Part shown: in pieces, positions 1 to 51,356 of the stretch
Position numbering within the stretch: the first letter of the stretch is position 1
How the letters are laid out: every line of letters begins with the position of its first letter
Program-made: the position numbers and the translations under genes
The notes under the pieces: generated by a model
The model's input: only the letters and a program-made list of their open reading frames with translations
What the model was told of the DNA's origin: nothing
Databases searched by the model: none
Virus record (IMG/VR): IMGVR_UViG_3300001202_000003
Location: 1-51,356 of that record
Direction: 5' to 3' (one strand)
Source of the DNA: a virus
DNA: 51,356 bases

Positions 1-49
1 TAATTCATAGTTATCATTTAAGCCGTCTACTAAGTCATCTACTAAATTA
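1..49. repeat. Terminal overlap, copy A (identical to 51308-51356); the contig closes into a circle or is terminally redundant
   Basis: Read directly: taattcatagttatcatttaagccgtctactaagtcatctactaaatta is present at both window ends. A minus-strand reading frame is continuous across the junction. Confidence 0.95.
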
Positions 50-126
50 TCAGTAACCTCAAACTTAAGTTTATTACTCTCACTCTTTTCAGCGAAAGCC
101 TTCGCCATTTCAGTAAAACTAGTCAT
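1..126 (-). CDS. 5' end (first 42 codons) of the RecD/Dda-like helicase gene; it continues at the window end after circular closure
   Basis: ATG at 126-124 (MTSFTEMAKAFAEKSESNKLKFEVTDNLVDDLVDGLNDNYEL...) is in frame through the 49-bp overlap with ORF 49529..51277. The TTG start listed at 51277 in the ORF track is therefore internal. The joined length 77+1828 nt is divisible by 3. Confidence 0.7.
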   Translation of the reverse strand, partial: MTSFTEMAKAFAEKSESNKLKFEVTDNLVDDLVDGLNDNYEL

Positions 127-262
127 TGTTTTTTTGTTCTTTGATTAATTTACGAATCCGCTTAACTTTACATTTAACGCATTCTGGTTGACATTTAGTA
201 TTGCCTTTACGTTCGCATTTATTTAAAGGTTCTAAGTGGTTAAATAATAAAGGTAGGTGCAT
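119..262 (-). CDS. Small basic Cys-rich protein, 47 aa (MHLPLLFNHLEPLNKCERKGNTKCQPECVKCKVKRIRKLIKEQKNND); possible zinc ribbon
   Basis: Hand-translated and below the ORF-track size cutoff. The ATG lies 5 nt after the stop of ORF 267..1142. Its stop overlaps the helicase ATG (AATGACTAG), which looks like translational coupling. Four Cys are spaced C-x8-C-x3-C-x2-C. Confidence 0.4.
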   Translation of the reverse strand: MHLPLLFNHLEPLNKCERKGNTKCQPECVKCKVKRIRKLIKEQKNND

Positions 263-266
263 CATC

Positions 267-1142
267 TTAACCAAACAACCCCGCTAGACCTTCTTTAATC
301 CGATTAGTCTTTAGTTCTTTAGCAACATTAGCAACCCTAACCGCACTCATAACTTTAGCAACAGGCGAGAAATTAGAATATATTGTGGAGTTAGTAATCT
401 CGTTACTCGTCTTCCCATAACGCCTAGCATTTAACTCTCTGACGCGTTTTGCAATGTAACTTTCTAATAACTCAAAATCATCTGAACTATTAGGCATTGG
501 CATTTTTTCATTGTTAAAACACTTACTCAATATAACATCAAAGTAAGACAAGCAAAGACTAATATCATCACTTTTAAATGAATAATTAATATCTTTAAAA
601 AATTCTTCTTTACAAATCTGTCTATATAAACTGTTGTCACACTCGCTCACTTTATTAACCACAAAACAATTAAATTGAAAAAACGGTATTAAATTAATAT
701 TATTAACTAAAAACTCGTACATACTGATTTTAAACTTAAGCTTATTCATCTGATTAACTAAAGAACTTTCACTGTTATAAACGTCATCTAGTATTTTAGT
801 CCAAGCATAAACCGTGTAAGCTGCTGGATTATTTTCAGCGTGTCGCTTTAGCATTTCAGGTCCAGTATTTAACCATTGTGGAGCTATGCTCGCAGCAATA
901 CCTGAACTAGTCCCAAACAAAACTCCAATAGCTTGTCCGGTCTTATTACAATACTGTGTTGACGCAATTCTACCATTATGATTACAAGAATCAACACAGT
1001 AACTAATTCCATTATTAATCTGCTTATAGTTATTACTCTCATCAGCTGCATTAGCAAGCAATTCAAAATCTTTAGCATACGTGTGTAAAACACCAGCATA
1101 CCTTGCCCAACTACCACGTTCTAACTCACTCAATTTTCTCAT
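267..1142 (-). CDS. Hypothetical protein, 291 aa; no family recognised
   Basis: Long ORF with an AGGGA ribosome-binding site upstream of the ATG. It continues the minus-strand gene block and is visibly AT-rich. Confidence 0.7.
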   Translation of the reverse strand: MRKLSELERGSWARYAGVLHTYAKDFELLANAADESNNYKQINNGISYCVDSCNHNGRIASTQYCNKTGQAIGVLFGTSSGIAASIAPQWLNTGPEMLKRHAENNPAAYTVYAWTKILDDVYNSESSLVNQMNKLKFKISMYEFLVNNINLIPFFQFNCFVVNKVSECDNSLYRQICKEEFFKDINYSFKSDDISLCLSYFDVILSKCFNNEKMPMPNSSDDFELLESYIAKRVRELNARRYGKTSNEITNSTIYSNFSPVAKVMSAVRVANVAKELKTNRIKEGLAGLFG

Positions 1143-1789
1143 AATAAAAATCCCTGTTTTATTACCTGCGTTTAAGTTTTAACCCCTGCAAATAAGTTAG
1201 TTCATGAGCTAGCAAGAAAAACTAGACTAAACGGCTATGACAGGGGGATACCGCAAAGTCTTAAAACTCACATTGTCGCCCATGAACTACAAAGACCTTA
1301 CTACATACTGCAAAACAATGTCAACCCCTAAAATGAAGAAAGTTAACAAAATAATTAACATGTCAACAGGGCAAAATCACCCCCTCCCTTGTCAAAGTTG
1401 TAAAATCACACCTTTATAACATTGCAAAAACACCTAAAGTTAACAAAACAGTCAAGTAACTTGTTTATTAACTTGTTGACACGGTTTAATAGTAGCTCAT
1501 TAATGTCTGAGAGACGGTAAAGTTAAGGGTTTAGTTAAAATTAACAGATTTGTTAACTTTGGCTTCTTTCTACTCGTGATTTGCCTAATACGACTAGCTA
1601 ATAATGTATTAATACATTTAAAAATAGGGGATTCCGAGAGGGGGGGGGTCAAAACCCATCTTAACAGCTTGTTAACTTTCGTTGTAAATAATCACTACCA
1701 TATGTTGTAAATTTTGTAAATATTCCTTTAAACCCTCGCAACGCGCAACAAAATCTCACAACTATTTTAAACTTTTTACACCAACGCTA

Positions 1790-1818
1790 TTGACATTAGC
1801 ACAAACTATATATAAATT
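1790..1818 (+). promoter_or_regulatory. Sigma70-like promoter candidate (TTGACA-N17-TAAATT) for ORF 1928..2725
   Basis: TTGACA at 1790-1795 and TAAATT at 1813-1818 (TATAAA at N15 is an alternative), about 110 nt upstream of the ORF. Confidence 0.45.
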
Positions 1819-1860
1819 CACTGCAATGCTTAATCTTAAGCAGAACGTTAATATGACTTA

Positions 1861-1910
1861 ACACAATTAAACACAATTAAACACAATTTAACACAATTAA
1901 ACACAACACA
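1861..1910 (+). repeat. Tandem 10-bp repeat ACACAATTAA, 4 copies plus a degenerate fifth, in the 5' leader of ORF 1928
   Basis: Read directly: acacaattaa acacaattaa acacaattta acacaattaa acacaacaca, followed by caAAGGAactatctattATG. Confidence 0.95.
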
Positions 1911-1927
1911 CAAAGGAACTATCTATT

Positions 1928-2725
1928 ATGAAAGTTACAACTAATAATGCAGAAACCAATAATTCAGGCGAAGAACCACGTGGCGATTACCCAGAAACAT
2001 GGTCAAAAAAAGCCATTAATGATGATCAAGACGCTTTTATGCAATCTGTAGGTGCTGCTAGTGAAGGCATGCCCGAAGGTCGCGTTTTCCGCAACTTTGA
2101 TGAGCTAGACCAAATCCCAGAAGGTTTTGAAATCAATATTGAACCTAAAGATACTGGTTCTTTCAGTGATAGTGAAGCATGCTTTGTTTACGCTATTCCA
2201 ACTGTTGAAGCTATTGAGGCAATGGGTGAAGCTGGCAAAGATTTCATTCGCCAATGTGTAGCATCAACACTAAACCGTAAAGCATCGTCATACCAATGGG
2301 CAGTTAATCGTAAAAATGGAGCGTTCTCGGCACCACTAGACATTAACTCATGGCTTGAAGGTGCTAAACCTAGCTCTAGCTCTGGCGGTGTACGCTTTAG
2401 CAAGAAAGGTTGGAATGCAGTTAGTGAAGTTATTGTTAATGCTATTAACGGTCTTTACAAGTCAAATAACCACCCAGCACGTATTAATAAACGTGAACTG
2501 TCGCGTTGTATGGCTAGCGTCAACGATGCAAATGCATTGCATCCTGTAATAAAGGCATGGGATAGCGTTTTCACACAAGCTGAAACACTAATCAAAGAAG
2601 AAATTGCCAAACCTGAAAGCAAACTTACCGATAAAGAACTTGAAGTTCTAACTCACTGGAAAGCAACGCGCGATCAGCAAGCTACTAATGACCAGCTAGA
2701 AATCACTGAACTTAAATTCGACTAG
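1928..2725 (+). CDS. Hypothetical protein, 265 aa; stand-alone transcription unit and a candidate early gene
   Basis: AAGGA ribosome-binding site 9 nt upstream. It has its own promoter-like box at 1790 and a stem-loop plus T-run at 2768-2795. No family recognised. Confidence 0.75.
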   Translation: MKVTTNNAETNNSGEEPRGDYPETWSKKAINDDQDAFMQSVGAASEGMPEGRVFRNFDELDQIPEGFEINIEPKDTGSFSDSEACFVYAIPTVEAIEAMGEAGKDFIRQCVASTLNRKASSYQWAVNRKNGAFSAPLDINSWLEGAKPSSSSGGVRFSKKGWNAVSEVIVNAINGLYKSNNHPARINKRELSRCMASVNDANALHPVIKAWDSVFTQAETLIKEEIAKPESKLTDKELEVLTHWKATRDQQATNDQLEITELKFD

Positions 2726-2767
2726 TAATTACTATCTTATAGCTAATCATTATAAAACAAAACAACT

Positions 2768-2795
2768 AAGCGGGGTTTACATCCCGCTTTTTTTA
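2768..2795 (+). terminator. Rho-independent terminator after ORF 1928..2725
   Basis: aAGCGGG-gtttacat-CCCGCTt followed by a T7 run. Confidence 0.75.
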
Positions 2796-2896
2796 TGTCA
2801 TGTGTTCACTTATAAGTAATCGACCCGACAATAATCCAACACTAACCCAGCACCAACCCAACACTAACCCAGTAGTAAACAAAGGAAAACAATACC

Positions 2897-2977
2897 ATGC
2901 ACACCATAGTAATTTTCGCACTTACTGTTAACGGCTTAGTAGGTAAAACCATTGACGGTAAAACAGTGCGGCTGTAA
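2897..2977 (+). CDS. Possible 26-aa hydrophobic peptide (MHTIVIFALTVNGLVGKTIDGKTVRL)
   Basis: AAAGGAAAA ribosome-binding site 7 nt upstream of the ATG. The bidirectional terminator at 3031-3074 lies downstream. Very short, so weak. Confidence 0.25.
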   Translation: MHTIVIFALTVNGLVGKTIDGKTVRL

Positions 2978-3030
2978 CGAGCTAATAACTTACAACATTA
3001 CACCGCGCACAACACTGCACAACACTGCAC

Positions 3031-3074
3031 AAAAAAAAGGGCAGTACGGATTAATATCTACACTGCCCTTTTTT
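3031..3074. terminator. Bidirectional rho-independent terminator
   Basis: A8-GGGCAGT-16 nt loop-ACTGCCC-T6. It sits between plus-strand ORF 2897 and minus-strand ORF 3119..3283. Confidence 0.7.
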
Positions 3075-3118
3075 GATGCTTATGATTTAATTTTAGCTAC
3101 CACACTAGAACTAACAAC

Positions 3119-3283
3119 CTACTCCGTTATTATAAACTTCCCTATAGCTAACCACATTCCCAAACCCCATAACATTAATGATATTGCTAGCAACGCACAT
3201 GCATCGCGGAACAATCCATTCCGCAGTTCTCTTTCATCCTCACACAAGCGTTTAAACTTATTCAGGTACTTCAAACCATTCAT
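3119..3283 (-). CDS. Small membrane protein, 54 aa (MNGLKYLNKFKRLCEDERELRNGLFRDACALLAISLMLWGLGMWLAIGKFIITE)
   Basis: Hand-translated. GAAGGA ribosome-binding site 8 nt upstream, one clear transmembrane helix, terminator 45 nt downstream. Confidence 0.4.
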   Translation of the reverse strand: MNGLKYLNKFKRLCEDERELRNGLFRDACALLAISLMLWGLGMWLAIGKFIITE

Positions 3284-3431
3284 TTCTCAAATCCTTCTAT
3301 ATGAGCTTGCTAGAGCATCATGCCCTTAACTTTATACTGCTTTTACACTCACAAATACACAGTATCACACATATCTTAACAAACCCTTAACAAACCCTTA
3401 ACACCAGCAATACCAGCACAGCACCAGACAA

Positions 3432-3456
3432 TAAAAAACCCCGCTGGGAAGCGAGG
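3432..3456 (-). terminator. Rho-independent terminator candidate after ORF 3508..4029
   Basis: On the minus strand: CCTCGCT-tccc-AGCGGGG followed by T6. One mismatch in the stem. Confidence 0.55.
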
Positions 3457-3507
3457 CTTGCTCTTAATTTACATGTTATAGCTTATCCTAACAAACTAAC
3501 AACAACC

Positions 3508-4029
3508 TTAACCCTTCCTTTCTTTAAACTCTTTGGCCATGAAACTTAAAATACGCATAGTTTCATCACCTAATTTAGTACCAACTCTAGTTTCTTTCCA
3601 GTGCTTACGTGCTTGTTTTACACTACTAAACACTCTACAACCAGCGTGAACACTACCACTTTTACTCATTACAAACTGATATCCGTCAGACCTAATCGGG
3701 CCTTGTATTAAAGCATTACTACATTTTCTTATCTTTAAACAACTACGGCAATCAATACAACTAGTACAACTATTACAATTGACACAACTACTACAACCAG
3801 TGCATTTAATACAACTGTGGCATTCACCACAACCCTTACAACTATGGCAATTAATACAATTAACACAGCCACGGCAACAAACTAAAGTTCTTAAAGCAGC
3901 TTTTGCACTCTTCCTACTACCGAAATAATGATAATAGCACTTATTACCATCAATATCTACGACATATTCTTCGTATTCTATAATATCACGATCACTCTTA
4001 TTCATAATCTTAGTCGTAATCTTATCCAT
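3508..4029 (-). CDS. Cys-repeat protein, 173 aa, with 16 Cys at exact Cxx periodicity plus a C-terminal GC(R)xF..xxAR.HW-type domain
   Basis: CRGCVNCINCHSCKGCGECHSCIKCTGCSSCVNCNSCTSCIDCRSC read from the translation. GGAGAA ribosome-binding site upstream of the ATG. Confidence 0.8.
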   Translation of the reverse strand: MDKITTKIMNKSDRDIIEYEEYVVDIDGNKCYYHYFGSRKSAKAALRTLVCCRGCVNCINCHSCKGCGECHSCIKCTGCSSCVNCNSCTSCIDCRSCLKIRKCSNALIQGPIRSDGYQFVMSKSGSVHAGCRVFSSVKQARKHWKETRVGTKLGDETMRILSFMAKEFKERKG

Positions 4030-4533
4030 AATCTTATTCTCCTATTATTAATTAATCTACTATATACGCCAGTTCTGTCACATTAAAACCCTATAGTAAA
4101 GTTTTTCTGTCACGGAACATTACACCACAATTATACACAACGCAACCCCTTAGTTAATAATAATTCAATTAATGTTGTCAGTTTATATCTATTAGGTATA
4201 TATTTCCCTCCCAATTCACACAATGTACTACTAAATACATTCATGTTCACATATGTTCTTGTTAAGTTCACACTTTGTCGAGCCGCAAAATCACGACAGC
4301 AGTACTAATGCCTGCTCGCCTCGAAGACATGAGTAGTACAAAGCGTCAACAAAGCATGAACACTAGGGTACATAGTTAATGGGGGGTATTACCCCCAATA
4401 GTATGCAAGGCGCTGTTGCTATATAAAGACAACGCTCCAAAAAAATTATAAATAATAGATATGGTGTCAGTACTGTTTTAAATGTATTAGTAAATTGAAA
4501 TGCTGTGTCTCGGATGCTTGATGCTAGGGTTTG

Positions 4534-4608
4534 ATGTACGGGAGTATTAATTTAATGTAGTTAGAAACCACGTATGTAGTCGGGAGTATTAAGTTAAGGT
4601 TTTAGTTA
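4534..4608 (+). repeat. Two direct repeats ATGTA(GT)CGGGAGTATTAAKTTAA, 40 bp apart, upstream of the small terminase candidate
   Basis: atgtacgggagtattaatttaatgtagtta at 4534 and atgtagtcgggagtattaagttaaggttttagtta at 4574. Confidence 0.85.
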
Positions 4609-4658
4609 CATTAACACGGGTTTACTGTATTATAGTTTTATGAATTATTTTGTTTATT

Positions 4659-4690
4659 ATTAAAATTAAAAATTTAAAAATTTAAAATTT
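4659..4690. repeat. A/T-tract tandem repeat (TAAAATT AAAAATTT AAAAATTT AAAATTT)
   Basis: Read directly. Confidence 0.9.
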
Positions 4691-4712
4691 GTTGTGAAGG
4701 GTTGTTTTACTA

Positions 4713-4741
4713 TTGACTGACCGCGGGGAGTTATGTTATTT
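4713..4741 (+). promoter_or_regulatory. Weak sigma70-like promoter candidate (TTGACT-N17-TTATTT) ahead of the virion module
   Basis: TTGACT at 4713-4718. The -10 match is poor. Confidence 0.3.
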
Positions 4742-4797
4742 ATGGTAGTTACGGTAATAAGAGTTTATGCAGATGCTTTGCAAGGATGTAATTGGTT

Positions 4798-5526
4798 ATG
4801 TTTGGTAAGGGTTTGGCCCAAAAAATTGATGATAGTGCTAATGTGGAAAACGTGGGCATAGTGTTATCGGATGAACAGATTAATTGCATCGCGATGATGA
4901 CTGCACAAGGCTACACAGCGCGTAGTATTATGCATGCGAGCGGACTTACACAGTCTGGTGATTATGAACTAGCTTTACAGAATGAATTAGTTCAGAAACA
5001 AATCTCTGAACTTAAAAGCGAAAAGGTTACTAAGGAGATAGAGAATGCAGGCAGGTGGGATGTAGCGGAAGAACTGGCTTTAGAAGCCGTTATTCATGAT
5101 ATTACTTATAGTAGCTCTGAAATGTCTCCGATGGAGAAATTACGTATCGCTAAAGAGGCCAATACTGCGAAACGTAAAACAGGTGATGAAGCTTTACGTA
5201 ACGGTAGTAATGTGGGCCAGCTTGATGGTGACTTAGTAAACGGTAATAAACAAGTTATTAATTTGAGTTTACCTACAGTAGTTATTAACAGGTTTAAACA
5301 ATTAAGTGAGAATAATGGGGCTATTATTGAAGCAGAAGCTGTTGAGCAAAAAGAATTTGAAGGTAATAATAAAGAGATACTAACACCTGATGACGTACAG
5401 GATATCTTGAAAATTAATCTCAATGAGAATAACAATAGTGATATGTTTAGTCCGTCAGGTCAAGAGTTGTTTAATAGTGTGTTTGATGAAGATAGTAATA
5501 TCGGTATTAGTGATGCAGAAGGTTAA
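4798..5526 (+). CDS. terS: Small terminase subunit candidate
   Basis: Lies immediately upstream of terL. The N-terminal segment LSDEQINCIAMMTAQGYTARSIMHASGLTQ looks like a helix-turn-helix. The ATG at 4798 with AAGGA 11 nt upstream is preferred over the TTG at 4792 in the track. Confidence 0.55.
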   Translation: MFGKGLAQKIDDSANVENVGIVLSDEQINCIAMMTAQGYTARSIMHASGLTQSGDYELALQNELVQKQISELKSEKVTKEIENAGRWDVAEELALEAVIHDITYSSSEMSPMEKLRIAKEANTAKRKTGDEALRNGSNVGQLDGDLVNGNKQVINLSLPTVVINRFKQLSENNGAIIEAEAVEQKEFEGNNKEILTPDDVQDILKINLNENNNSDMFSPSGQELFNSVFDEDSNIGISDAEG

Positions 5527-5537
5527 TTGCTAATATC

Positions 5538-7178
5538 ATGGCTAATATGAAATACGACTATTCTGGTAATTTGTACACCGAAAAAGACTATCGTAATAAT
5601 GATTTTCTTACAGAACAGTTTATTAAACAAGAGGGGACCGGTGTTGGTGCAAGAGATATTCCAAAAGATATCCATGATTTAAACACAGTTAATATCGATC
5701 GGATACAGTTAATACAAACGCTTAAGTATGATTTTGATAGTTTTATTAAATTAATATTACACGAAGAAGAAGGTATCGATTTGGGGGTGCCTCCTTTTCA
5801 TAAATATGGTTTTAAAAAGATGACTGATATTGATATTATCAACTTAGTTATTGCTTGGCCGCGAGACCACGCTAAAACGACATTATTGAAAATAGCTATA
5901 CTGTGGTTGTTTATATACACTCCCTTTAGGTTTGCTATGTATGTTTGTCATACTAATAAGAAAGCGGCTAACGCCCTAGCTGACTTAGTTAATATGATGA
6001 AAAAGGAAAGTGTCGTCGGGATTTATGGTGTGCCTAAAATCATTAAAGCACAAGCCAGTACCGGAAGCTACCTTATTGATTGGTGTGATAAGAGAATTAT
6101 ATTAGAAGCTGTTGGTGTTGGGCAAGATGTTCGTGGTACTAATATTGACAACCAACGGCCACAGATACTAGCACTTGATGATGTTGAAAAAGCAGAAGAA
6201 GGTGAAGAAAATAAGATGGGTTACGAAGGTATTAGTGACTGGTTCTTTGCCACTCTTCGTAAATGTGTTGATAGGCGTGGCCATGTTATAAGACAGATCG
6301 GTAATTTAGTAGCTGAAAAAAGTTTGCTTTATGATAATCTTACTAGTGATTATTGGGTTAGTACTAGGTTATCAGCTATTACTAAAGAAGGCAAACCTCT
6401 TTGGCCTGCTAGATGGACTTTAGCACAGTTAAAGCTTGATTTATTGGAATATATTGAAAAAGGTAAGATGGGTATTTGGATGTCCGAAATGCTCAACATG
6501 CCTTTGAACGAGAGTAATGCTATTATACGTAGTGGTGATTTACTAATACGTGATGAAGTTACGCCTGACAACCCTGACATACTGATGAAATGTATTACTG
6601 TTGACCCAGCTATTACTAAAAGTGCCACACACGCTGATAATGCAGTGGTATTTGTACACGTTTATTTAAACGGTGCTTGGCAAGTAGGTGAAATATTCTC
6701 TGCTAAAGGACAAAGTGTTTACGATTTGTATTATAAGATCATCGAGCTAGCTTCTAAATGGCGAATTACTCTGGTAGGTATTGAAACTGAGGGTTATCAA
6801 GAAGCGTTGAGGCAGGTGTGTGAGCAGAAGGCTATTGAAATGGGTATTAATACAATGCATTTCGTGCCTTTAAAAACTAATAAGAAGTCAAAAGCTAGTA
6901 GAATTATAGCTTGGGCTGGTATGTTGAAAGCTAAGAGCTATGCTTTAAGTTTTAATTACCTTTGGTTGTTTGAGAAACTAGTTAAATATAATCCTGATAC
7001 TAAGAATAATGATGATGATGAGCCTGATGCTGGTAGTTATATATTGCATATGATAGATTACTATGGGCACTTAATGGCAGGTATTGTTGATGATAGACAG
7101 GTAGCTGCTGACAAACGATATAAAGATGCTCATCGTGATGACTATAGGTATTCAGATCAATTATACGTTAGGAATTAA
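5538..7178 (+). CDS. terL: Terminase large subunit
   Basis: Deviant Walker A AWPRDHAKTTLL, Walker B ILALDDVE, and nuclease-domain motifs ITVDPA, GIETEGYQ and DDDEPDAGSY. Position is just before the portal gene. Confidence 0.9.
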   Translation: MANMKYDYSGNLYTEKDYRNNDFLTEQFIKQEGTGVGARDIPKDIHDLNTVNIDRIQLIQTLKYDFDSFIKLILHEEEGIDLGVPPFHKYGFKKMTDIDIINLVIAWPRDHAKTTLLKIAILWLFIYTPFRFAMYVCHTNKKAANALADLVNMMKKESVVGIYGVPKIIKAQASTGSYLIDWCDKRIILEAVGVGQDVRGTNIDNQRPQILALDDVEKAEEGEENKMGYEGISDWFFATLRKCVDRRGHVIRQIGNLVAEKSLLYDNLTSDYWVSTRLSAITKEGKPLWPARWTLAQLKLDLLEYIEKGKMGIWMSEMLNMPLNESNAIIRSGDLLIRDEVTPDNPDILMKCITVDPAITKSATHADNAVVFVHVYLNGAWQVGEIFSAKGQSVYDLYYKIIELASKWRITLVGIETEGYQEALRQVCEQKAIEMGINTMHFVPLKTNKKSKASRIIAWAGMLKAKSYALSFNYLWLFEKLVKYNPDTKNNDDDEPDAGSYILHMIDYYGHLMAGIVDDRQVAADKRYKDAHRDDYRYSDQLYVRN

Positions 7179-7180
7179 TT

Positions 7181-9283
7181 ATGGTTAAAAGAGCTAAACG
7201 TGTTAAAAGTGTTGGTAGTGAAAGATTAACTATCAGTGATAGATCATTAAGTAAGAAAAAACATGATGAATTATTAACTTGGTTGTTTGATCGTATTATG
7301 CCTGCTTATTGTGAGCACACGGACAGAGTTTATTTGTATGATTGTGTTACAGAGGGTTTAGCTGCTAAGTACGAGAACAAAGGTTTTGAGAAAGAGCGGG
7401 AGATAGCTTACGCAAAAGGTCAGACCTCTATTCAAAGTGATATTAAATACCCTAAAGTTTTGGGTAATGTTAATGATATCGCGGCCAATGTTATTAATAT
7501 TTTGTTTCCGGCCAGACAAATGTATGGTAGCGTTGAGACGAGTCCCACCAAACAAGATATTACTGCTGCATTTGTCAGCGAGATGAATAAAAACTCTCGT
7601 AAGTTTAAACATTTTACTAATATGACTAAATGTATTACTGACGCAATTGCTTATAATGTTGCTATCGTTGAGAATGATTATCTTGAGGTTAAGGGTTACA
7701 CTGGTAGTAAAACTCGTGAGCGAAGTAATTTAAGTGCTACTAATAATACACAGATTATTAAACGTGGTACTAGGTTGAAACATTTGGATATTTACAATAC
7801 GATATTGGATTGGTCAGCTGACATTGAGAATTATAGTACTGACGCTGAATTTTACGTAAAGGTTGAGCGAGTTACTGATAACGATCTACTGCGTAAGCAA
7901 GAACAAGGCGAGATACTCTTAGCTAATGATATATTAAATTTGCTTAGAAGGCCTAAAGTTAACGGTGGTAAGATTGAAACTTCCAGTAAAGGCAGTCCTT
8001 TTTATAACACAGGGCATTTTTCTACTACTGTGCTTGGTAACCGTGGGGGAAGCAGTTTTGCGGGCATGTATCATTATCGCTGTGATTTTAGATCGAGATA
8101 TAATCATATTAGAGAACACTACAGTCATGAGGATAATAATAAACCATTTGATCATATTAAAAGTATTTACGGTAGTGATGGTGAGCGCATAAAAGAAAAA
8201 CAAACGGCACTGAATGAACTAGTTACTATTACAATTAGAGCCAGTGAAGAAGATATTGGTTTAAGTTCAAAACAAGGGACAGCTCGTGATCAAAGCGATG
8301 GGAAGAATATTAGAAAAATATGGCGCATTGGTATTGTTAACGGTATACGTATCGTTAGTATTGATGAAATTGCTACAAACCACGGAATGTTACCTTGTTC
8401 AGTAACTGTCCCTAAGACTGAGCTTAGTGACACTTGTAGTTTAAGCTTAAGTGAACAGTTATTGCCGTTTCAGGAAGCTGATAGCTCATTAATGAATATT
8501 TTTATTAAGCAAGCTAGAAGTGATAAAAACAAAGGTTTAACTTTTTATGCTAAAGAGATAGTGGACTTAGATGAATGGGCGGACCCTACTACTGGACGTA
8601 TTGGTGTTAATTTAAAAAATAAGAGTGGTCCTGATGGTAAAAACTATCGTTTGCAAGATTTAGTGCATAATGTGCAAGGGCATCCTATTAATAGAAGTCT
8701 TATTGAAGGTATGGGTTTACTGGAGCAAAAATCTCAGGATATATTTCCAACACAGAGTGTTGATCAGCTAGCAAATTTAAATAGACCTGTGACACATCAA
8801 AGTAGGTCACTAACACAGTTGCAGAATTTACCAGTGTTCATTTTTGCGAGAACTATTCATGATGAGTTGTTAGAACCACAAAACTATATGCATGTTATGG
8901 ATATTATTAATAATAATGATACTATTAGCATGATGAATAGTGAGGGTAACGAAGAACAAGTCGACCCTACTACTTTAGATTTAGAAAGTGTTGACTTAGC
9001 CGTTAGTGATGGTTTACGCGGTATTGATACTATTGCAGTCATGGATAGATTAAATCAAATACTACAGTATGCTTTCCAATCACCGGAAGTATTAAGAGAG
9101 TACGATGTTATGCTCATAGCTGATTACTTGTTGAAGATGGAAGGTGCCAATATTGAGATGGAAGCGTTTAAGTTCCAAAATCCTTTTGATGCATTACCAC
9201 CGGAACAGAAAGAGTTAGCAGTTCAATTATTACAACAAGCAGCTGCCGAGCAAGGTAATGATGACGGTGGGGGTGAATTATAA
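7181..9283 (+). CDS. Portal protein
   Basis: 700 aa, directly downstream of terL with a 2-nt gap, and an acidic C-terminus. The call rests on position and size. Confidence 0.75.
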   Translation: MVKRAKRVKSVGSERLTISDRSLSKKKHDELLTWLFDRIMPAYCEHTDRVYLYDCVTEGLAAKYENKGFEKEREIAYAKGQTSIQSDIKYPKVLGNVNDIAANVINILFPARQMYGSVETSPTKQDITAAFVSEMNKNSRKFKHFTNMTKCITDAIAYNVAIVENDYLEVKGYTGSKTRERSNLSATNNTQIIKRGTRLKHLDIYNTILDWSADIENYSTDAEFYVKVERVTDNDLLRKQEQGEILLANDILNLLRRPKVNGGKIETSSKGSPFYNTGHFSTTVLGNRGGSSFAGMYHYRCDFRSRYNHIREHYSHEDNNKPFDHIKSIYGSDGERIKEKQTALNELVTITIRASEEDIGLSSKQGTARDQSDGKNIRKIWRIGIVNGIRIVSIDEIATNHGMLPCSVTVPKTELSDTCSLSLSEQLLPFQEADSSLMNIFIKQARSDKNKGLTFYAKEIVDLDEWADPTTGRIGVNLKNKSGPDGKNYRLQDLVHNVQGHPINRSLIEGMGLLEQKSQDIFPTQSVDQLANLNRPVTHQSRSLTQLQNLPVFIFARTIHDELLEPQNYMHVMDIINNNDTISMMNSEGNEEQVDPTTLDLESVDLAVSDGLRGIDTIAVMDRLNQILQYAFQSPEVLREYDVMLIADYLLKMEGANIEMEAFKFQNPFDALPPEQKELAVQLLQQAAAEQGNDDGGGEL

Positions 9284-9326
9284 AATAGGTTACCCAAGTT
9301 TTAATGAAATTTAATAGTACAATTAG

Positions 9327-9480
9327 AAAATTTTGGGCTGGATAAGTAAGGTGTTTACAAACGTATTTTATTGTTTCCTAGTGAACGTAAGTGAACGGCG
9401 TAGCCGTGATCGCAGCGTTAGCGTAAAACAATAAAACTTGGTTTGTCAATACTTTACGAAGGCTCCAGACCATTAAATTT
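9327..9480 (+). repeat. E1: GC-rich structured intergenic element, family copy 1 of 5 (sense to local transcription)
   Basis: Ends AAAATTTTGGGCTGGA ... AAGGCTCCAGACCATTAAATTT. Internal pairs are GTGTTTACAAAC/GTTTGTCAATAC and TTTTATTGTTT/AAACAATAAAA. Central hairpin ACGGC-gta-GCCGT is followed by GATCGCAGCGTTAGCGT. Confidence 0.85.
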
Positions 9481-9508
9481 TTGACACAACTAAAGAAAGG
9501 AAATAGTA

Positions 9509-10318
9509 ATGTCAAATTCATCAGCAAACCCAGCAGGGTCGTTATTTGGACAATCATCAGCACTAGCAGGAGGGGTTATCACAGATAAACCAGACAATAA
9601 ACCTCTTAGTAATGAAATTCAAAAAAACAATAATGACTTTGTTAACAATCCCCAAAATATTAATGATACTATTTTGAAAAAAGCTGAAAATAACGACCCT
9701 GCTCAACTTGCGGAAATGTTGACAACAGGTGCTGTTCTGATAGACCATGAAGATGAAGGAAAAAATAAAAACATTACCAATACTAATCCTCAAGAGTTTA
9801 AAGATGAAAAAGGTAATATCATCTCTCAAGAGCAAAGTATTATTAATGAATTAGCTAAAGATTATAAAGGCGAGACATTCTTACCGGATGATGTAACTGA
9901 AAAAATAACAGAAGGTATTACAAATGGAAACTTATCGCCATTAACTGAAGCAATGGAAGCTGTTGGTAACAATGCCTTTGCTAGGGCAATGCAATCGTTT
10001 CTTAAACTAATACCTGAAATTATTAATAGTACAGAAATGGCAGTATTAGATAAAGTAGGTTCTCAAAACCAAGTTAATGACGTTTGGTCCGAATTTATGT
10101 CTGCTTACCCGGGTTATTCTCGCGATAATGCTCTTGCTAAAGAACATGTTATAAAAGGTATTGAAGGCGGGCGTAGTAAAGAAGAAGTATTTGCCGCTGT
10201 TGATATCATCTTTAGCGGTACTAAGAAAAAACAAGAAGCTGATAATCAGGGTTTTGAAAAATTCTCACCAGAAGAAAATTCAAAACCATTTGATTTAGAT
10301 GCTTTAATAAATTCGTAA
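9509..10318 (+). CDS. Scaffolding protein candidate
   Basis: 269 aa, acidic and low-complexity, between the portal and the major capsid gene. Strong AAAGAAAGGAAA ribosome-binding site. Confidence 0.5.
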   Translation: MSNSSANPAGSLFGQSSALAGGVITDKPDNKPLSNEIQKNNNDFVNNPQNINDTILKKAENNDPAQLAEMLTTGAVLIDHEDEGKNKNITNTNPQEFKDEKGNIISQEQSIINELAKDYKGETFLPDDVTEKITEGITNGNLSPLTEAMEAVGNNAFARAMQSFLKLIPEIINSTEMAVLDKVGSQNQVNDVWSEFMSAYPGYSRDNALAKEHVIKGIEGGRSKEEVFAAVDIIFSGTKKKQEADNQGFEKFSPEENSKPFDLDALINS

Positions 10319-10348
10319 TTAATTTAAACAAAGCTTAAGGAATTTAAA

Positions 10349-11584
10349 ATGGCGCAAAAAGGTTTATATAGTACTCTGGACGTTGAAAGTCGTAGCGTAA
10401 AACAAGGTTTTGAAGGTGCTTTGATGTACTATGAAATGGCTAATATGGCGCCATTAATAGCTATGATGGGTGCGAAGTCTAATCGTAACTATAATGACAT
10501 TCGTATTGAATGGTCAGAAGCACAACATATTACAGGCGTTAATGGTATTATTGATTATCATAATGACCCCAAAGGCTGTGTACTATCATTTGCTGATACT
10601 TCATGGGTTACTGAAAATACTTTGTTCCTAGTTATTCGTACTGGTGAAATTATTTTTGTTCACTCAGTCGATGGTAATGTTGTCACTGTGGAACGTGGTT
10701 TTGGTGATACTGATTGTCTACCTATTAATGTTAATGCTAGTACCGACGAAGTAATTCAACGTATTGGTACAGCGTTCCCAGAAGGTAGTGAGCGCCCTGA
10801 CCCGATTAGTTTTTACAACATCAGTAAAGTTAATTATAACCAGATTTTCCGTAATACATGGGCTGTGACACGTACTGCTGCCATGCTTAAGTACACAGAT
10901 GGCGATTTGATGAAAAAGCTAAAACAAGAAAGTCTTATGATGCATATGCGTGATATTGAAATGACTTTGCTGTTTGGTGTTAAATCGTTATCATATCAAG
11001 ACCAACGACCTCTGCGGACAATGGATGGTCTTTACAGGCAACTTTGTACTAATATTGGTTGTCCCTACGACGGTGTTCTTACGGTGCCTATGCTTGATAA
11101 CTTTATTGAGCGTGTTATGGAGCATAATATTAAAGGCAAGCCGCAACGGCACATCGCTTTTTGTGGTCGTGGTTTCTTGACACTAATAAACCGTATGGCA
11201 CGTCTATCTCAGCAATATCAAGTAGATGGAACACAAGACTTCTTTGGACAAGTTATTAACACATGGCGTACTCCGCACGGAACTATTCGTTTAATGGTTC
11301 ATGATTTGTTGTCTGAGATTCCGGGCTACCGCAATGATTTTATTCTTCTACACCAAGATACAGTAGAACTTTACTACATGTATGAAGGCAAAGAAGAACA
11401 TATGGGTATCCAAGGTAATGATGGTGTTGACGCTCATATTGGTGGTTATATTACTGAAATGACTATGAAGGTTAATATGGAACTAGCTTCTGGTTATATG
11501 ACCGGTGTGTGTGATGTTGCTGGCGAGAGCCAACCATTCTATCTAGTAAATCCGCATGAAAGTACTCCAAATCCGGGCTGCTAA
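10349..11584 (+). CDS. Major capsid protein
   Basis: 411 aa, follows the scaffold-like gene, strong AAGGA ribosome-binding site, and a strong terminator immediately downstream. Confidence 0.7.
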   Translation: MAQKGLYSTLDVESRSVKQGFEGALMYYEMANMAPLIAMMGAKSNRNYNDIRIEWSEAQHITGVNGIIDYHNDPKGCVLSFADTSWVTENTLFLVIRTGEIIFVHSVDGNVVTVERGFGDTDCLPINVNASTDEVIQRIGTAFPEGSERPDPISFYNISKVNYNQIFRNTWAVTRTAAMLKYTDGDLMKKLKQESLMMHMRDIEMTLLFGVKSLSYQDQRPLRTMDGLYRQLCTNIGCPYDGVLTVPMLDNFIERVMEHNIKGKPQRHIAFCGRGFLTLINRMARLSQQYQVDGTQDFFGQVINTWRTPHGTIRLMVHDLLSEIPGYRNDFILLHQDTVELYYMYEGKEEHMGIQGNDGVDAHIGGYITEMTMKVNMELASGYMTGVCDVAGESQPFYLVNPHESTPNPGC

Positions 11585-11608
11585 TACATTTATTACAGCT
11601 TGTTGTGG

Positions 11609-11651
11609 AAGGGCGGTAGTGTTTCTTTAGTTGTGCGCTACCGCCCTTTTT
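11609..11651 (+). terminator. Rho-independent terminator after the capsid gene
   Basis: AAGGGCGGTAG-18 nt loop-CTACCGCCCTT followed by a T run. Confidence 0.8.
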
Positions 11652-11696
11652 ATTAATATAAAAAACAACTAAACCACAACAATTAAGGAAAATATT

Positions 11697-12527
11697 ATGA
11701 AAGATACAATCGAAAATCAAGAACAAAAACTGATTAATTCATTAGCTGAAAATAATAGAACTAATAATGGTTTAATTAGTCAAATGGCCGACCCTACTAA
11801 AAAAGATGGTAATAACCTTTTTGGGGTTACGTCTTCCACGCGCGAAGAAGGTACTGGTAATGAAATGGGTTTACCTAAAGCCACGATAGCTCACGCCTCA
11901 GAAGTTGACAGTGATATTGTTCACCAGTCAGCCCCTACAAATTTAATAACAGATACTGTTGCAGGTAAAGAATATAATAATTCCATATTTAAATCATTAC
12001 CTAAAGATGATGAAGTTAGCGGCGAAGTTAAAGAGCTTCTTCTTAAAACTAGGCAAAATGAAGAAAGCGGTCGTCAAGAATACATCGTAGCTCGTCATTT
12101 TGCGCAAACTAGTAATAGAAAAGGTGCTGTTATTTACGTACCTCATTTCATTAAAGGTCGCGGTGAAACTACTATTAATATCGAATTTGAAAATGGTTTA
12201 TATTCAACAACTAATGTTCAAATTGTAAATGCTTTGCAAGAAGCTATTAATAGAAAAGCTGGAGCTGGCGCTGTTATACAAGAAATTAGTCAGGCTCATT
12301 ATGCTCAAATTTTATCTTCTGAAAGACAAGCAAAACGTCTACGTACTATTGGCGGCCTTGTCAATACTGCTGATATTTCACCAGCTACTGGTGGTAAATC
12401 TGCTATTGATCTTAAAAACGAAAATGAAAAACTTCAACGTGAATTGTTACAACAGCAAGAACTGGTAAAACAATTGCAAGCTGATGCTATAAAAGACACT
12501 AACGCAGGTTTATTTAACAAGCAATAA
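11697..12527 (+). CDS. Virion-module hypothetical protein, 276 aa, with a C-terminal coiled coil
   Basis: AAGGAAAA ribosome-binding site, in the head module. No family recognised. Confidence 0.6.
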   Translation: MKDTIENQEQKLINSLAENNRTNNGLISQMADPTKKDGNNLFGVTSSTREEGTGNEMGLPKATIAHASEVDSDIVHQSAPTNLITDTVAGKEYNNSIFKSLPKDDEVSGEVKELLLKTRQNEESGRQEYIVARHFAQTSNRKGAVIYVPHFIKGRGETTINIEFENGLYSTTNVQIVNALQEAINRKAGAGAVIQEISQAHYAQILSSERQAKRLRTIGGLVNTADISPATGGKSAIDLKNENEKLQRELLQQQELVKQLQADAIKDTNAGLFNKQ

Positions 12528-12528
12528 A

Positions 12529-13245
12529 ATGACAAAAACTTTTTCTGAAACAGTAGATATTGTCGCAGCGCAGAGTGGCTATCAAAGTAATATTTCTTTC
12601 GTTGCTACAGCGGTAAATAGAGCTTTAAAACTAGCCTCTCCGCATCGGCATTATTCTATGCTTCAAGAAAAACGTTACGCCATTAATAATCCTAGAGGTA
12701 AAAGATTAAAAGAACATAGTTTAGATTTACCTTTTGATTTTAGAATAATGCTGGCTGTTCGTGCTGACAATAGACTTAGTATTGCAAAGAAAAATCCTGG
12801 TCTGGGTCAATTAATATCAGATCAACAGCATTCACCTATATTTTACTATCTTGCTGGAGACACGCTGCATGTTAGAGCGCCTATTATTAAATGCTTAGAT
12901 ATAGCATACTATAAAGTATTGCCTAATTTTCTCTATTACTCAGTAGAAAAAAGATTACTTCGATCAGCACAATCAGAAATAGATGCTTTATTTGAATATC
13001 GGTATCCTGATACTGATGATTGGGTGGCTTATAATAGTGATGACGCTAGGCATTTAAAATCATATAATAGACATGTTAATTGGTTACTGCGTGATTACAA
13101 TGACGTTATAATTACAGGTGCTTTATCTAACACCTATAACGCTAAGGGTAATATTGAGGTAGGTGGTAGATTGTTCCAACAATTTCAACAAAGTATTAGA
13201 GATATTAAATCATTGTACGATGAAACAAGAGAAGGCGAATACTAA
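12529..13245 (+). CDS. Virion-module hypothetical protein, 238 aa; adaptor or head-tail connector is possible
   Basis: Packed tightly against the flanking genes. The functional guess rests on position only. Confidence 0.55.
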   Translation: MTKTFSETVDIVAAQSGYQSNISFVATAVNRALKLASPHRHYSMLQEKRYAINNPRGKRLKEHSLDLPFDFRIMLAVRADNRLSIAKKNPGLGQLISDQQHSPIFYYLAGDTLHVRAPIIKCLDIAYYKVLPNFLYYSVEKRLLRSAQSEIDALFEYRYPDTDDWVAYNSDDARHLKSYNRHVNWLLRDYNDVIITGALSNTYNAKGNIEVGGRLFQQFQQSIRDIKSLYDETREGEY

Positions 13246-13246
13246 A

Positions 13247-13483
13247 ATGTTAAAAAAATTATTCCCAAAATTTTTCAACAAACGTCAAGCTACAGAAATT
13301 TCAACAGTTAATAAACCTTCTCGTAGTAAAATTAACTACCTATCAGCTTTAGCATGGCTAGCAGGCTTGTCAGCTACTTTTGGATTACTAACACCAGAGC
13401 AAGCTGAAATGACTAAAGAAGTTATTCTTGTTTCATTGCCTCCTATTATAATGCTATTACGTACATTTTTTACAAACAAGTAA
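13247..13483 (+). CDS. Small membrane protein, 78 aa
   Basis: The ATG at 13247 lies 1 nt after the upstream stop. The track start at 13163 overlaps the previous gene. Transmembrane helix LSALAWLAGLSATFGLL. Confidence 0.5.
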   Translation: MLKKLFPKFFNKRQATEISTVNKPSRSKINYLSALAWLAGLSATFGLLTPEQAEMTKEVILVSLPPIIMLLRTFFTNK

Positions 13484-13495
13484 AGTTTATTTTAA

Positions 13496-15184
13496 ATGCC
13501 ATCCATAACACAAGGCGCTAATAACATTGGCGGATTTTTACCAACATTTGCTAATACGCAAAATGGCGAAGTGCGTGTGCTTAATGGTCGTAATTTTCGC
13601 TGGCATTATGACGGTCCTTTTAGTGGCTGGGGTAATACTGCTGTTAGTGATGTGTTTCCTGTTTGTGATGATTTACCTTACTATGGGTTATTTATAATTG
13701 ATGACAGATCAATATTAGCAACACCTTATGGTATTTATGGGCAAAATAATAATTACCAGTGGGTTAAAGAATTTGAGTTAATACCTACTGGTTTAGATAA
13801 AACAGATGCTGATTATCCTTGGACCTATGCTTTTGTGGGTGATACACACTACCTATCACATCCTACAGTAGGTATTATTGGTTATAATTCTTATACATGT
13901 TCTTGGAAAAAGGTAAAGTTGTACTGCTGCATCGGTGATGACGGAGATACCGTTGCCAAAGAATTAGCGAAAGTCACTAGATACTACGACTACGAAGTGC
14001 CTAAAGTATGTAAAGAAAATATTATTTACTCGATTACATCAGCAGGTAATAGATTAATTCTACAAGCAAAAGATACCATTGGACACAGTGCAATTGATGA
14101 TGGCCATAGATTAGAATGCGATCCTTTTTGCGGTGGTGGTTTTGTAAGTAGTAGTATGCTGCGCTATGGTAAACCTTTAGGTGTATTTAAAACATTGAAT
14201 GGATTTATTGCTTTTAGTACGATGGGTGTTATGCAGGCTAGAAATTTAGAAAGTCTTGCTGCTTTTCAATACGAAAATGTAAATTATAACGAAGTCCCAA
14301 TTAATCCTTGGGCTATTACTTCTTTTGGTGATGGTTTCCAGTTAGTATTTATGGGTAAATCAGAATTAAATCTAGGTAGTCTTAATAGAGAAACTTTTGT
14401 TATCCAGCCTTTTGAATTAGAAATGGGTAGCTGGCTCGCAGAAAAAGAATTTATTAAACAACAAACACTAACTAATCAACACGCTGTAGCTTTATTTTAC
14501 TCCAAAGAAACTAAAGAATTGTTTGTTTCTTTAAATCCTCATGTTGATAAAAATAGGCAAGAAAATGTATATACTAGAAGTTTAGTATATAATGTCAAGT
14601 ATAAAAAATGGTGTAGTTTTGATCAATGGCATAGAATTATTGGGCCTGTAAATGGTATTAACAGCCAACTGTATTACTACACTCTTGGATTTTTTGGCGA
14701 AGATAAAGCATTGCATTGTTATAACTATAGTGATTATAATACCTACTGCAATTGCAAAAAAGACTTAGATAGTTTTATTGAAATAGGTTTATTCGGTGTT
14801 CAGTCAGAAAGTACAACAAACATAGAAAGTAAACTGTGTGATTTTACTATCTACGTAGAAAATAATGCCGATTTATTAAACAATGAATTAAACAATCAAC
14901 TAGCTCAGTCAGAATTTGAAGACAACTATCGTACTAAATCAATGTTTAAATTTAACGCTGATGTTAATGTTAATAGCTCTCTTGATGGTTATACAAGAAT
15001 AATTAATTCTAACTTTAAACCAGTGGAAAAAGAAAATAGTATTGATAGTATTTTTAGTAAAAATTACAGTTGCGAAACAAGCGGATTATATCATAGTATT
15101 ATTTTAACCGCTTGCGGGGTCAACCAGTTTTACTCATTAAAACAAATAATGGTTCAGCTGCAAACTAATGGAACTACAGCCTGA
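13496..15184 (+). CDS. Tail or structural protein, 562 aa
   Basis: Large ORF in the virion module. No family recognised. Confidence 0.6.
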   Translation: MPSITQGANNIGGFLPTFANTQNGEVRVLNGRNFRWHYDGPFSGWGNTAVSDVFPVCDDLPYYGLFIIDDRSILATPYGIYGQNNNYQWVKEFELIPTGLDKTDADYPWTYAFVGDTHYLSHPTVGIIGYNSYTCSWKKVKLYCCIGDDGDTVAKELAKVTRYYDYEVPKVCKENIIYSITSAGNRLILQAKDTIGHSAIDDGHRLECDPFCGGGFVSSSMLRYGKPLGVFKTLNGFIAFSTMGVMQARNLESLAAFQYENVNYNEVPINPWAITSFGDGFQLVFMGKSELNLGSLNRETFVIQPFELEMGSWLAEKEFIKQQTLTNQHAVALFYSKETKELFVSLNPHVDKNRQENVYTRSLVYNVKYKKWCSFDQWHRIIGPVNGINSQLYYYTLGFFGEDKALHCYNYSDYNTYCNCKKDLDSFIEIGLFGVQSESTTNIESKLCDFTIYVENNADLLNNELNNQLAQSEFEDNYRTKSMFKFNADVNVNSSLDGYTRIINSNFKPVEKENSIDSIFSKNYSCETSGLYHSIILTACGVNQFYSLKQIMVQLQTNGTTA

Positions 15185-15199
15185 TAAAGGGGTCTAGTA

Positions 15200-15703
15200 A
15201 TGCAAAGAAATATTTCAGTAAAACAAAATGGTGGCCATGCTAGTATTAGTATTAGCCGTTTCTTCTATAATTCACGCGATAGAATGAAATATCGTGGTAA
15301 AAAAGGTGAGATTGTAGCTGATATGTGTGAGTGTCGTCGCGACACTGGTATTATTGATAATGATGGCAATCCTGTTTACGAGCCGATAGCTTCTTTGTAC
15401 GCACATGACGGCAAGACCTGCGGTGGTGTTCGCATAGGCGCTTTTGCTTGTGATATAGCTCCGCAAGAACCACCTGATCTTTGTGCATTGCTAGGCGAAC
15501 AATTCCCTGACCTTGGCAACCCATTAAATCTAATGATTATGCCGCCATTAATACCGCCTGTTATTGCTTGTGAAGTTCTTGACCAAATACCGCAATCAAC
15601 AGAAAGTATTGATTTAAATGTACAACCTCCTGTTATTCCAGCTCCTGATGCTTGTGAATTATTAGGACAAATTGGCGCTAGTGATAACGCTATTAATATT
15701 TAA
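15200..15703 (+). CDS. HDGKTCGGV-motif protein, paralog 1, with three PxxxC(A/E)(L/V)L(G/D)(E/Q) repeats
   Basis: Shares ...IV..xCE...HDGKTCGGV... with ORF 22533..22997. The repeats are PPDLCALLGEQ, PPVIACEVLDQI and APDACELLGQI. Confidence 0.65.
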   Translation: MQRNISVKQNGGHASISISRFFYNSRDRMKYRGKKGEIVADMCECRRDTGIIDNDGNPVYEPIASLYAHDGKTCGGVRIGAFACDIAPQEPPDLCALLGEQFPDLGNPLNLMIMPPLIPPVIACEVLDQIPQSTESIDLNVQPPVIPAPDACELLGQIGASDNAINI

Positions 15704-15748
15704 ATTAGATTTAAAATTAATTGTAATTTATTATGAAGGAATAATAAA

Positions 15749-17032
15749 ATGGCTGATGAAAAATTCGTATACGGCTACTGCTTAGATGCTGATGGTAATA
15801 GAGAGTGCCAAGCATTTCCTGTTATTGAGGGCCCTGTTGTTGATGAACTACATATTGTTAATTTTGATATTAATGGTAATGTTGCATCACTAACACGTAA
15901 TGACGGTGTCGTACTAAACTCTACTATTAATTTTCCAGCAGATGACCTAATCGCTGGTTTTAGTATTAATAATGGTGTTGCTAGCATTACAACTACTGAC
16001 GGTCAAACTTTTAATGCGCCACTACCTGCTGACAGTGACGTTACAGTTTCTAGTTTTACTATTGTAGGTAATGTAATCACGCTAACGTTGACAGACGGTA
16101 CAACACTACCCATCACTTTGCCGCCTGACAGCACTGGTGCTGCTGAAACTGACGGTATTCACCTTGATGGCGATGTAATGCCTATTTGGAATATTAATAA
16201 TAATACTGGTGTTGGCACAATTACTTACGCTACTGTTAATGATTTAACAGAAACAGCTGGCCCACCTTTAGTTTTACCTGTGGATTTATCATTCTTAATC
16301 TCACCTGCTTATTCTGCTGGTAATAATATTACATTTACGCCTACAGCTAATGGTTTTGAAATTAGTGCTACTGATACAGATACTGACCTTAGCAACACAT
16401 TTACTACACAGGCAAATGGCGATACGCTAGTAACACAAGTAGATATCAACGGTAATCCTACAGGTGTTACACACACTATTCCTGCGGGAACAACAGGTGT
16501 TGCCGACACTGGACCTCAAATTAAACAGAAAATCATAGACTGTTTAAATAATCCAGCAGAAGCAGCTATTACCGAAGATTTTATTTGTGAACTGATTAAA
16601 CGTGTTACTCCTGTCGCGACATTTACAAGTTTAGGTAATATTGTTCTTGACGGTGCTAACACCGAAGTACTGGGTGGAACTGTTCCTTACACTCGTAAGT
16701 TTACGAATTCACGGCTTGTTATTGAAGTAAAATCTTCAGTACAGTTTAGGGAAAACCCCGCATCAGGCACTGTTAACGCGGTAATTTTTTTACGGCAAAA
16801 CACTATTACTGGTGGTATTTATGATAGCGCTAGTACAGGTGCTGAGGCTCATAACTTAAACTCTACTGATTCACTTAGTTTAATAGCAGTTGATGATAGT
16901 AATGACGCCGCAACTGATTTCCTTGTCACAGCAGCGCCTACAAACGGCAGTACTGTTCTGGCTTCTTTGCGGTTGCTCTCAACACGTGTTATTATTACAG
17001 AGTACCCTCTTTGTGGGGCTGTGCCTGTTTAA
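15749..17032 (+). CDS. Tail fibre-like protein, 427 aa
   Basis: Three ~28-aa repeats (..GNVASLTRNDGVVLNSTINFPADD / ..NGVASITTTDGQTFNAPLPADSD / ..GNVITLTLTDGTTLPITLPPDS) and a T/G/N-rich composition. Confidence 0.55.
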   Translation: MADEKFVYGYCLDADGNRECQAFPVIEGPVVDELHIVNFDINGNVASLTRNDGVVLNSTINFPADDLIAGFSINNGVASITTTDGQTFNAPLPADSDVTVSSFTIVGNVITLTLTDGTTLPITLPPDSTGAAETDGIHLDGDVMPIWNINNNTGVGTITYATVNDLTETAGPPLVLPVDLSFLISPAYSAGNNITFTPTANGFEISATDTDTDLSNTFTTQANGDTLVTQVDINGNPTGVTHTIPAGTTGVADTGPQIKQKIIDCLNNPAEAAITEDFICELIKRVTPVATFTSLGNIVLDGANTEVLGGTVPYTRKFTNSRLVIEVKSSVQFRENPASGTVNAVIFLRQNTITGGIYDSASTGAEAHNLNSTDSLSLIAVDDSNDAATDFLVTAAPTNGSTVLASLRLLSTRVIITEYPLCGAVPV

Positions 17033-17073
17033 TAATTAATAGTAATTAATAGTAATGCTTTAAGGTGAATGAA

Positions 17074-18213
17074 ATGGCTTCAAAAAATTTTACGCTTAAT
17101 AACGAGCAGTTGTTAACATTAAAAGTTTCTGATATTGATGCAGGCACTAAAAGCATTACTGTTGAGACTAAAGACATTCCTATGGAAGTGGAGCCTGTAG
17201 AAACACCTATAGAAGAACCAATTCCAGCGCAGGAAACTGTGTTAGTATACCCTGAAACAGGTATCGAGCATAAAGTTTCTGCTCTTAATAATGTTACACG
17301 TAAAGTAGATAGCGTGGATAGTTTTTCTATCACTTCTACTGCTGGTAATAAAAAAATGAGAGTAAGGTTTAGACGCTATGGAGCTAATTTATCTGCTAAA
17401 GGACCACTTAGAATAGCTGGTATTGATTACATTGAAAATAACGTAATATCTCCTATAATTAGTATCGGTTCAGAGGTGGAGTATGCTTTATGGGTTAAAC
17501 CAGAAGGAAGCAGTACTTTCGAAGATGTTGGTGGTAATTTGCATCGTAATGAAACACTTCTAGGCAGTTCATTTTCTATGGTAAATGGTGTTGCTAGATA
17601 TCGTCAAACTATTAGAGAATTTCATTCAGCGACAGGTGCCTTTGCTAATGTGTCTATGACTTACTATATTAGTGGCAATTCTATTACTATTAAATACTCT
17701 CGTCATTGGCTTAAAGATGCTGAAATAGCTGCACACTATCCGGCAATGCTACCTGTTATTAATTTCGTGGGTTCTGTTTATCAAAAATATGTGGCTGAAA
17801 GTTATTACAATAAGGGGTTAACTTATCCCCTGTTAAGTTATAATAGAGCTAATGCCTCTGAAATAATTGTTGGTGAAACACCTGTTTTAGAACATGGATT
17901 TATTGTTAACGTGAACAACACTAGAGGTTATAGAAATTCAGCCGGTATTGAACATAGGCCGGTGCGCAGTGGTAAGCAAATCAGAATTACTAGTACCATA
18001 GACGCTGAGACTGTTGGAAATTATGCTAATACAGATAAACAAGCTTTTGCGTTTCCCAACCCTCAAGGTATTGTTTATCCTAGAAGTGGTAGTTTTTCAA
18101 ATTCTTCAATAGCTAAAGGTTATTTTCAAAGAAGTAATAGTGATACACCTGAATTTAAAAAAGCAGGTGATATTGACAATTTTAATCATGTCATTTCATT
18201 AAACATTCTTTAA
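17074..18213 (+). CDS. Virion-module hypothetical protein
   Basis: ATG at 17074 with AAGGTG 5 nt upstream. The track start at 17065 (GTG) is in the same frame. Confidence 0.6.
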   Translation: MASKNFTLNNEQLLTLKVSDIDAGTKSITVETKDIPMEVEPVETPIEEPIPAQETVLVYPETGIEHKVSALNNVTRKVDSVDSFSITSTAGNKKMRVRFRRYGANLSAKGPLRIAGIDYIENNVISPIISIGSEVEYALWVKPEGSSTFEDVGGNLHRNETLLGSSFSMVNGVARYRQTIREFHSATGAFANVSMTYYISGNSITIKYSRHWLKDAEIAAHYPAMLPVINFVGSVYQKYVAESYYNKGLTYPLLSYNRANASEIIVGETPVLEHGFIVNVNNTRGYRNSAGIEHRPVRSGKQIRITSTIDAETVGNYANTDKQAFAFPNPQGIVYPRSGSFSNSSIAKGYFQRSNSDTPEFKKAGDIDNFNHVISLNIL

Positions 18214-18234
18214 TCATTTAGGAAGTTAATTATT

Positions 18235-18798
18235 ATGGGTTATCATGTTAAAACTGGTTTTAATACTAGTAGTTTCCGCTATTGCGATCATTGTTGCAGT
18301 CATAATTGTTGCTGTAATAATAAACATCATCGTTGTGATGAGACCACAATAAATAGTAACAACACTACTGTTCACAGAAAAACTATCATTAATAATTTTG
18401 ACAGTAAGCATGAACCAATTGGTTATCATAATCACCAAGCGTACTGTTGCGGCGCTACTTACGTAGACAGTTGTGGTGTTAAAGGTGGTCGTACTGCTCG
18501 CTGTTTAAACCCTACGTTGTATTGTGTTGAAACTACTGACGGTAATAAAAGTGTTACTATTAAATCAGGAACAATGGGTACTTTGTTGGCAGAAGTTAAT
18601 CAGCAACTGTTTCAAGTTAAGGCAGATGATATCTTAACTATTAGCGGTAACGTGCTCTCTGTTAATGGTACAGCCCAATCTGTAGCGACATTATATCCTA
18701 ATCCAGTTAATACTGTTGACGATGGGCAATGCTGTAGTCCTATAGATTTTAGTGGTACTGATTTAAAACTTTTTATCGTTAATGATTTTAGTTGCTAG
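18235..18798 (+). CDS. Cys/His-rich structural-module protein, 187 aa
   Basis: N-terminus is YCDHCCSHNCCCNNKHHRCDE. TAGGAAG ribosome-binding site. Confidence 0.6.
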   Translation: MGYHVKTGFNTSSFRYCDHCCSHNCCCNNKHHRCDETTINSNNTTVHRKTIINNFDSKHEPIGYHNHQAYCCGATYVDSCGVKGGRTARCLNPTLYCVETTDGNKSVTIKSGTMGTLLAEVNQQLFQVKADDILTISGNVLSVNGTAQSVATLYPNPVNTVDDGQCCSPIDFSGTDLKLFIVNDFSC

Positions 18799-18810
18799 AT
18801 AGGTTTTACT

Positions 18811-18987
18811 ATGGGTTGCGCTAGTTGTAATAACATGTATACTGAGATGAAAGAAGCTTACAAAGAAGGTAAGGTTTTAAAAGCAGCTTTAGTAGCTGTT
18901 GACGGTGTTGCTGTTGCTAGCGGTTTAAAAAATGTAAACCCAAAATATTTAGACATGTTTAATACAAAGGAAGAACATAATGAGTAA
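18811..18987 (+). CDS. Small protein, 58 aa (MGCASCNNMYTEMKEAYKEGKVLKAALVAVDGVAVASGLKNVNPKYLDMFNTKEEHNE)
   Basis: Hand-translated. It fills the gap between 18798 and 18980 and overlaps the next start by 8 nt. Confidence 0.45.
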   Translation: MGCASCNNMYTEMKEAYKEGKVLKAALVAVDGVAVASGLKNVNPKYLDMFNTKEEHNE

Positions 18988-21643
18988 GATAGGTAAGGGT
19001 TGTCATCAACCTGTTAAAGGTACTGTTGAATTAGGCCAAGAGACAATTGCAGCGATACTAGCAGGTAATACTCCTGTGGGTATTGAGCTAGGTGCTGTTA
19101 AAGTCGGTTGTGTTAAAGATACCGATGGTATTACTACTGGTGCTGTTTTTCTTTGTATAGAAAAAGATGAAGAGACAGGGGTTCAAACAGAAGTTGCTAA
19201 AGCCATCAACTACGCTGACAGTGTTATTACTAATCCTTACACTGGCGAAATTAGTTCTTGTGATGACGAAAGCCGTTTAGAATTTATATCACAATGTTAC
19301 ACACAACCTGAAACTAATACAGTTATTAATGGTGACCAAACAGCGCCTTGGGTTTTAGTCGCTGGTGACCTAGAACTAACTCGCGCTGGAGGTAATCAGG
19401 CTGGTGATGGTGGCTTTCAGAATGGTACGCTAGGTGTTATTGAATACAGCCGGGATGGTATTAATTTTGGTACATTCCAAAATATAATGGGTGGCGGTCA
19501 AAACAATATCAACACTCCTATATTCTTACGTAATGCGACAACAGGTACTATCGTTGAAATTAATCTAACATTATTTGCTGGTAATGGGTCACCTAATTAT
19601 ACAGGTTCTGCTACAATTAATACACCTGAGGAATTATTTAAGTATGTGATTTATGATGACGGTAGTTCGCAAGCATTTAACTGCTATAACCAACCAGTAG
19701 ATTTTGATAATAGTTGGGTTATTAGTAAATGTGTTAATGAAGTGCGTGTTATCAACACTGAACCTATCCAAGTAGTCAATGCTAATGAAGAGCAGAACAA
19801 ACGCTGTTTTAGTCGCCGTAATAGATTTATTGATACACTTGAAACTATTGACACTGGTGGTTTCAACTTAGTCAATACTGTTGAGATTACACCTGACGAT
19901 GACGGTGTTGCTGATGAATTAGTCGTTCGTATTGATAATGTCGGTGTAACACAAGGTAATATTGCGTTTGCTCTTGACGGTGTTGCTTTGGTTATTACCG
20001 ACAATACTAACATGTTTGTTGGTAATCCTGATTTGACGCAAATCGTTGGCGGTCGTACTAACTATACGTTAGCATTGCCTGCTGGTTTAACCTTTATCGG
20101 AGGTCAGACGTACGCGCTAACAGCTACAGTAACAGGCGCACCGACAACGGAAGTGTTCTGGAGCCAAGGCACAGCTAATGACAATAATCAAGTAGCGTTT
20201 AATCCTGCTAATGGTACTAACTTCCCTGATATTACATTGCTGCAAGAAGGTAACGAAACATTCTGTGAAATTACTTATGGTAATGGTGACGTTGTTTTGT
20301 TTGACCAGTTTAATAATATTATTACTGCTATCCCAGACAATGCTGATTTAGTATTGTGTGATGATGGGCTAATACGCATTGACCCTGCTTGTAAAGAAGA
20401 ATTGGCTGAACGTATTAGTGACGCATTAATACAAGATAAAGTAATAGGTACTGTTTGCTATCAAGAGGTTGCTTTTATTCCTGCTGGAAATTCAATCCCA
20501 CTAGACGCATCCACAGGTACTTTACCTGATGGTACTACATGGAACTTTAGTGTTGATGCAAGTGACACTATCATACACTCAACAACAACAGCTGGTGATA
20601 CTAGAACCGATAGCAATGTTTTAACACAATTAGATTTTTCAAACGGTGTTGAAGTAACATTATCTCCTACAAACGGTGGCGATGTTTTAAATCCTATTGT
20701 CTGGCAAAATCAGGCCAGCGGTAATTCACGTTTAATATCACCTAGCGGTGAACCTGTTGTTTATAATCCCGGTGCTGTTGACGCTGCTTTAGATGTTACT
20801 ACTGACCCTCAAAGAGCTGAGAGTACATTGCCTAATAATCAAGCACCTGATGCTGGTGATGACTGGGGAACTATTGTTGCTGGTAATACGCAACAAGTTT
20901 TCTGGCAAGGTCGAGACGCAGAAGCCGTTAACTTTAGTGTTCGTTTAATTACGCAAGAATTTATAGGCGATAAGAAAACTGCTTTCGGTTGTAGGCTAAA
21001 AGATGGTACTATTGTCTACCGTAATATTATTACTGGTGAAATTGTTGATATCAATGCTAGTAATATGGTTGTATGCGCTGATGATTTACCTAATAGCTAT
21101 GTTCCTGTACAGTTAGAAGAACTATGTGCGCAAGTTGATGGCACCGCACAACCAGTAGTACCTGTTACATGGTTCAATGTAAACACTAAAGAATATTCTG
21201 AAACTGTTTATCTTAATGAGTTGGGTATGGTTATCACAGGTGCTGTTACTGCTGCGGACAGTCCTTGCGATTGTGGTTGTATTGATTGCCCTGACGAAGA
21301 AGATCCTACGTTTTTAAGTGACCCTGATTTCTTATTAGTAGATAACGGTAATATTAATATTCCTGTAGACAATACTATTCCATTTAATCTAGAATACCAA
21401 AACAATAGTGCTAATGGTTATGATAACGTAGTGGTTGAAATTACTGATTTTGGCGATCTAGTCATTAATCCTAATCCAGAAAACATAGGAACTATTGGCG
21501 CGGCTAACGCTGGCTTCACCAATATGACTATTAACGCGCCTACCGCAGGTACTTACACTGTCACTGCAACAATAACAGGTACGTTGGGCGGCACTTCCGA
21601 TGTTTATGGCCATTCAATAACTTTTGATATTGTAGCTGCTTAG
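18980..21643 (+). CDS. Large tail fibre or tailspike-like protein, 887 aa, with an Ig/CARDB-like C-terminal domain
   Basis: The size, the T/N/G-rich composition and the C-terminal segment NVVVEITDFG...TINAPTAGTYTVTATITGTLGG are typical of Ig-like display domains. Confidence 0.55.
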   Translation: MSKIGKGCHQPVKGTVELGQETIAAILAGNTPVGIELGAVKVGCVKDTDGITTGAVFLCIEKDEETGVQTEVAKAINYADSVITNPYTGEISSCDDESRLEFISQCYTQPETNTVINGDQTAPWVLVAGDLELTRAGGNQAGDGGFQNGTLGVIEYSRDGINFGTFQNIMGGGQNNINTPIFLRNATTGTIVEINLTLFAGNGSPNYTGSATINTPEELFKYVIYDDGSSQAFNCYNQPVDFDNSWVISKCVNEVRVINTEPIQVVNANEEQNKRCFSRRNRFIDTLETIDTGGFNLVNTVEITPDDDGVADELVVRIDNVGVTQGNIAFALDGVALVITDNTNMFVGNPDLTQIVGGRTNYTLALPAGLTFIGGQTYALTATVTGAPTTEVFWSQGTANDNNQVAFNPANGTNFPDITLLQEGNETFCEITYGNGDVVLFDQFNNIITAIPDNADLVLCDDGLIRIDPACKEELAERISDALIQDKVIGTVCYQEVAFIPAGNSIPLDASTGTLPDGTTWNFSVDASDTIIHSTTTAGDTRTDSNVLTQLDFSNGVEVTLSPTNGGDVLNPIVWQNQASGNSRLISPSGEPVVYNPGAVDAALDVTTDPQRAESTLPNNQAPDAGDDWGTIVAGNTQQVFWQGRDAEAVNFSVRLITQEFIGDKKTAFGCRLKDGTIVYRNIITGEIVDINASNMVVCADDLPNSYVPVQLEELCAQVDGTAQPVVPVTWFNVNTKEYSETVYLNELGMVITGAVTAADSPCDCGCIDCPDEEDPTFLSDPDFLLVDNGNINIPVDNTIPFNLEYQNNSANGYDNVVVEITDFGDLVINPNPENIGTIGAANAGFTNMTINAPTAGTYTVTATITGTLGGTSDVYGHSITFDIVAA

Positions 21644-21677
21644 TATTTATTATTTAAACTACCTAGGTTAAACTAAA

Positions 21678-22211
21678 ATGAATATTAAAAATCATCTACT
21701 CTGTTGTATTAAGAAACGTTTAAACGTTCTTGAGAAAAAAGAGCTAGTAGTTACTAAACTTCCTCTGTTTGAATATCGTGATATTTGGGCAGAGGAAAGT
21801 GGTGCCACTACTGCTAATTCGTCAGAGTGGAGTTTTGGTAATGGTGCTACTGGTTTCATAGGTTTACCTTTTGACGGCGATGCTTGGGAACTAACAGGCA
21901 TGTATTTCCACGCTGATACTTACCCAGCTACGGCTACAATACAAGTTGATTTAATGAATTACGGAAATGTACCTTCTAATGCTGCTGCTAATACAATAGC
22001 TAGTATTAATTTGACTAGTTCTACTGATGGTGGCGGTAATACTAATAACGCTTATAAATACGAAGTTTTTACTCCGCCTGTTAGTATCCCTGACAATGCT
22101 TTAGTAGGTTTTATCACTCGTGATGAAACAGGTGCTATCTCAGATGCTCGTGTTGGAGCTAGACTACGTAGACAAATAGGTGAATACGTATCAGGTGTAG
22201 AATTTAATTAA
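21678..22211 (+). CDS. Virion-module hypothetical protein, 177 aa
   Basis: ORF in the structural operon. No family recognised. Confidence 0.55.
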   Translation: MNIKNHLLCCIKKRLNVLEKKELVVTKLPLFEYRDIWAEESGATTANSSEWSFGNGATGFIGLPFDGDAWELTGMYFHADTYPATATIQVDLMNYGNVPSNAAANTIASINLTSSTDGGGNTNNAYKYEVFTPPVSIPDNALVGFITRDETGAISDARVGARLRRQIGEYVSGVEFN

Positions 22212-22223
22212 TAGTGGGGCATT

Positions 22224-22514
22224 ATGTCTGATAATAACGAAAAAGTAATTATACTTGAACGTGAAGTTGCTGAATTAAAAAAAACTGTGTGGAAAACACT
22301 AGATCGTTTACGAGAAATAGAAAAGATTGATGCTGTGCAAACACATGACATTAAAACTATGAAAACAACAATGCGCCAAGTTGATGATAAGTTGGATAAA
22401 GTTTTAATGTTTATCAATGAAACTCGCGGCGCTAAGAAATGGCTATTTGGCTTGTTAGTTCTTATAGGTTCTATTATAGCTATCATGGTTAATTATCAAA
22501 AAATGAAACTTTAA
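22224..22514 (+). CDS. Coiled-coil protein with a C-terminal membrane anchor, 96 aa
   Basis: C-terminal transmembrane helix KKWLFGLLVLIGSIIAIMV. Confidence 0.5.
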   Translation: MSDNNEKVIILEREVAELKKTVWKTLDRLREIEKIDAVQTHDIKTMKTTMRQVDDKLDKVLMFINETRGAKKWLFGLLVLIGSIIAIMVNYQKMKL

Positions 22515-22532
22515 TAAAATAAGGAATGAATA

Positions 22533-22997
22533 ATGAGTAGTAATTTTACAGGTGGTAATCCTATTAGTGGAGCTAATTACCACACAAAAAACGGCATAAC
22601 ACGTGACGTAAATAGATTTAATAACACAGCATACCCGCACGGTGCTATTGTATTTCTAATTTGTGAAGGCAATATGCGCGGAGCTATTCACGATGGTAAA
22701 ACATGTGGTGGTGTCGCGCACTTTCCTTTGTTTAGCCCTAGCACTGACTTTTCAGCATTGTATGACTTAATAGATAATGCTACTAATCTAGACGGCAATG
22801 CTTCAATGGCTCCTGACGCTCCTGCGCCGAATAATTCTGTTATTGAAGATTTAATAGCACGTATTGAAGCTCTCGAAGAAGAAACCGTTAATAACGATGG
22901 AGCTGGCGCTAACACCCCGCCACCACAAGACCCTGTTGTTGACGTAGGTACTGTTGACCCTTCCGGCCCAGCAAACTCACCACCACTAACAGAATAA
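22533..22997 (+). CDS. HDGKTCGGV-motif protein, paralog 2
   Basis: AIVFLICEGNMRGAIHDGKTCGGVAHF aligns with EIVADMCECRRD...YAHDGKTCGGVRIG of ORF 15200. Pro/Ala-rich tail. Confidence 0.65.
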   Translation: MSSNFTGGNPISGANYHTKNGITRDVNRFNNTAYPHGAIVFLICEGNMRGAIHDGKTCGGVAHFPLFSPSTDFSALYDLIDNATNLDGNASMAPDAPAPNNSVIEDLIARIEALEEETVNNDGAGANTPPPQDPVVDVGTVDPSGPANSPPLTE

Positions 22998-23000
22998 TTA

Positions 23001-23147
23001 TTTAATTGGAATGAATTAGTACTTGACACGGATTTTTTGGCTGACAACGTGACCGCTAGGGAACGGCTTGCCGTTACCGCAGGGGGAACCCCGATCAGCC
23101 AAAACACTTGGTGTCAAGTATTCTAATTCAAAGGTTCCAATTATAAT
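23001..23147 (+). repeat. E2: GC-rich structured intergenic element, copy 2 of 5 (sense); the most rod-like copy
   Basis: Nested inverted repeats AATTGGAA/TTCCAATT, TGAATTAG/CTAATTCA, TACTTGACAC/GTGTCAAGTA and TTTTGGCTGA/TCAGCCAAAA. They enclose hairpins AACGGC-tt-GCCGTT and GGGG-gaa-CCCC. Confidence 0.85.
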
Positions 23148-23167
23148 AATTATGAGAAAGCACAACT

Positions 23168-23707
23168 ATGAATAATAATGAACAACTAAATAATCAAAAT
23201 ATTAATACTGATATACCTCAAGCAACACCTAAGCAAGAATTTGAAAAAGATTATCTTAATCAACTTGAGATATTGACTTTCGAAAACAATAAAGAAGCTT
23301 TAGGTACTATTGCTTGGATTGCTCATTTTGACGAAAGATTTAAAGATCAACCTTTTAGTCTTGTTATGAATGATATTTATGGTTCAGTGATACATAATCA
23401 ATATGTAATAGCAGGTCAACCAATGGGTGATAAAGAAAATTTATTCCCTGTAGCCTTTATTACATGGGGTATGTTTAATACTCCTGTTGCTACAATACGA
23501 GCAAATAACATTAGACCTCTTTCACCTTTAGAGTATAAATCTGGTAATATTGGATTTTTTACTATGTTTAGTTCTCCTTATGAAGAACCTGATAAAATGA
23601 TTGAACTAATGCGGGCAAAAAGCTCAAAGTTACAAAGTCTTTCAAGCATTTCATTTGTTGACAGATTGTTTAAACCAGACTATACTTTTAGGAGTAGACA
23701 AAGTTAA
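23168..23707 (+). CDS. HlyC/CyaC-like protein (RTX toxin-activating lysine-acyltransferase family fold); catalytic residues possibly substituted
   Basis: The recalled family motifs match in order and with matching spacing. These are LGTIAW, a Pro 12 residues after that Trp, QY starting 16 residues after that Pro, PVAFITW, SGN ending 27 residues after that Trp, and xSPY. This comes from memory of HlyC and CyaC sequences, not from a search. Confidence 0.45.
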   Translation: MNNNEQLNNQNINTDIPQATPKQEFEKDYLNQLEILTFENNKEALGTIAWIAHFDERFKDQPFSLVMNDIYGSVIHNQYVIAGQPMGDKENLFPVAFITWGMFNTPVATIRANNIRPLSPLEYKSGNIGFFTMFSSPYEEPDKMIELMRAKSSKLQSLSSISFVDRLFKPDYTFRSRQS

Positions 23708-23734
23708 TTTAGTAATAAACTCAAGGATATTAAA

Positions 23735-24508
23735 GTGCCTGATGGTTTTGGTAATGACGCATTCCAGTGGAAAAATTCTGCACATAGAACCTATTCGTTA
23801 GGTCTAGGTGGTAGTTTCAGTAATACTGATGATGATACTAATCGTGATGTTAGCACTACTCGTAAAGAATTCGACAGTCAAATGCTAGCTAAGTTACGTG
23901 ATCTAGTTTGTGATTACTATGACCACTTTGACACAATGATTACTGTTGAGAATAGAGAATGCGTTCGTGAGGCTGCTACTTGTTTCTGGGATTATGCTAA
24001 ATATAAACTATATGGTGATTTACAAAGCCAATTTAAACAGATAGTAGAAAAACAACGCGTTGACCTCGAAGAAGAATTATGTTCCCGTATTGCTAGTTTA
24101 AATAGTATTGGTGGTACTACACGTTCTTGTTTTGCCCAAACTATTATTGGCAGAACTCTTAGCGATAATAATGTTGAATTAGCCGCTGTTGAAGGTAATC
24201 TTACTATACAAGCTAAAGATTTAGAAATGCGCACTTGGGCTGCTGCTTACCAATCTAAATACAATGCTTTTGTAGATGGTGATAATGCTGACTTTAATAA
24301 ATACATGACTGCATTTCAAATACTTCGTGGCGCTTGTTTAACAGAAGATGTTAGCGATGATATTGCACGAGACATTACAACTATTAAAGGAACTGTTCAG
24401 TATAACCGTACCGCTGGTGATATCTCTGATACCACTGGTGCTTATGATGGAGATATTGGAGATATTCAATCAGCAGGTGCAGGGGCTATTCCTTTAGCTG
24501 GATTTTAA
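23735..24508 (+). CDS. Internal virion or ejection-module hypothetical protein, 257 aa
   Basis: GTG start with AAGGA 7 nt upstream. Confidence 0.55.
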   Translation: MPDGFGNDAFQWKNSAHRTYSLGLGGSFSNTDDDTNRDVSTTRKEFDSQMLAKLRDLVCDYYDHFDTMITVENRECVREAATCFWDYAKYKLYGDLQSQFKQIVEKQRVDLEEELCSRIASLNSIGGTTRSCFAQTIIGRTLSDNNVELAAVEGNLTIQAKDLEMRTWAAAYQSKYNAFVDGDNADFNKYMTAFQILRGACLTEDVSDDIARDITTIKGTVQYNRTAGDISDTTGAYDGDIGDIQSAGAGAIPLAGF

Positions 24509-24524
24509 TTAAGGATTTAATACA

Positions 24525-25241
24525 ATGGGTTTACTTGATGATTTTCTTCTAGGGCGTGGTAGCGAACGTGATAATCTTGACAGGTTTTTTCTACGAGATA
24601 GTAGAAATCAACGTGTTACTAGATTTGGTCCGAGAGGTTTACAAGTAGAAGGTACTGACCGAAGAGCTAGCACTCAAGGAGCTGCTACGGCATTACTACG
24701 TACAACAGGTCGTTTACCGGAAGGGTTTTTTAATGGCCCTAATAGAAGTACTATTATTCCGTTTCAACAAGAAGGCGGCGATGTATTCCAGCGTTTGCAG
24801 AATGCAGGCATACAAGAAGGTAGTACATTCTCACAGGTACTCAGTGCTTTAAATAACGGCAGCTCTACAACTAGTAATACTAATCTGTCGCAAGGTGTTA
24901 ATAATTCTAATATCCCAACACCAATACAAAATCCTAGTAGAACAGGTACTGCTGAGTTAAATCTTGATGGACTACGCGACAGATTAAATCAAGATGACTT
25001 TAATAATAGACGTAGACGCACCGGGCCTGCTCCATTTGGTTCTAGATTAGGTGGTAGTAATACAGGAAGTAGTGAGGCTGGTATTGACCCTAGAAACTTC
25101 TCACAAACTAATGGTAGTTTCTTATCTGCTTTTATTGAAGATTTATTTAATCTTGACGGAGGTGATTTTAGCGCTATTAATAATCTTAGTGATGACAATC
25201 AGAATTTTGACGGTCCTAGAGATTTAAGATTTTTGAGATAA
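24525..25241 (+). CDS. Gly/Asn/Ser/Arg-rich hypothetical protein, 238 aa
   Basis: AAGGA ribosome-binding site. Low-complexity composition typical of internal or ejected proteins. Confidence 0.55.
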   Translation: MGLLDDFLLGRGSERDNLDRFFLRDSRNQRVTRFGPRGLQVEGTDRRASTQGAATALLRTTGRLPEGFFNGPNRSTIIPFQQEGGDVFQRLQNAGIQEGSTFSQVLSALNNGSSTTSNTNLSQGVNNSNIPTPIQNPSRTGTAELNLDGLRDRLNQDDFNNRRRRTGPAPFGSRLGGSNTGSSEAGIDPRNFSQTNGSFLSAFIEDLFNLDGGDFSAINNLSDDNQNFDGPRDLRFLR

Positions 25242-25245
25242 TATT

Positions 25246-26535
25246 ATGTCTATTATTGAACCTACTAAAAATGTGCACCCGCCTGCTTTGGAAATAGAAA
25301 AAACTACTGAAAAAGTTACTATTTTACAACTACAAGGAAAAGCTACACGTAATGACCCTGTTCAAGGGCAATTAGTAAAAGCTATTAAAAAGTCCGCTGA
25401 AAGTGCTGGTAATATATCACGTATTGAAATCTTTAGTGGTGGTCAAGAAAGTGCAGCTGAAATTAACTCTTTAGGTGTCGGTGGGCGTGTAGGCAGTGAT
25501 AGACATGATCACGGTAACGCTGCTGACTTTAGAGTATTTGATCTTAATGGTAAACTACTAGCTCCTGCTAGTGAAAAAGCTATTCCAACATTATCATCAT
25601 TTGTTTCTAATATGAGAAAAAATGGTATCACAGGAATTGGTGCCGGTCGTGGTTATATGGGTGGTATGGCTATACATGCTGGCTACGGGTCTACTACTGT
25701 CTGGGGTGCTAATGGTAAATCTGCTAATGCACCTGCTTGGTTAAGACAATCATTTTATAGTGCTAACCCAAACACTAATAAAAATAATAGATTAATATCT
25801 GACCGTGACAGAGATTTAATGATACGTACTATTATTGGCGAAGCCGCTGGTGAAAGTTCAGAAGGACAAGCTGCTGTTGCTCATGTAATATTAAACAGAG
25901 CTAATAGCTCCAGACACGGTAATACTATTGAAGATGTTGTTTTAGCTCCGGCACAATTTAGCGCTTGGAATGCTGTTACAGGCGGCGCTGGTGGTAGCGG
26001 TGCTAATAACCTCGTACGTTCTCACGGTCCTGACAGCGATTTATATAAATCAGTAGGTAATATTGTTGACGGTGTTACTAAAGGTAGTATTAATGATCCT
26101 TCTGGTGGAGCTACGCATTATTTCTCACCTGCTGGAATGACAGGCCGTAGAGCTCCTGATTGGTGGACAGAAGAAAGTCAGCGTGGTGGTGGTGCTATTA
26201 AAATCGGTGGTCATATTTTTGCAGGTAATCCTGATCTTGTGGGTAAAAACCAAGCTACTTTTAATTTTGACACAGGTAATAATAATATTAGTCGTGGGGA
26301 AATAGCTGCTAGGGAACAACAGTACAACAGGGCTAATAATCGTGAAAATACTAGCATTAATAATAATTCACATTTAAACGCTGAAAATAATAGAGCTAAT
26401 TTTTTAAATTCTTTTTTACAAGCTCAAGCTGACCAAGCTATTAGGTTAGATAGCGGTGCTTCAATCATCCAAGATGCTTTCAGTCAGATATCACAACAAA
26501 CAAGTAACGCTTTAGAAACAGCAGAAGAAGTTTAG
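25246..26535 (+). CDS. Virion-associated two-domain peptidoglycan hydrolase (M15-type peptidase plus SleB-like Hydrolase_2)
   Basis: N-terminal half has GSDRHDHGNAADF ... AIHAGYG, the HxxxxxxD...H zinc motif of M15 peptidases. C-terminal half has MIRTIIGEAAGESSEGQAAVAHVILNRANS ... APAQFSAWN ... GATHYFSP, as in SleB-type hydrolases. Confidence 0.8.
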   Translation: MSIIEPTKNVHPPALEIEKTTEKVTILQLQGKATRNDPVQGQLVKAIKKSAESAGNISRIEIFSGGQESAAEINSLGVGGRVGSDRHDHGNAADFRVFDLNGKLLAPASEKAIPTLSSFVSNMRKNGITGIGAGRGYMGGMAIHAGYGSTTVWGANGKSANAPAWLRQSFYSANPNTNKNNRLISDRDRDLMIRTIIGEAAGESSEGQAAVAHVILNRANSSRHGNTIEDVVLAPAQFSAWNAVTGGAGGSGANNLVRSHGPDSDLYKSVGNIVDGVTKGSINDPSGGATHYFSPAGMTGRRAPDWWTEESQRGGGAIKIGGHIFAGNPDLVGKNQATFNFDTGNNNISRGEIAAREQQYNRANNRENTSINNNSHLNAENNRANFLNSFLQAQADQAIRLDSGASIIQDAFSQISQQTSNALETAEEV

Positions 26536-26545
26536 GAATAATAAA

Positions 26546-26890
26546 ATGCCTAGTCAAGAAGAAAATAATCCTGTTGTTGTAAATATTAATGGTGCTGCTG
26601 TTCCTTCGCAAAGACCAGATGATTTAGTACCTGAGGGTGAGCCACAAGCACAATTACAACAATTGCCTAAGGGTGAAAATACTCCAACACCTTCACAACG
26701 ACCTATTGATTTTATGGACAATGCTATTCTAACAGGTCAAGCTATTAATGAGTTAAATAAACCCAGTACTAATGTCAATACTCGTAATGGTACTAACTTT
26801 ATTGAAGCTTTTAAAAATTCAGTAGGTGATAAATCAAGTGATAATGCCTCACGTGTTATGCTCGATTTTGGTAAGAACTTAGGGATGTAA
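26546..26890 (+). CDS. Hypothetical protein, 114 aa
   Basis: TAGGAATAA ribosome-binding site, in the operon. Confidence 0.55.
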   Translation: MPSQEENNPVVVNINGAAVPSQRPDDLVPEGEPQAQLQQLPKGENTPTPSQRPIDFMDNAILTGQAINELNKPSTNVNTRNGTNFIEAFKNSVGDKSSDNASRVMLDFGKNLGM

Positions 26891-26924
26891 TGTTGTTAAT
26901 GGTAGGCATGCCGTTTCTTCCCAA

Positions 26925-29153
26925 GTGTTACAAGCATACGGCGCGGCTGGTATTAAAATACCTAGACGTGTGCAATCATTAATGCAAGACTTAGACAACT
27001 TAGCCGCACACGCTAATACAGTAGCTCAAATGGACGATAGAGTTCGTTTAGAAGCTATTGGTCGTGGAATTAAATCATTTGATAGCTTAGTTATTCAAGA
27101 ACAAGAACAGGCTTTGCTTAGTGAGATAACAGGCCTTACTAATAATGTCACTTCTTTAAAAGATCAAATTGCGTTGCAAAAAGATCGTGCTGAATTAGAT
27201 GAACAATTAATTGATAATGCTGAAAGTAGTTTAGACCTAGAAGGCAAACAAATTTCTAGACAACTACAAAACTACACTGATGAACAATTAGATCATTTTA
27301 TTAATAATGAAAACACCAGTGGTTTACCTGTAGGTTTTATTGTTAATGAAAATAGACGCCGAGCTAAAGAAGAAGCTGAATTAATTAAAATACAGAATAC
27401 AAATACAGGCGTTAACACGGCTGCTAGAAGTTCTATCCTTGGGCAATTAGGTGATAGTGCTATTGTTGAAATAAGTAGACAACTAGAAGAACAAAATCAA
27501 AGCGGAGTAGTAATACCTAGTGTTGAAGTACAGGGTATTGATACTAAATTTACATTAAATGATGTTCGCAAAGAAGTTAAAGTTAGAGCCGAGCAGCAAC
27601 AAGAAGCTACCGATTTAGGAATTAATTCTGTAGGCAGAGCTAGTAGACAGAATGTAATAAATAAAAACAGAACTAACGCAGCTGGAGTTAGTATCAAACT
27701 TAATAGTTTAGAAAATTCAATTCCTAGTGTTGTTAATATTCCTGAGTTTGATGCGTTGGTTAATAAAATTGAACAGCAAGCAGAGACAGGTCAATTTGAT
27801 ATTAGTGAAAGTAACGCTAAAGAAATTGATACGTTGTTTGAAACTGTTGAAAGTAAGTCGCTTGATTTATTAAACTCTGATGCTGAAAAACAGTCAGTAG
27901 AGAGTATCATAAACTTTGGGCGAATTATAGATCGTGATGCCGCTGCTAATAGTTTTGTAGGTAAAACAGTTGAACGAGTTATTAATGACGCGCAAGAAGG
28001 TTCTTTCCGTAATGGCGGCTTGTATAGTGATTTGAATAATACGTGGTTAGCTTTACATAATGCTAATGTTAAAAGGGCTTCTGATAATGAAATTTCTTTT
28101 GTACAAGATTTAAGAAGCCGAGGACAAAAAGAAACTTCGCAACCTTTTACTAGTAGGCAGACAACGTTAGAAGACGAAACTAGCAGAGCTATTGCTAATG
28201 AACATTTCCGTAGAAATTATCGTGAGCTTTTGTTTGTTAATAAAAGCAAATTAATTATTGCCGATATGGTTAATACTATCCAAAATAATCAACCTTCTGG
28301 TGATAATAATGTCGCTCGCACACCGGAAGAAATGGCTAATTTAATAGGTATTGTTGATGAGCTTAATAATAATTTATTTGCAGGTTCGCCTGATGCTACT
28401 GAGTTCAGTAATATTGAAAATCGTAATAATGTCACTGCTATCCCTTTAACTGGCATATTCGCAGACGAAGAAGGTAACAACCAAGAGGTTACTCTTACTA
28501 ATCCTAATACTAATGAACCTATTCTAGTGCGTGATGTTAATGTCCGTGGTATTTTAGATACTTTATTTTCATTTGAAGAAAGACTTCGCGAAGCTGGTTT
28601 TGATTATGACTTAACACAAGAGTTTAATTTTGGTTTTACTGCTGAAACAGTACAACAAACAGTGCCTATTGCAGTACCTCAAAATGGTTCACAGCATGAA
28701 TTGCTGGCTTTAACTAATAAAACTTTTATGGAAAATAAAACAGCTACGCCAGAAGATTTATTAGCAAATGAAGCAAGGGCGGTATTTCATAGCTGGGCGC
28801 AAAATAGAACTTTTAATGTTAATCATATTGAAGAAACTCAAAGATTTCTTTCTGAGGCTCAGGGTATTAGTGACGAATTTTCGGGTAGAAGTTTACGTAA
28901 CATAAGGTCCGAAGACGGTAAAAAAGCTGTTAGAGTTAATAATTTACGCGAACAAGCTATCGAAAGATTGGTTACTGAACGCAGTTTAACCGGAGCTAGA
29001 ACAGTAAGGCGCGGCAGCAGAAGCGGAGCGGCTGTTGCTGACAGCGACAATACTACGCGCGAAAGCTTGCAGAATATGTCTATCACTGATTTATTTAATC
29101 AGGGCCTAATAGCACCATCACAACTAATCGACGCCTTGACAGAAAGCAACTAA
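26925..29153 (+). CDS. Internal virion or ejection protein candidate, 742 aa, rich in coiled coil
   Basis: GTG start is uncertain; the next in-frame ATG is 19 codons in. Gln/Glu/Asn-rich heptad-like sequence. Sits next to the giant protein. Confidence 0.55.
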   Translation: MLQAYGAAGIKIPRRVQSLMQDLDNLAAHANTVAQMDDRVRLEAIGRGIKSFDSLVIQEQEQALLSEITGLTNNVTSLKDQIALQKDRAELDEQLIDNAESSLDLEGKQISRQLQNYTDEQLDHFINNENTSGLPVGFIVNENRRRAKEEAELIKIQNTNTGVNTAARSSILGQLGDSAIVEISRQLEEQNQSGVVIPSVEVQGIDTKFTLNDVRKEVKVRAEQQQEATDLGINSVGRASRQNVINKNRTNAAGVSIKLNSLENSIPSVVNIPEFDALVNKIEQQAETGQFDISESNAKEIDTLFETVESKSLDLLNSDAEKQSVESIINFGRIIDRDAAANSFVGKTVERVINDAQEGSFRNGGLYSDLNNTWLALHNANVKRASDNEISFVQDLRSRGQKETSQPFTSRQTTLEDETSRAIANEHFRRNYRELLFVNKSKLIIADMVNTIQNNQPSGDNNVARTPEEMANLIGIVDELNNNLFAGSPDATEFSNIENRNNVTAIPLTGIFADEEGNNQEVTLTNPNTNEPILVRDVNVRGILDTLFSFEERLREAGFDYDLTQEFNFGFTAETVQQTVPIAVPQNGSQHELLALTNKTFMENKTATPEDLLANEARAVFHSWAQNRTFNVNHIEETQRFLSEAQGISDEFSGRSLRNIRSEDGKKAVRVNNLREQAIERLVTERSLTGARTVRRGSRSGAAVADSDNTTRESLQNMSITDLFNQGLIAPSQLIDALTESN

Positions 29154-29154
29154 A

Positions 29155-32100
29155 ATGTCCATGAGAGATTTCTTAGCTAATAACAGCAACTTTGAAGAAA
29201 CTGTCCGAGGTGATAATCAAGTATTTGAACAGTTCTTACAAACACCAGAAGAACGTGAAGAAGCAAATCAAACTACTTTTAGTGACATTGTTTTTTCACC
29301 CGCTGGTATTGCGTTAGGTGCTGCTGATACTTTATTACAAAGTATTGGTTTAGTTGATGAGAATGATGTAGGTAATGCATTACGTGGTATTTCTAGTGCT
29401 GCTGGTCAAATATACAATCGTAATCAAGATGGTTATAGGTTGCTAGGTGACATTGGTACAGCCTTTACTGGTGCTGGTTTAGCTACTAAATTATTAAGAG
29501 CGCCTAGCTTAGCAAGGACTTTAGCTACCGCTGGGCGTACTAGTAAAACTGCTAGACTTGCTGAAAAGCTTATAGTTAGTGACCAAGGTCGTGTTGATAA
29601 TTATGTTAATTTATTAACTAAGAAAGCCGTTGCTTTAGGTCAAGCAGGTATTCGCAATCCTATTAATGTTGAAAGTTTTAGGCAGTTAAATAATGCTACT
29701 AGGTTAAAACAATTTACTAATGATTTAAAAGAAGGCGTCGCTGCGGAAGCTTTTATCGCTACTTTTCAATCTGAAAGCGAATTGTTTTTTCCAGAAGGGC
29801 AGTCTTTTAGTGATGTTACTATAGGCGCTATTGGAGGCCTAGGTATTGGCAATGTTATCGGGCAAGCAATTGTAACCCCTGCCATTAAGAAAGCTGCCAG
29901 AGCCGGAGGTATTGCTGCTTCTAAACGTGGTGTCGAATATAGCACTAACCCAAGTACTAACTTTATCATAGCTGATGGCGTAGAACAAGAATTTCGTGAA
30001 GGTAAATTCGCAGATAATATTAACGCCCTTACTAATCAAGACGGTACTGTTAAGTCTGAAATAGATAATCAAATCACAGAAGCTCAAAGACAGAAAAACA
30101 ATTCAGTTGTAACGTTGCAACAAGCTGAACCTATTAAAGGTTTAAGCACTGTGATGCTTGGCGATGCTAATAAAAGTATCGTTAAATCTTTAGAAACTAT
30201 TACACAATCTGATCCTAGGCTTGGTGCTAATATTGTTAGTATAGAACCTGTTGAATTTTTATATGAGTTTAACGGTGCTAAAGGTCAAAATATTCTTAAA
30301 GAATTAAAACTTGAGCAAGCTGATCTTAATAAGCAGAGACTATCGGCTGCTGCTGGCATTGAAGAAAATTTAATAGATAGCAAACTAGAAAATGTTAATC
30401 GACAAATAGCTGATTTATCAGGTGACATTGTACCTTTAAAAGTAAATCAATTAGGTCTAGTTACTAGTGATATTAATTCAAGAACAGTCTTTGATGAAAA
30501 ACGTATTAGTACTAGTACAATACCACGTGAAATAAATAATAATAATATTGGTAAAACTATACATCTGACAAGGGTTGACGGTGGTGACAATGCTTTGCAA
30601 GCTGGTGTTGATGTTAGTGGTAAGATGTTTGTTCGCAAAGGTAAGAAACTAGAACAAATAAGTTCAAGCGCGGGGTTGGGTGATTATAATGGTAGTAAAA
30701 TTTACGCGGCACACAATAGAGCTTTGAATGATTTAGGTAAGATACTTCGTGGTGATGAGGGTGTCGTTCAACCTAGAGCTGCTACTAAAATTACTAAAGC
30801 AGACAGCTTTGAGACTTTAGACTACGTGCAGCAAGCTTTAAAATTATACGGTAATAATGGTGACTTTAAATCAATAGCTAAAGTTATTGACCTTTCAGAC
30901 TTTGAAGATATTAATGATATTAAATTTCACACAATAAATAAAAAGTTTGATAGATTTAAAAATATCTTTAGAAACTATGAAAATAATCTACGCAATGGAA
31001 ATGCTACGAATACACCGGTAGAAGATTTCAGCACACAATTGATGTTACCTGCTGGTGATGCAAACGGTACTAGCAACTATGTTACTGAATTTTTTCTTGA
31101 TGTTATTAAAGAGGGTAAAACCGTAGGCAAAGATTATAATGAATTGATGAATAACTTTACACAACATTTTGCAGCAGATGCTAGTGAAAGAACTGTGCAG
31201 GGTGTTCGTATTAATAATGGTTTGAATGCGGGTAATTTGTTAGAATTTGATTATATTGGTGCAATTAAAAGTAATAATGAAAGTTTTGCTTTAGCTCTTA
31301 GGCGTAACAGTGACGAAGATGAATTGATACCTGCTAGAGCTTTGAGTGATGTTGCACGTTTAACAGAAGAGCAAAGACAACTAGACTTAGGTGCGCGTAT
31401 TAGTAATGATAATGTTGCTGGTCCATTCCTTCAAATATTACATGATCAAACGCAAAATCTAGCGCCTCTTGTGGATGATATTAAAAGAGGTTCTAGCGAG
31501 CTAACACAAGGTGCTACTAGTAACCCTATATTTCCTAGACTTGGTAAGTTTAGTATTACAACGCAAGCTTTTGACAACAGAGGTGTTACTGGTGCTAATA
31601 GCGCAGATACTTTAAGTGATGTACTATCTCGTAACATGTCTGTAGCTAGTCGTAATTATATTCAAGAAAATATGCAAGGTGTTAGAGAGATTATTAAACC
31701 TGGAAATGAGGACAGTGCTTTTAATTTACTACTAGGCATAAGTGCGCTTAGACAAGGTTGGGATTTAGAAACGACAGTATTTGATGATCTAGGTAGATTA
31801 AAACTTAACCCTGATAGTGTTAGAAACAAGGCTATTGTCAATAGTAATAATGATTTAGTAAGAACTAAATATAATAATAAAGTTCCTGAGTTTTTACCTG
31901 ACATAGGTGTTGATAGTAATATACCTTTACGTTTTGATGAATTAGCTCAACGAAGTTTTAAAGAACTCAACGGTGTTAGTGATATCGATTGGAGCTTTAG
32001 AAATACATTGGCTAGAAATCTTAACACTACCGGGAGACAGTACAAAGTTGGACACGTTCCAATACCACGTAGTTACGAAGATAAGATATTCGTTGTTGAC

Positions 32101-34344
32101 AATACAGGCAGGCCAGTAGAGTATGTCGTAGTTGATACGCCTGAAAAGGCAAGGCGTGAAGCTTTAAAATTACAACAAGAATATAATCGTCGGGATAAAG
32201 ACGAAGGACGTAGCGGTGGTTATGGTATTGTTGACCGTAATTCAGTAGAAGAATACAAAAATTTAAATCATCAGGTAGTTACTAGCGATGTGTTGCGTAG
32301 TGGTACTGGTGATGGAGCTAAAGCTGCTGGAGAGCGTTCTGGTATAATTACTGATATTAAATATTTACAAAATATGTTTGATGAAACTAATGCTATTTTT
32401 GACGACATGAGAAAACAATACACAGTTACTCGTTTCGCTAATGAATTAGAAAATGTTCGTAGCTTACAAAGAATAGCTGCTGTTAATAATAGAGGGCTTA
32501 CTAATGTCTTTACAGGTGAAAGTGGCGATAGCTTTACTGACGTATTTAGCGGTTTTAGTAATTTGTTACTTGGTGATAATCAGCGCAATGTTGGAAGCCT
32601 TTACGGTGCTGCGGGGACTATAATGGATGAAGCATTTGCTAATTCTTGGAATGAAGCACGTAATTTATGGACTAAGTTAGTACCTGAACGTGGTGGCAAT
32701 AAAGCATTAAATGCTGCTGTTAAAAAATATGCTGAAAATAATAATCATAATCCAATTGAGTACGCGGCTAATATAGCTGCTAGAAGTATTAGCAAAGGTA
32801 GTGGGTTAACTAGTGATAAATTAGTTAGGCAGTTAGCAGGACTTACTACAGGGCTTGCCCTTAAATGGGGTGAAGTTGGGCATGCTGCTTTGACTACTGC
32901 TAGTATTTTAAGCACTACTCCACACGCTGTTAGATACGCCAAAGCTTTTGCTAATGAAACAGCAGAAGATTACGCTACTAGGGTAGGTCACACACATGAT
33001 TTTCTTGACGGTAGTCATGCTATGCCTAATCCAGTAAAGTTAACACTTAGTACTATTATGAAACGTATGCGCGGTGATTATAAAGATGTTTTAGCTAAAG
33101 CTGCTGAAAAAGGTTACACTGATGCTAAGATGGCTGAATTTGTAGATGAGTTTGCTGTTAAACGTGGTGGTAAAATTGGAGATGTATTAGCTAAAGCCGA
33201 TAAATATACAGGTTATGTTAGCACACAATCAGAAGCTTGGGCTAGAGAAACGGCGTTTTTAACTGGCTACGAAATGTATCGCAATATTGGTAAAAACAGT
33301 GAGGATATTTCTATGGCTATGGCTAATGTTATAGCTAATAGAGCTATCGCTGATTATAGACCGCATCAAAGAGCTGAATTGTTTAAAGGTACTGCCGGAG
33401 TGCCGCTGGCTATGTTCCAAACATTTGCTATTAATTATTTCCAAAGACTTGGAAGTGCTATTGAGAACAAAGCTTACGGCGCTGCATTTACACAAGCTGG
33501 AACTCAAGCAATGATGTTTGGCGGTCAATCAGTGCCGGGTTTTGAGTTGTTTAATGAAGTTTTATTAGAAAACTGGAATGAGACACGCAGACCAGAAGAT
33601 TTATTTCGTGAAGGTTTTGGTAATGAAAATTTAGGTAGGATGCTTTTATACGGAGCGCCTACTACTTTACCCTTAATGCTTGGCTTTGATAACGGTATTG
33701 CTTTACACAACCGTGGTGAAATGAGTTTGCCGAGAAATATAACACCTGCTACTATGTTCAATACTCCGTTTTTTAGCATGGCCAGTAGAACAGGCGAGGC
33801 TCTCAAACGTGGTTTTAATACTGCAATTGGAAATTTTGGGGAAGGCGGTGCTGACGCGCTCGCTGAAAGTTTAATATTCTCTGTGCCTAATAGACCTTTG
33901 AGGGGGTTATTAGATGTTACATTGCAAGGATACTCTACTAATGCACACGGTGATATTGTCAACGATGAACTTGATAGTATATTTGAAATTGGTACACATG
34001 TTACAGGTTTGCAGACCGTCAGGCAGGCTGAGAACGCAGCTTCTTTGTGGCGTGATAGACAACGTATTTTATCAGAACGTGCATCTATGGACCGCCTGAA
34101 CGCGGCTGTGACTGCTCGTATCCGTAGAAACGGATTAAACACTCTAACAAATACGGATATAGGTGAAATTTCAGAAGAATACTTTAGTAGTGGTGGAAGT
34201 GAACGCGGTTTTAAATCTTGGTTAAAACGAACTATTGCTAAAGCTGAAATTAGTAAAGTTGATAGAGAAGTGTTGAAAGCTATCCGTAGTACTAGAAACG
34301 GTAGAGACCTACAACACTTCTTAGGTATTGATGACGAAGAGTAA
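29155..34344 (+). CDS. Giant internal virion or ejection protein, 1729 aa
   Basis: Last and largest gene of the virion operon, starting 1 nt after the upstream stop. Analogous in position and size to podovirus core or ejection proteins. No enzymatic motif recognised. Confidence 0.6.
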   Translation: MSMRDFLANNSNFEETVRGDNQVFEQFLQTPEEREEANQTTFSDIVFSPAGIALGAADTLLQSIGLVDENDVGNALRGISSAAGQIYNRNQDGYRLLGDIGTAFTGAGLATKLLRAPSLARTLATAGRTSKTARLAEKLIVSDQGRVDNYVNLLTKKAVALGQAGIRNPINVESFRQLNNATRLKQFTNDLKEGVAAEAFIATFQSESELFFPEGQSFSDVTIGAIGGLGIGNVIGQAIVTPAIKKAARAGGIAASKRGVEYSTNPSTNFIIADGVEQEFREGKFADNINALTNQDGTVKSEIDNQITEAQRQKNNSVVTLQQAEPIKGLSTVMLGDANKSIVKSLETITQSDPRLGANIVSIEPVEFLYEFNGAKGQNILKELKLEQADLNKQRLSAAAGIEENLIDSKLENVNRQIADLSGDIVPLKVNQLGLVTSDINSRTVFDEKRISTSTIPREINNNNIGKTIHLTRVDGGDNALQAGVDVSGKMFVRKGKKLEQISSSAGLGDYNGSKIYAAHNRALNDLGKILRGDEGVVQPRAATKITKADSFETLDYVQQALKLYGNNGDFKSIAKVIDLSDFEDINDIKFHTINKKFDRFKNIFRNYENNLRNGNATNTPVEDFSTQLMLPAGDANGTSNYVTEFFLDVIKEGKTVGKDYNELMNNFTQHFAADASERTVQGVRINNGLNAGNLLEFDYIGAIKSNNESFALALRRNSDEDELIPARALSDVARLTEEQRQLDLGARISNDNVAGPFLQILHDQTQNLAPLVDDIKRGSSELTQGATSNPIFPRLGKFSITTQAFDNRGVTGANSADTLSDVLSRNMSVASRNYIQENMQGVREIIKPGNEDSAFNLLLGISALRQGWDLETTVFDDLGRLKLNPDSVRNKAIVNSNNDLVRTKYNNKVPEFLPDIGVDSNIPLRFDELAQRSFKELNGVSDIDWSFRNTLARNLNTTGRQYKVGHVPIPRSYEDKIFVVDNTGRPVEYVVVDTPEKARREALKLQQEYNRRDKDEGRSGGYGIVDRNSVEEYKNLNHQVVTSDVLRSGTGDGAKAAGERSGIITDIKYLQNMFDETNAIFDDMRKQYTVTRFANELENVRSLQRIAAVNNRGLTNVFTGESGDSFTDVFSGFSNLLLGDNQRNVGSLYGAAGTIMDEAFANSWNEARNLWTKLVPERGGNKALNAAVKKYAENNNHNPIEYAANIAARSISKGSGLTSDKLVRQLAGLTTGLALKWGEVGHAALTTASILSTTPHAVRYAKAFANETAEDYATRVGHTHDFLDGSHAMPNPVKLTLSTIMKRMRGDYKDVLAKAAEKGYTDAKMAEFVDEFAVKRGGKIGDVLAKADKYTGYVSTQSEAWARETAFLTGYEMYRNIGKNSEDISMAMANVIANRAIADYRPHQRAELFKGTAGVPLAMFQTFAINYFQRLGSAIENKAYGAAFTQAGTQAMMFGGQSVPGFELFNEVLLENWNETRRPEDLFREGFGNENLGRMLLYGAPTTLPLMLGFDNGIALHNRGEMSLPRNITPATMFNTPFFSMASRTGEALKRGFNTAIGNFGEGGADALAESLIFSVPNRPLRGLLDVTLQGYSTNAHGDIVNDELDSIFEIGTHVTGLQTVRQAENAASLWRDRQRILSERASMDRLNAAVTARIRRNGLNTLTNTDIGEISEEYFSSGGSERGFKSWLKRTIAKAEISKVDREVLKAIRSTRNGRDLQHFLGIDDEE

Positions 34345-34347
34345 ATT

Positions 34348-34836
34348 TTATTCTGCGAATAGTTTATTTGATCTACTTGTAGATTTTGATTTACGTAAAG
34401 GTTTTGTATTAGAAGTTACTTTAACTTCAGAAGTTTTTTCATTTTTAAATCTATCACTAGTTACTATTTGATGTTGTGTTACATTAATAGTTTTTTCGAA
34501 ATCTACTTTTTCAAATAGTTCTTCTGGAGATATATCTAAAATATCTCCAGCTACTACCAAACCAGCAATAGAACATTCAAGTTGATTTAGCCTCTCAACA
34601 GCTTTGGCCATAGTTTCTAAAAGTTTTGCTTTATTATTAATTAAAGTGTGTAGCCGTTCTGTTATAATAGCGCGTTCTTTTTTAGTGCTTTCAAAACTAT
34701 TAATTGCTTTTATATTAGCTGTGGCAGCTTGCGCTATTTCATTTTCCATGGAAATAACATTGCTCTCAGCTTTAATAGATTTATCAGTATTAGCTATCAG
34801 ATCTTGTACGTTTGATTGTTGCATTTGAGTATTCAT
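34348..34836 (-). CDS. Coiled-coil hypothetical protein, 162 aa
   Basis: Last gene of the minus-strand block. Its stop lies 3 nt from the stop of the convergent 1729-aa gene. Confidence 0.6.
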   Translation of the reverse strand: MNTQMQQSNVQDLIANTDKSIKAESNVISMENEIAQAATANIKAINSFESTKKERAIITERLHTLINNKAKLLETMAKAVERLNQLECSIAGLVVAGDILDISPEELFEKVDFEKTINVTQHQIVTSDRFKNEKTSEVKVTSNTKPLRKSKSTSRSNKLFAE

Positions 34837-34872
34837 ATTATTTTCCTTTGCTTTATTTGTGTTTGAGTTTAA

Positions 34873-35388
34873 TTAGTTGTAATAATATTTAGTTATTTTC
34901 TTGATATAGTTTTTAGTTTCACCAGGTATTTTACCATACCAGCGTGTACCTTTTGTAATATAACCTGGACCTGCGTTGTAGCAAATTAATGTTTTATTAA
35001 AATCGTTTTTGGCTTTACGTTGGCAGTCAGCTAGTTCTTTAGTCCCTACGTTTGCACCAGTAGAACATTTATACAGTTGACTCGGTTTAGTAATACCCCA
35101 TTTAGCAGCAGTATCTGGCATTACTTGCATAATACCTCTTGCTCGTTTACCTGTGTAGTTCCTAGGTCCGGTCAGTTTACACCGGCCATCGCTTTCAGCT
35201 TTAGCTACTGCAAGCGCTAAGTTGATATCACTTACTTTATTTATCTTAGCGTATTTTATTACTTGCTCGTAGCCTTTGCCTTGATACTGTTTAGTGTTAA
35301 TTTGTTTCTTTTGTTTAAGTGTTAATGCAGAGCACGACGATAGTGCCAACGATGCAAGTAACGTTGTTACGATTAATATTTTACGCAT
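34873..35388 (-). CDS. Lytic transglycosylase (SLT domain) with a lipoprotein signal peptide
   Basis: Lipobox LALSSC in MRKILIVTTLLASLALSSCSA. SLT motifs AKAESDG (catalytic Glu-Ser), GIMQVMP and CYNAGPGY. Confidence 0.85.
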   Translation of the reverse strand: MRKILIVTTLLASLALSSCSALTLKQKKQINTKQYQGKGYEQVIKYAKINKVSDINLALAVAKAESDGRCKLTGPRNYTGKRARGIMQVMPDTAAKWGITKPSQLYKCSTGANVGTKELADCQRKAKNDFNKTLICYNAGPGYITKGTRWYGKIPGETKNYIKKITKYYYN

Positions 35389-35409
35389 GACTTTACTTCC
35401 TTTATTATT

Positions 35410-35556
35410 AAAATTAGTGGTCGGAACCTTCTCATTCCGGGGTGTGACTTGTTCGTTTCAGTGCTTCGCTTCGCTGTGGCGATCTGGCGATCGCCTCTGG
35501 CTCACTATGGCACTTACACTAAGTCAACCCGCTCATTCATTCCGCCCAAATTTTAA
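35410..35556 (-). repeat. E3: GC-rich structured intergenic element, copy 3 of 5 (minus orientation, sense to the minus-strand operon)
   Basis: On the minus strand: AAAATTTGGGCGGAA ... GGTTGAC ... GGCGATC-gcca-GATCGCC-ACAGCGAAGCGAAGC ... AAGTCAC ... AAGGTTCCGACC. It fills the gap between ORFs 35566 and 35388. Confidence 0.85.
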
Positions 35557-35565
35557 ACTCTCGTA

Positions 35566-35835
35566 TTAATGATTTTCTAATTCGCGGTACATAGTGACTA
35601 TTTTATAACCTTTTATACTACGGTCATACATTATACTGTTATACTTTTTACCTTTTTCTAGAGCAAGTTTTTCATTAATGACAGGTATAAAATTACCAAC
35701 ATAGCTTATTCTACTAAAGTTAAAAGCATTTTGTAAATACTTAGGATGGCCGTACCCTTCTCTAATAAATTCTACAAAACGTTTTTCTTTTTCAGTTAAC
35801 TGTGTTGCTGTTGTGTTCATCATCGCAGTATTCAT
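35566..35835 (-). CDS. Hypothetical protein, 89 aa
   Basis: ORF packed 4 nt after the upstream gene. Confidence 0.55.
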   Translation of the reverse strand: MNTAMMNTTATQLTEKEKRFVEFIREGYGHPKYLQNAFNFSRISYVGNFIPVINEKLALEKGKKYNSIMYDRSIKGYKIVTMYRELENH

Positions 35836-35839
35836 AACA

Positions 35840-37213
35840 TTACTCCATTGATTTAAAAGTTTCTTCTGCTAGCATTTGATCAAGCATTTCCATGCTTGTA
35901 GATGTTTGTGCTTTTTCTTTAGGCATAGGCGGTATTAGCATATCGATTTGAATAGTACCTTTTTGGGTACTTTGTTTTTTACTCTCTCGAACGCAGTAGC
36001 CACGTGTTATAAACTCATTAACAGTTTCTTCAAAATCGCGACCGGACATATCTCTTAGCATGTCAGCTTTAATAGCACTGACAGTAACACCCATAGGCCA
36101 AGAATTATCTAGCATTTCTTTAAAACGTTGTTTAGCTAATGAAAGTTTATCTAGACCTATTTCACCTAGCGACTGTGCCATTGTTTTCTCTGTCTCACAT
36201 AAAATTCTATGAGCATCTATTATATCAATCTTTTCAATAGTAGTGCGCATTTCACCCGCGGCTAGTAACATAGCTACTTTATGCAGGTGGTCTAACCTTC
36301 TAGCTTCATACGCCAAAAACCTACTGTCATTAATATCAGGTTTAAATTCCTTATACAGCTTAGCTATTAAAGCAACACAATCCTCTGCTATGTTAAATTC
36401 TTGTGAAAGGTTTGATACCTCTGCTAAAGTATTGCCTAGCAATTCACCTTTAGTTTCGTCTAAATCAGGTACTGGGTACACTGGTGCGCTAGGCTTACCT
36501 TCATAAACCATAATAACACGTGAGCTAAAACCGTGGCCAATGCTACTAGGAGGTAAATGCGTAGCCAAACCTGTTGGAGTAGCACAACCTATTAAATTTA
36601 AACATGGTTTGTATATATACTTACTTTCTTTAGAAAGCGCATATTCATATTTATCTTTAGGATTATATATCTCTGTGAGCATACCAATCATTTCAACTTG
36701 GTTTTGTCCTATGAGATTAATTAATTCATCTGCTACGATATACAATTCACTAGGAGGTTTTTTTTCTTTTACCTTTTTCCTAGCTTTACTAAAAGCATCG
36801 TTTATCTTACTTTCGTTAGATATTTCATTAAAAATACTATCACTTAAACCTGCCTCGTTAAGCTCTTCTTGTAACCTAGGTTTTTCGTAGTGATTAAAGA
36901 ATGATGTAATGATGCCTTGTTTCTTACCAGCTGTATCAGTAGGTCCGAATTTAATATCAGTATACTTTGAGATAACGCCTTGCATTAAATCAGAAGCTGT
37001 AGATTTACGCACGGCTGATGGACCTATTAAAAGAATATACATGTTAGGATAAAAAACTAAGCGGCCAACTTTTAAAGTACTACGTCTACCGAGACAAGCC
37101 GCAATACCACTTAAACCTGTCCATAGTGACATGATAAAAGGTGTTTCCCCGCCCCCGCAATAACTTAACCATTCTTTAATAAAAGAATTATTTAGTTCTT
37201 TTTCGCTAAGCAT
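35840..37213 (-). CDS. P-loop NTPase, DUF3987-like; putative replicative helicase or primase-associated protein
   Basis: Walker A LLIGPSAVRKSTAS is preceded by SLWTGLSGIAACLGRR...VFYPNMY. That arrangement matches DUF3987 or D5-type phage and plasmid helicases as I recall them. Confidence 0.45.
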   Translation of the reverse strand: MLSEKELNNSFIKEWLSYCGGGETPFIMSLWTGLSGIAACLGRRSTLKVGRLVFYPNMYILLIGPSAVRKSTASDLMQGVISKYTDIKFGPTDTAGKKQGIITSFFNHYEKPRLQEELNEAGLSDSIFNEISNESKINDAFSKARKKVKEKKPPSELYIVADELINLIGQNQVEMIGMLTEIYNPKDKYEYALSKESKYIYKPCLNLIGCATPTGLATHLPPSSIGHGFSSRVIMVYEGKPSAPVYPVPDLDETKGELLGNTLAEVSNLSQEFNIAEDCVALIAKLYKEFKPDINDSRFLAYEARRLDHLHKVAMLLAAGEMRTTIEKIDIIDAHRILCETEKTMAQSLGEIGLDKLSLAKQRFKEMLDNSWPMGVTVSAIKADMLRDMSGRDFEETVNEFITRGYCVRESKKQSTQKGTIQIDMLIPPMPKEKAQTSTSMEMLDQMLAEETFKSME

Positions 37214-37243
37214 TATTGTTATCTCCGCCGATTGCTTAACTTA

Positions 37244-37948
37244 TTAATTCGTTGTTTTAAACAAGCCTTCGATTATATTTTCAGCTTGCTGTTTTAAATT
37301 CTCTAAATTAGATTGGTTATCTACGGCAAACATTTCGTGAGAAAAATTCATTTGATTTGAACTTTTATCTTCTAAAGGAACACGGTCTGATGCATCTACA
37401 TAAAATATAACATCGAAGACATTTTCTTTAATACAGGCTACGTACTCGTGGGGATTCCTCATGCCTGTGTAGATGTTATAACATCTAGTAAGCTCTTTGC
37501 CCAAATGAGCCATGCCGTGTTCTTTATTATAATCAGCTATGCATTCAAACCAAAAACTACGGTGATTATACCTATCATTATAGCACTCTTCTTTGGTTTT
37601 ATAGGGGCTAAAGTTAGGCTGTGCTGCGCACTTTTCAAACTTACCTAATACGTATTCCGTCATAAACCAACTACTACTACAGGAAGTTAAAATATTACCA
37701 CTAGCTTCGCGTAGCATTTCTGCAAACGTATCTTTACCGTGCCCAGCATGGCCTAGTATTAATATTTTAACTCCATTAAGATTTAATTTTTCTTCTTGTT
37801 TTATTTCGTGGTTACTGCAATAAAATGGATTAACTAATTTTAATCCAGCAAATAATTCTCTCTGACTTTTATTATTTAAAAGGAAATTAGGAGTTAATTC
37901 TGCTAGCATTTTTTGCTGGGGATTTTTAGTCATGTGTGGTTCAATCAT
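37244..37948 (-). CDS. Deoxynucleoside monophosphate kinase-like protein (T4 gp1-like P-loop)
   Basis: ILILGHAGHGKDTFAEML resembles the GxxxSGKDTxA loop of the phage dNMP kinase family. Confidence 0.45.
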   Translation of the reverse strand: MIEPHMTKNPQQKMLAELTPNFLLNNKSQRELFAGLKLVNPFYCSNHEIKQEEKLNLNGVKILILGHAGHGKDTFAEMLREASGNILTSCSSSWFMTEYVLGKFEKCAAQPNFSPYKTKEECYNDRYNHRSFWFECIADYNKEHGMAHLGKELTRCYNIYTGMRNPHEYVACIKENVFDVIFYVDASDRVPLEDKSSNQMNFSHEMFAVDNQSNLENLKQQAENIIEGLFKTTN

Positions 37949-37963
37949 TTTAGTTGTTTTCTT

Positions 37964-38001
37964 TTTAAAAAAACAAGGTCAGCTTTACCTGTTACCTTGT
38001 T
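37964..38001 (-). terminator. Rho-independent terminator after ORF 38055..38723
   Basis: On the minus strand: AACAAGGT-14 nt-ACCTTGTT followed by T7. A second hairpin AATGCTTA/TAAGCATT lies at 38009-38040. Confidence 0.7.
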
Positions 38002-38054
38002 AATTCTTAATGCTTACAGGGAGGAGATAAAATAAGCATTAATTCAAATAGGTA

Positions 38055-38723
38055 TTAACTGTCTCCGTTGTCGACTATTTCAATTTCAACAACAGGTGCG
38101 ATATTAATTTTTTCTTTAACACAACAAAATAGGTCAGTAATTTTTTCATGGAACTCACGGCTGTCAACATTGCCTGTAAAGCCACCGAAAATTCCTGGAC
38201 CATTACCACCGCGGTAACGAATTGAACTAGTACCACGTGATTTAAACGGAGAATTTTTACTATCGATACCATCACAGCAAAGATCAGTAAAGTGTGGGCG
38301 GTTCATTTCATTAGTAACAGTGTTAATTGCAGAAGTTGTTAATACAGGTACTTGGCCGGGACAATTAGGGTCGTTGCTGTCTTCCATTTCGACCTGACCA
38401 CATTTAACTTGTTGCCACAAAAATTCGCCATTAGCGTTAGTAGCTTGCGCAGGTTTAAGAGGTACTACGAAACCAACTTGCTCGATAACTTCACAACCAC
38501 AACGATCTACTGGAGAGATTGCAAACATGATAGCATCTAGTGTTGCTTCTACGGCAGCCTTAGCTTCTGCTGTCATAGGGATGTCATCGAAACAAGGTGC
38601 GCATTCTAGACAATCACAAGGATTGGCAATATTACTACGGCATTCTTGTACATCGAATTTTAACAGGTGGGCAGCAAACTTCACGTGATGGAGTAGGTCC
38701 ACAATGCGGTAAACTTGGTGCAT
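38055..38723 (-). CDS. Cys-rich hypothetical protein, 222 aa as listed; its true 5' end may lie at 38754 in another frame
   Basis: Long ORF with no ribosome-binding site at 38723. A 39-codon Cys-rich ORF (38635..38754) with better start context overlaps its 5' end. Confidence 0.6.
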   Translation of the reverse strand: MHQVYRIVDLLHHVKFAAHLLKFDVQECRSNIANPCDCLECAPCFDDIPMTAEAKAAVEATLDAIMFAISPVDRCGCEVIEQVGFVVPLKPAQATNANGEFLWQQVKCGQVEMEDSNDPNCPGQVPVLTTSAINTVTNEMNRPHFTDLCCDGIDSKNSPFKSRGTSSIRYRGGNGPGIFGGFTGNVDSREFHEKITDLFCCVKEKINIAPVVEIEIVDNGDS

Positions 38724-38770
38724 CGTTTTCGCAACCAGTTCTAAAATTAGACATGATATTAATTCTTTCT

Positions 38771-41575
38771 TTAAATGAGGTTTTCATCTTTGTAATTAGT
38801 AAGTAGCTTACGAGTAATATCACTAGCACTGTCAGTACGTTTAACTTCTGGCATTGCTTTAGACCAACGATGGCCCACGTTTACTTCACAAGGTACAACG
38901 TAATCAACTCCGTTAAAGTTACACTGTAACTCCATCATTGTCAAGATGTAATTTACGATATCATTTTTTAGTAATACTTCAATGGGAACTTGAAAAGTCA
39001 AACTATCATGTGTTTGTAAAAGTAGCTCAATTTGATTTTCTCGCATGAAATAATTATCATAGTAAAGCCTTAACATTGCTTCATTAATCATGCCAGCAGT
39101 ACCACCTTGACCGTAGAAAGCAAGCAGAGCACGCATTAATGACTGGTGTTCTTTAGGTCTTCGCCATTCATCAAAGTAACAAGTTAAGCCACCGAAACAG
39201 GTCATATAGCCTTTGTTCTCAACACACTCATTTACTAGTTCTGTGCGCCACTCATGCTGTCTTGGGTAAGCTTCAAAATATGGGATAAGTAATGTGTCAC
39301 ACAGTTCGTAATACTCTTTACGTGTCCAGTTTTTTGTATCAATACCTAATTGTTTTGCAGCAGCGTTAAGACTTTCACGTGAAGCGTTTAAATAAGCTGT
39401 CGGTGGTGTCATGCCATAGTTTCCACCGTGTGAGAGTTTTTTAATAATCTGTCTACGCCCTGTTAGAGGGTGATTTATTAAATCATTATCTTCTTTATTA
39501 TCGCTCTTACGTAGTCGCATAACTTCATCATACGGCATTTTTAATATCATTTCAACATGAACACTGTGCGTATCTCTATCGTCAAAGATATTATTCATCA
39601 TGTTTTTGTCACCACAGGCAACAGCGAAATGATAAATATCAGCTTGAGAGTAATCAATATCTATTAGCACTTTCCCTGCATCAGCGACAATAAAAGACCG
39701 CATTACAGCAGGAATGTTCTGGGCATTAGTACCATCCCAAAAAGCCGAGCCAGAACTAGCAAGCCTGCCAGTATACGGAGTGAGAGAATAGTTATAGTGA
39801 AAACTACTACTACCATCGTAATTTCTGCGTGTAAGCTTATGATTACTGTACATATCAACACGTTTTTGATGTTCGCGTTGTTTACCTATTAATGAAATAG
39901 CTGCGTCATATATTGGATGTACTTCTGACACTAGTTTAAGTTGTTTCTGATCTATTGAATAAGCAGACTTGCGGCCAGCTTTCTTAGGCGGTGGTGGAGC
40001 GAGAAGCGTGTTGTACAGCCAGTCTATACATTCTGCATCTGTATTTGTTTCAATAATACCATCACTAGCAATTTGTAAATCAAGTAATGCTTTTTCAGCT
40101 TCGTATTTATCTTTATTTACTAATTGTTTTAGTCTGTCTTTGTCAGCCCGTGTGCCAATATAAGACATTTCTAGAATAGGACCGCGAGAAAGGGCGTATT
40201 CTTTACCGTAATTGTATAAAAACCTATTATCTTTAGTAAGATAAGGCACGATGTTTAGAAAGTTTTTAAGAGTATGATAGGTATCAAGACCAGCGTAACG
40301 CCAGTAAGTAAGTACACCTTTGCGCGTCGTGGGGATAGAATACTTCGTGTTTGATTTCTTTTCATCAGCTCCACCTTTAATCTCATCTTTCCAGTAGTAG
40401 TAATCTGTATTAAATATACTACTAACAGCAGCTAAACTTTTGGGCATTTGTGCTCGCATACTGTGCCACATTAACATTGTGTCGTGATTAATACCTAATG
40501 GTGGTATGTTGTATTTAAGCATGTAATGTAGGTCATAGTTTCCGTTATGCCATACTTTTACTTTATCATTTTGCACAATCCATTTTAGCATTAGTATAAA
40601 ACAGGGTGCGGTCATATGTTGATTTTTTTCAGCGACTGGAGATATATGAGGTACTACGTATGTTTTAATATTTTTATCTTTGTCTATACCTGTGACGGAT
40701 ATACAGCTAATAAAACCTAGACTTGTTTCTAGGTCTAAAGCTAATATTTCCTGTTCGTCAATCCAGCGTTTAAACTTGGCACTATTATCCCATACGTTTT
40801 TGTCAAAGTCATTATGATGTGCTGATACGTAATATTTGTTATCTTCTACATTGTAATCACCGTAAACAATTTCAAAGTTATCATCGAAATGATTGTAGCA
40901 TGTTTTTGGATTATCATATATGCGTTTAAGTTTGTTTAAATCGTATTCAAAGAATTGAATATCTTGGGCTTTATTGTTTTCGTATTTTCCGGTGGCTTGC
41001 GCGTAGCTTGGCACATAACATTTACTAGCATCGTTAATGACCAAAGCTGGAATGCCGCTGAACAAGCTATTAGTATACACAGAACCACGGAAAGCGCTAA
41101 GAGTTTTTTTAGTGCCATGACCAGTGGTAGAATGTAGTAAAGTAGCGAGAACAGCAAAATCATTAATAACTATACAAGTAGTGTCGTAGAGGTAACTAGA
41201 AATAAGCTCATTAATATTATCCTCTGCGGTTTTGGTAACATAATATGTAGCCTTGGTTTTCTTTTTCAATTCCATTAAAGGTTTGTGTTTTTTAACTTCA
41301 AGGAATTTGATTTTGTTTTTTAAATGAGGTGCTATTTCAGCGATTTTATTATAAACATATTTTTTACGTTTGGAATTATCGCCGCTACCCATAAGCCAAA
41401 GAATATACCCGCCTTCTTTTTGAATGTGTAGCGATGTATTATTAACACGCTGTTCTGCGATAGACGCAAAATCTTCTTCTGTCATAAAGTGCTGAGGGAT
41501 GTGAGGTAACACGTGTGGGTTTTCCTGTTGATATTGGCTTAAGCCTGTGTTCTTAACCTTCGGCATCGGCTTCAT
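38771..41575 (-). CDS. Family A DNA polymerase with a 3'-5' exonuclease domain and a ~300-aa N-terminal extension
   Basis: Exo I ILALDLETS, Exo III-like HNGNYDLHYM, Pol motif A IDYSQADIY, motif B RRQIIKKLSHGGNYGMT, motif C LLQTHDSLTF. The start is ambiguous (ATG at 41575 or 41566, or the track start at 41620) and overlaps the upstream ORF. Confidence 0.93.
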   Translation of the reverse strand: MKPMPKVKNTGLSQYQQENPHVLPHIPQHFMTEEDFASIAEQRVNNTSLHIQKEGGYILWLMGSGDNSKRKKYVYNKIAEIAPHLKNKIKFLEVKKHKPLMELKKKTKATYYVTKTAEDNINELISSYLYDTTCIVINDFAVLATLLHSTTGHGTKKTLSAFRGSVYTNSLFSGIPALVINDASKCYVPSYAQATGKYENNKAQDIQFFEYDLNKLKRIYDNPKTCYNHFDDNFEIVYGDYNVEDNKYYVSAHHNDFDKNVWDNSAKFKRWIDEQEILALDLETSLGFISCISVTGIDKDKNIKTYVVPHISPVAEKNQHMTAPCFILMLKWIVQNDKVKVWHNGNYDLHYMLKYNIPPLGINHDTMLMWHSMRAQMPKSLAAVSSIFNTDYYYWKDEIKGGADEKKSNTKYSIPTTRKGVLTYWRYAGLDTYHTLKNFLNIVPYLTKDNRFLYNYGKEYALSRGPILEMSYIGTRADKDRLKQLVNKDKYEAEKALLDLQIASDGIIETNTDAECIDWLYNTLLAPPPPKKAGRKSAYSIDQKQLKLVSEVHPIYDAAISLIGKQREHQKRVDMYSNHKLTRRNYDGSSSFHYNYSLTPYTGRLASSGSAFWDGTNAQNIPAVMRSFIVADAGKVLIDIDYSQADIYHFAVACGDKNMMNNIFDDRDTHSVHVEMILKMPYDEVMRLRKSDNKEDNDLINHPLTGRRQIIKKLSHGGNYGMTPPTAYLNASRESLNAAAKQLGIDTKNWTRKEYYELCDTLLIPYFEAYPRQHEWRTELVNECVENKGYMTCFGGLTCYFDEWRRPKEHQSLMRALLAFYGQGGTAGMINEAMLRLYYDNYFMRENQIELLLQTHDSLTFQVPIEVLLKNDIVNYILTMMELQCNFNGVDYVVPCEVNVGHRWSKAMPEVKRTDSASDITRKLLTNYKDENLI

Positions 41576-41900
41576 TAAATCTTTTAATATCTGAACTTTG
41601 AGGCATTGATGAATACACAACTACGTCAGCTGTAAGTCGGATAGTTTCTGTATTAGACTGTAGCTTTAGTTCTTTAACATTAACTACTTTGGCGTAAGCT
41701 GAAAAATCTGTCTGGTCGTTGATATTATCTTCTACAATAGCGTATAGTAAAGAATTTTGGCCAGCAGACGTTTGCTTAAACACGATATCTTCAACCAGCA
41801 CCATGCGATCTAGTTCTTTTTCAGTGTTTATAATTTTATTACTATTATAATCTACACGAATAAAATTAAGTTTAAGTTTTAATGTTTTATTAGCAGTCAT
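41553..41900 (-). CDS. Hypothetical protein, 115 aa
   Basis: ORF in the minus-strand block. Confidence 0.55.
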   Translation of the reverse strand: MTANKTLKLKLNFIRVDYNSNKIINTEKELDRMVLVEDIVFKQTSAGQNSLLYAIVEDNINDQTDFSAYAKVVNVKELKLQSNTETIRLTADVVVYSSMPQSSDIKRFNEADAEG

Positions 41901-41928
41901 GGTAGTACTTTCTTAAATGATTTAAGTT

Positions 41929-42038
41929 AGAGGCGGCTCCTAAATAGGGCGCCGCCTCTCATCCTGATTAATGAATAATGCCCTTTTTTATAGGGGGAGG
42001 CAAGGGCATTACCAGTAGGGGGTACAGTATTAATCAGG
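41929..42038 (-). other. Cluster of GC-rich stem-loops 3' of ORF 42030..42698; possible terminator or mRNA-stabilising structures
   Basis: AGAGGCGGC/GCCGCCTCT at 41929-41959. AATGCCCTT/AAGGGCATT at 41977-42010, nested inside CCTGATTAAT/ATTAATCAGG at 41963-42038. No clean T-run follows, so these are not canonical terminators. Confidence 0.4.
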
Positions 42039-42698
42039 AATTACTGTGAAGTCGCCAAGTAGGTTAATACGGCTATCAACACGTTCATTGCCATCAGCAG
42101 TAGTATAGCGATTGTGAACCATTTCAGCGGTGTATTTACTACCGACAGTAGCATCCATTAACTCAGCAATACCGTTTTCACTTTCAGCATCGATGCCGTC
42201 ATAAACTTCCTTGCCGATAATCTTACTACAATATGTTACTAGCTGATTAAGGCCTGATTGTTTAATGGTACCATTTTCATCTGGAAGGCCATCATTGCCA
42301 AACATGATATTAGTAACTTCCTTTTTGCCAACGTATGACTGCATTTGCTCATTAGTAACAACCTTACCCTTGTCATTAACATACTTGCTTTCAGGATCAA
42401 CAGCGATGATAGTGCTGACAATCGAAAGCATTAATGCTTCTTGACCTTGGTGCGGGTGGTCATCTGCTTTAATAGAATAGTTACCTTGTTTAATCTCGTC
42501 AACGGTGAAGGCGTAAATGCCTTTTGGTTTAAGACCACCTTCAATTAGTTGAGCATCCGCAAGTTTATTACCAAGCAGTGTTTCCATTGTTAGAGGACCA
42601 GTAGACGTTAAAGTCTGAGACTCTACAGGGGATTCGTTATTAGTTGTAGCGGCTGTATCGCCACCTCCAGTATTTCCAAACATATTATTTCCTTTCAT
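42030..42698 (-). CDS. Hypothetical, probably highly expressed protein, 222 aa; an ssDNA-binding role is possible from context only
   Basis: Flanked by tandem repeats upstream and stem-loops downstream. Lies next to a Sak4-like ATPase. No SSB motif recognised. Confidence 0.55.
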   Translation of the reverse strand: MKGNNMFGNTGGGDTAATTNNESPVESQTLTSTGPLTMETLLGNKLADAQLIEGGLKPKGIYAFTVDEIKQGNYSIKADDHPHQGQEALMLSIVSTIIAVDPESKYVNDKGKVVTNEQMQSYVGKKEVTNIMFGNDGLPDENGTIKQSGLNQLVTYCSKIIGKEVYDGIDAESENGIAELMDATVGSKYTAEMVHNRYTTADGNERVDSRINLLGDFTVIPD

Positions 42699-42716
42699 GT
42701 TATGGATAAGTGAACT

Positions 42717-42764
42717 TTATTGTTAAACTTTTATTGTTAAACTTTTATTGTTAAACTTTTATTG
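42717..42764 (-). repeat. Tandem 14-bp repeat, 3 copies plus a partial fourth (plus strand TTATTGTTAAACTT; minus strand AAGTTTAACAATAA), in the leader of ORF 42030..42698
   Basis: Read directly. The partial fourth copy contains the stop codon of ORF 42759..43715. Confidence 0.95.
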
Positions 42765-43715
42765 GAATTTAATGTCTTTACCGCTAAGCAAACATATTGC
42801 AGGCATTTCTTTCTCATCTAAGTGATTACCTTCTACGGGAACACTGGCTTCCCTACAATATTCTTTCCATGTCCATGAAGGAAATTCAAATGTATCAGGC
42901 CTAAGCTTTGCTGCACCGCCAGCTCTATTATTAGCCGGCCTGCTATCGATAATAGTTTTAGTCGCGTCTTTGTTATGCCGGAACCATAGTACATCGGATA
43001 AAACCGCAGGTAACTTACTTGCATGATTACCTGACGACGACAACACTTGTGTTATTAATGCTTTTTTAGTAACAGCACCTTCTTTAACCTCGCGTTCATA
43101 ATCGTCTTGATGCCCTGACATTATAACGTGACAAGGCAACTTATTAATACAGCTAAGTATGTTATCCAGAACAAGATTAGCATAACCAAAGTATGAAAAT
43201 TTGTTTTTATCGTTTGTGAGTTTTCCTTCGAAGGGATTAATGCCGTTAGCTTGTTGGTATTCACTGGCCACGTCCTTTACAACTGCTGTCCAACTATCAA
43301 TAAATAAAACATCTTTACGTGAAAGTTTAGACAGATCAACACATAGATAATCTTTATCTTCTTTAACTTTATTAAAAGATATTTCATTACCGCTTTCATA
43401 ATCGAATATAAATTCTTGCTTTTCGAATAGTAGCGTTAGAAATAGTAAGAAACTAGTACTAGTTGGATTAGGATTTAAAGCGATTGGGATTATGTGTACA
43501 TTATTGTGAACGTTTTCAGGTAGTTGGTTTAGTATTCCTGTGTTGCGATCACCGTTTAGTAAATACACGTTATGTGTTTCCCCAGCCGTACCCGCCCACC
43601 AAGTTTTCCTTGACTTGGCAGGACCGTATATTAATACACGTGTAGGGTCTCTTGATGGGTCCGCCGAGCTACTGCTCTCACCAAACTTAGTACGTAATTT
43701 TGAAAAATCTACCAT
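42759..43715 (-). CDS. AAA_24 / Sak4-like recombination ATPase
   Basis: Walker A RVLIYGPAKSRKTWWAG, Walker B-like VLFIDSW. Size and context fit a recombination module. Confidence 0.6.
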   Translation of the reverse strand: MVDFSKLRTKFGESSSSADPSRDPTRVLIYGPAKSRKTWWAGTAGETHNVYLLNGDRNTGILNQLPENVHNNVHIIPIALNPNPTSTSFLLFLTLLFEKQEFIFDYESGNEISFNKVKEDKDYLCVDLSKLSRKDVLFIDSWTAVVKDVASEYQQANGINPFEGKLTNDKNKFSYFGYANLVLDNILSCINKLPCHVIMSGHQDDYEREVKEGAVTKKALITQVLSSSGNHASKLPAVLSDVLWFRHNKDATKTIIDSRPANNRAGGAAKLRPDTFEFPSWTWKEYCREASVPVEGNHLDEKEMPAICLLSGKDIKFQ

Positions 43716-43735
43716 TAGAATTTATTTTCCTTTAA

Positions 43736-44026
43736 TTAAAAATACCAAGTAAAAAATAGTAATACGTTTAATACTAAAGATACCGTCAAAATAGACCAAA
43801 GCCATTTTATTTCATCTTCTTGCCTACTAATAATATCTTTTTTAGTACTAACTAATTTAGCGTAACAGTTAGAAGATTCTTTCTCTTGTTTGATATCTTG
43901 CTCAAATCTAACTTTTTCGCGATCAAGTTTATTTTGATTGTAGTTAGCGCGTGATAACTGCTTAGTATACGCTGTATAAATATCAGCTTTAGTATTTTTA
44001 AGTGTAATTTTCTCTGTGTTGGACAT
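43736..44026 (-). CDS. Small protein with a C-terminal transmembrane helix, 96 aa
   Basis: WLWSILTVSLVLNVLLFFTWYF. Confidence 0.5.
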   Translation of the reverse strand: MSNTEKITLKNTKADIYTAYTKQLSRANYNQNKLDREKVRFEQDIKQEKESSNCYAKLVSTKKDIISRQEDEIKWLWSILTVSLVLNVLLFFTWYF

Positions 44027-44055
44027 TTTGTAGTTACCTTAGTTGTTATGTTTTG

Positions 44056-44319
44056 TTAATTATTTTTTGGTATTACGGCACCGTGTTTTTGGGCCAACTC
44101 TTCGACTTTGTTTTCAACAGTGTTACTAGCACATTTGCTGCATAAAAAAGGCACATTACCGTTTGGTAAGTTATTGTTAAAGACTATAACTTTACGCTCT
44201 ATGTTTAAACAATTTTCAATAGTAATACGTGACTTAGACGTTTTAAATCGTTGTACTTTTGGGCAGCGCTTGCCGTTAAAAGTACCAACACAAACGGCTC
44301 TAACAGGTGCTATTGACAT
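44056..44319 (-). CDS. Zinc-ribbon-like small protein, 87 aa
   Basis: Cys pairs CVGTFNGKRC and CSKC. Confidence 0.5.
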   Translation of the reverse strand: MSIAPVRAVCVGTFNGKRCPKVQRFKTSKSRITIENCLNIERKVIVFNNNLPNGNVPFLCSKCASNTVENKVEELAQKHGAVIPKNN

Positions 44320-44408
44320 GGAGGTGTTTCCTAGTGAGTTTTATAAATACTTAAGAAAATTTATTCTACGCGAAGCTACTGCGTGTCGTGTTTTTAAATT
44401 TTTACGCA

Positions 44409-44801
44409 TTATAATTTAACCCCTTTAATATAACCTTTAGGTTGCCACTCGTCTTTATCGTAATCAGTACCATCGTCATAAGTTTTAGCTTCATGTATAA
44501 TAGCACCGCCGTTACGGATAGAACTATCAGTCATAGCTGGCAAGTTTTCAGCTAGTAGTATCTTGTCAACAACAGGCCAATGTTTTTGCATAGCTTCACC
44601 TGACACGCCGTAAATTACCATAGTTGTTTTGTACAAACTTCTAGCGTGTAGTTTAGTACTTTCAAAGCCAATAATAGAACCTGCGTTTAATACGTAGTAC
44701 ATTAAAGCATGTGCGGCACGATCTTCCGGCATTAAGTACTGCTCAATATAATCTTGGTATATTATTACATCAAATACAACTTTTGGTTTTTTATTAGCCA
44801 T
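44409..44801 (-). CDS. Hypothetical protein, 130 aa
   Basis: ORF in the operon. Confidence 0.55.
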   Translation of the reverse strand: MANKKPKVVFDVIIYQDYIEQYLMPEDRAAHALMYYVLNAGSIIGFESTKLHARSLYKTTMVIYGVSGEAMQKHWPVVDKILLAENLPAMTDSSIRNGGAIIHEAKTYDDGTDYDKDEWQPKGYIKGVKL

Positions 44802-44813
44802 TAGTTTAATTCT

Positions 44814-45062
44814 CTACGAGTTATTGTTGCTAGGTACTATCACGTTGTTAGGTTGTGATGGTTCTGACATTTCACTATGATCATCTGGATTAAATTTAAA
44901 CTGTAGCATTAGTTCATTAGCTAAAACATCTTTACTTAGATTTTCACCAAAGTGTAGACCTATGACTTTACTAACAGTTTCATCATATTCCGTTGTAATA
45001 TGTAGATCACCGTGCTTTGCTATGCCTTCTTGTAAAGCATTTATTAATTCGCTTGCTAACAT
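44814..45062 (-). CDS. Hypothetical protein, 82 aa
   Basis: ORF starting 1 nt after the stop of the upstream nuclease gene (45064). Confidence 0.5.
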   Translation of the reverse strand: MLASELINALQEGIAKHGDLHITTEYDETVSKVIGLHFGENLSKDVLANELMLQFKFNPDDHSEMSEPSQPNNVIVPSNNNS

Positions 45063-45063
45063 T

Positions 45064-46059
45064 CTATATCTCCACTGTAATATTAATCCATTCGCCGAAT
45101 GGTTTTTCTATTTTAGGCTCGCGGTCATCTAATAACGCATGCTGTAAGCTTGGGCGATCTTCAATATGGCAATGCTTGTAATAAGTACAGCGCTTTGCAA
45201 AAGCAGCACAACCAGTACTGCTGTGTTGCCGTGGCCACACGTCATTATCACCGTAAAATTCAATGTGCATTATCTGCATAGTTAGTCGATCTAACCATTC
45301 TTTAACTTCTGATTTACCTTTTTTAAATTTATAAGGTCTTAGTATTGGTTCTATTGTATCAATCCAAATGTCGTAGTATTCTACCATAAATTCTGGTACA
45401 GAATTTAATATATCATTCGTGACTATACCATTAACACTACCTGATTTTTGCATAAAGGCTACTATTAGGCCATAAGGTACTAACTGGAAACCGTGCTTGT
45501 ATACATGTTGTCTTGAAAATGTTTCTAATGCCCCGCCTTTATCTCTGTGTGTTTTGAAATCCGTGGCTGAAAATCTATTGTTAAACTGAGCATACTTTAC
45601 TAAGTCAATAGCTCCACGGTAAGAATAATCAAATTTCAAATCTTTATTTACAAATTTTAAACAAAATTTTAATTCAATAGCGTGTCTGTCATCACCATTT
45701 ACATTAATAACCGCAACTTCTTCGGGCTTAATGTTTATTTGCTTTGACATTTCAATAGCTGTGTTATAGCAAGCCTCAAAGCCTCTGTAGAATATGTTTT
45801 GTTCGCTAGTTTCTAGATTTTCTGCGTCAAAACTGTATGCTTTAAAGAATGCTAAGGAGGCTTCTTCATGTGTACGACCTATTGCACGGTTTTGCAAGTA
45901 CTCATGTATTGCGCTCCCGCCTGCCGCAGCAAGGCTATTATCCCATTGACTTTCAGGATGAATAAATCGCTTACGTATTTGATATTTACGCGGGCAATAT
46001 ATTATCTGATTAATGGAACTAAATGACAGCTCTATGTTTGGTTTAGTTGTGGAAGTCAT
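45064..46059 (-). CDS. PD-(D/E)XK exonuclease, Cas4/RecB family, with a 4-Cys cluster
   Basis: N-terminal Cys in IIYCPRKY plus C-terminal GCAAFAKRCTYYKHC. Nuclease motifs GAIDLV and ATDFKTH, and QLVPYG (QxxxY). Confidence 0.75.
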   Translation of the reverse strand: MTSTTKPNIELSFSSINQIIYCPRKYQIRKRFIHPESQWDNSLAAAGGSAIHEYLQNRAIGRTHEEASLAFFKAYSFDAENLETSEQNIFYRGFEACYNTAIEMSKQINIKPEEVAVINVNGDDRHAIELKFCLKFVNKDLKFDYSYRGAIDLVKYAQFNNRFSATDFKTHRDKGGALETFSRQHVYKHGFQLVPYGLIVAFMQKSGSVNGIVTNDILNSVPEFMVEYYDIWIDTIEPILRPYKFKKGKSEVKEWLDRLTMQIMHIEFYGDNDVWPRQHSSTGCAAFAKRCTYYKHCHIEDRPSLQHALLDDREPKIEKPFGEWINITVEI

Positions 46060-46061
46060 AT

Positions 46062-46580
46062 TTAAAATAAATTCCCTAGGCCTTCGGAAACTTTATCAAT
46101 AGCCTCCGCTTTGTCTTCACGTTTAGATATTCTAGCCTGCGATTTTGATTTACGCACCTGCGCTTTTTTATGGTGATGTGCGCCAAGGTTCATCATTGTT
46201 CTAGTAATAACACTTAAGTCATCCGGCATAAGTTTTTGGTCATGATGATCTAACAAGAAGCTGTGCAATTCTGCTAATGTTTCTCTGCCCATTGTCGGGT
46301 GAGCTACTGCTAAATTAAGCTTTTCCATTTGATATTTAAATCTAGTTTCTGCATCAGCATCTAAAGGTGGTGCAGCAGGGAATTGTATATCGCCGTGAAT
46401 GTCGTTAGATTTAGGTAATTCGTCTGGTGTCTTAGAAATAAGTTTAGCATCACTTAGTTTTTGCTTAGTGAATAAGTTAGATATTGGTCTAGTTGTAGTA
46501 GTTTCTTCTACCGGATTATCTTTTGTAAAACTATCGCTAGTTTCTTTTTTCTTTTTAGCTAAGTCTGAAAACATACCCAT
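46062..46580 (-). CDS. Hypothetical protein, 172 aa
   Basis: ORF in the operon. Confidence 0.55.
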   Translation of the reverse strand: MGMFSDLAKKKKETSDSFTKDNPVEETTTTRPISNLFTKQKLSDAKLISKTPDELPKSNDIHGDIQFPAAPPLDADAETRFKYQMEKLNLAVAHPTMGRETLAELHSFLLDHHDQKLMPDDLSVITRTMMNLGAHHHKKAQVRKSKSQARISKREDKAEAIDKVSEGLGNLF

Positions 46581-46582
46581 GA

Positions 46583-47026
46583 TTAAGCCTCTTCAATAAA
46601 AATGTCTTGCATCAATGTCATTGATTTATTAACACGTTCTTTTAGTGAAAACTGCCAATGAAATAATACATGTTTATTAGATGCCTCTAGCAATGTAGCT
46701 GATTGAAAGAAAGCCTTAAATTGTACAAGGGTTTTACCTTCTTTAGCAAAGTCAGCTTTTAAACGAGATAACGAAGTTCTAAAAACACCCCTGTGTTTTT
46801 GAATTATCTCTTCAAGTTCTGCTTCTGTTGTAATAGGGTAAGGATTTTCAATACAATAGCGTATAGAAGTAAAACTTTTATCCTCATGCCTGCAAATAGC
46901 ATTACCGATGAATATAAAGTAATTGATAATGTCTTTAGGTTGTAAAAGACGTGGTGTAAAAGCTTCACCGCTTTCTAAACGATCTTTTAGTAACCGTTTT
47001 AATTGATGTTCGTCTAAGTATGCCAT
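46583..47026 (-). CDS. Hypothetical protein
   Basis: ATG at 47026 (MAYLDEHQ...) with AAGGAAAA 3 nt upstream is preferred over the upstream track start at 47077. Confidence 0.55.
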   Translation of the reverse strand: MAYLDEHQLKRLLKDRLESGEAFTPRLLQPKDIINYFIFIGNAICRHEDKSFTSIRYCIENPYPITTEAELEEIIQKHRGVFRTSLSRLKADFAKEGKTLVQFKAFFQSATLLEASNKHVLFHWQFSLKERVNKSMTLMQDIFIEEA

Positions 47027-47091
47027 TGGTTTTCCTTGGGAGGATATGTTTAGTTGTTTGCGCGAAGGGCTACGCATTTATTGATTGCTTT

Positions 47092-47865
47092 TTAAGTACG
47101 ATATAACGCTCGAGTCGGGTATTTTAAATGATTTTTATTCTCTTGAATAAACGCAGGCACACTAAAACAAGGGCATGCTTTAGCTGCATATTGATTATGT
47201 CCTGATAGTTTATTAATATTAATGTTAAATTTCATTAAATTATTAATAAGCCAAAAAAACGTTTTGAATTGTTTTGCACTGTAATGCTCAGTAAAAGCAT
47301 CAGTTTCTGAACCACCAAAACCACCAGCGAGGGCTATACCTACAGTGCCTGTGTTTTTACCTTTTGTGTGTGCCCCAGTGTTATCTAAAGGCCTACATAC
47401 AGTAATTTGACCAAGTCTATTAATAAAGTAATGGTATCCTATATCTGACCAGCCGTTATCCCTTACGTGCCATTTTATTAGATCAGAATGCGCTTGATTA
47501 ATACCAATATCACCATTCCAACTACCTACTCTTGTTGCTGTTGTGTGGATAATTATTTCGTCAATGAAACGCGGTGTCTTAAAGAAATAACCAAGATCTT
47601 TGGTTTGTATCGTTAGTGTGCTGTTATAATTATCTAAAATAGCACGAGCGTAAACAGCAGGCTGCCATGCTTTTTCAACATGTATCTCAGGCACTTTTGC
47701 AGTAGCTTTAGCATTAATATATTTGTTCTTTTCAATCTTTTTGATAATACTTTCAGCAGCTTCGTCATCAATTAACGTGTCCACTTCGTCATTGTCAAAC
47801 AATTCGTCAAGGAATGACATTAACATTAAGAAAATATTACGAGAATTTTCAGATTGATTTGACAT
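47092..47865 (-). CDS. N-acetylmuramoyl-L-alanine amidase (Amidase_2/PGRP type), probable endolysin
   Basis: IIIHTTAT, GYHYFINRLGQ, GAHTKGKNTGTVGIALAGG and SGHNQYAAKACPCF. ATG at 47865 is preferred; the track start at 47904 is a TTG. Confidence 0.85.
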   Translation of the reverse strand: MSNQSENSRNIFLMLMSFLDELFDNDEVDTLIDDEAAESIIKKIEKNKYINAKATAKVPEIHVEKAWQPAVYARAILDNYNSTLTIQTKDLGYFFKTPRFIDEIIIHTTATRVGSWNGDIGINQAHSDLIKWHVRDNGWSDIGYHYFINRLGQITVCRPLDNTGAHTKGKNTGTVGIALAGGFGGSETDAFTEHYSAKQFKTFFWLINNLMKFNININKLSGHNQYAAKACPCFSVPAFIQENKNHLKYPTRALYRT

Positions 47866-47962
47866 TTTACTAATACCTTTTTCTGTGTTGTTACAATAAT
47901 ACAATATCTTAACTGATTTGTTAACTTACCCTAGCATAAGAGTTACTACTTGTCAATAGGGT

Positions 47963-48289
47963 TTATTTTTTTACTTTTCTTTTTTTATATGCTTTATATT
48001 CTTTTTCTAATGAATTATGAACTTTTAAGATCATTTCAATAGTAGATTTTTTTCTTGAGAATTTAATATAAATAATAAAAAGAATTACGCCTGATTTTTT
48101 AATAGTATTTATATCTGATATAATATCTTTATCTTTAGGTTTTTCAGTCAACAATACAATGCCTGAATTTGCAATGCTTCTACGACTAGTATTAATATTA
48201 TATTTATGCTTTAAAAATTCTATGAATATTTCTGTCTCACGATAAAAAGCAGTTAGTACTATTGAATTTAGATTAATAAACTGAGTCAT
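47963..48289 (-). CDS. Hypothetical protein, 108 aa, very AT-rich
   Basis: ORF whose ATG overlaps (ATGA) the stop of an alternative frame of the upstream gene. Confidence 0.5.
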   Translation of the reverse strand: MTQFINLNSIVLTAFYRETEIFIEFLKHKYNINTSRRSIANSGIVLLTEKPKDKDIISDINTIKKSGVILFIIYIKFSRKKSTIEMILKVHNSLEKEYKAYKKRKVKK

Positions 48290-48842
48290 AATTTGTAGCT
48301 TTCTTGCCTATAAATTGTTGCTAAATCTTGCATAATAGCACCTTGAACTTTATTATCATTAGCCATAGCAATGTGCCCTGATTTAATTTTTGTTTGGCAT
48401 ATTGAACCGATTGATTTACTGAGTTTTGGAAGTGTTTTATATGTTTTATTAAGTGCCTATTTTGATAAGCTAGCGTCATGTCTATGCCACAGAAGTAGTC
48501 TATAACATTGTTATAACCGATTTGAACAGGTGTTTTTGCTCTATAATTAATATATTTTAATCCATCACGAAAACCGTTACTGTGTCCTATTATTACGTTT
48601 AGGTAATTAACATTATTTAGAATATTAAAGCTTTCTGTGTTAAATGCTCTACCCATCCAAGACATATCATTTCCGTCAGATGAATAAATATTTACTATTG
48701 AATTTGGAAACTCTGTGGTAATACGTTTCTTTAATTTTTTGGCCCACCGTTGGAACATCCATGTACCTATGATAGGAATAGAAGAACCTAAGCCGCACAC
48801 TAGTGTTACATTTAATATTAATTCTTTTTTATTAACTGTCAT
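48286..48842 (-). CDS. Small lipase/esterase-like alpha/beta hydrolase, interrupted by a -1 frame break at an A5 run (48387-48391)
   Basis: Frame 0 (48321..48842) has the oxyanion-type LVCGLGSS and the nucleophile elbow IIGHSNG. The -1 frame downstream reads IKSGHIAMANDNKVQGAIMQDLATIYRQESYKL. That is a typical catalytic-His C-terminus (compare Bacillus LipA [21 protein letters not shown]). It ends in an ATGA overlap with the next gene. Confidence 0.6.
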
Positions 48843-48880
48843 TTTACATAATTCCTCATTTTATATTTAACGCGAAATAA

Positions 48881-49022
48881 TTATGGTCTGGAACCTTATT
48901 CGATAAGTTGACTCGTTCACTGCGGTGCTACGCTGACGCTGCGGTGAGGCTGACGCCTCACCTACGGCTCGCTTTTGGCACCTACGTGCGTCAACCAATC
49001 TCATATCCAGCCCAAATTTTTT
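48881..49022 (-). repeat. E4: GC-rich structured intergenic element, copy 4 of 5 (minus orientation, sense to the minus-strand operon)
   Basis: On the minus strand: AAAAAATTTGGGCTGGA ... GGTTGAC ... GGTGAGGC-gtca-GCCTCACC-GCAGCGTCAGCGTAGC ... GAGTCAAC ... AAGGTTCCAGACCATAA. Confidence 0.85.
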
Positions 49023-49065
49023 AGCTCTTATTAGTACATTTTTCAAAAATCATTACCTGATTGGT

Positions 49066-49216
49066 TAAATTTTTGGCCGGAAAAAGAATACGTGTTGACT
49101 AGTGAAAGCGATAAAACCGACACGCAGGGGAGGGCTTGCCCTCACCGTTAGCGTTAGCGTCAATCGCTGTAACGAATAAGTCAATACTATTCGCAAGGTT
49201 CCGGCTAATTAAATTT
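49066..49216 (+). repeat. E5: GC-rich structured intergenic element, copy 5 of 5 (plus orientation, antisense to local transcription; head-to-head with E4)
   Basis: TAAATTTTTGGCCGGAA ... GAATA ... GTTGAC ... AGCGAT ... GGGGAGGGC-tt-GCCCTCACC-GTTAGCGTTAGCGTC ... ATCGCT ... GTCAA ... TATTC ... AAGGTTCCGGCTAATTAAATTT. Confidence 0.85.
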
Positions 49217-49250
49217 AATGTTATTGTTTTAATTATTTCATTATTTCCAT

Positions 49251-49526
49251 TCACCAAGCTTGAGGGTGAGTTATTCCATACATTCTAGCCGTGTCTTTTT
49301 TTAAAAATGATTTAAAGTCTTTAATAGTTAATTCCACAAACATATCATCGTCGTAGCCTTTTGTTTTCCAACTAATATAATTGGCATAGACATTACAAAT
49401 AACAATATTAACAGGCATTTCATTTTTAATAAAGTCACGTAACTTTTTAGGCATTGCCATTAACTGCGTTTCCCAAGCATCATTCTCAGACACACTTTTT
49501 AATGTTGAGTTATTATTTTTTGACAT
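49251..49526 (-). CDS. Hypothetical protein, 91 aa
   Basis: ORF starting 2 nt after the helicase stop. Confidence 0.55.
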   Translation of the reverse strand: MSKNNNSTLKSVSENDAWETQLMAMPKKLRDFIKNEMPVNIVICNVYANYISWKTKGYDDDMFVELTIKDFKSFLKKDTARMYGITHPQAW

Positions 49527-49528
49527 AA

Positions 49529-51356
49529 CTACAAATCAATCCCTTTCATTTTATCCATGTCAAAACCACTAATATAACTATTAATCTTTTCATCCATAGT
49601 ACTACCTTTAATGCGCATATTATTAACACAACGTTTTAACGCATATTTAGTACATAACAACGTCACATTTTCAACACAACGCGTTACAGCCGTGTACAAC
49701 AATTCATTAAATAACATTTGTCCGTGACAATCATGTAAGCAGATGAACACATTTCTAAACCCACTACCTTGTGATTTGTGTATCGTTATCCAATAAGCTA
49801 ATGCTAAATTCTCAATCTGTGTACTAGTTTCGAATAAATGATGATGTGCTAAACCTCCTGCGTCATCTTCTTCTAAATAATCAAACTGTATCTCACAAAA
49901 GTGACTGGCTTTTCTAAGCCCAGTACCTTCATCAGTAACATCAGCGTCACCAATGACATTATTATCGCCTTTATATAACCCGCCGCCAAACATGGCATTA
50001 ACTTTATCCCGCTGCTTTTTAAGCTTCTGCTCTTTGCGACGTTCCTCTAACTCCTTACCTACATCAAATTCCAAGCCTTCAAATTCACCAGTTTTACCTT
50101 GCCCTGCACCTAGATTACTATTATTATAATGCTCGCCACTAATACCAGCATTAGCATTAATGCGGTCAATCCATCCAAGCATGCCATTATAAACACCTAT
50201 TTCATTATCATTTTTCAAATTAATAACACGATCACCAACGGCAAATTTTTGCTGATTACGCATTGTTTTGATTAACATTATGTCATTATCAGGATTAACT
50301 ATTTTTCTAGTCCTAACATTAAGCATTTCTTGACCTAACGTACCAACATTACTAGGCGTCAACAATATGTCTTGCTCAGGGTCATACCTACCTTCTGCAT
50401 ATGCTTTATTTATAAAATTCTCAACCTGTTGCGCTGCAATATTTTCATTCTTATCTATGCCTAATATTTTAAAATTGTCACTAACTTTAGGCATTTTACC
50501 ACTACGAATTAAGTTAGCATTACTAATAACATCACCTTCTTTTTGGCGGTATATTTGAGTTAATTCCACTGTAGGATATTTAGCTAATAATAAAGGATGT
50601 ATAGAACTGTCTAAAACAGGTTGTAATTGTGCGAGGTCACCTATTGTTATTATTCTGCAATCTTCTGGCAATGCATCTAGCAACATCTTCAACAACTTAA
50701 CACCTACCATCGATATTTCATCAATAATAACTAAATCAAAATCTAATTTAACCGCTTCTTGTTCTTTACGCGTCATACCGCTATCATACTCACTACAAGG
50801 GTAGCCCTCAGCGTTAATCCACACACCATTATGACAACGTGGCTCAAAGAATTTTTTATTCAAAGTCTTATAAGCCTGCTCTTTTTTATCGTAATGTTCT
50901 ATCTCACGACTTACAGGCCCAAAATTTATTATCTTATGAATAGTATTACAGTTAGCCTTAAACTCATTAGGCACAACTCTACGCAGTGTTTTAACTGCCA
51001 GTCCTGTAAACGCACCCATCGAGAAATTAAATGTGTGTGCTGTTAAATGTGAATGGTTACTAACGTGTTTGTTTTTCGAAATAGTACCGCTTTCAATTAA
51101 TTGCCTGACCATTTCCAAAACAGTAGTAGTTTTACCAGTACCCGCGTAGCCAATAATATTACAGCGTTTTTCTTGCAGTGCCATTGTAATAGCTGACTGT
51201 TGTTTCGCATTGAGTTTTATTTCTTCACGTGATTGCGGCTGCGTAGGTTCTTTATTGCCATTAATTTCATCACACAAAACTTCTAAAGCTTGCCTTTTTC
51301 CCGCAGGTAATTCATAGTTATCATTTAAGCCGTCTACTAAGTCATCTACTAAATTA
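49529..51356 (-). CDS. RecD/Dda-like SF1 DNA helicase; the 5' end wraps to 126..1
   Basis: Walker A IIGYAGTGKTTT, Walker B LVIIDEISMV, and C-terminal ITIHKSQGSGFRNVFI and LYTAVTRC motifs. The frame stays open to the window end. Confidence 0.9.
   Translation of the reverse strand, partial: NLVDDLVDGLNDNYELPAGKRQALEVLCDEINGNKEPTQPQSREEIKLNAKQQSAITMALQEKRCNIIGYAGTGKTTTVLEMVRQLIESGTISKNKHVSNHSHLTAHTFNFSMGAFTGLAVKTLRRVVPNEFKANCNTIHKIINFGPVSREIEHYDKKEQAYKTLNKKFFEPRCHNGVWINAEGYPCSEYDSGMTRKEQEAVKLDFDLVIIDEISMVGVKLLKMLLDALPEDCRIITIGDLAQLQPVLDSSIHPLLLAKYPTVELTQIYRQKEGDVISNANLIRSGKMPKVSDNFKILGIDKNENIAAQQVENFINKAYAEGRYDPEQDILLTPSNVGTLGQEMLNVRTRKIVNPDNDIMLIKTMRNQQKFAVGDRVINLKNDNEIGVYNGMLGWIDRINANAGISGEHYNNSNLGAGQGKTGEFEGLEFDVGKELEERRKEQKLKKQRDKVNAMFGGGLYKGDNNVIGDADVTDEGTGLRKASHFCEIQFDYLEEDDAGGLAHHHLFETSTQIENLALAYWITIHKSQGSGFRNVFICLHDCHGQMLFNELLYTAVTRCVENVTLLCTKYALKRCVNNMRIKGSTMDEKINSYISGFDMDKMKGIDL
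51308..51356. repeat. Terminal overlap, copy B (identical to 1-49)
   Basis: Same 49-mer as at 1-49. Confidence 0.95.

Follow-up and report, generated by a model that had tools for sequence, protein, structure and literature searches.

The genome of bacteriophage T7 contains a set of ten paralogous RNase III hairpins, which have internal loops and lie between cistrons, at conserved positions. ERIC, Correia and REP elements are imperfect palindromes of 100-150 nt that occupy transcribed intergenic gaps in either orientation and are thought to act at the RNA level, on mRNA stability or processing; REP and ERIC hairpins change the stability of the mRNA segments that flank them. The ssi, sso and Frpo signals are strand-specific imperfect palindromes with a single working orientation, and inverted pairs of them occur beside replication genes. 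Finally, structured RNA candidates have been collected from phage metagenomes, with a mean length of 67 nt, a maximum of 151 nt, and a requirement for at least three IMG/VR loci (PMC10690425).

The elements analysed here, about 150 nt long and present in five copies in the genome of an uncultured phage, resemble each of these in part. Like the T7 RNase III sites (R0.3 ... R18.5, which are not annotated in the T7 RefSeq record), they are paralogous intercistronic hairpins of one genome, within polycistronic transcripts and mostly or always sense, with an asymmetric internal loop in the stem and positions conserved among related phages. Each is, as a T7-type site would be, an extended hairpin of at least about 20 bp with an internal loop, placed between genes, and by analogy its effect would be to decouple the stabilities of neighbouring mRNA segments. 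They depart from the T7 sites (~50-60 nt) in being about threefold longer, in having two internal loops that are conserved and an apex built as a three-way junction, and in that some copies are antisense or set in inverted pairs.

Like ERIC, Correia and REP, they are imperfect palindromes of intergenic gaps found in both orientations; unlike these, they belong to a phage lineage, in which one copy has orthologs at the same position across deep divergence, and neither target-site duplications, high copy number, near-identical copies nor host copies were found. With ssiA/ssiB, ssoA and Frpo they share the form of a strand- and orientation-specific imperfect palindrome, the presence of inverted pairs close to replication genes, a TTGACA -35-like word in the stem, and TAGCGT in one class of apexes (type B, below). 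They differ from ssiA and ssiB (40 nt) by their length, and from sso and Frpo, which belong to rolling-circle and conjugative plasmids, by being spread round a dsDNA phage genome, in most cases along the direction of transcription, and by their many G.U(T) pairs. Like the phage-metagenome candidates (PMC10690425), they form a covariation-supported intergenic motif beside virion genes of uncultured phages, absent from Rfam; unlike them, the family was present on only two contigs of the viral collection searched. Paralogous intercistronic hairpins are a known kind of phage element; what sets this family apart, besides its being new to Rfam, is its size, its architecture and the way its copies are oriented, a novelty tempered by the thousands of unnamed phage RNA candidates in PMC10690425, among which it may already figure.

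Five copies in a complete phage genome

The window, i.e. the whole stretch of 51,356 nt that was analysed, is a complete, circularly permuted phage genome, the same 49 bases being found at both ends (51,307 unique bases, 36% GC). A large terminase, a portal and an SU10-type capsid protein are encoded in it. A long virion-protein block occupies the plus strand, and a minus-strand block encodes a RecD-like helicase, an amidase, a PD-(D/E)XK nuclease, a Sak4-like protein, a family-A DNA polymerase, a DUF3987 primase-helicase (35840-37213) and a transglycosylase. No RNA polymerase, integrase or transposase was detected among the window proteins scanned, so that the long operons are probably transcribed by the host RNA polymerase and would need internal punctuation. 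The structural region had no blastn match among 50,697 phage records. The nearest cultured capsids, from Pseudomonas 119X/PaP2-like podoviruses, are only ~24% identical, which makes annotation transfer from a characterised relative impossible, and most proteins neighbouring the elements have no family match.

A sequence-only reading of this genome had proposed five homologous intergenic copies, named E1 to E5, four of them sense to the surrounding genes. We built a covariance model (R1) from E1 and two orthologs from other phages, and scored the whole window with it, filters off; a broader model (R2) was built from 17 sequences. The copies are listed below.

9327-9482, plus strand: E1, the type copy, including an A/U clamp helix P0 (R1 match 9332-9477); R1 146.8 bits, R2 130.6 bits; in the gap from the portal stop (9283) to the scaffold ATG (9509)
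23001-23148, plus strand: E2, sense; R1 52.3 bits, R2 102.5 bits; 3 nt past the stop of a 154-aa gene (22997) and 19 nt ahead of an ATG (23168)
35413-35550, minus strand: E3, sense, the most diverged copy; R1 22.2 bits (E=0.0017), R2 37.2 bits; in the gap from the stop of an 89-aa gene (35566) to the transglycosylase ATG (35388)
48879-49016, minus strand: E4, sense; R1 36.6 bits, R2 74.2 bits; 36 nt upstream of an ATG (48842)
49017-49071: A/T-rich spacer of 55 nt between the 5' ends of E4 and E5
49072-49212, plus strand: E5, antisense to the flanking minus-strand genes; R1 53.6 bits, R2 82.1 bits; 38 nt past the stop of a 91-aa gene, the one after the RecD-like helicase

R1 returns E1, E5, E2, E4 and E3, then nothing above 11 bits (the best unrelated match in the window reaches 10.9 bits, E~1), so the proposed list was complete and correct, essentially to the coordinate. 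The orientations were also right, since reverse complements score far lower (26.2 bits for E1 and 7.4 bits for E2), and the gene positions bear out that E5 is antisense to its neighbours and the other four copies sense. The description of the copies as GC-rich islands holds only modestly: their GC content is 0.38-0.51 against 0.36 for the genome, and that of E1 is merely 0.38. Folded one by one, the copies give an imperfect hairpin of ~150 nt, with z-scores of -3.4 to -8.2 relative to mononucleotide shuffles of the same sequence.

E4 and E5 are head-to-head partners. By eye, divergent -35-like hexamers (TTGAAA / TTCAAA) overlap in the spacer between them, and an A/T-rich -10-like hexamer lies 17 nt from each. 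Both sites are omitted by the promoter scan, and the scan total does not exceed that of shuffled sequence, so we treat promoters in the spacer as a lead only.

A fold maintained by compensatory changes

The element folds as a rod of ~45 bp (helices P0-P3) that is interrupted by two conserved internal loops and ends in a three-way junction bearing two hairpins, both of which covary. There are 34 modelled pairs in P1-P3, the clamp being extra. In E1, the parts are as follows.

9335-9342, plus strand: 5' strand of the closing stem P1, GGGCTGGA, pairing with 9464-9471, TCCAGACC; conserved G.A mismatch
9343-9345, plus strand: 5' side of internal loop 1, UAA, opposite 9458-9463, GAAGGC
9346-9362, plus strand: 5' strand of helix P2, with TTTAC (TTGAC elsewhere), pairing with 9441-9457, which contains GTCAA
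9366-9376, plus strand: 5' strand of helix P3 (variable arm), pairing with 9426-9436
9377-9425, plus strand: apex, made of a purine-rich junction strand (..GTGAACGTAA), hairpin A, and GCAG-CGTTAGCG

Along the rod, P1 (helix 1) has 96.7% of its cells paired and compensatory changes at 7 of 8 pairs. Internal loop 1 is asymmetric, with 1-3 nt facing (G/C)(A/C)AAGG(Y), a strand conserved in nearly all 19 copies of the family; CGAAGGCTCC is almost invariant among E1 orthologs. In P2 (helix 3), compensatory changes occur at each of the 13 pairs, one position has a G.U pair in 9/19 copies, and a U.C mismatch is conserved in the portal-site copies. In the second internal loop, CGUAUU faces AACUUGG in most copies. 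P3 (helix 4) covaries at 10/10 pairs, with 94.7% of cells paired.

At the apex, the 5' junction strand is purine-rich and ends in GA(A)CCGNAG. Then come, in order, hairpin A (7-9 bp, mostly with a C-GNA-G triloop; core ACGGC-GTA-GCCGT in E1), a GCA linker, hairpin B, and GA. Covariation was found at 7 of 8 pairs in hairpin A and at 4 of 4 in hairpin B of the type-A copies (GGUC/GACC, GGGC/GCCC, GGUG/CACC, GGGG/CCCC, GGAA/UUCC). Type-A apexes, defined by this second small covarying hairpin, are those of E2 (hairpin B: GGGG-GAA-CCCC) and of most copies in the relatives. In a type-B minority (E1, E4, E5, one copy on contig L134, and L006 14039), hairpin B is swapped for CG-UYAG-CG; GCAG-CGTTAGCG is this substitute in E1. 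The replacement accounts for the AGCGTNAGCGT motif noticed in the sequence-only reading, which is present only as a variant, that of type-B apexes (E1, E4, E5 and, weakly, E3). That reading had placed a single central hairpin at the apex, where we find a three-way junction instead. Its landmarks are recognised in the alignments, with AGCGTNAGCGT, the A/T clamp, the closing stem GGxxGGA...TCCxxCC, TTGAC/GTCAA, the central GC hairpin and AAGGYTCC; the clamp is a helix extension (an inverted repeat) and not a target-site duplication.

In the 19-sequence alignment, 93.3% of pair cells hold standard pairs; in controls with the 3' partners displaced by 1-3 columns, the share falls to 34-42%. Double-sided (compensatory) changes affect 43 of the 46 pairs, and none of 500 shuffles reached any of the observed measures. 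The alignment being model-fitted, figures of this kind are somewhat inflated, yet the gap to the slid controls is very large. Compensatory pairs are visible in the raw sequences (GGGCTGGA/TCCAGACC, GGGCAGGA/TCCTGACC, CGCGGGGA/TCCCCGTG). MAFFT with RNAalifold on the raw copies recovered the fold only in part, so a model-based alignment is required. Covariation of the stems, suggested from the letters in the sequence-only reading, is thus borne out statistically. Selection on the fold is demonstrated, and its preservation through many compensatory changes points to long-term purifying selection, for the phage's benefit.

The family in related phages

Portal and helicase homologs were used to reach related uncultured contigs in ENA, Logan, JGI and IMG/VR. 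A search of viral contigs with the single portal protein gave no relative, and a portal alignment only two contigs of the viral collection and one further contig in JGI metagenomes, the second match (L131) being identical with contig L129. A short apex pattern, AGGTGAN{8,12}TCACCGYAG, had at least 120 chance matches in viral contigs, none of which was confirmed by the model among the 80 loci listed. With the R2 search, the family amounts to 19 full copies and spans at least nine related uncultured phage contigs.

All copies are intergenic, between ORFs. They start 0-44 nt past the stop codon of the preceding gene and always end before the next one, whose start codon is 19-141 nt past the element. 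This is a sharper rule than the placement at module boundaries proposed earlier, which was roughly right. Of the 19 copies, 15 are sense to the flanking genes; the four antisense ones (E5, L006 13869-14017, L129 1782-1923 and L007 4758-4902) score like sense copies and keep the folding bias towards their own strand that is described below.

The portal-to-scaffold gap holds a copy in every relative that is readable there (L001, L002, L003/L004, which is cut, L128, L130, L132, L133 and L134), down to 29% portal identity (L133), and the ten portal-downstream copies are all sense. Past the E1 orthologs come an unstructured CA-rich leader and a Shine-Dalgarno sequence for the next gene. Elsewhere, the distribution varies. 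Relative 1 has a copy in an E2-like gap (L006 1328-1472), a tail-to-tail pair past the primase-helicase gene, and a further copy ahead of the amidase. In relative 2, the helicase-amidase interval holds a head-to-head pair similar to E4/E5 (L007 4758(-)/5166(+) is a pair of this arrangement in such an interval). An amidase-upstream copy is carried by relatives 1 and 2, and L134 has none near the amidase. In total, closely spaced inverted pairs were found in three genomes, two head-to-head and one tail-to-tail.

Outside the portal site, copy similarity does not track position: E2 and its positional counterpart L006 1327 are only 40% identical, and E5 resembles L006 14039 (51%). Together with the occurrence of both orientations, of inverted pairs in some genomes only, and of a copy number and position that vary between relatives, this would fit a selfish or recombination element, MITE-like and of the ERIC or Correia type, that had spread through the genomes of these phages, the palindrome then reflecting its transposition mechanism. 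As a description of the present-day state, this proposal of the sequence-only reading is not supported, and we consider it highly improbable. Target-site duplications were looked for in all 19 copies, and the longest direct repeat at the boundaries was 0-3 nt, the chance level. Paralogs within a genome are only 29-56% identical, so that none is recent, and non-orthologous copies in general are 29-58% identical pairwise. The structure has been kept through many compensatory changes. Throughout the group, the copies downstream of the portal are orthologs, and the genome has no detected transposase. Two specific patterns, which span part of the family diversity, detected no true copy in 185,579 reference bacterial and archaeal genomes: they gave 0 and 6 matches, all six rejected by the model, and three of these, from Microcoleus, lie in one conserved, apparently coding stretch. 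REP/BIME elements were also rejected, the elements being of ~150 nt, in five copies per genome, with no Y1 transposase among the proteins scanned; REP/BIME are described as palindromes of 20-40 bp with a GTAG/CGTC tag, hundreds of host copies and a RAYT transposase (PMC3733652, PMC2817692). A fold maintained by compensatory change, combined with positional orthology at the portal site, argues for a function that serves the phage.

Known RNA families and simple signals

As anticipated by the sequence-only reading, the element belongs to no named RNA family: at gathering thresholds, Rfam 15 has no match in the whole window, and at E<=10, E1 and E4/E5 give only noise (11-17 bits), with no ribozyme, 6S, Y-RNA or antitermination family. 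Hammerhead, hairpin ribozyme, twister-sister, 6S, SRP and 5S-like words, as well as kink-turn, tRNA-like T arm and phi29 pRNA, were compared by eye and rejected, the motif order or the junction strands being misfits and Rfam giving no support.

Intrinsic terminators were set aside: no terminator-like call falls on the five elements, canonical ones are called at 2768-2789 and 3436-3459, and several copies of the relatives have no T run at all (e.g. L007 5166, L133). A promoter at the 5' edge, with the A/T clamp as -10, is not conserved, several copies abutting or overlapping the upstream stop with no -10-like hexamer. An internal sigma-70 promoter starting from TTGACA was rejected as well, the spacing to a -10-like hexamer varying from 11 to 19 nt. 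Promoter scans gave no more sites than expected from shuffled sequence.

One strand, most likely as RNA

In the paired columns, G-U/U-G pairs number 41, versus 4 A-C/C-A. In 17 of 19 copies, the element's own strand gives the more stable fold, with a mean advantage over the complement of 8.3 kcal/mol (Wilcoxon p=0.0003), and under DNA parameters it is the more stable strand in 18 of 19; for E5, it is 8 kcal/mol better than the strand that would be present in the neighbouring mRNA. The G-U excess and this own-strand stability indicate that the element works as one specific single strand, and not as duplex DNA or a cruciform. Covariation, G-U excess and own-strand stability strongly support a structured single strand, in line with the structured RNA proposed at the outset.

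This strand is most likely RNA rather than single-stranded DNA. The copy of L128, with 7-9 G-U pairs, has a folding energy of -62.9 kcal/mol under RNA parameters, in the family range, and of -19.4 kcal/mol under DNA parameters, the weakest of all; since G-U-rich copies keep family-range stability only with RNA parameters, RNA fits better. The orientation of most copies along the genes and a site apt for gene expression weigh on the same side. The evidence is not decisive: the four antisense copies are well preserved and keep their own-strand bias, and both the triloops and the words TTGACA and TAGCGT are reminiscent of initiation signals on single-stranded DNA. C-GNA-G triloops are a hallmark of unusually stable DNA mini-hairpins, RNA hairpins more often having tetraloops, and TAGCGT equals the CS-6 consensus of ssoA origins.

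The main rival that would not act as RNA is a strand-specific signal of the ssi/sso kind on single-stranded DNA, which the phage primase-helicase or the host RNA polymerase would recognise for priming or initiation of DNA synthesis. The hairpin would form on the exposed template during replication, and E4/E5 would be a bidirectional origin, as ssiA/ssiB in RSF1010 oriV. It would explain why the strand bias is also seen in the four antisense copies, which would then need no antisense transcription, and it suits the head-to-head pairs between helicase and amidase in two genomes, the mostly C-GNA-G apex triloops, the type-B TAGCGT, and the conserved TTGAC(A)/TGTCAA duplex of the stems. The primase RepB' of RSF1010 initiates on two inverted 40-nt hairpins (PMC8567376). 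An origin between E4 and E5 would, moreover, put all five copies on the lagging-strand template, a loose fit given that 22 of the 32 orientation patterns of five elements on a circle suit some origin/terminus pair. Several observations speak against such a signal, which we regard as unlikely. Up to 7-9 G.T mismatches per copy badly weaken a DNA hairpin, as seen for L128, and a sense post-portal site in every relative suits gene expression more than replication. Neither the GC-skew minimum (4322) nor an iteron-like repeat (42716-42764) lies between E4 and E5, no -10-like hexamer is found at a fixed distance from TTGACA, and relative 1 has no head-to-head pair, only the tail-to-tail one.

A candidate role in mRNA punctuation

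A role at the RNA level, all such functions taken jointly, is likely. Among them, we rank first the processing or stabilisation of mRNA between cistrons, in the manner of the T7 RNase III sites, with a probability of roughly 45%. The ranking comes from the layout, a start just past the stop codon, then a CA-rich leader and a ribosome-binding site, which is that of an intercistronic hairpin; the processing or stability function itself we infer by analogy. The element would be a cis-acting structured RNA module inside long polycistronic phage transcripts. It may be recognised by a double-strand-specific or structure-guided endoribonuclease, for instance host RNase III or RNase E acting at the A/U-rich flanks, or alternatively be merely a barrier to 3' exonucleases. 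The transcript would be cut or punctuated there, and the flanking mRNA segments would acquire independent stabilities and expression levels, for example where the low-copy portal gives way to the high-copy scaffold and capsid. Contact with the nuclease, or with an accessory protein, is probably made through the conserved loops and junction.

Some features count against mRNA punctuation. A purely cis-acting mRNA element should lack antisense copies, unless these loci are also transcribed on the other strand, and the inverted pairs of three genomes are not predicted. The hairpin-A loops are mostly C-GNA-G triloops, a type characteristic of very stable DNA mini-hairpins. Lastly, RNase III needs only a duplex of ~20 bp, so that the conserved junction and loops suggest a more specific partner.

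Such an elaborate, conserved apex keeps alive the idea of a functional RNA in its own right, which we judge doubtful: a protein-binding module (put/nut-like antitermination, or a translational operator), or a trans-acting RNA or ribozyme of ~150 nt. A released RNA could be a decoy or sponge, or a new self-cleaving ribozyme, and the antisense copies would be separate small-RNA genes. The conserved loop and junction words (CGAAGGCUCC, GA(A)CCGNAG, GCA, GA) and the covariation of both junction hairpins go beyond what a nuclease barrier needs, and several copies per genome with divergent stems and common loops recall multi-site protein-binding RNAs. The A/U-rich flanks are plausible RNase E release sites, the divergent promoter-like hexamers seen by eye in the E4-E5 spacer would suit separate transcription, and many phage cis-regulatory RNA candidates adjoin portal or capsid genes (PMC10690425). 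Against this, no candidate partner protein was found, the neighbouring proteins being mostly without family match, and promoter signal upstream of the antisense copies is not above background. The Rfam result at E<=10 goes the same way, and the copies lie mid-operon, put/nut sites being at operon starts. It is rather unlikely, in our view, that mRNA punctuation is wrong in favour of a single-stranded device, be it a set of dispersed DNA priming or origin hairpins or an excised protein-binding or self-cleaving RNA that is also expressed from antisense copies.

Consequences for the phage group

The covariation-validated model (19 sequences, 46 pairs) describes a family missing from Rfam. The element is a marker for this phage group, and a defined construct for cleavage, probing and binding work. 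Should the antisense strand-biased copies and the inverted pairs reflect priming at the DNA level, they would reveal a new replication organisation for a tailed phage. If the element is an RNA processing or stability module, as preferred here, it would be a second, independently evolved case of the transcript punctuation by paralogous hairpins known in T7, in an uncultured lineage that apparently relies on the host RNA polymerase, with a far more elaborate fold and with loops that hint at a specific partner.

Genome ends, GC skew, a candidate origin repeat and the largest ORF

The first 49 bases of the window (1-49) are identical to the last 49 (51308-51356); the assembly is therefore circular, and the window holds a complete phage genome of about 51.3 kb. 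Cumulative GC skew along it is lowest at 4322, the point from which the genes diverge in orientation, and highest at 34415, where they converge. Two repeats were recorded:

42716-42764: perfect tandem repeat, 3.5 copies of the 14-nt unit TTTATTGTTAAACT, intergenic, flanked by the Sak4-like gene and a 222-aa gene
4660-4690: A/T-rich repeat tract, near the GC-skew minimum

The 14-nt array resembles a set of iterons or operator sites, and the replication origin could lie there. The largest ORF of the genome was also recorded:

29155-34344 (+): ORF of 1,729 aa

It had no match in Pfam, and relative 1 carries a 1,723-aa counterpart at the same place; its product presumably belongs to the virion, as an internal or ejected protein.

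Element copies in relatives and rejected matches elsewhere

Closely spaced inverted pairs of the 150-nt element were found in the contigs of relative 1 (L006) and relative 2 (L007), mirroring the head-to-head E4/E5 pair of the window:

L007 4758-4902 (-) and 5166-5312 (+): head-to-head pair, with an 86-aa ORF between the copies
L006 13869-14017 (+) and 14039-14174 (-): tail-to-tail pair, 21 nt apart

The most distant relative, L133 (29% portal identity), has 1.1 kb without a called gene directly 3' of its capsid gene (6957-8056), and a search of this region with the first covariance model, built from E1 and two orthologs of other phages, found no element copy. Among reference genomes, the 30-nt apex pattern was matched in three Microcoleus genomes (L138 1279-1308, L139 4891-4920 and L142 4834-4863). 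In the two of these loci that were read, L138 and L139, the match falls within one stretch conserved between both, which appears to be coding. Since all three loci are rejected as element copies by the covariance model, they are chance matches.

Leader repeats and ordinary terminators

Between 1.8 and 4 kb of the window, short CA-rich tandem repeats sit in and around gene leaders, with units including, among others, AACACAATTA (4.7 copies) and ACCCAACACTA (4.5 copies):

1860-1906, 2823-2871, 3007-3032, 3375-3403 and 3749-3816: short CA-rich tandem repeats

Several relatives have a similar ACACAAC leader between the E1-type element and the scaffold start codon. Such repeats may serve to enhance translation or to bind proteins. 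Canonical terminators, each formed by a GC stem and a T run, are also present:

2768-2789 (both strands): canonical terminator
3436-3459 (-): canonical terminator

Ordinary terminators therefore serve the host machinery, and the 150-nt elements are of a different nature.

Follow-up and report, generated by a model that had tools for sequence, protein, structure and literature searches.

A clade-restricted family of structured intergenic repeats in a group of related metagenomic phages

The stretch of DNA analysed here (the window, 51,356 nucleotides, GC content 36%) is a circularly closed phage contig, bases 1-49 being repeated at 51308-51356, and it contains five copies (E1 to E5) of a clade-restricted family of structured intergenic repeats which is previously undescribed and lies outside the described RNA families. 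The copies share a branched fold, kept by compensatory changes on the two sides of its helices and more stable on one strand of the element than on the other; some copies occupy the same sites in different phages, and copies occur in both orientations with respect to the flanking genes. The analysis follows up an earlier note, which had described one of the copies, E2, as a long rod with hairpins at its tip and had read it as a target of RNase III-type enzymes or as a cruciform. The structural observation is confirmed as real and far beyond chance, and the RNase III/cruciform reading is partly supported.

E2 (22999-23150, plus strand) was matched by the covariance model of the family with 120.1 bits (E = 6e-24), versus 28.9 bits for its reverse strand (cmsearch), and the span originally described, 23001-23147, lies inside this match. 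The element is sense-oriented between two plus-strand genes. Upstream is a 154 aa ORF (22533-22997) with no family match, whose stop codon ends 3 nt before E2, and downstream is the HlyC-like acyltransferase gene (23168-23707), whose start codon is located about 20 nt past the end of the element. The HlyC-like label was borne out by a match to PF02794 (E = 4.9e-8, 33.4 bits vs a cutoff of 25); the label of "fibre block" for the upstream side was not, since none of the four ORFs on that side matched Pfam or PHROG. The gap between the two genes, which had been taken as 147 nt long, is in fact 170 nt (22998-23167), and of these E2 occupies about 147-152 nt.

Folding of both strands, proposed in the earlier note as a check, was run with RNAfold and confirmed the rod. 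The 147 nt of the plus strand reach -63.2 kcal/mol against -32.7 +/- 3.8 kcal/mol for shuffled sequences (z = -8.0, none of 200 shuffles as stable), and the minus strand reaches -61.5 kcal/mol (z = -8.5). Nowhere in the genome is there a 150-nt window of higher stability than that of E2. The rod is about 36 bp long and near perfect, with base-pair probabilities of 0.58-1.0, and the four inverted-repeat pairs from which it had been assembled were all found in the gap. The outermost helix, P1, is formed by AATTGGAA (23004-23011, plus strand, as are all coordinates of E2 that follow) and TTCCAATT (23135-23142). P2 contains two of the pairs, TGAATTAG (23012-23019) with CTAATTCA (23123-23130) and TACTTGACAC (23020-23029) with GTGTCAAGTA (23111-23120), its whole 5' strand thus spanning 23012-23029 and pairing with 23111-23130; within it the near-invariant UUGAC (23023-23027) pairs with GUCAA (23113-23117). 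P3 is formed by TTTTGGCTGA (23035-23044) and TCAGCCAAAA (23095-23104). On the 3' strand between P2 and P1 an AAGG bulge (23131-23134) stays unpaired in the minimum free energy (MFE) fold and shows at least 90% conservation among the copies; it belongs to the motif AAGGTTCC (23131-23138), which occurs four times in the window against 0.77 expected.

Past P3 the rod opens into a three-way junction, whose 5' strand (23045-23059) is A-rich, with UGAnC and CG(N)AGG motifs as conserved columns. The apical hairpin P4 (23060-23078, GGAACGG-CUUG-CCGUU.CC, 23060-23066 pairing with 23071-23078) closes on a CUUG tetraloop with a pair probability of about 0.99 and takes the place of the AACGGC-tt-GCCGTT hairpin proposed for the apex, which is impossible with its loop of 2 nt. 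A conserved CCGCAG motif (23077-23082) joins P4 to P5 (23082-23092, GGGG-GAA-CCCC). This second apical hairpin had also been proposed for E2 and stands as a feature of the family, where covariation reveals it (helix 6), but it is absent from the MFE fold of E2 itself, where its probability is 0.004; the consensus-like fold of E2 that includes P5 is 5.6 kcal/mol less stable than the MFE.

The other copies of the window were located by motif searches and by a scan for stable folds, and a covariance-model search with filters off found none further above noise, the total being exactly five in the 51.3-kb genome. E1 (9330-9478, plus strand, 103 bits) is found in sense orientation between the portal and scaffold genes, and E3 (35411-35552, minus strand, 67 bits), also sense, between an 89-aa gene and the SLT gene. 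E4 (48878-49018, minus strand, 98.6 bits), which is sense, and E5 (49070-49214, plus strand, 108.2 bits), which is antisense to the flanking minus-strand genes, form a divergent pair separated by a 51-nt AT-rich spacer; E5 folds to -53.3 kcal/mol on its own strand versus -45.3 kcal/mol on the reverse complement. Pairwise identity among the five copies is 45-59%. E2, presented in the earlier note as the most divergent member, does have the lowest mean identity, by a slight margin (48% vs 51-55%), but by model score it is E3, at 67 bits, that is atypical and E2, at 120 bits, that is not, and among the relatives E2 represents the commonest subtype.

About twelve related metagenomic contigs were identified via homologues of the portal protein, a 742-aa protein and the DNA polymerase, and copies are present in all of them except the most distant one, L129, where none was found within the 15.6 kb available. 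In total the covariance model recognises about 25 copies in roughly eight related phages. The capsid protein shares only about 24% identity with its counterpart in the Pseudomonas phage 119X/PaP2 group. At the DNA level none of the GenBank phages matches, and blastn searches with the E2 region and with E2 alone against 50,697 phage records gave no match. Searches of IMG/VR with the HlyC-like and portal proteins, and of JGI metagenomes with an alignment of the HlyC-like protein, found nothing. DNA pattern scans were run over IMG/VR, 185,579 GTDB species genomes and the JGI metagenomes, and the hundreds of chance matches were filtered with the covariance model, which left two real loci, both from IMG/VR: L104, with a gene order as in L127, and L107, which carries a new orthologue of E2. 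These scans and the model filter gave no member outside the phage group and none in any bacterial genome locus tested. Rfam 15, whose families include Y RNA, pRNA, 6S, SRP and the self-cleaving ribozymes, gave no match in the window at gathering thresholds, and none of six weak matches obtained in E-value mode up to E = 5 overlaps the five elements; the window contains no tRNA or tmRNA.

Two of the sites are conserved between phages. The E1 site, after the portal gene, has a copy also in L119, L120 and L121, and the E2 site, before the HlyC-like gene, has one also in L123, L126, L130 and L107, in a conserved neighbourhood. Both have been retained in phages that share 47-62% identity in their portal proteins.

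Covariation was measured on a model-based alignment of 26 distinct sequences, which was fitted to a structure supplied by the authors and thus favours that structure somewhat. Standard pairs fill 83.6% of the cells in this alignment vs 62.5% in shuffles (none of 500 reaching the observed value) and 34-42% when the partners are slid by 1-3 columns. Changes on both sides were seen at 37 of the 47 pairs, and cells changed on both sides number 253 vs 89 expected in shuffles; as the copies share ancestry, these counts, like the others given here, are counts of non-independent events. Independently of the supplied structure, RNAalifold applied to an ordinary MAFFT alignment of E1 to E5 recovered 16 compensatory pairs. 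At the E2 site alone (the window copy with those of L123, L126 and L130) 15 pairs are kept via changes on both sides, an example in P1 being the series TTGGAA/TTCCAA, ATGGAA/TTCCAT and ACGGAA/TTCCGT. All helices contribute: both-side changes affect seven of ten pairs in P1 (helix 1), 12 of 17 in P2 (helix 2), all eight in P3 (helix 4) and seven of eight in P4 (helix 5).

The shared plan which emerges from these comparisons starts with a P1 of 8-10 bp, whose inner GGA/UCC is near-invariant. At the boundary with P2 is an asymmetric loop, with the near-invariant AAGG unpaired on the 3' side, followed by the core of P2, UUGAC (or UUUAC) paired with GUCAA, and by a conserved GUA/CUUG internal loop between P2 and P3. 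P3 is variable, 5-11 bp long and free in sequence. The three-way junction has an A-rich strand with the motifs UGAnC and CG(U/A)AGG; the loop of P4 is a C-G(U/C)A-G triloop in 17 of 25 copies and a CUUG tetraloop in E2 and E5. Past P4 the order is CCGCAGG, the hairpin P5 and then GA; some copies, namely E1, E4, E5 and a few from relatives, have an irregular rod extension in the place of P5. The motifs singled out in the earlier note, GGAA, TTGAC, CCGCAG, GTCAA and AAGGTTCC, coincide with the most conserved columns of the family. Its argument that an architecture kept despite sequence divergence points to selection on structure is upheld by the covariation in the roughly 25 copies and by the positional orthologues of E2, and selection acting on the structure of the element is, as judged from these alignments, strongly supported.

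The strand on which this structure is kept can be told from the cells other than Watson-Crick pairs. On the element strand of the whole family there are 55 G-U against 25 A-C cells (binomial p = 0.001). Since the changes are compensatory and G-U is preferred over A-C, it is the pairing on one strand, and not the sequence of the duplex, that appears to be selected. In agreement with this, 19 of 22 copies fold more stably on the element strand than as the reverse complement, the mean difference being 8.3 kcal/mol, and with DNA parameters the own strand has the advantage in 21 of 22 copies.

Seventeen of the approximately 25 copies run in the same direction as the flanking genes, including every copy in a late structural operon, and eight are antisense, all of them in the early/replication block. 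The antisense copies have 18 G-U vs two A-C cells on the element strand, and the fold of their own strand is favoured over that of the mRNA-sense strand by about 9 kcal/mol on average, as much as in the sense copies; in the latter the excess of G-U is weak (37 vs 23, p = 0.09). If the antisense copies acted as hairpins of the mRNA, the drift to G-U would be expected on the mRNA strand, and the opposite is seen. The own-strand fold is thus kept in both orientations, which is unusual, and whatever reads the fold would read the element strand regardless of the direction of the genes.

Whatever their orientation, all copies fill gaps between genes: a stop codon lies directly in front of the element, and 15-50 nt separate the end of the element from the following start codon. 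Several copies are paired. Divergent pairs enclose one to four small genes with no assigned function in L125 (2446/2855 and 15833/17291), L128 (48/933) and L276 (16063/17632), and the pair of L123 (13867/14037) is convergent. A rule by which orientation follows the direction of replication fits the window and the ERZ6864144 phage and fails in the SRR17148704 phage, along which the orientations are -,+,-,+. GC skew follows the direction of transcription only.

Known signals were searched for around the elements. No terminator-like site was found at 22500-23700 or at 48700-49400, and scans for sigma-70 promoters and terminators around E2 and E4/E5 remained at background level. Alignment of the flanks of the copies revealed neither a common -35/-10 motif nor a consistent T-run, and upstream of the antisense copies a common promoter was likewise not found. 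Terminators elsewhere in the genome consist of a short GC hairpin and a T-run (11600-11650 and 2768-2789), and most copies are without a T-run, so that an ordinary terminator was rejected; in L107 a canonical terminator is located directly upstream of the E2 orthologue. A sigma-70 promoter and a single-stranded DNA promoter of the Frpo type were rejected as well: TTGAC(A)/TTTACA resembles a -35 box, but no TAnnnT follows 16-18 nt downstream in E1-E5 or in the L119 copy. Hairpin promoters of N4 type, with a stem of 5-7 bp and a loop of 3 nt, are recognised by a virion RNA polymerase of the phage; of 25 copies of the element, 17 have as P4 a short hairpin whose loop is 3 nt long. An ACACAAC motif near gene starts occurs 15 times vs 8.7 expected, an enrichment that is not significant. 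Among structured RNAs, Y RNA was discarded because the UUGAC helix has the wrong polarity and Rfam gives no match, the hammerhead because its core motifs are absent, and the k-turn because the GA dinucleotides are not conserved.

Candidate partner proteins were searched with Pfam, PHROGs and NCBIfam in the window ORFs, except for the structural ORFs between 9509 and 18798, and in the cassette genes of relatives. No RNase III, RNA-binding protein, primase, transposase, HUH (RAYT) enzyme or homing endonuclease was found among the proteins scanned; most of these ORFs have no family match, and the absence of a partner is therefore weak negative evidence. No RNA polymerase was detected, a 1729-aa virion protein having no Pfam or PDB sequence match, and the DUF3987 protein has no PDB sequence match.

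Our preferred reading, which we hold tentatively, is that the element is an RNA module which is read by a protein and acts as an intergenic processing or stability signal or is released as a small RNA. We infer that the active molecule is RNA, that its reader is a protein and that the outcome is processing or release. The sense copies, including E2, would be transcribed within polycistronic phage mRNAs, where the rod and its forked tip would fold autonomously. A protein would recognise the conserved bulge, internal loops and junction, and the folded module would serve as a processing or stability signal at the boundaries of gene modules. Were the transcript cut at the rod or inside it, for instance by host RNase III, the upstream and downstream segments of the message would be separated, and a stable small RNA about 145 nt in length could be set free; the antisense copies would be transcribed from the other strand. 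The copies have neither a U-tract nor a conserved end signal by which a discrete RNA would be delimited. In virulent Pseudomonas phages long-read transcriptomes show abundant RNAs of about 120-210 nt which have no start sites of their own and are processed from UTRs, and also antisense RNAs with defined starts (PMC10914365). These UTR-derived and antisense sRNAs resemble the proposed product in being stable, about 90-210 nt long, intergenic, processed from longer transcripts and conserved within a genus, but they are single loci for which no multi-copy family or shared fold is reported (PMC10914365), and no sequence or Rfam relationship to the family was found. The pRNA of phi29 is also similar in outline, with a long end-to-end helix, a three-way junction with two short arms and a length of about 120-170 nt. 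It differs in being single-copy and in working with a packaging ATPase of phi29 type, whereas the window phage has five divergent copies without Rfam match and a large terminase of ordinary type (the L119 orthologue matches Terminase_6C).

The elements may instead be autonomous modules of about 145 nt and not punctuation of the mRNA, either an RNA transcribed or cut out from both strands or a hairpin of single-stranded DNA, with a dedicated phage or host protein that would read the conserved junction and bulges; we consider this conceivable, if rather doubtful. Possible roles for such modules are a decoy or scaffold RNA with five source loci, or a signal for priming or recombination at the borders of exchangeable cassettes.

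The main rival to the RNA module is a single-stranded DNA signal of ssi/G4 type, by which the hairpin, formed on a strand exposed during replication or recombination, would recruit a primase, helicase or nuclease. This appears unlikely, even though it would readily explain a strand-specific fold whose orientation is independent of the direction of the genes and which, with DNA parameters, favours the own strand in 21 of 22 copies. The lack of a recognised primase in the genome also speaks for it, as does the position of E4 and E5 on opposite strands around their AT-rich spacer, and C-GNA-G triloops, here the loop of P4 in most copies, are hyperstable in DNA and present at phage origins. Set against this, the alternating orientations in the SRR17148704 phage fit no pattern with a single origin; four of the five pairs are divergent, so that synthesis primed from them would converge and not spread; the CUUG tetraloops of E2 and E5 are typical of RNA; and no tailed dsDNA phage is known with such signals dispersed over its genome.

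The reading closest to that of the earlier note, a plain RNase III site of T7 type, in which a dsRNA rod in the operon transcript is cleaved and the fibre-side genes are uncoupled from the HlyC-like and ejection genes, we regard as quite unlikely. T7 has about ten related intergenic RNase III hairpins (R0.3 to R18.5), which like the elements described here are looped dsRNA rods, present as paralogous copies between the genes of long transcripts. The near-perfect rod of E2 is long enough for the enzyme, and E2 and all late-operon copies are sense and located between gene modules. A sense, intergenic dsRNA of at least about 20 bp, as expected of such a site, is what E2 offers, but the family does not do so uniformly, eight of about 25 copies being antisense. 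Several copies, such as E3, have heavily interrupted rods. The elements also differ from the T7 hairpins in being two to three times longer, in their conserved asymmetric loops, in the conserved three-way junction at their end and in that one third of them is antisense. The AAGG bulge, the GUA/CUUG loop, the three-way junction and the C-GUA-G loop, all conserved here, are not requirements of RNase III. As the eight antisense copies keep the fold of their own strand (by the 18 to two ratio of G-U to A-C and the mean of 9 kcal/mol given above), the role of a simple RNase III site on the mRNA is insufficient for the family, and the same copies, with the conserved asymmetric features, make RNase III alone insufficient. 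Within the scheme of a protein-read RNA module, cleavage of the rod by RNase III would nevertheless be a reasonable step.

A selfish or semi-mobile palindromic repeat of MITE, ERIC or REP type, spreading among gaps between genes and the borders of cassettes while doing little for the phage, is in our opinion very unlikely, although a semi-mobile repeat could coexist with an RNA function. ERIC/IRU, REP/BIME and Correia elements are likewise imperfect palindromes of about 100-150 bp, are only intergenic, occur in either orientation and sometimes in opposed pairs, and are believed to influence mRNA stability as RNA hairpins. In the phages the copies are also intergenic only and in both orientations, the divergent pairs of L125, L128 and L276 flank small variable gene cassettes, copies of the same genome can be mutual closest relatives (L125), and copy positions differ between more distant relatives. 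However, the bacterial repeats have a conserved sequence including the ends and tens to hundreds of copies, some with target duplications or a dedicated enzyme. The phage family has just five copies per genome at roughly 50% identity (45-59%), and its P1 termini are kept in pairing only, their sequence varying (GGGCTGGA, AATTGGAA, GGCCGGAA and others). No transposase or HUH enzyme was found and no shared target-site duplication is visible in the aligned flanks; the E1 and E2 sites are orthologous across phages as divergent as their portal proteins indicate, and a packed 51-kb phage genome rarely retains useless DNA. The repeated intergenic stem-loops (PeSL) of T4-type phages are comparable in their location at the borders of variable cassettes of small genes, but are short, sequence-conserved composites of an early promoter and a terminator (PMC2839356, PMC4122927); the present element is far larger, has no conserved promoter or T-run and keeps its structure by covariation.

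The least probable of the explanations weighed, a duplex DNA site or cruciform to which a phage regulatory protein binds, or else an unusually long intrinsic terminator, can point to TTGAC/GTCAA and the repeated CG(T/C)AG motifs as possible protein contacts and to the runs of seven T (T7) after the L126 and L130 copies, but it is opposed by the compensatory changes and the bias of G-U over A-C, by a large branched centre that disfavours extrusion, by the lack of a T-run after most copies and by the empty terminator scans at E2 and E4/E5.

The element combines large size and a branched shape with the support of covariation, and its sites have been retained while the proteins of its phages diverged to about 50-60% identity. 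Acting as RNA, it would represent a new class of phage RNA, read by a protein partner; acting as single-stranded DNA, it would be a replication or recombination signal of a kind so far undescribed in tailed phages. In either case E2, at about 150 nt, is an experimental target that can be synthesised, in a phage lineage uncharacterised in other respects.

The window carries an exact 49-bp repeat at both of its ends (1-49 and 51308-51356), and the contig is a complete phage genome of ~51.3 kb, either circularly closed or terminally redundant. Its ordinary terminator form can be read from three canonical intrinsic terminators, each a short GC hairpin followed by a T-run, which follow the major capsid gene or belong to the early regulatory region (11600-11650, 2768-2789 and 3436-3459) and which serve as the reference for this genome. 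In the IMG/VR relative L107 a hairpin resembling a canonical terminator, T-run included (GATAGCTATCC...GGGTAGCTAT-TTTTG), is present on the minus strand at ~6160-6200. It directly adjoins, on the 5' side, the E2 orthologue, which is the copy of the folded intergenic element found at the same site ahead of the HlyC-like gene.

E2 itself (22999-23150, plus strand) is overlapped, together with the end of the upstream gene, by a 139-aa minus-strand ORF with a GTG start (22688-23107), which is most likely spurious because the E2 structure is conserved. Within the E family, three copies of the related phage L125 (2446-2594, 2855-3003 and 15833-15983) are mutual closest relatives with 63-69% identity, nearer to one another than to the same-site copies in other phages; this closeness suggests duplication or gene conversion inside the L125 genome.

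Immediately 3' of E elements and just ahead of start codons is found a shared ACACAACTAA(A)GGAA stretch, at 9479-9508 in the window, at 12333-12364 in L119, at ~7650-7676 in L120 and after the element in L107. The gene that follows is the scaffold gene, or the HlyC-like gene in the case of L107, and the stretch may represent a translation-initiation context. Its core heptamer (ACACAAC) showed no significant genome-wide enrichment (15 occurrences versus 8.7 expected).

A second composite structure, unrelated to the E elements, occupies the gap between two minus-strand genes at 41925-42035. One GC-rich hairpin (AATGCCCTT/AAGGGCATT) sits inside an outer inverted repeat (CCTGATTAAT/ATTAATCAGG), another, also GC-rich (GAGGCGGC/GCCGCCTC), immediately precedes that repeat on its upstream side, and the fold energy is -54 kcal/mol. 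The structure does not belong to the E family.

Short repeats of other kinds were also detected. In the 790-bp non-coding region separating divergent genes, four to five 10-bp units (TTAAACACAA; repeat family D3) stand in tandem at 1847-1910; elsewhere, an additional related copy is located at 5679-5712. The tandem units are iteron-like and may be the sign of an origin or an operator. A 9-bp periodicity (ACAAC-TAn-nnC) extends over ~180 bp at 3707-3885, within the minus-strand ORF 3508-4029, and points to a repeated three-residue motif in the encoded protein. The sole match of this ORF is a functionally uncharacterised PHROG.

The window codes for three distinct cell-wall-degrading domains. 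Two of them, an SLT transglycosylase (34873-35388) and an Amidase_2 (47092-47904), are on the minus strand in the early/replication block; the third, a Hydrolase_2 domain, is part of a 429-aa protein of the virion block (25246-26535, plus strand). The gene for the HlyC-like (RTX-toxin-type) acyltransferase is conserved where the putative ejection-protein block begins, in the window (23168-23707) as well as in L123 (1511-2041), L126 (6581-7075) and L130 (6497-6991), the proteins of these relatives sharing 61-68% identity with that of the window. This conservation suggests that acylation of a virion or ejection protein may take place.

Follow-up and report, generated by a model that had tools for sequence, protein, structure and literature searches.

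The window, which is the whole stretch of DNA that was analysed (51,356 nt), is a whole phage contig, circularly permuted; a 49-nt direct repeat joins its two ends. The structural arm is located on the plus strand (about 1.9-34.3 kb) and the early/replication arm on the minus strand (34.3-51.3 kb, running on into 267-1142). Recognisable genes included those encoding DNA polymerase A, a primase, an SF1B helicase, a PD-(D/E)XK nuclease, a Sak4-like annealase, an SLT transglycosylase and an amidase, and an SU10-type capsid and portal were recognised in relatives. No DNA match to the window was obtained among the GenBank phages, where the best portal relatives were approximately 21% identical. Twelve related contigs were reached via helicase homologs and portal alignment.

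The 408-nt gap between the 91-aa ORF and the hydrolase-like ORF contains two homologous elements in opposite orientation, E4 and E5 (Table 1). Their limits were obtained with nhmmer and a covariance model and are slightly wider than those given previously (48881-49216). An earlier note on this DNA had described two inverted family copies in the gap with their ends facing each other; this arrangement was confirmed, both copies being recovered by the covariance model at the E-values listed in Table 1. The AAATTTGG(G/C)C ends of the two elements are approximately 40-48 nt apart, depending on where the ends are drawn, and the heads (AAATTTGGGC and AAATTTTTGGCC) face each other across the spacer. 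E4, with its head (AAATTTGGGCTGGA) at 49016 and the tail (AAGGTTCCAGACC) near 48885, is located 32 nt 5' of the start codon of the hydrolase-like ORF.

E4 folds on the strand that corresponds to the mRNA of the flanking genes, with a fold energy of -56.9 kcal/mol on the minus strand versus -53.7 kcal/mol on the plus strand. The fold strand of E5 is antisense to the flanking minus-strand genes (-54.9 kcal/mol on the plus strand versus -46.5 kcal/mol on the minus strand), and its consensus pairs include seven G:U and no A:C combinations. As the earlier note had also stated, E5 is the sole copy of this kind among the five in the window. It is the positional ortholog of the copy at 12264-12419 of the related contig L122; both directly follow a homolog of the 91-aa ORF.

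Table 1. Features of the window referred to in the text. Covariance model E-values apply to the whole window searched with the filters off.
Feature	Position	Strand	Description
X9	9322..9485	+	Family copy between the portal gene and the next structural gene; covariance model 159.7 bits
X23	22994..23155	+	Family copy, subtype with TTGACACGG...CTTGGTGTCAAG; just upstream of the HlyC-like acyltransferase gene
X35	35405..35558	-	Family copy located between an 89-aa ORF and the gene for the SLT transglycosylase; lowest-scoring copy (20.7 bits)
Promoter-like sequence	47905..47962	-	Conserved sequence (CTATTGACAAGTA...TATGCTAGG) followed by a GTTAAC-type palindrome; upstream of the amidase gene
108-aa ORFan	47963..48289	-	21% GC
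Hydrolase-like ORF	48321..48842	-	Accessory ORF with GHSNG motif; downstream of the E4/E5 pair
E4	48874..49024	-	Family copy; covariance model 62 bits, E 1.8e-13
AT-rich spacer	49025..49063	.	26% GC; between the E4 and E5 heads; contains the palindrome CATTTTTCAAAAATC
E5	49064..49217	+	Family copy; covariance model 43.2 bits, E 9.7e-09
91-aa ORF	49251..49526	-	Upstream of the E4/E5 pair; conserved in L120 (94 aa) and L122 (95 aa)

The spacer contains no ORF. A promoter scan gave no matches in the spacer or beside either element, and the recognisable promoters of the phage (TTGACA with GTTAAC palindromes) were absent from the spacer. Two divergent promoters that could be drawn in it by eye (TTGAAA-17-TAAAAA and TTCAAA-17-TTAAAT) were rejected, as they failed the consensus scan and no promoter was conserved upstream of other copies. 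Conserved -35 and -10 sequences were also absent from the aligned upstream flanks of 17 copies. A terminator-like site was not found in the region 47800-49600; a canonical terminator is present elsewhere in the window, at 11608-11650.

AT-rich accessory genes are located just downstream of the pair. It had been proposed that the two most AT-rich genes of the minus-strand block adjoin the elements, which was correct for the 108-aa ORF, whose GC content is the minimum within the block, but not for the hydrolase-like ORF, whose GC content (31%) is low yet unexceptional, several other ORFs reaching 28.5-30.8%. No homolog of the 108-aa ORF was found in any of the fetched relatives, among which the hydrolase-like ORF had a homolog in L120 only. 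The latter ORF is frameshifted in the window by a 37-nt deletion relative to an otherwise identical Logan contig. Just upstream of the promoter-like sequence that precedes the amidase gene, a family copy is present in L120 and L122, and none is present in the window.

Structure and covariation of the element family

Profile and covariance model searches identified five copies in the window, namely E4, E5, X9, X23 and X35, and nothing further even with the filters off. Each of these copies folds as a long imperfect hairpin (z -3.5 to -5.3 versus dinucleotide shuffles). Orthologs of X9 were found after the portal gene in six related contigs (L126, L127, L123, L129, L153 and L174), and a positional ortholog of X23 was found in L143.

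When RNAalifold was applied to a plain MAFFT alignment of 13 copies, no consensus structure was obtained; the covariance model was therefore seeded from a five-copy MAFFT alignment (A4), which was not fitted to the model and which comprised X9 and the L126, L123 and L127 copies from the portal site together with L125:7107-7258 (L125a) from another site. Compensatory changes were already present in 24 of the 45 pairs of A4. The model recovered 26 copies in 13 contigs, i.e. the window and its 12 relatives. In the 26-copy alignment, which was fitted to the structure of the model so that the pairing figures are inflated toward that structure, 90.2% of the pair cells were paired, compared to 34-40% in slid controls, and both sides changed in 43 of the 45 pairs. 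The covariation score was 0.755, compared to at most 0.109 in the controls, and none of 500 shuffles reached the observed values.

The elements are 145-166 nt in length, with stems of about 60 bp, and each copy has the shape of a long imperfect hairpin with a small side hairpin located off-centre near the tip. On the fold strand the conserved motifs are GGA..TTGAC/TTTAC..CCGyAGG..GGC-loop-GCC..CACCGyAG..GTCAA..bulged AAGGyTCC. The GGA is at the base, TTGAC/TTTAC pairs with GTCAA, and the GGC-loop-GCC forms the tip, followed by CACCGyAG and the small second hairpin; the bulged AAGGyTCC is confined to the 3' arm. The hairpins were also stable when DNA parameters were used. The flanks of the elements are AAATTT-like and self-complementary, such that direct and inverted repeats are indistinguishable from each other, as are target-site duplications from an extension of the stem. 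GTTAAAT occurs near the heads or tails of E4 and E5 and inconsistently in other copies. The 3' flank of the copies is of mixed A and T composition, with no clean U-tract directly after the stem. An intrinsic terminator was rejected, since its signature, a GC-rich stem directly followed by a U-tract, was not found in the elements.

Identity among the copies of one genome was approximately 63%. E4, E5 and X35 cluster together by identity, and X23 is closest to the amidase-site copies of L122 and L120 (75-79%). E4 and E5 are approximately 66-70% identical and are not each other's nearest relatives; the nearest relative of E4 is X35 (71%). A recent inverted duplication was ruled out as the source of the pair, since E4 and E5, at approximately 66%, are no more alike than are E5 and X35 or E5 and L122a. 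E4 and E5 both belong to a clade-specific family of structured elements between genes, of which they are old and diverged members.

Strand polarity of the fold

The same family strand was the more stable one in 26 of 26 copies, by 0.2 to 29 kcal/mol. This strand is the local mRNA strand in 18 copies. In the other eight it is antisense to the genes (E5, L122:12264-12419, L121:4754-4909, L125:8447-8609, L162:3536-3697, L172:9307-9463, L175:8313-8476 and L173:1474-1638). The ratio of G:U to A:C combinations at consensus pairs was 53:11 in the 18 sense-context copies and 29:3 in the eight antisense-context copies. Compensatory changes maintain the structure, whose strand polarity is intrinsic. Given the positional orthology of E5 with the L122 copy, the inverted copies are of long standing, and it is on the strand opposite to the gene-sense one that they have kept their structure. 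This retention was considered to be the most puzzling result of the analysis.

Genomic arrangement and inverted pairs

Every copy is intergenic and tightly packed, in the order stop codon, element, ribosome-binding site and start codon, and lies either 13-53 nt 5' of the start codon that follows it or ahead of a promoter. The genomes carry between one and five copies each. Some sites are conserved within core modules, among them one after the portal gene in the six relatives listed above and one upstream of the HlyC-like acyltransferase gene in the window and L143; other copies occupy variable intervals. One copy is located between the small and large terminase genes, one between the portal and scaffold genes and another (L162:4542-4702) exactly at the convergent end of the early arm. 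Occupancy of the sites varies among the relatives.

Close pairs, defined as copies within 1.5 kb of each other, were inverted in all seven cases. With independent orientation and 8 of 26 copies inverted, the chance of this outcome is approximately 0.003, or approximately 0.015 when orthologous pairs are merged. A head-to-head arrangement, in which the gene-antisense copy comes first, was seen in six of the seven; the sole tail-to-tail pair, in L125, surrounds an 81-aa ORF and the amidase gene. The two members of a pair in the relatives are separated by 0.2-1.3 kb of coding sequence, consisting of a 60-aa ORF in L122, an 86-aa ORF in L121, 85-aa and 194-aa ORFs in L162, 135-aa and 99-aa ORFs in L173, and a 92-aa ORF, an AAA_33 kinase-like gene and a Pyr_excise glycosylase gene in L175. 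These cargo proteins are mutually unrelated, and no shared cargo protein that could serve as a binding partner of the elements was found. Pairs were present in at least three different intervals, with unrelated sequence or none between their members. The E5-E4 pair of the window is a bracket that encloses nothing, and is one case of a recurrent design around accessory-gene slots.

The earlier note had suggested that the elements mark a cassette insertion or exchange junction and that finding the same gene block without the elements in relatives would count against this. Part of the suggestion holds, in that inverted pairs bracket unrelated accessory ORFs in the relatives and the interval between the helicase and amidase genes is hypervariable, its gene content differing in each relative. 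The block that had been singled out (47963-48842), however, is located outside the pair. Furthermore, the unfavourable arrangement was seen in part: in L120, the closest relative, the hydrolase homolog directly follows the 94-aa ORF, without an element at that position and with an element after the hydrolase gene instead.

It had also been proposed that the pair acts as one large inverted repeat, either as a read-through RNA duplex of more than 100 bp or, at the DNA level, as a cruciform or recombination substrate. The inter-element duplex was indeed the computed minimum-energy fold of the whole gap on both strands, by 14-19 kcal/mol (-122.5 kcal/mol versus -103.4 kcal/mol for two separate rods on the mRNA strand; -123.0 kcal/mol versus -108.6 kcal/mol on the plus strand). 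The preference of E4 and E5 for the duplex (-13.8 kcal/mol), however, ranked only 21st among 272 arbitrary family pairs, and it was not conserved in the equivalent pairs of L122 (+36.7) and L121 (-0.3). The unexceptional rank and the absence of the preference in these relatives indicate that the duplex results from shared ancestry, and a duplex selected as such was ruled out. Co-transcriptional folding would be expected to form E5 before E4 was made, and in the relatives coding sequence intervenes between the pair members. The two arms, of low identity and not each other's closest relatives, are ill suited to cruciform extrusion or to homologous recombination. A function for the pair as a single large inverted repeat is consequently considered very improbable.

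The geometry of the window was compatible with another role, in which the elements would be replication origin or priming signals (ssi-like) and the head-to-head pair would flank a bidirectional origin, with each hairpin on the lagging-strand template. One origin within the E4-E5 spacer would suit all five copies of the window, those to its left (E4 and X35) folding on the minus strand and those to its right (E5, X9 and X23) on the plus strand; furthermore, the pair adjoins the helicase gene and X35 the primase gene. Two relatives contradicted this arrangement. In IMGVR_UViG_3300035698_002915 the pair is located at about 38.2-39.4 kb and the portal-site copy, approximately 24 kb rightward, folds on the wrong strand, and in L125 the pair is tail-to-tail. 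The number of different intervals in which pairs occur, and the unrelated or missing sequence between their members, also argue against it. A pair-centred origin was rejected on these grounds, and we regard an origin or priming role as a whole as having very little probability.

Distribution of the family

A search of the whole window against Rfam 15 at the gathering thresholds returned no matches; in the region 48800-49300 the only matches had E-values above 2, far under threshold. Scans for tRNA and tmRNA genes found none. In IMG/VR the pattern GGAACCTT..CCVGCCMAAA was too loose, 119 of 119 matches failing the profile. Pattern scans of IMG/VR and of 185,579 GTDB species genomes (one genome for each species), combined with the covariance model and using patterns that cover part of the family, recovered only two related IMG/VR phage contigs. 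From these sequence searches the family looks specific to this phage clade and does not look like a host repeat. Pfam and PHROGs comparisons detected no transposase, integrase or RNase III in 35 scanned ORFs of the window, a set that took in only a minority of the structural-arm ORFs and in which about half of the proteins had no match. No HUH enzyme was found among them either. Taken together with the covariation, these results define E4 and E5 as members of a genuine, undescribed, strand-polar hairpin family of one uncultured phage clade.

These data bear on the view that the element is a selfish miniature mobile hairpin repeat, REP/BIME/REPIN-like or MITE-like, which would be spreading in these phages and tolerated only between genes, the inverted pairs being by-products. 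The element is a palindrome with AAATTT-type ends that is found in several intergenic copies, the orientation of neighbours alternates as in BIME clusters, the subtypes do not strictly follow position (X23 resembling amidase-site copies of L122 and L120, and E4, E5 and X35 grouping together), and the occupancy of sites differs among relatives. Same-site copies, however, persist over deep divergence, the post-portal copy being present where the portal protein is only 37-62% identical to that of the window, and the arms co-vary rather than conserving a transposase-binding sequence. There are just one to five copies for each genome, none was recovered by the pattern scan and model from unrelated phages or from the species genomes, and a mobilising enzyme was not found among the scanned ORFs of the window. 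The self-complementary ends, moreover, are such that a target-site duplication would look the same as an extended stem. On balance, a selfish repeat is an unlikely explanation.

Discussion

The reading that we tentatively prefer, while placing it somewhat below an even chance, is that the element is an orientation-specific punctuation element at the transcript level that would also mark accessory-gene slots. Its active form would be folded RNA, and it would affect a transcript only if that transcript reads the element from head to tail, by providing a processing structure or a 3'-end-forming and stabilising structure, with a role comparable to that of the T7 RNase III sites. For a copy standing alone, the target would be the operon mRNA. 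Where two copies are head-to-head, the sense transcript would be the target of the downstream one (E4 in the window) and the upstream one (E5) would be placed to act on antisense transcripts leaving the accessory slot, such that the pair may insulate, in both directions, a slot where foreign AT-rich genes come and go. The intercistronic position of the copies, their majority orientation, the L162 copy at the convergent end and the geometry of the pairs are all consistent with such a transcript-level role. Copies between the terminase genes and between the portal and scaffold genes cannot be efficient terminators.

Several observations were counted against punctuation of the transcript. As eight of the 26 copies are structured on the strand that is not the mRNA strand, this reading requires antisense transcription, and no promoter passed the scan of the spacer. 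The conserved unpaired motifs suggest a specific partner. A role in single-stranded DNA, in addition, gives a simpler account of the independence from gene orientation.

Such a DNA role could be that of a folded single-stranded site, recognised on one strand by a recombination or replication protein of the phage, with the inverted pairs as attC-like or PeSL-like boundaries of cassette exchange. This is unlikely on present evidence. In addition to the polarity of the eight antisense copies and the 29:3 ratio of G:U to A:C combinations, it would account for the conserved bulges and unpaired motifs, which resemble those of attC sites, for the enrichment of copies in hypervariable intervals, where they bracket unrelated cargo, and for the stability of the hairpins with DNA parameters. 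The Sak4-like annealase, the PD-(D/E)XK nuclease and the SF1B helicase of the phage are also in line with it. The scanned ORFs of the window yielded no integrase, transposase or HUH enzyme, however, and the two copies of a pair differ in the strand on which they fold, which sets them apart from attC arrays and from the ends of IS200/IS605 elements. The portal-site and HlyC-site copies are in conserved modules without variable cargo, the within-genome identity of approximately 63% is too low for ordinary homologous exchange, and no pair of empty and filled sites with a precise junction was recovered.

A broader proposal, for which we hold out only a slim prospect, is that the elements are strand-specific folded recognition sites, as DNA or as RNA, of an unrecognised cassette system in lytic phages. 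Head-to-head pairs would then be slots in which unrelated genes are inserted, swapped and lost, the pair of the window would be an empty slot, and an unannotated phage protein would recognise the elements; the parallel with attC would be one of function, with a different architecture and no tyrosine integrase.

If the elements do serve in RNA punctuation and insulation, they would show how uncultured podophages segment their operons and shield core genes from newly acquired AT-rich genes. If they are instead folded-DNA or mobile boundaries, they would provide a handle on the shuffling of accessory genes in lytic phages, a long-standing question of phage mosaicism. In either case Rfam lacks this well-supported structured motif, whose covariance model can be used for annotation. 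The fact that the fold strand ignores gene orientation is odd and is directly testable.

Comparison with known systems

The RNase III processing sites of T7 (R0.3, R1.1 and others), known from the work of Dunn and Studier, are related intercistronic hairpins in polycistronic phage operons. Like these sites, the elements form an intercistronic family that is positionally conserved among relatives and has internal loops, with a presumed role in the punctuation or stabilisation of mRNA; all copies were intercistronic and 18 of 26 fold on the mRNA strand. They differ in being approximately three times longer, with a side hairpin and conserved bulged motifs, and in that a third of the copies have a fold strand antisense to the genes. 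The ERIC and Correia elements are imperfect palindromes of approximately 125-155 bp that are abundant in host chromosomes and have recognisable terminal repeats and target duplications. They are transcribed within operons in either orientation with orientation-dependent effects on the fate of the mRNA, features to which the present elements would be akin. The present family, by contrast, is specific to a phage clade and has arms that co-vary, and copies in host or unrelated genomes, as expected of a MITE, were not found with the IMG/VR and GTDB patterns, which cover part of the family.

The PeSL sequences of T4-type phages are small units in which a strong sigma-70 promoter is joined to an effective terminator, and they act through homologous recombination between similar copies (PMC2839356, PMC4122927). 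They are likewise repeated intergenic stem-loops in hyperplastic regions, flanking non-essential ORFans that differ between related phages (PMC2839356, PMC4122927). Variable ORFans also flank the elements described here, in which neither a sigma-70-like promoter nor a compact intrinsic terminator was found and which, unlike PeSL, have copies only approximately 63% identical and occur as inverted pairs. REP sequences, whose copies number in the tens to hundreds, are 20-40 nt in length and associated with a RAYT transposase (PMC3116915, PMC3337134). With the REP, BIME and REPIN sequences the family shares an extragenic location, hairpin formation, multiple copies, alternating orientation of neighbours and long-lived, vertical inheritance (PMC3116915, PMC3337134). 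It differs in having one to five copies of about 150 nt, in a phage, with an asymmetric, polar structure and no RAYT among the scanned ORFs; neither a short palindrome nor a symmetric doublet describes the five copies of the window, in a family of asymmetric elements of 145-166 nt.

The attC sites are 57-141 nt in length, lie in one orientation, carry R and L boxes (GTTRRRY) and require the IntI integrase (PMC5027507, PMC3053210). None of these hallmarks was found in the present family: the R''/R' boxes (RYYYAAC ... GTTRRRY) are not consistently present at the ends of the elements, 8 of 26 copies and seven of seven close pairs are inverted, no integrase was found among the scanned ORFs, and the paired copies fold on opposite strands. 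The resemblance is instead one of structure. Both are imperfect palindromes that fold as a single strand, both conserve structure over sequence and are located between promoterless accessory ORFs, and in both the polarity is set by unpaired features, the strand-specific fold with its conserved bulges being present in 26 of 26 copies.

Accessory genes beside the family elements

The clearest example of cargo inside a bracket of elements, the ~150-nt intergenic hairpin-forming repeats, was found in the related contig L175. A head-to-head pair there enclosed three genes: an ORF of 92 aa, an AAA_33 kinase-like gene and one for a pyrimidine-dimer glycosylase of the T4 endonuclease V type (PF03013). 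Within the structural arm of the window, an HlyC-type acyltransferase gene was located immediately 3' of the element X23; the protein was also kept, at 42% identity, in IMG/VR contig 3300009073_000006.

Features located in the window and in related contigs
Feature	Position	Strand	Detail
Control region	1143-1927		Long, non-coding; between divergent arms
Hairpin	11608-11650		Canonical, GC-rich, then T-run; directly 3' of major capsid gene
HlyC-type RTX-toxin acyltransferase family protein	23168-23707	+	PF02794, E 4.9e-08
Two neighbouring strong hairpins	41925-42030		Canonical, GC-rich; within 41.9-42.0 kb gap
Tandem repeat	42716-42764		14-nt unit TTTATTGTTAAACT, three exact copies
Promoter-like sequence	47905-47962; L120:13100-13140; L122:12835-12880		CTATTGACA-N17-TA..; upstream of amidase gene
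Three-gene accessory block	L175:8313-9979		Between head-to-head element pair; just upstream of helicase gene

Downstream of the inverted pair E4/E5, the hydrolase-like ORF 48321..48842 was 173 aa in length and frameshifted in the window, where 37 nt were absent at 48427/48428; these nucleotides were present in Logan contig SRR2835678_6566 (L171:7007-7043), which otherwise had 0 mismatches to the window across 5.8 kb. When they are included, the ORF encodes 197 aa, its end overlaps the beginning of the 108-aa ORF, and it aligns over its full length to the homolog in L120, a close relative of the window. The absence represents either a true variant or an assembly difference.

Contig ends and control region

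The assembly, of ~51.3 kb, is indicated to be circular or circularly permuted because a 49-nt exact direct repeat was present at both ends (1-49 and 51308-51356). The control region contained several promoter-like sites of the TTGACA type, a 9-G run (1640-1648) and approximately five tandem units of TTAAACACAA (1867-1905); it may be an operator or an origin. Its repeated GTTAAC..GTTAAC palindromes also occurred 3' of the amidase promoter (47895-47927); the promoter-like sequence itself was conserved between the window and L120 and L122, the two contigs most closely related to it. The TTTATTGTTAAACT repeat was intergenic, between ORFs 42030..42698 and 42759..43715, the latter being the Sak4-like gene.

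Arm junction and terminators

At 34344-34348, only 3 nt separated the 1729-aa ORF at the end of the structural arm from the convergent 162-aa ORF of the early arm, and no terminator lay in this gap; in a relative this junction was occupied by a family element (L162:4542-4702). Behind the major capsid gene, the hairpin lay at a classic terminator site. This hairpin and the neighbouring pair in the 41.9-42.0 kb gap show that the host employs ordinary intrinsic terminators, in contrast to the long family elements.
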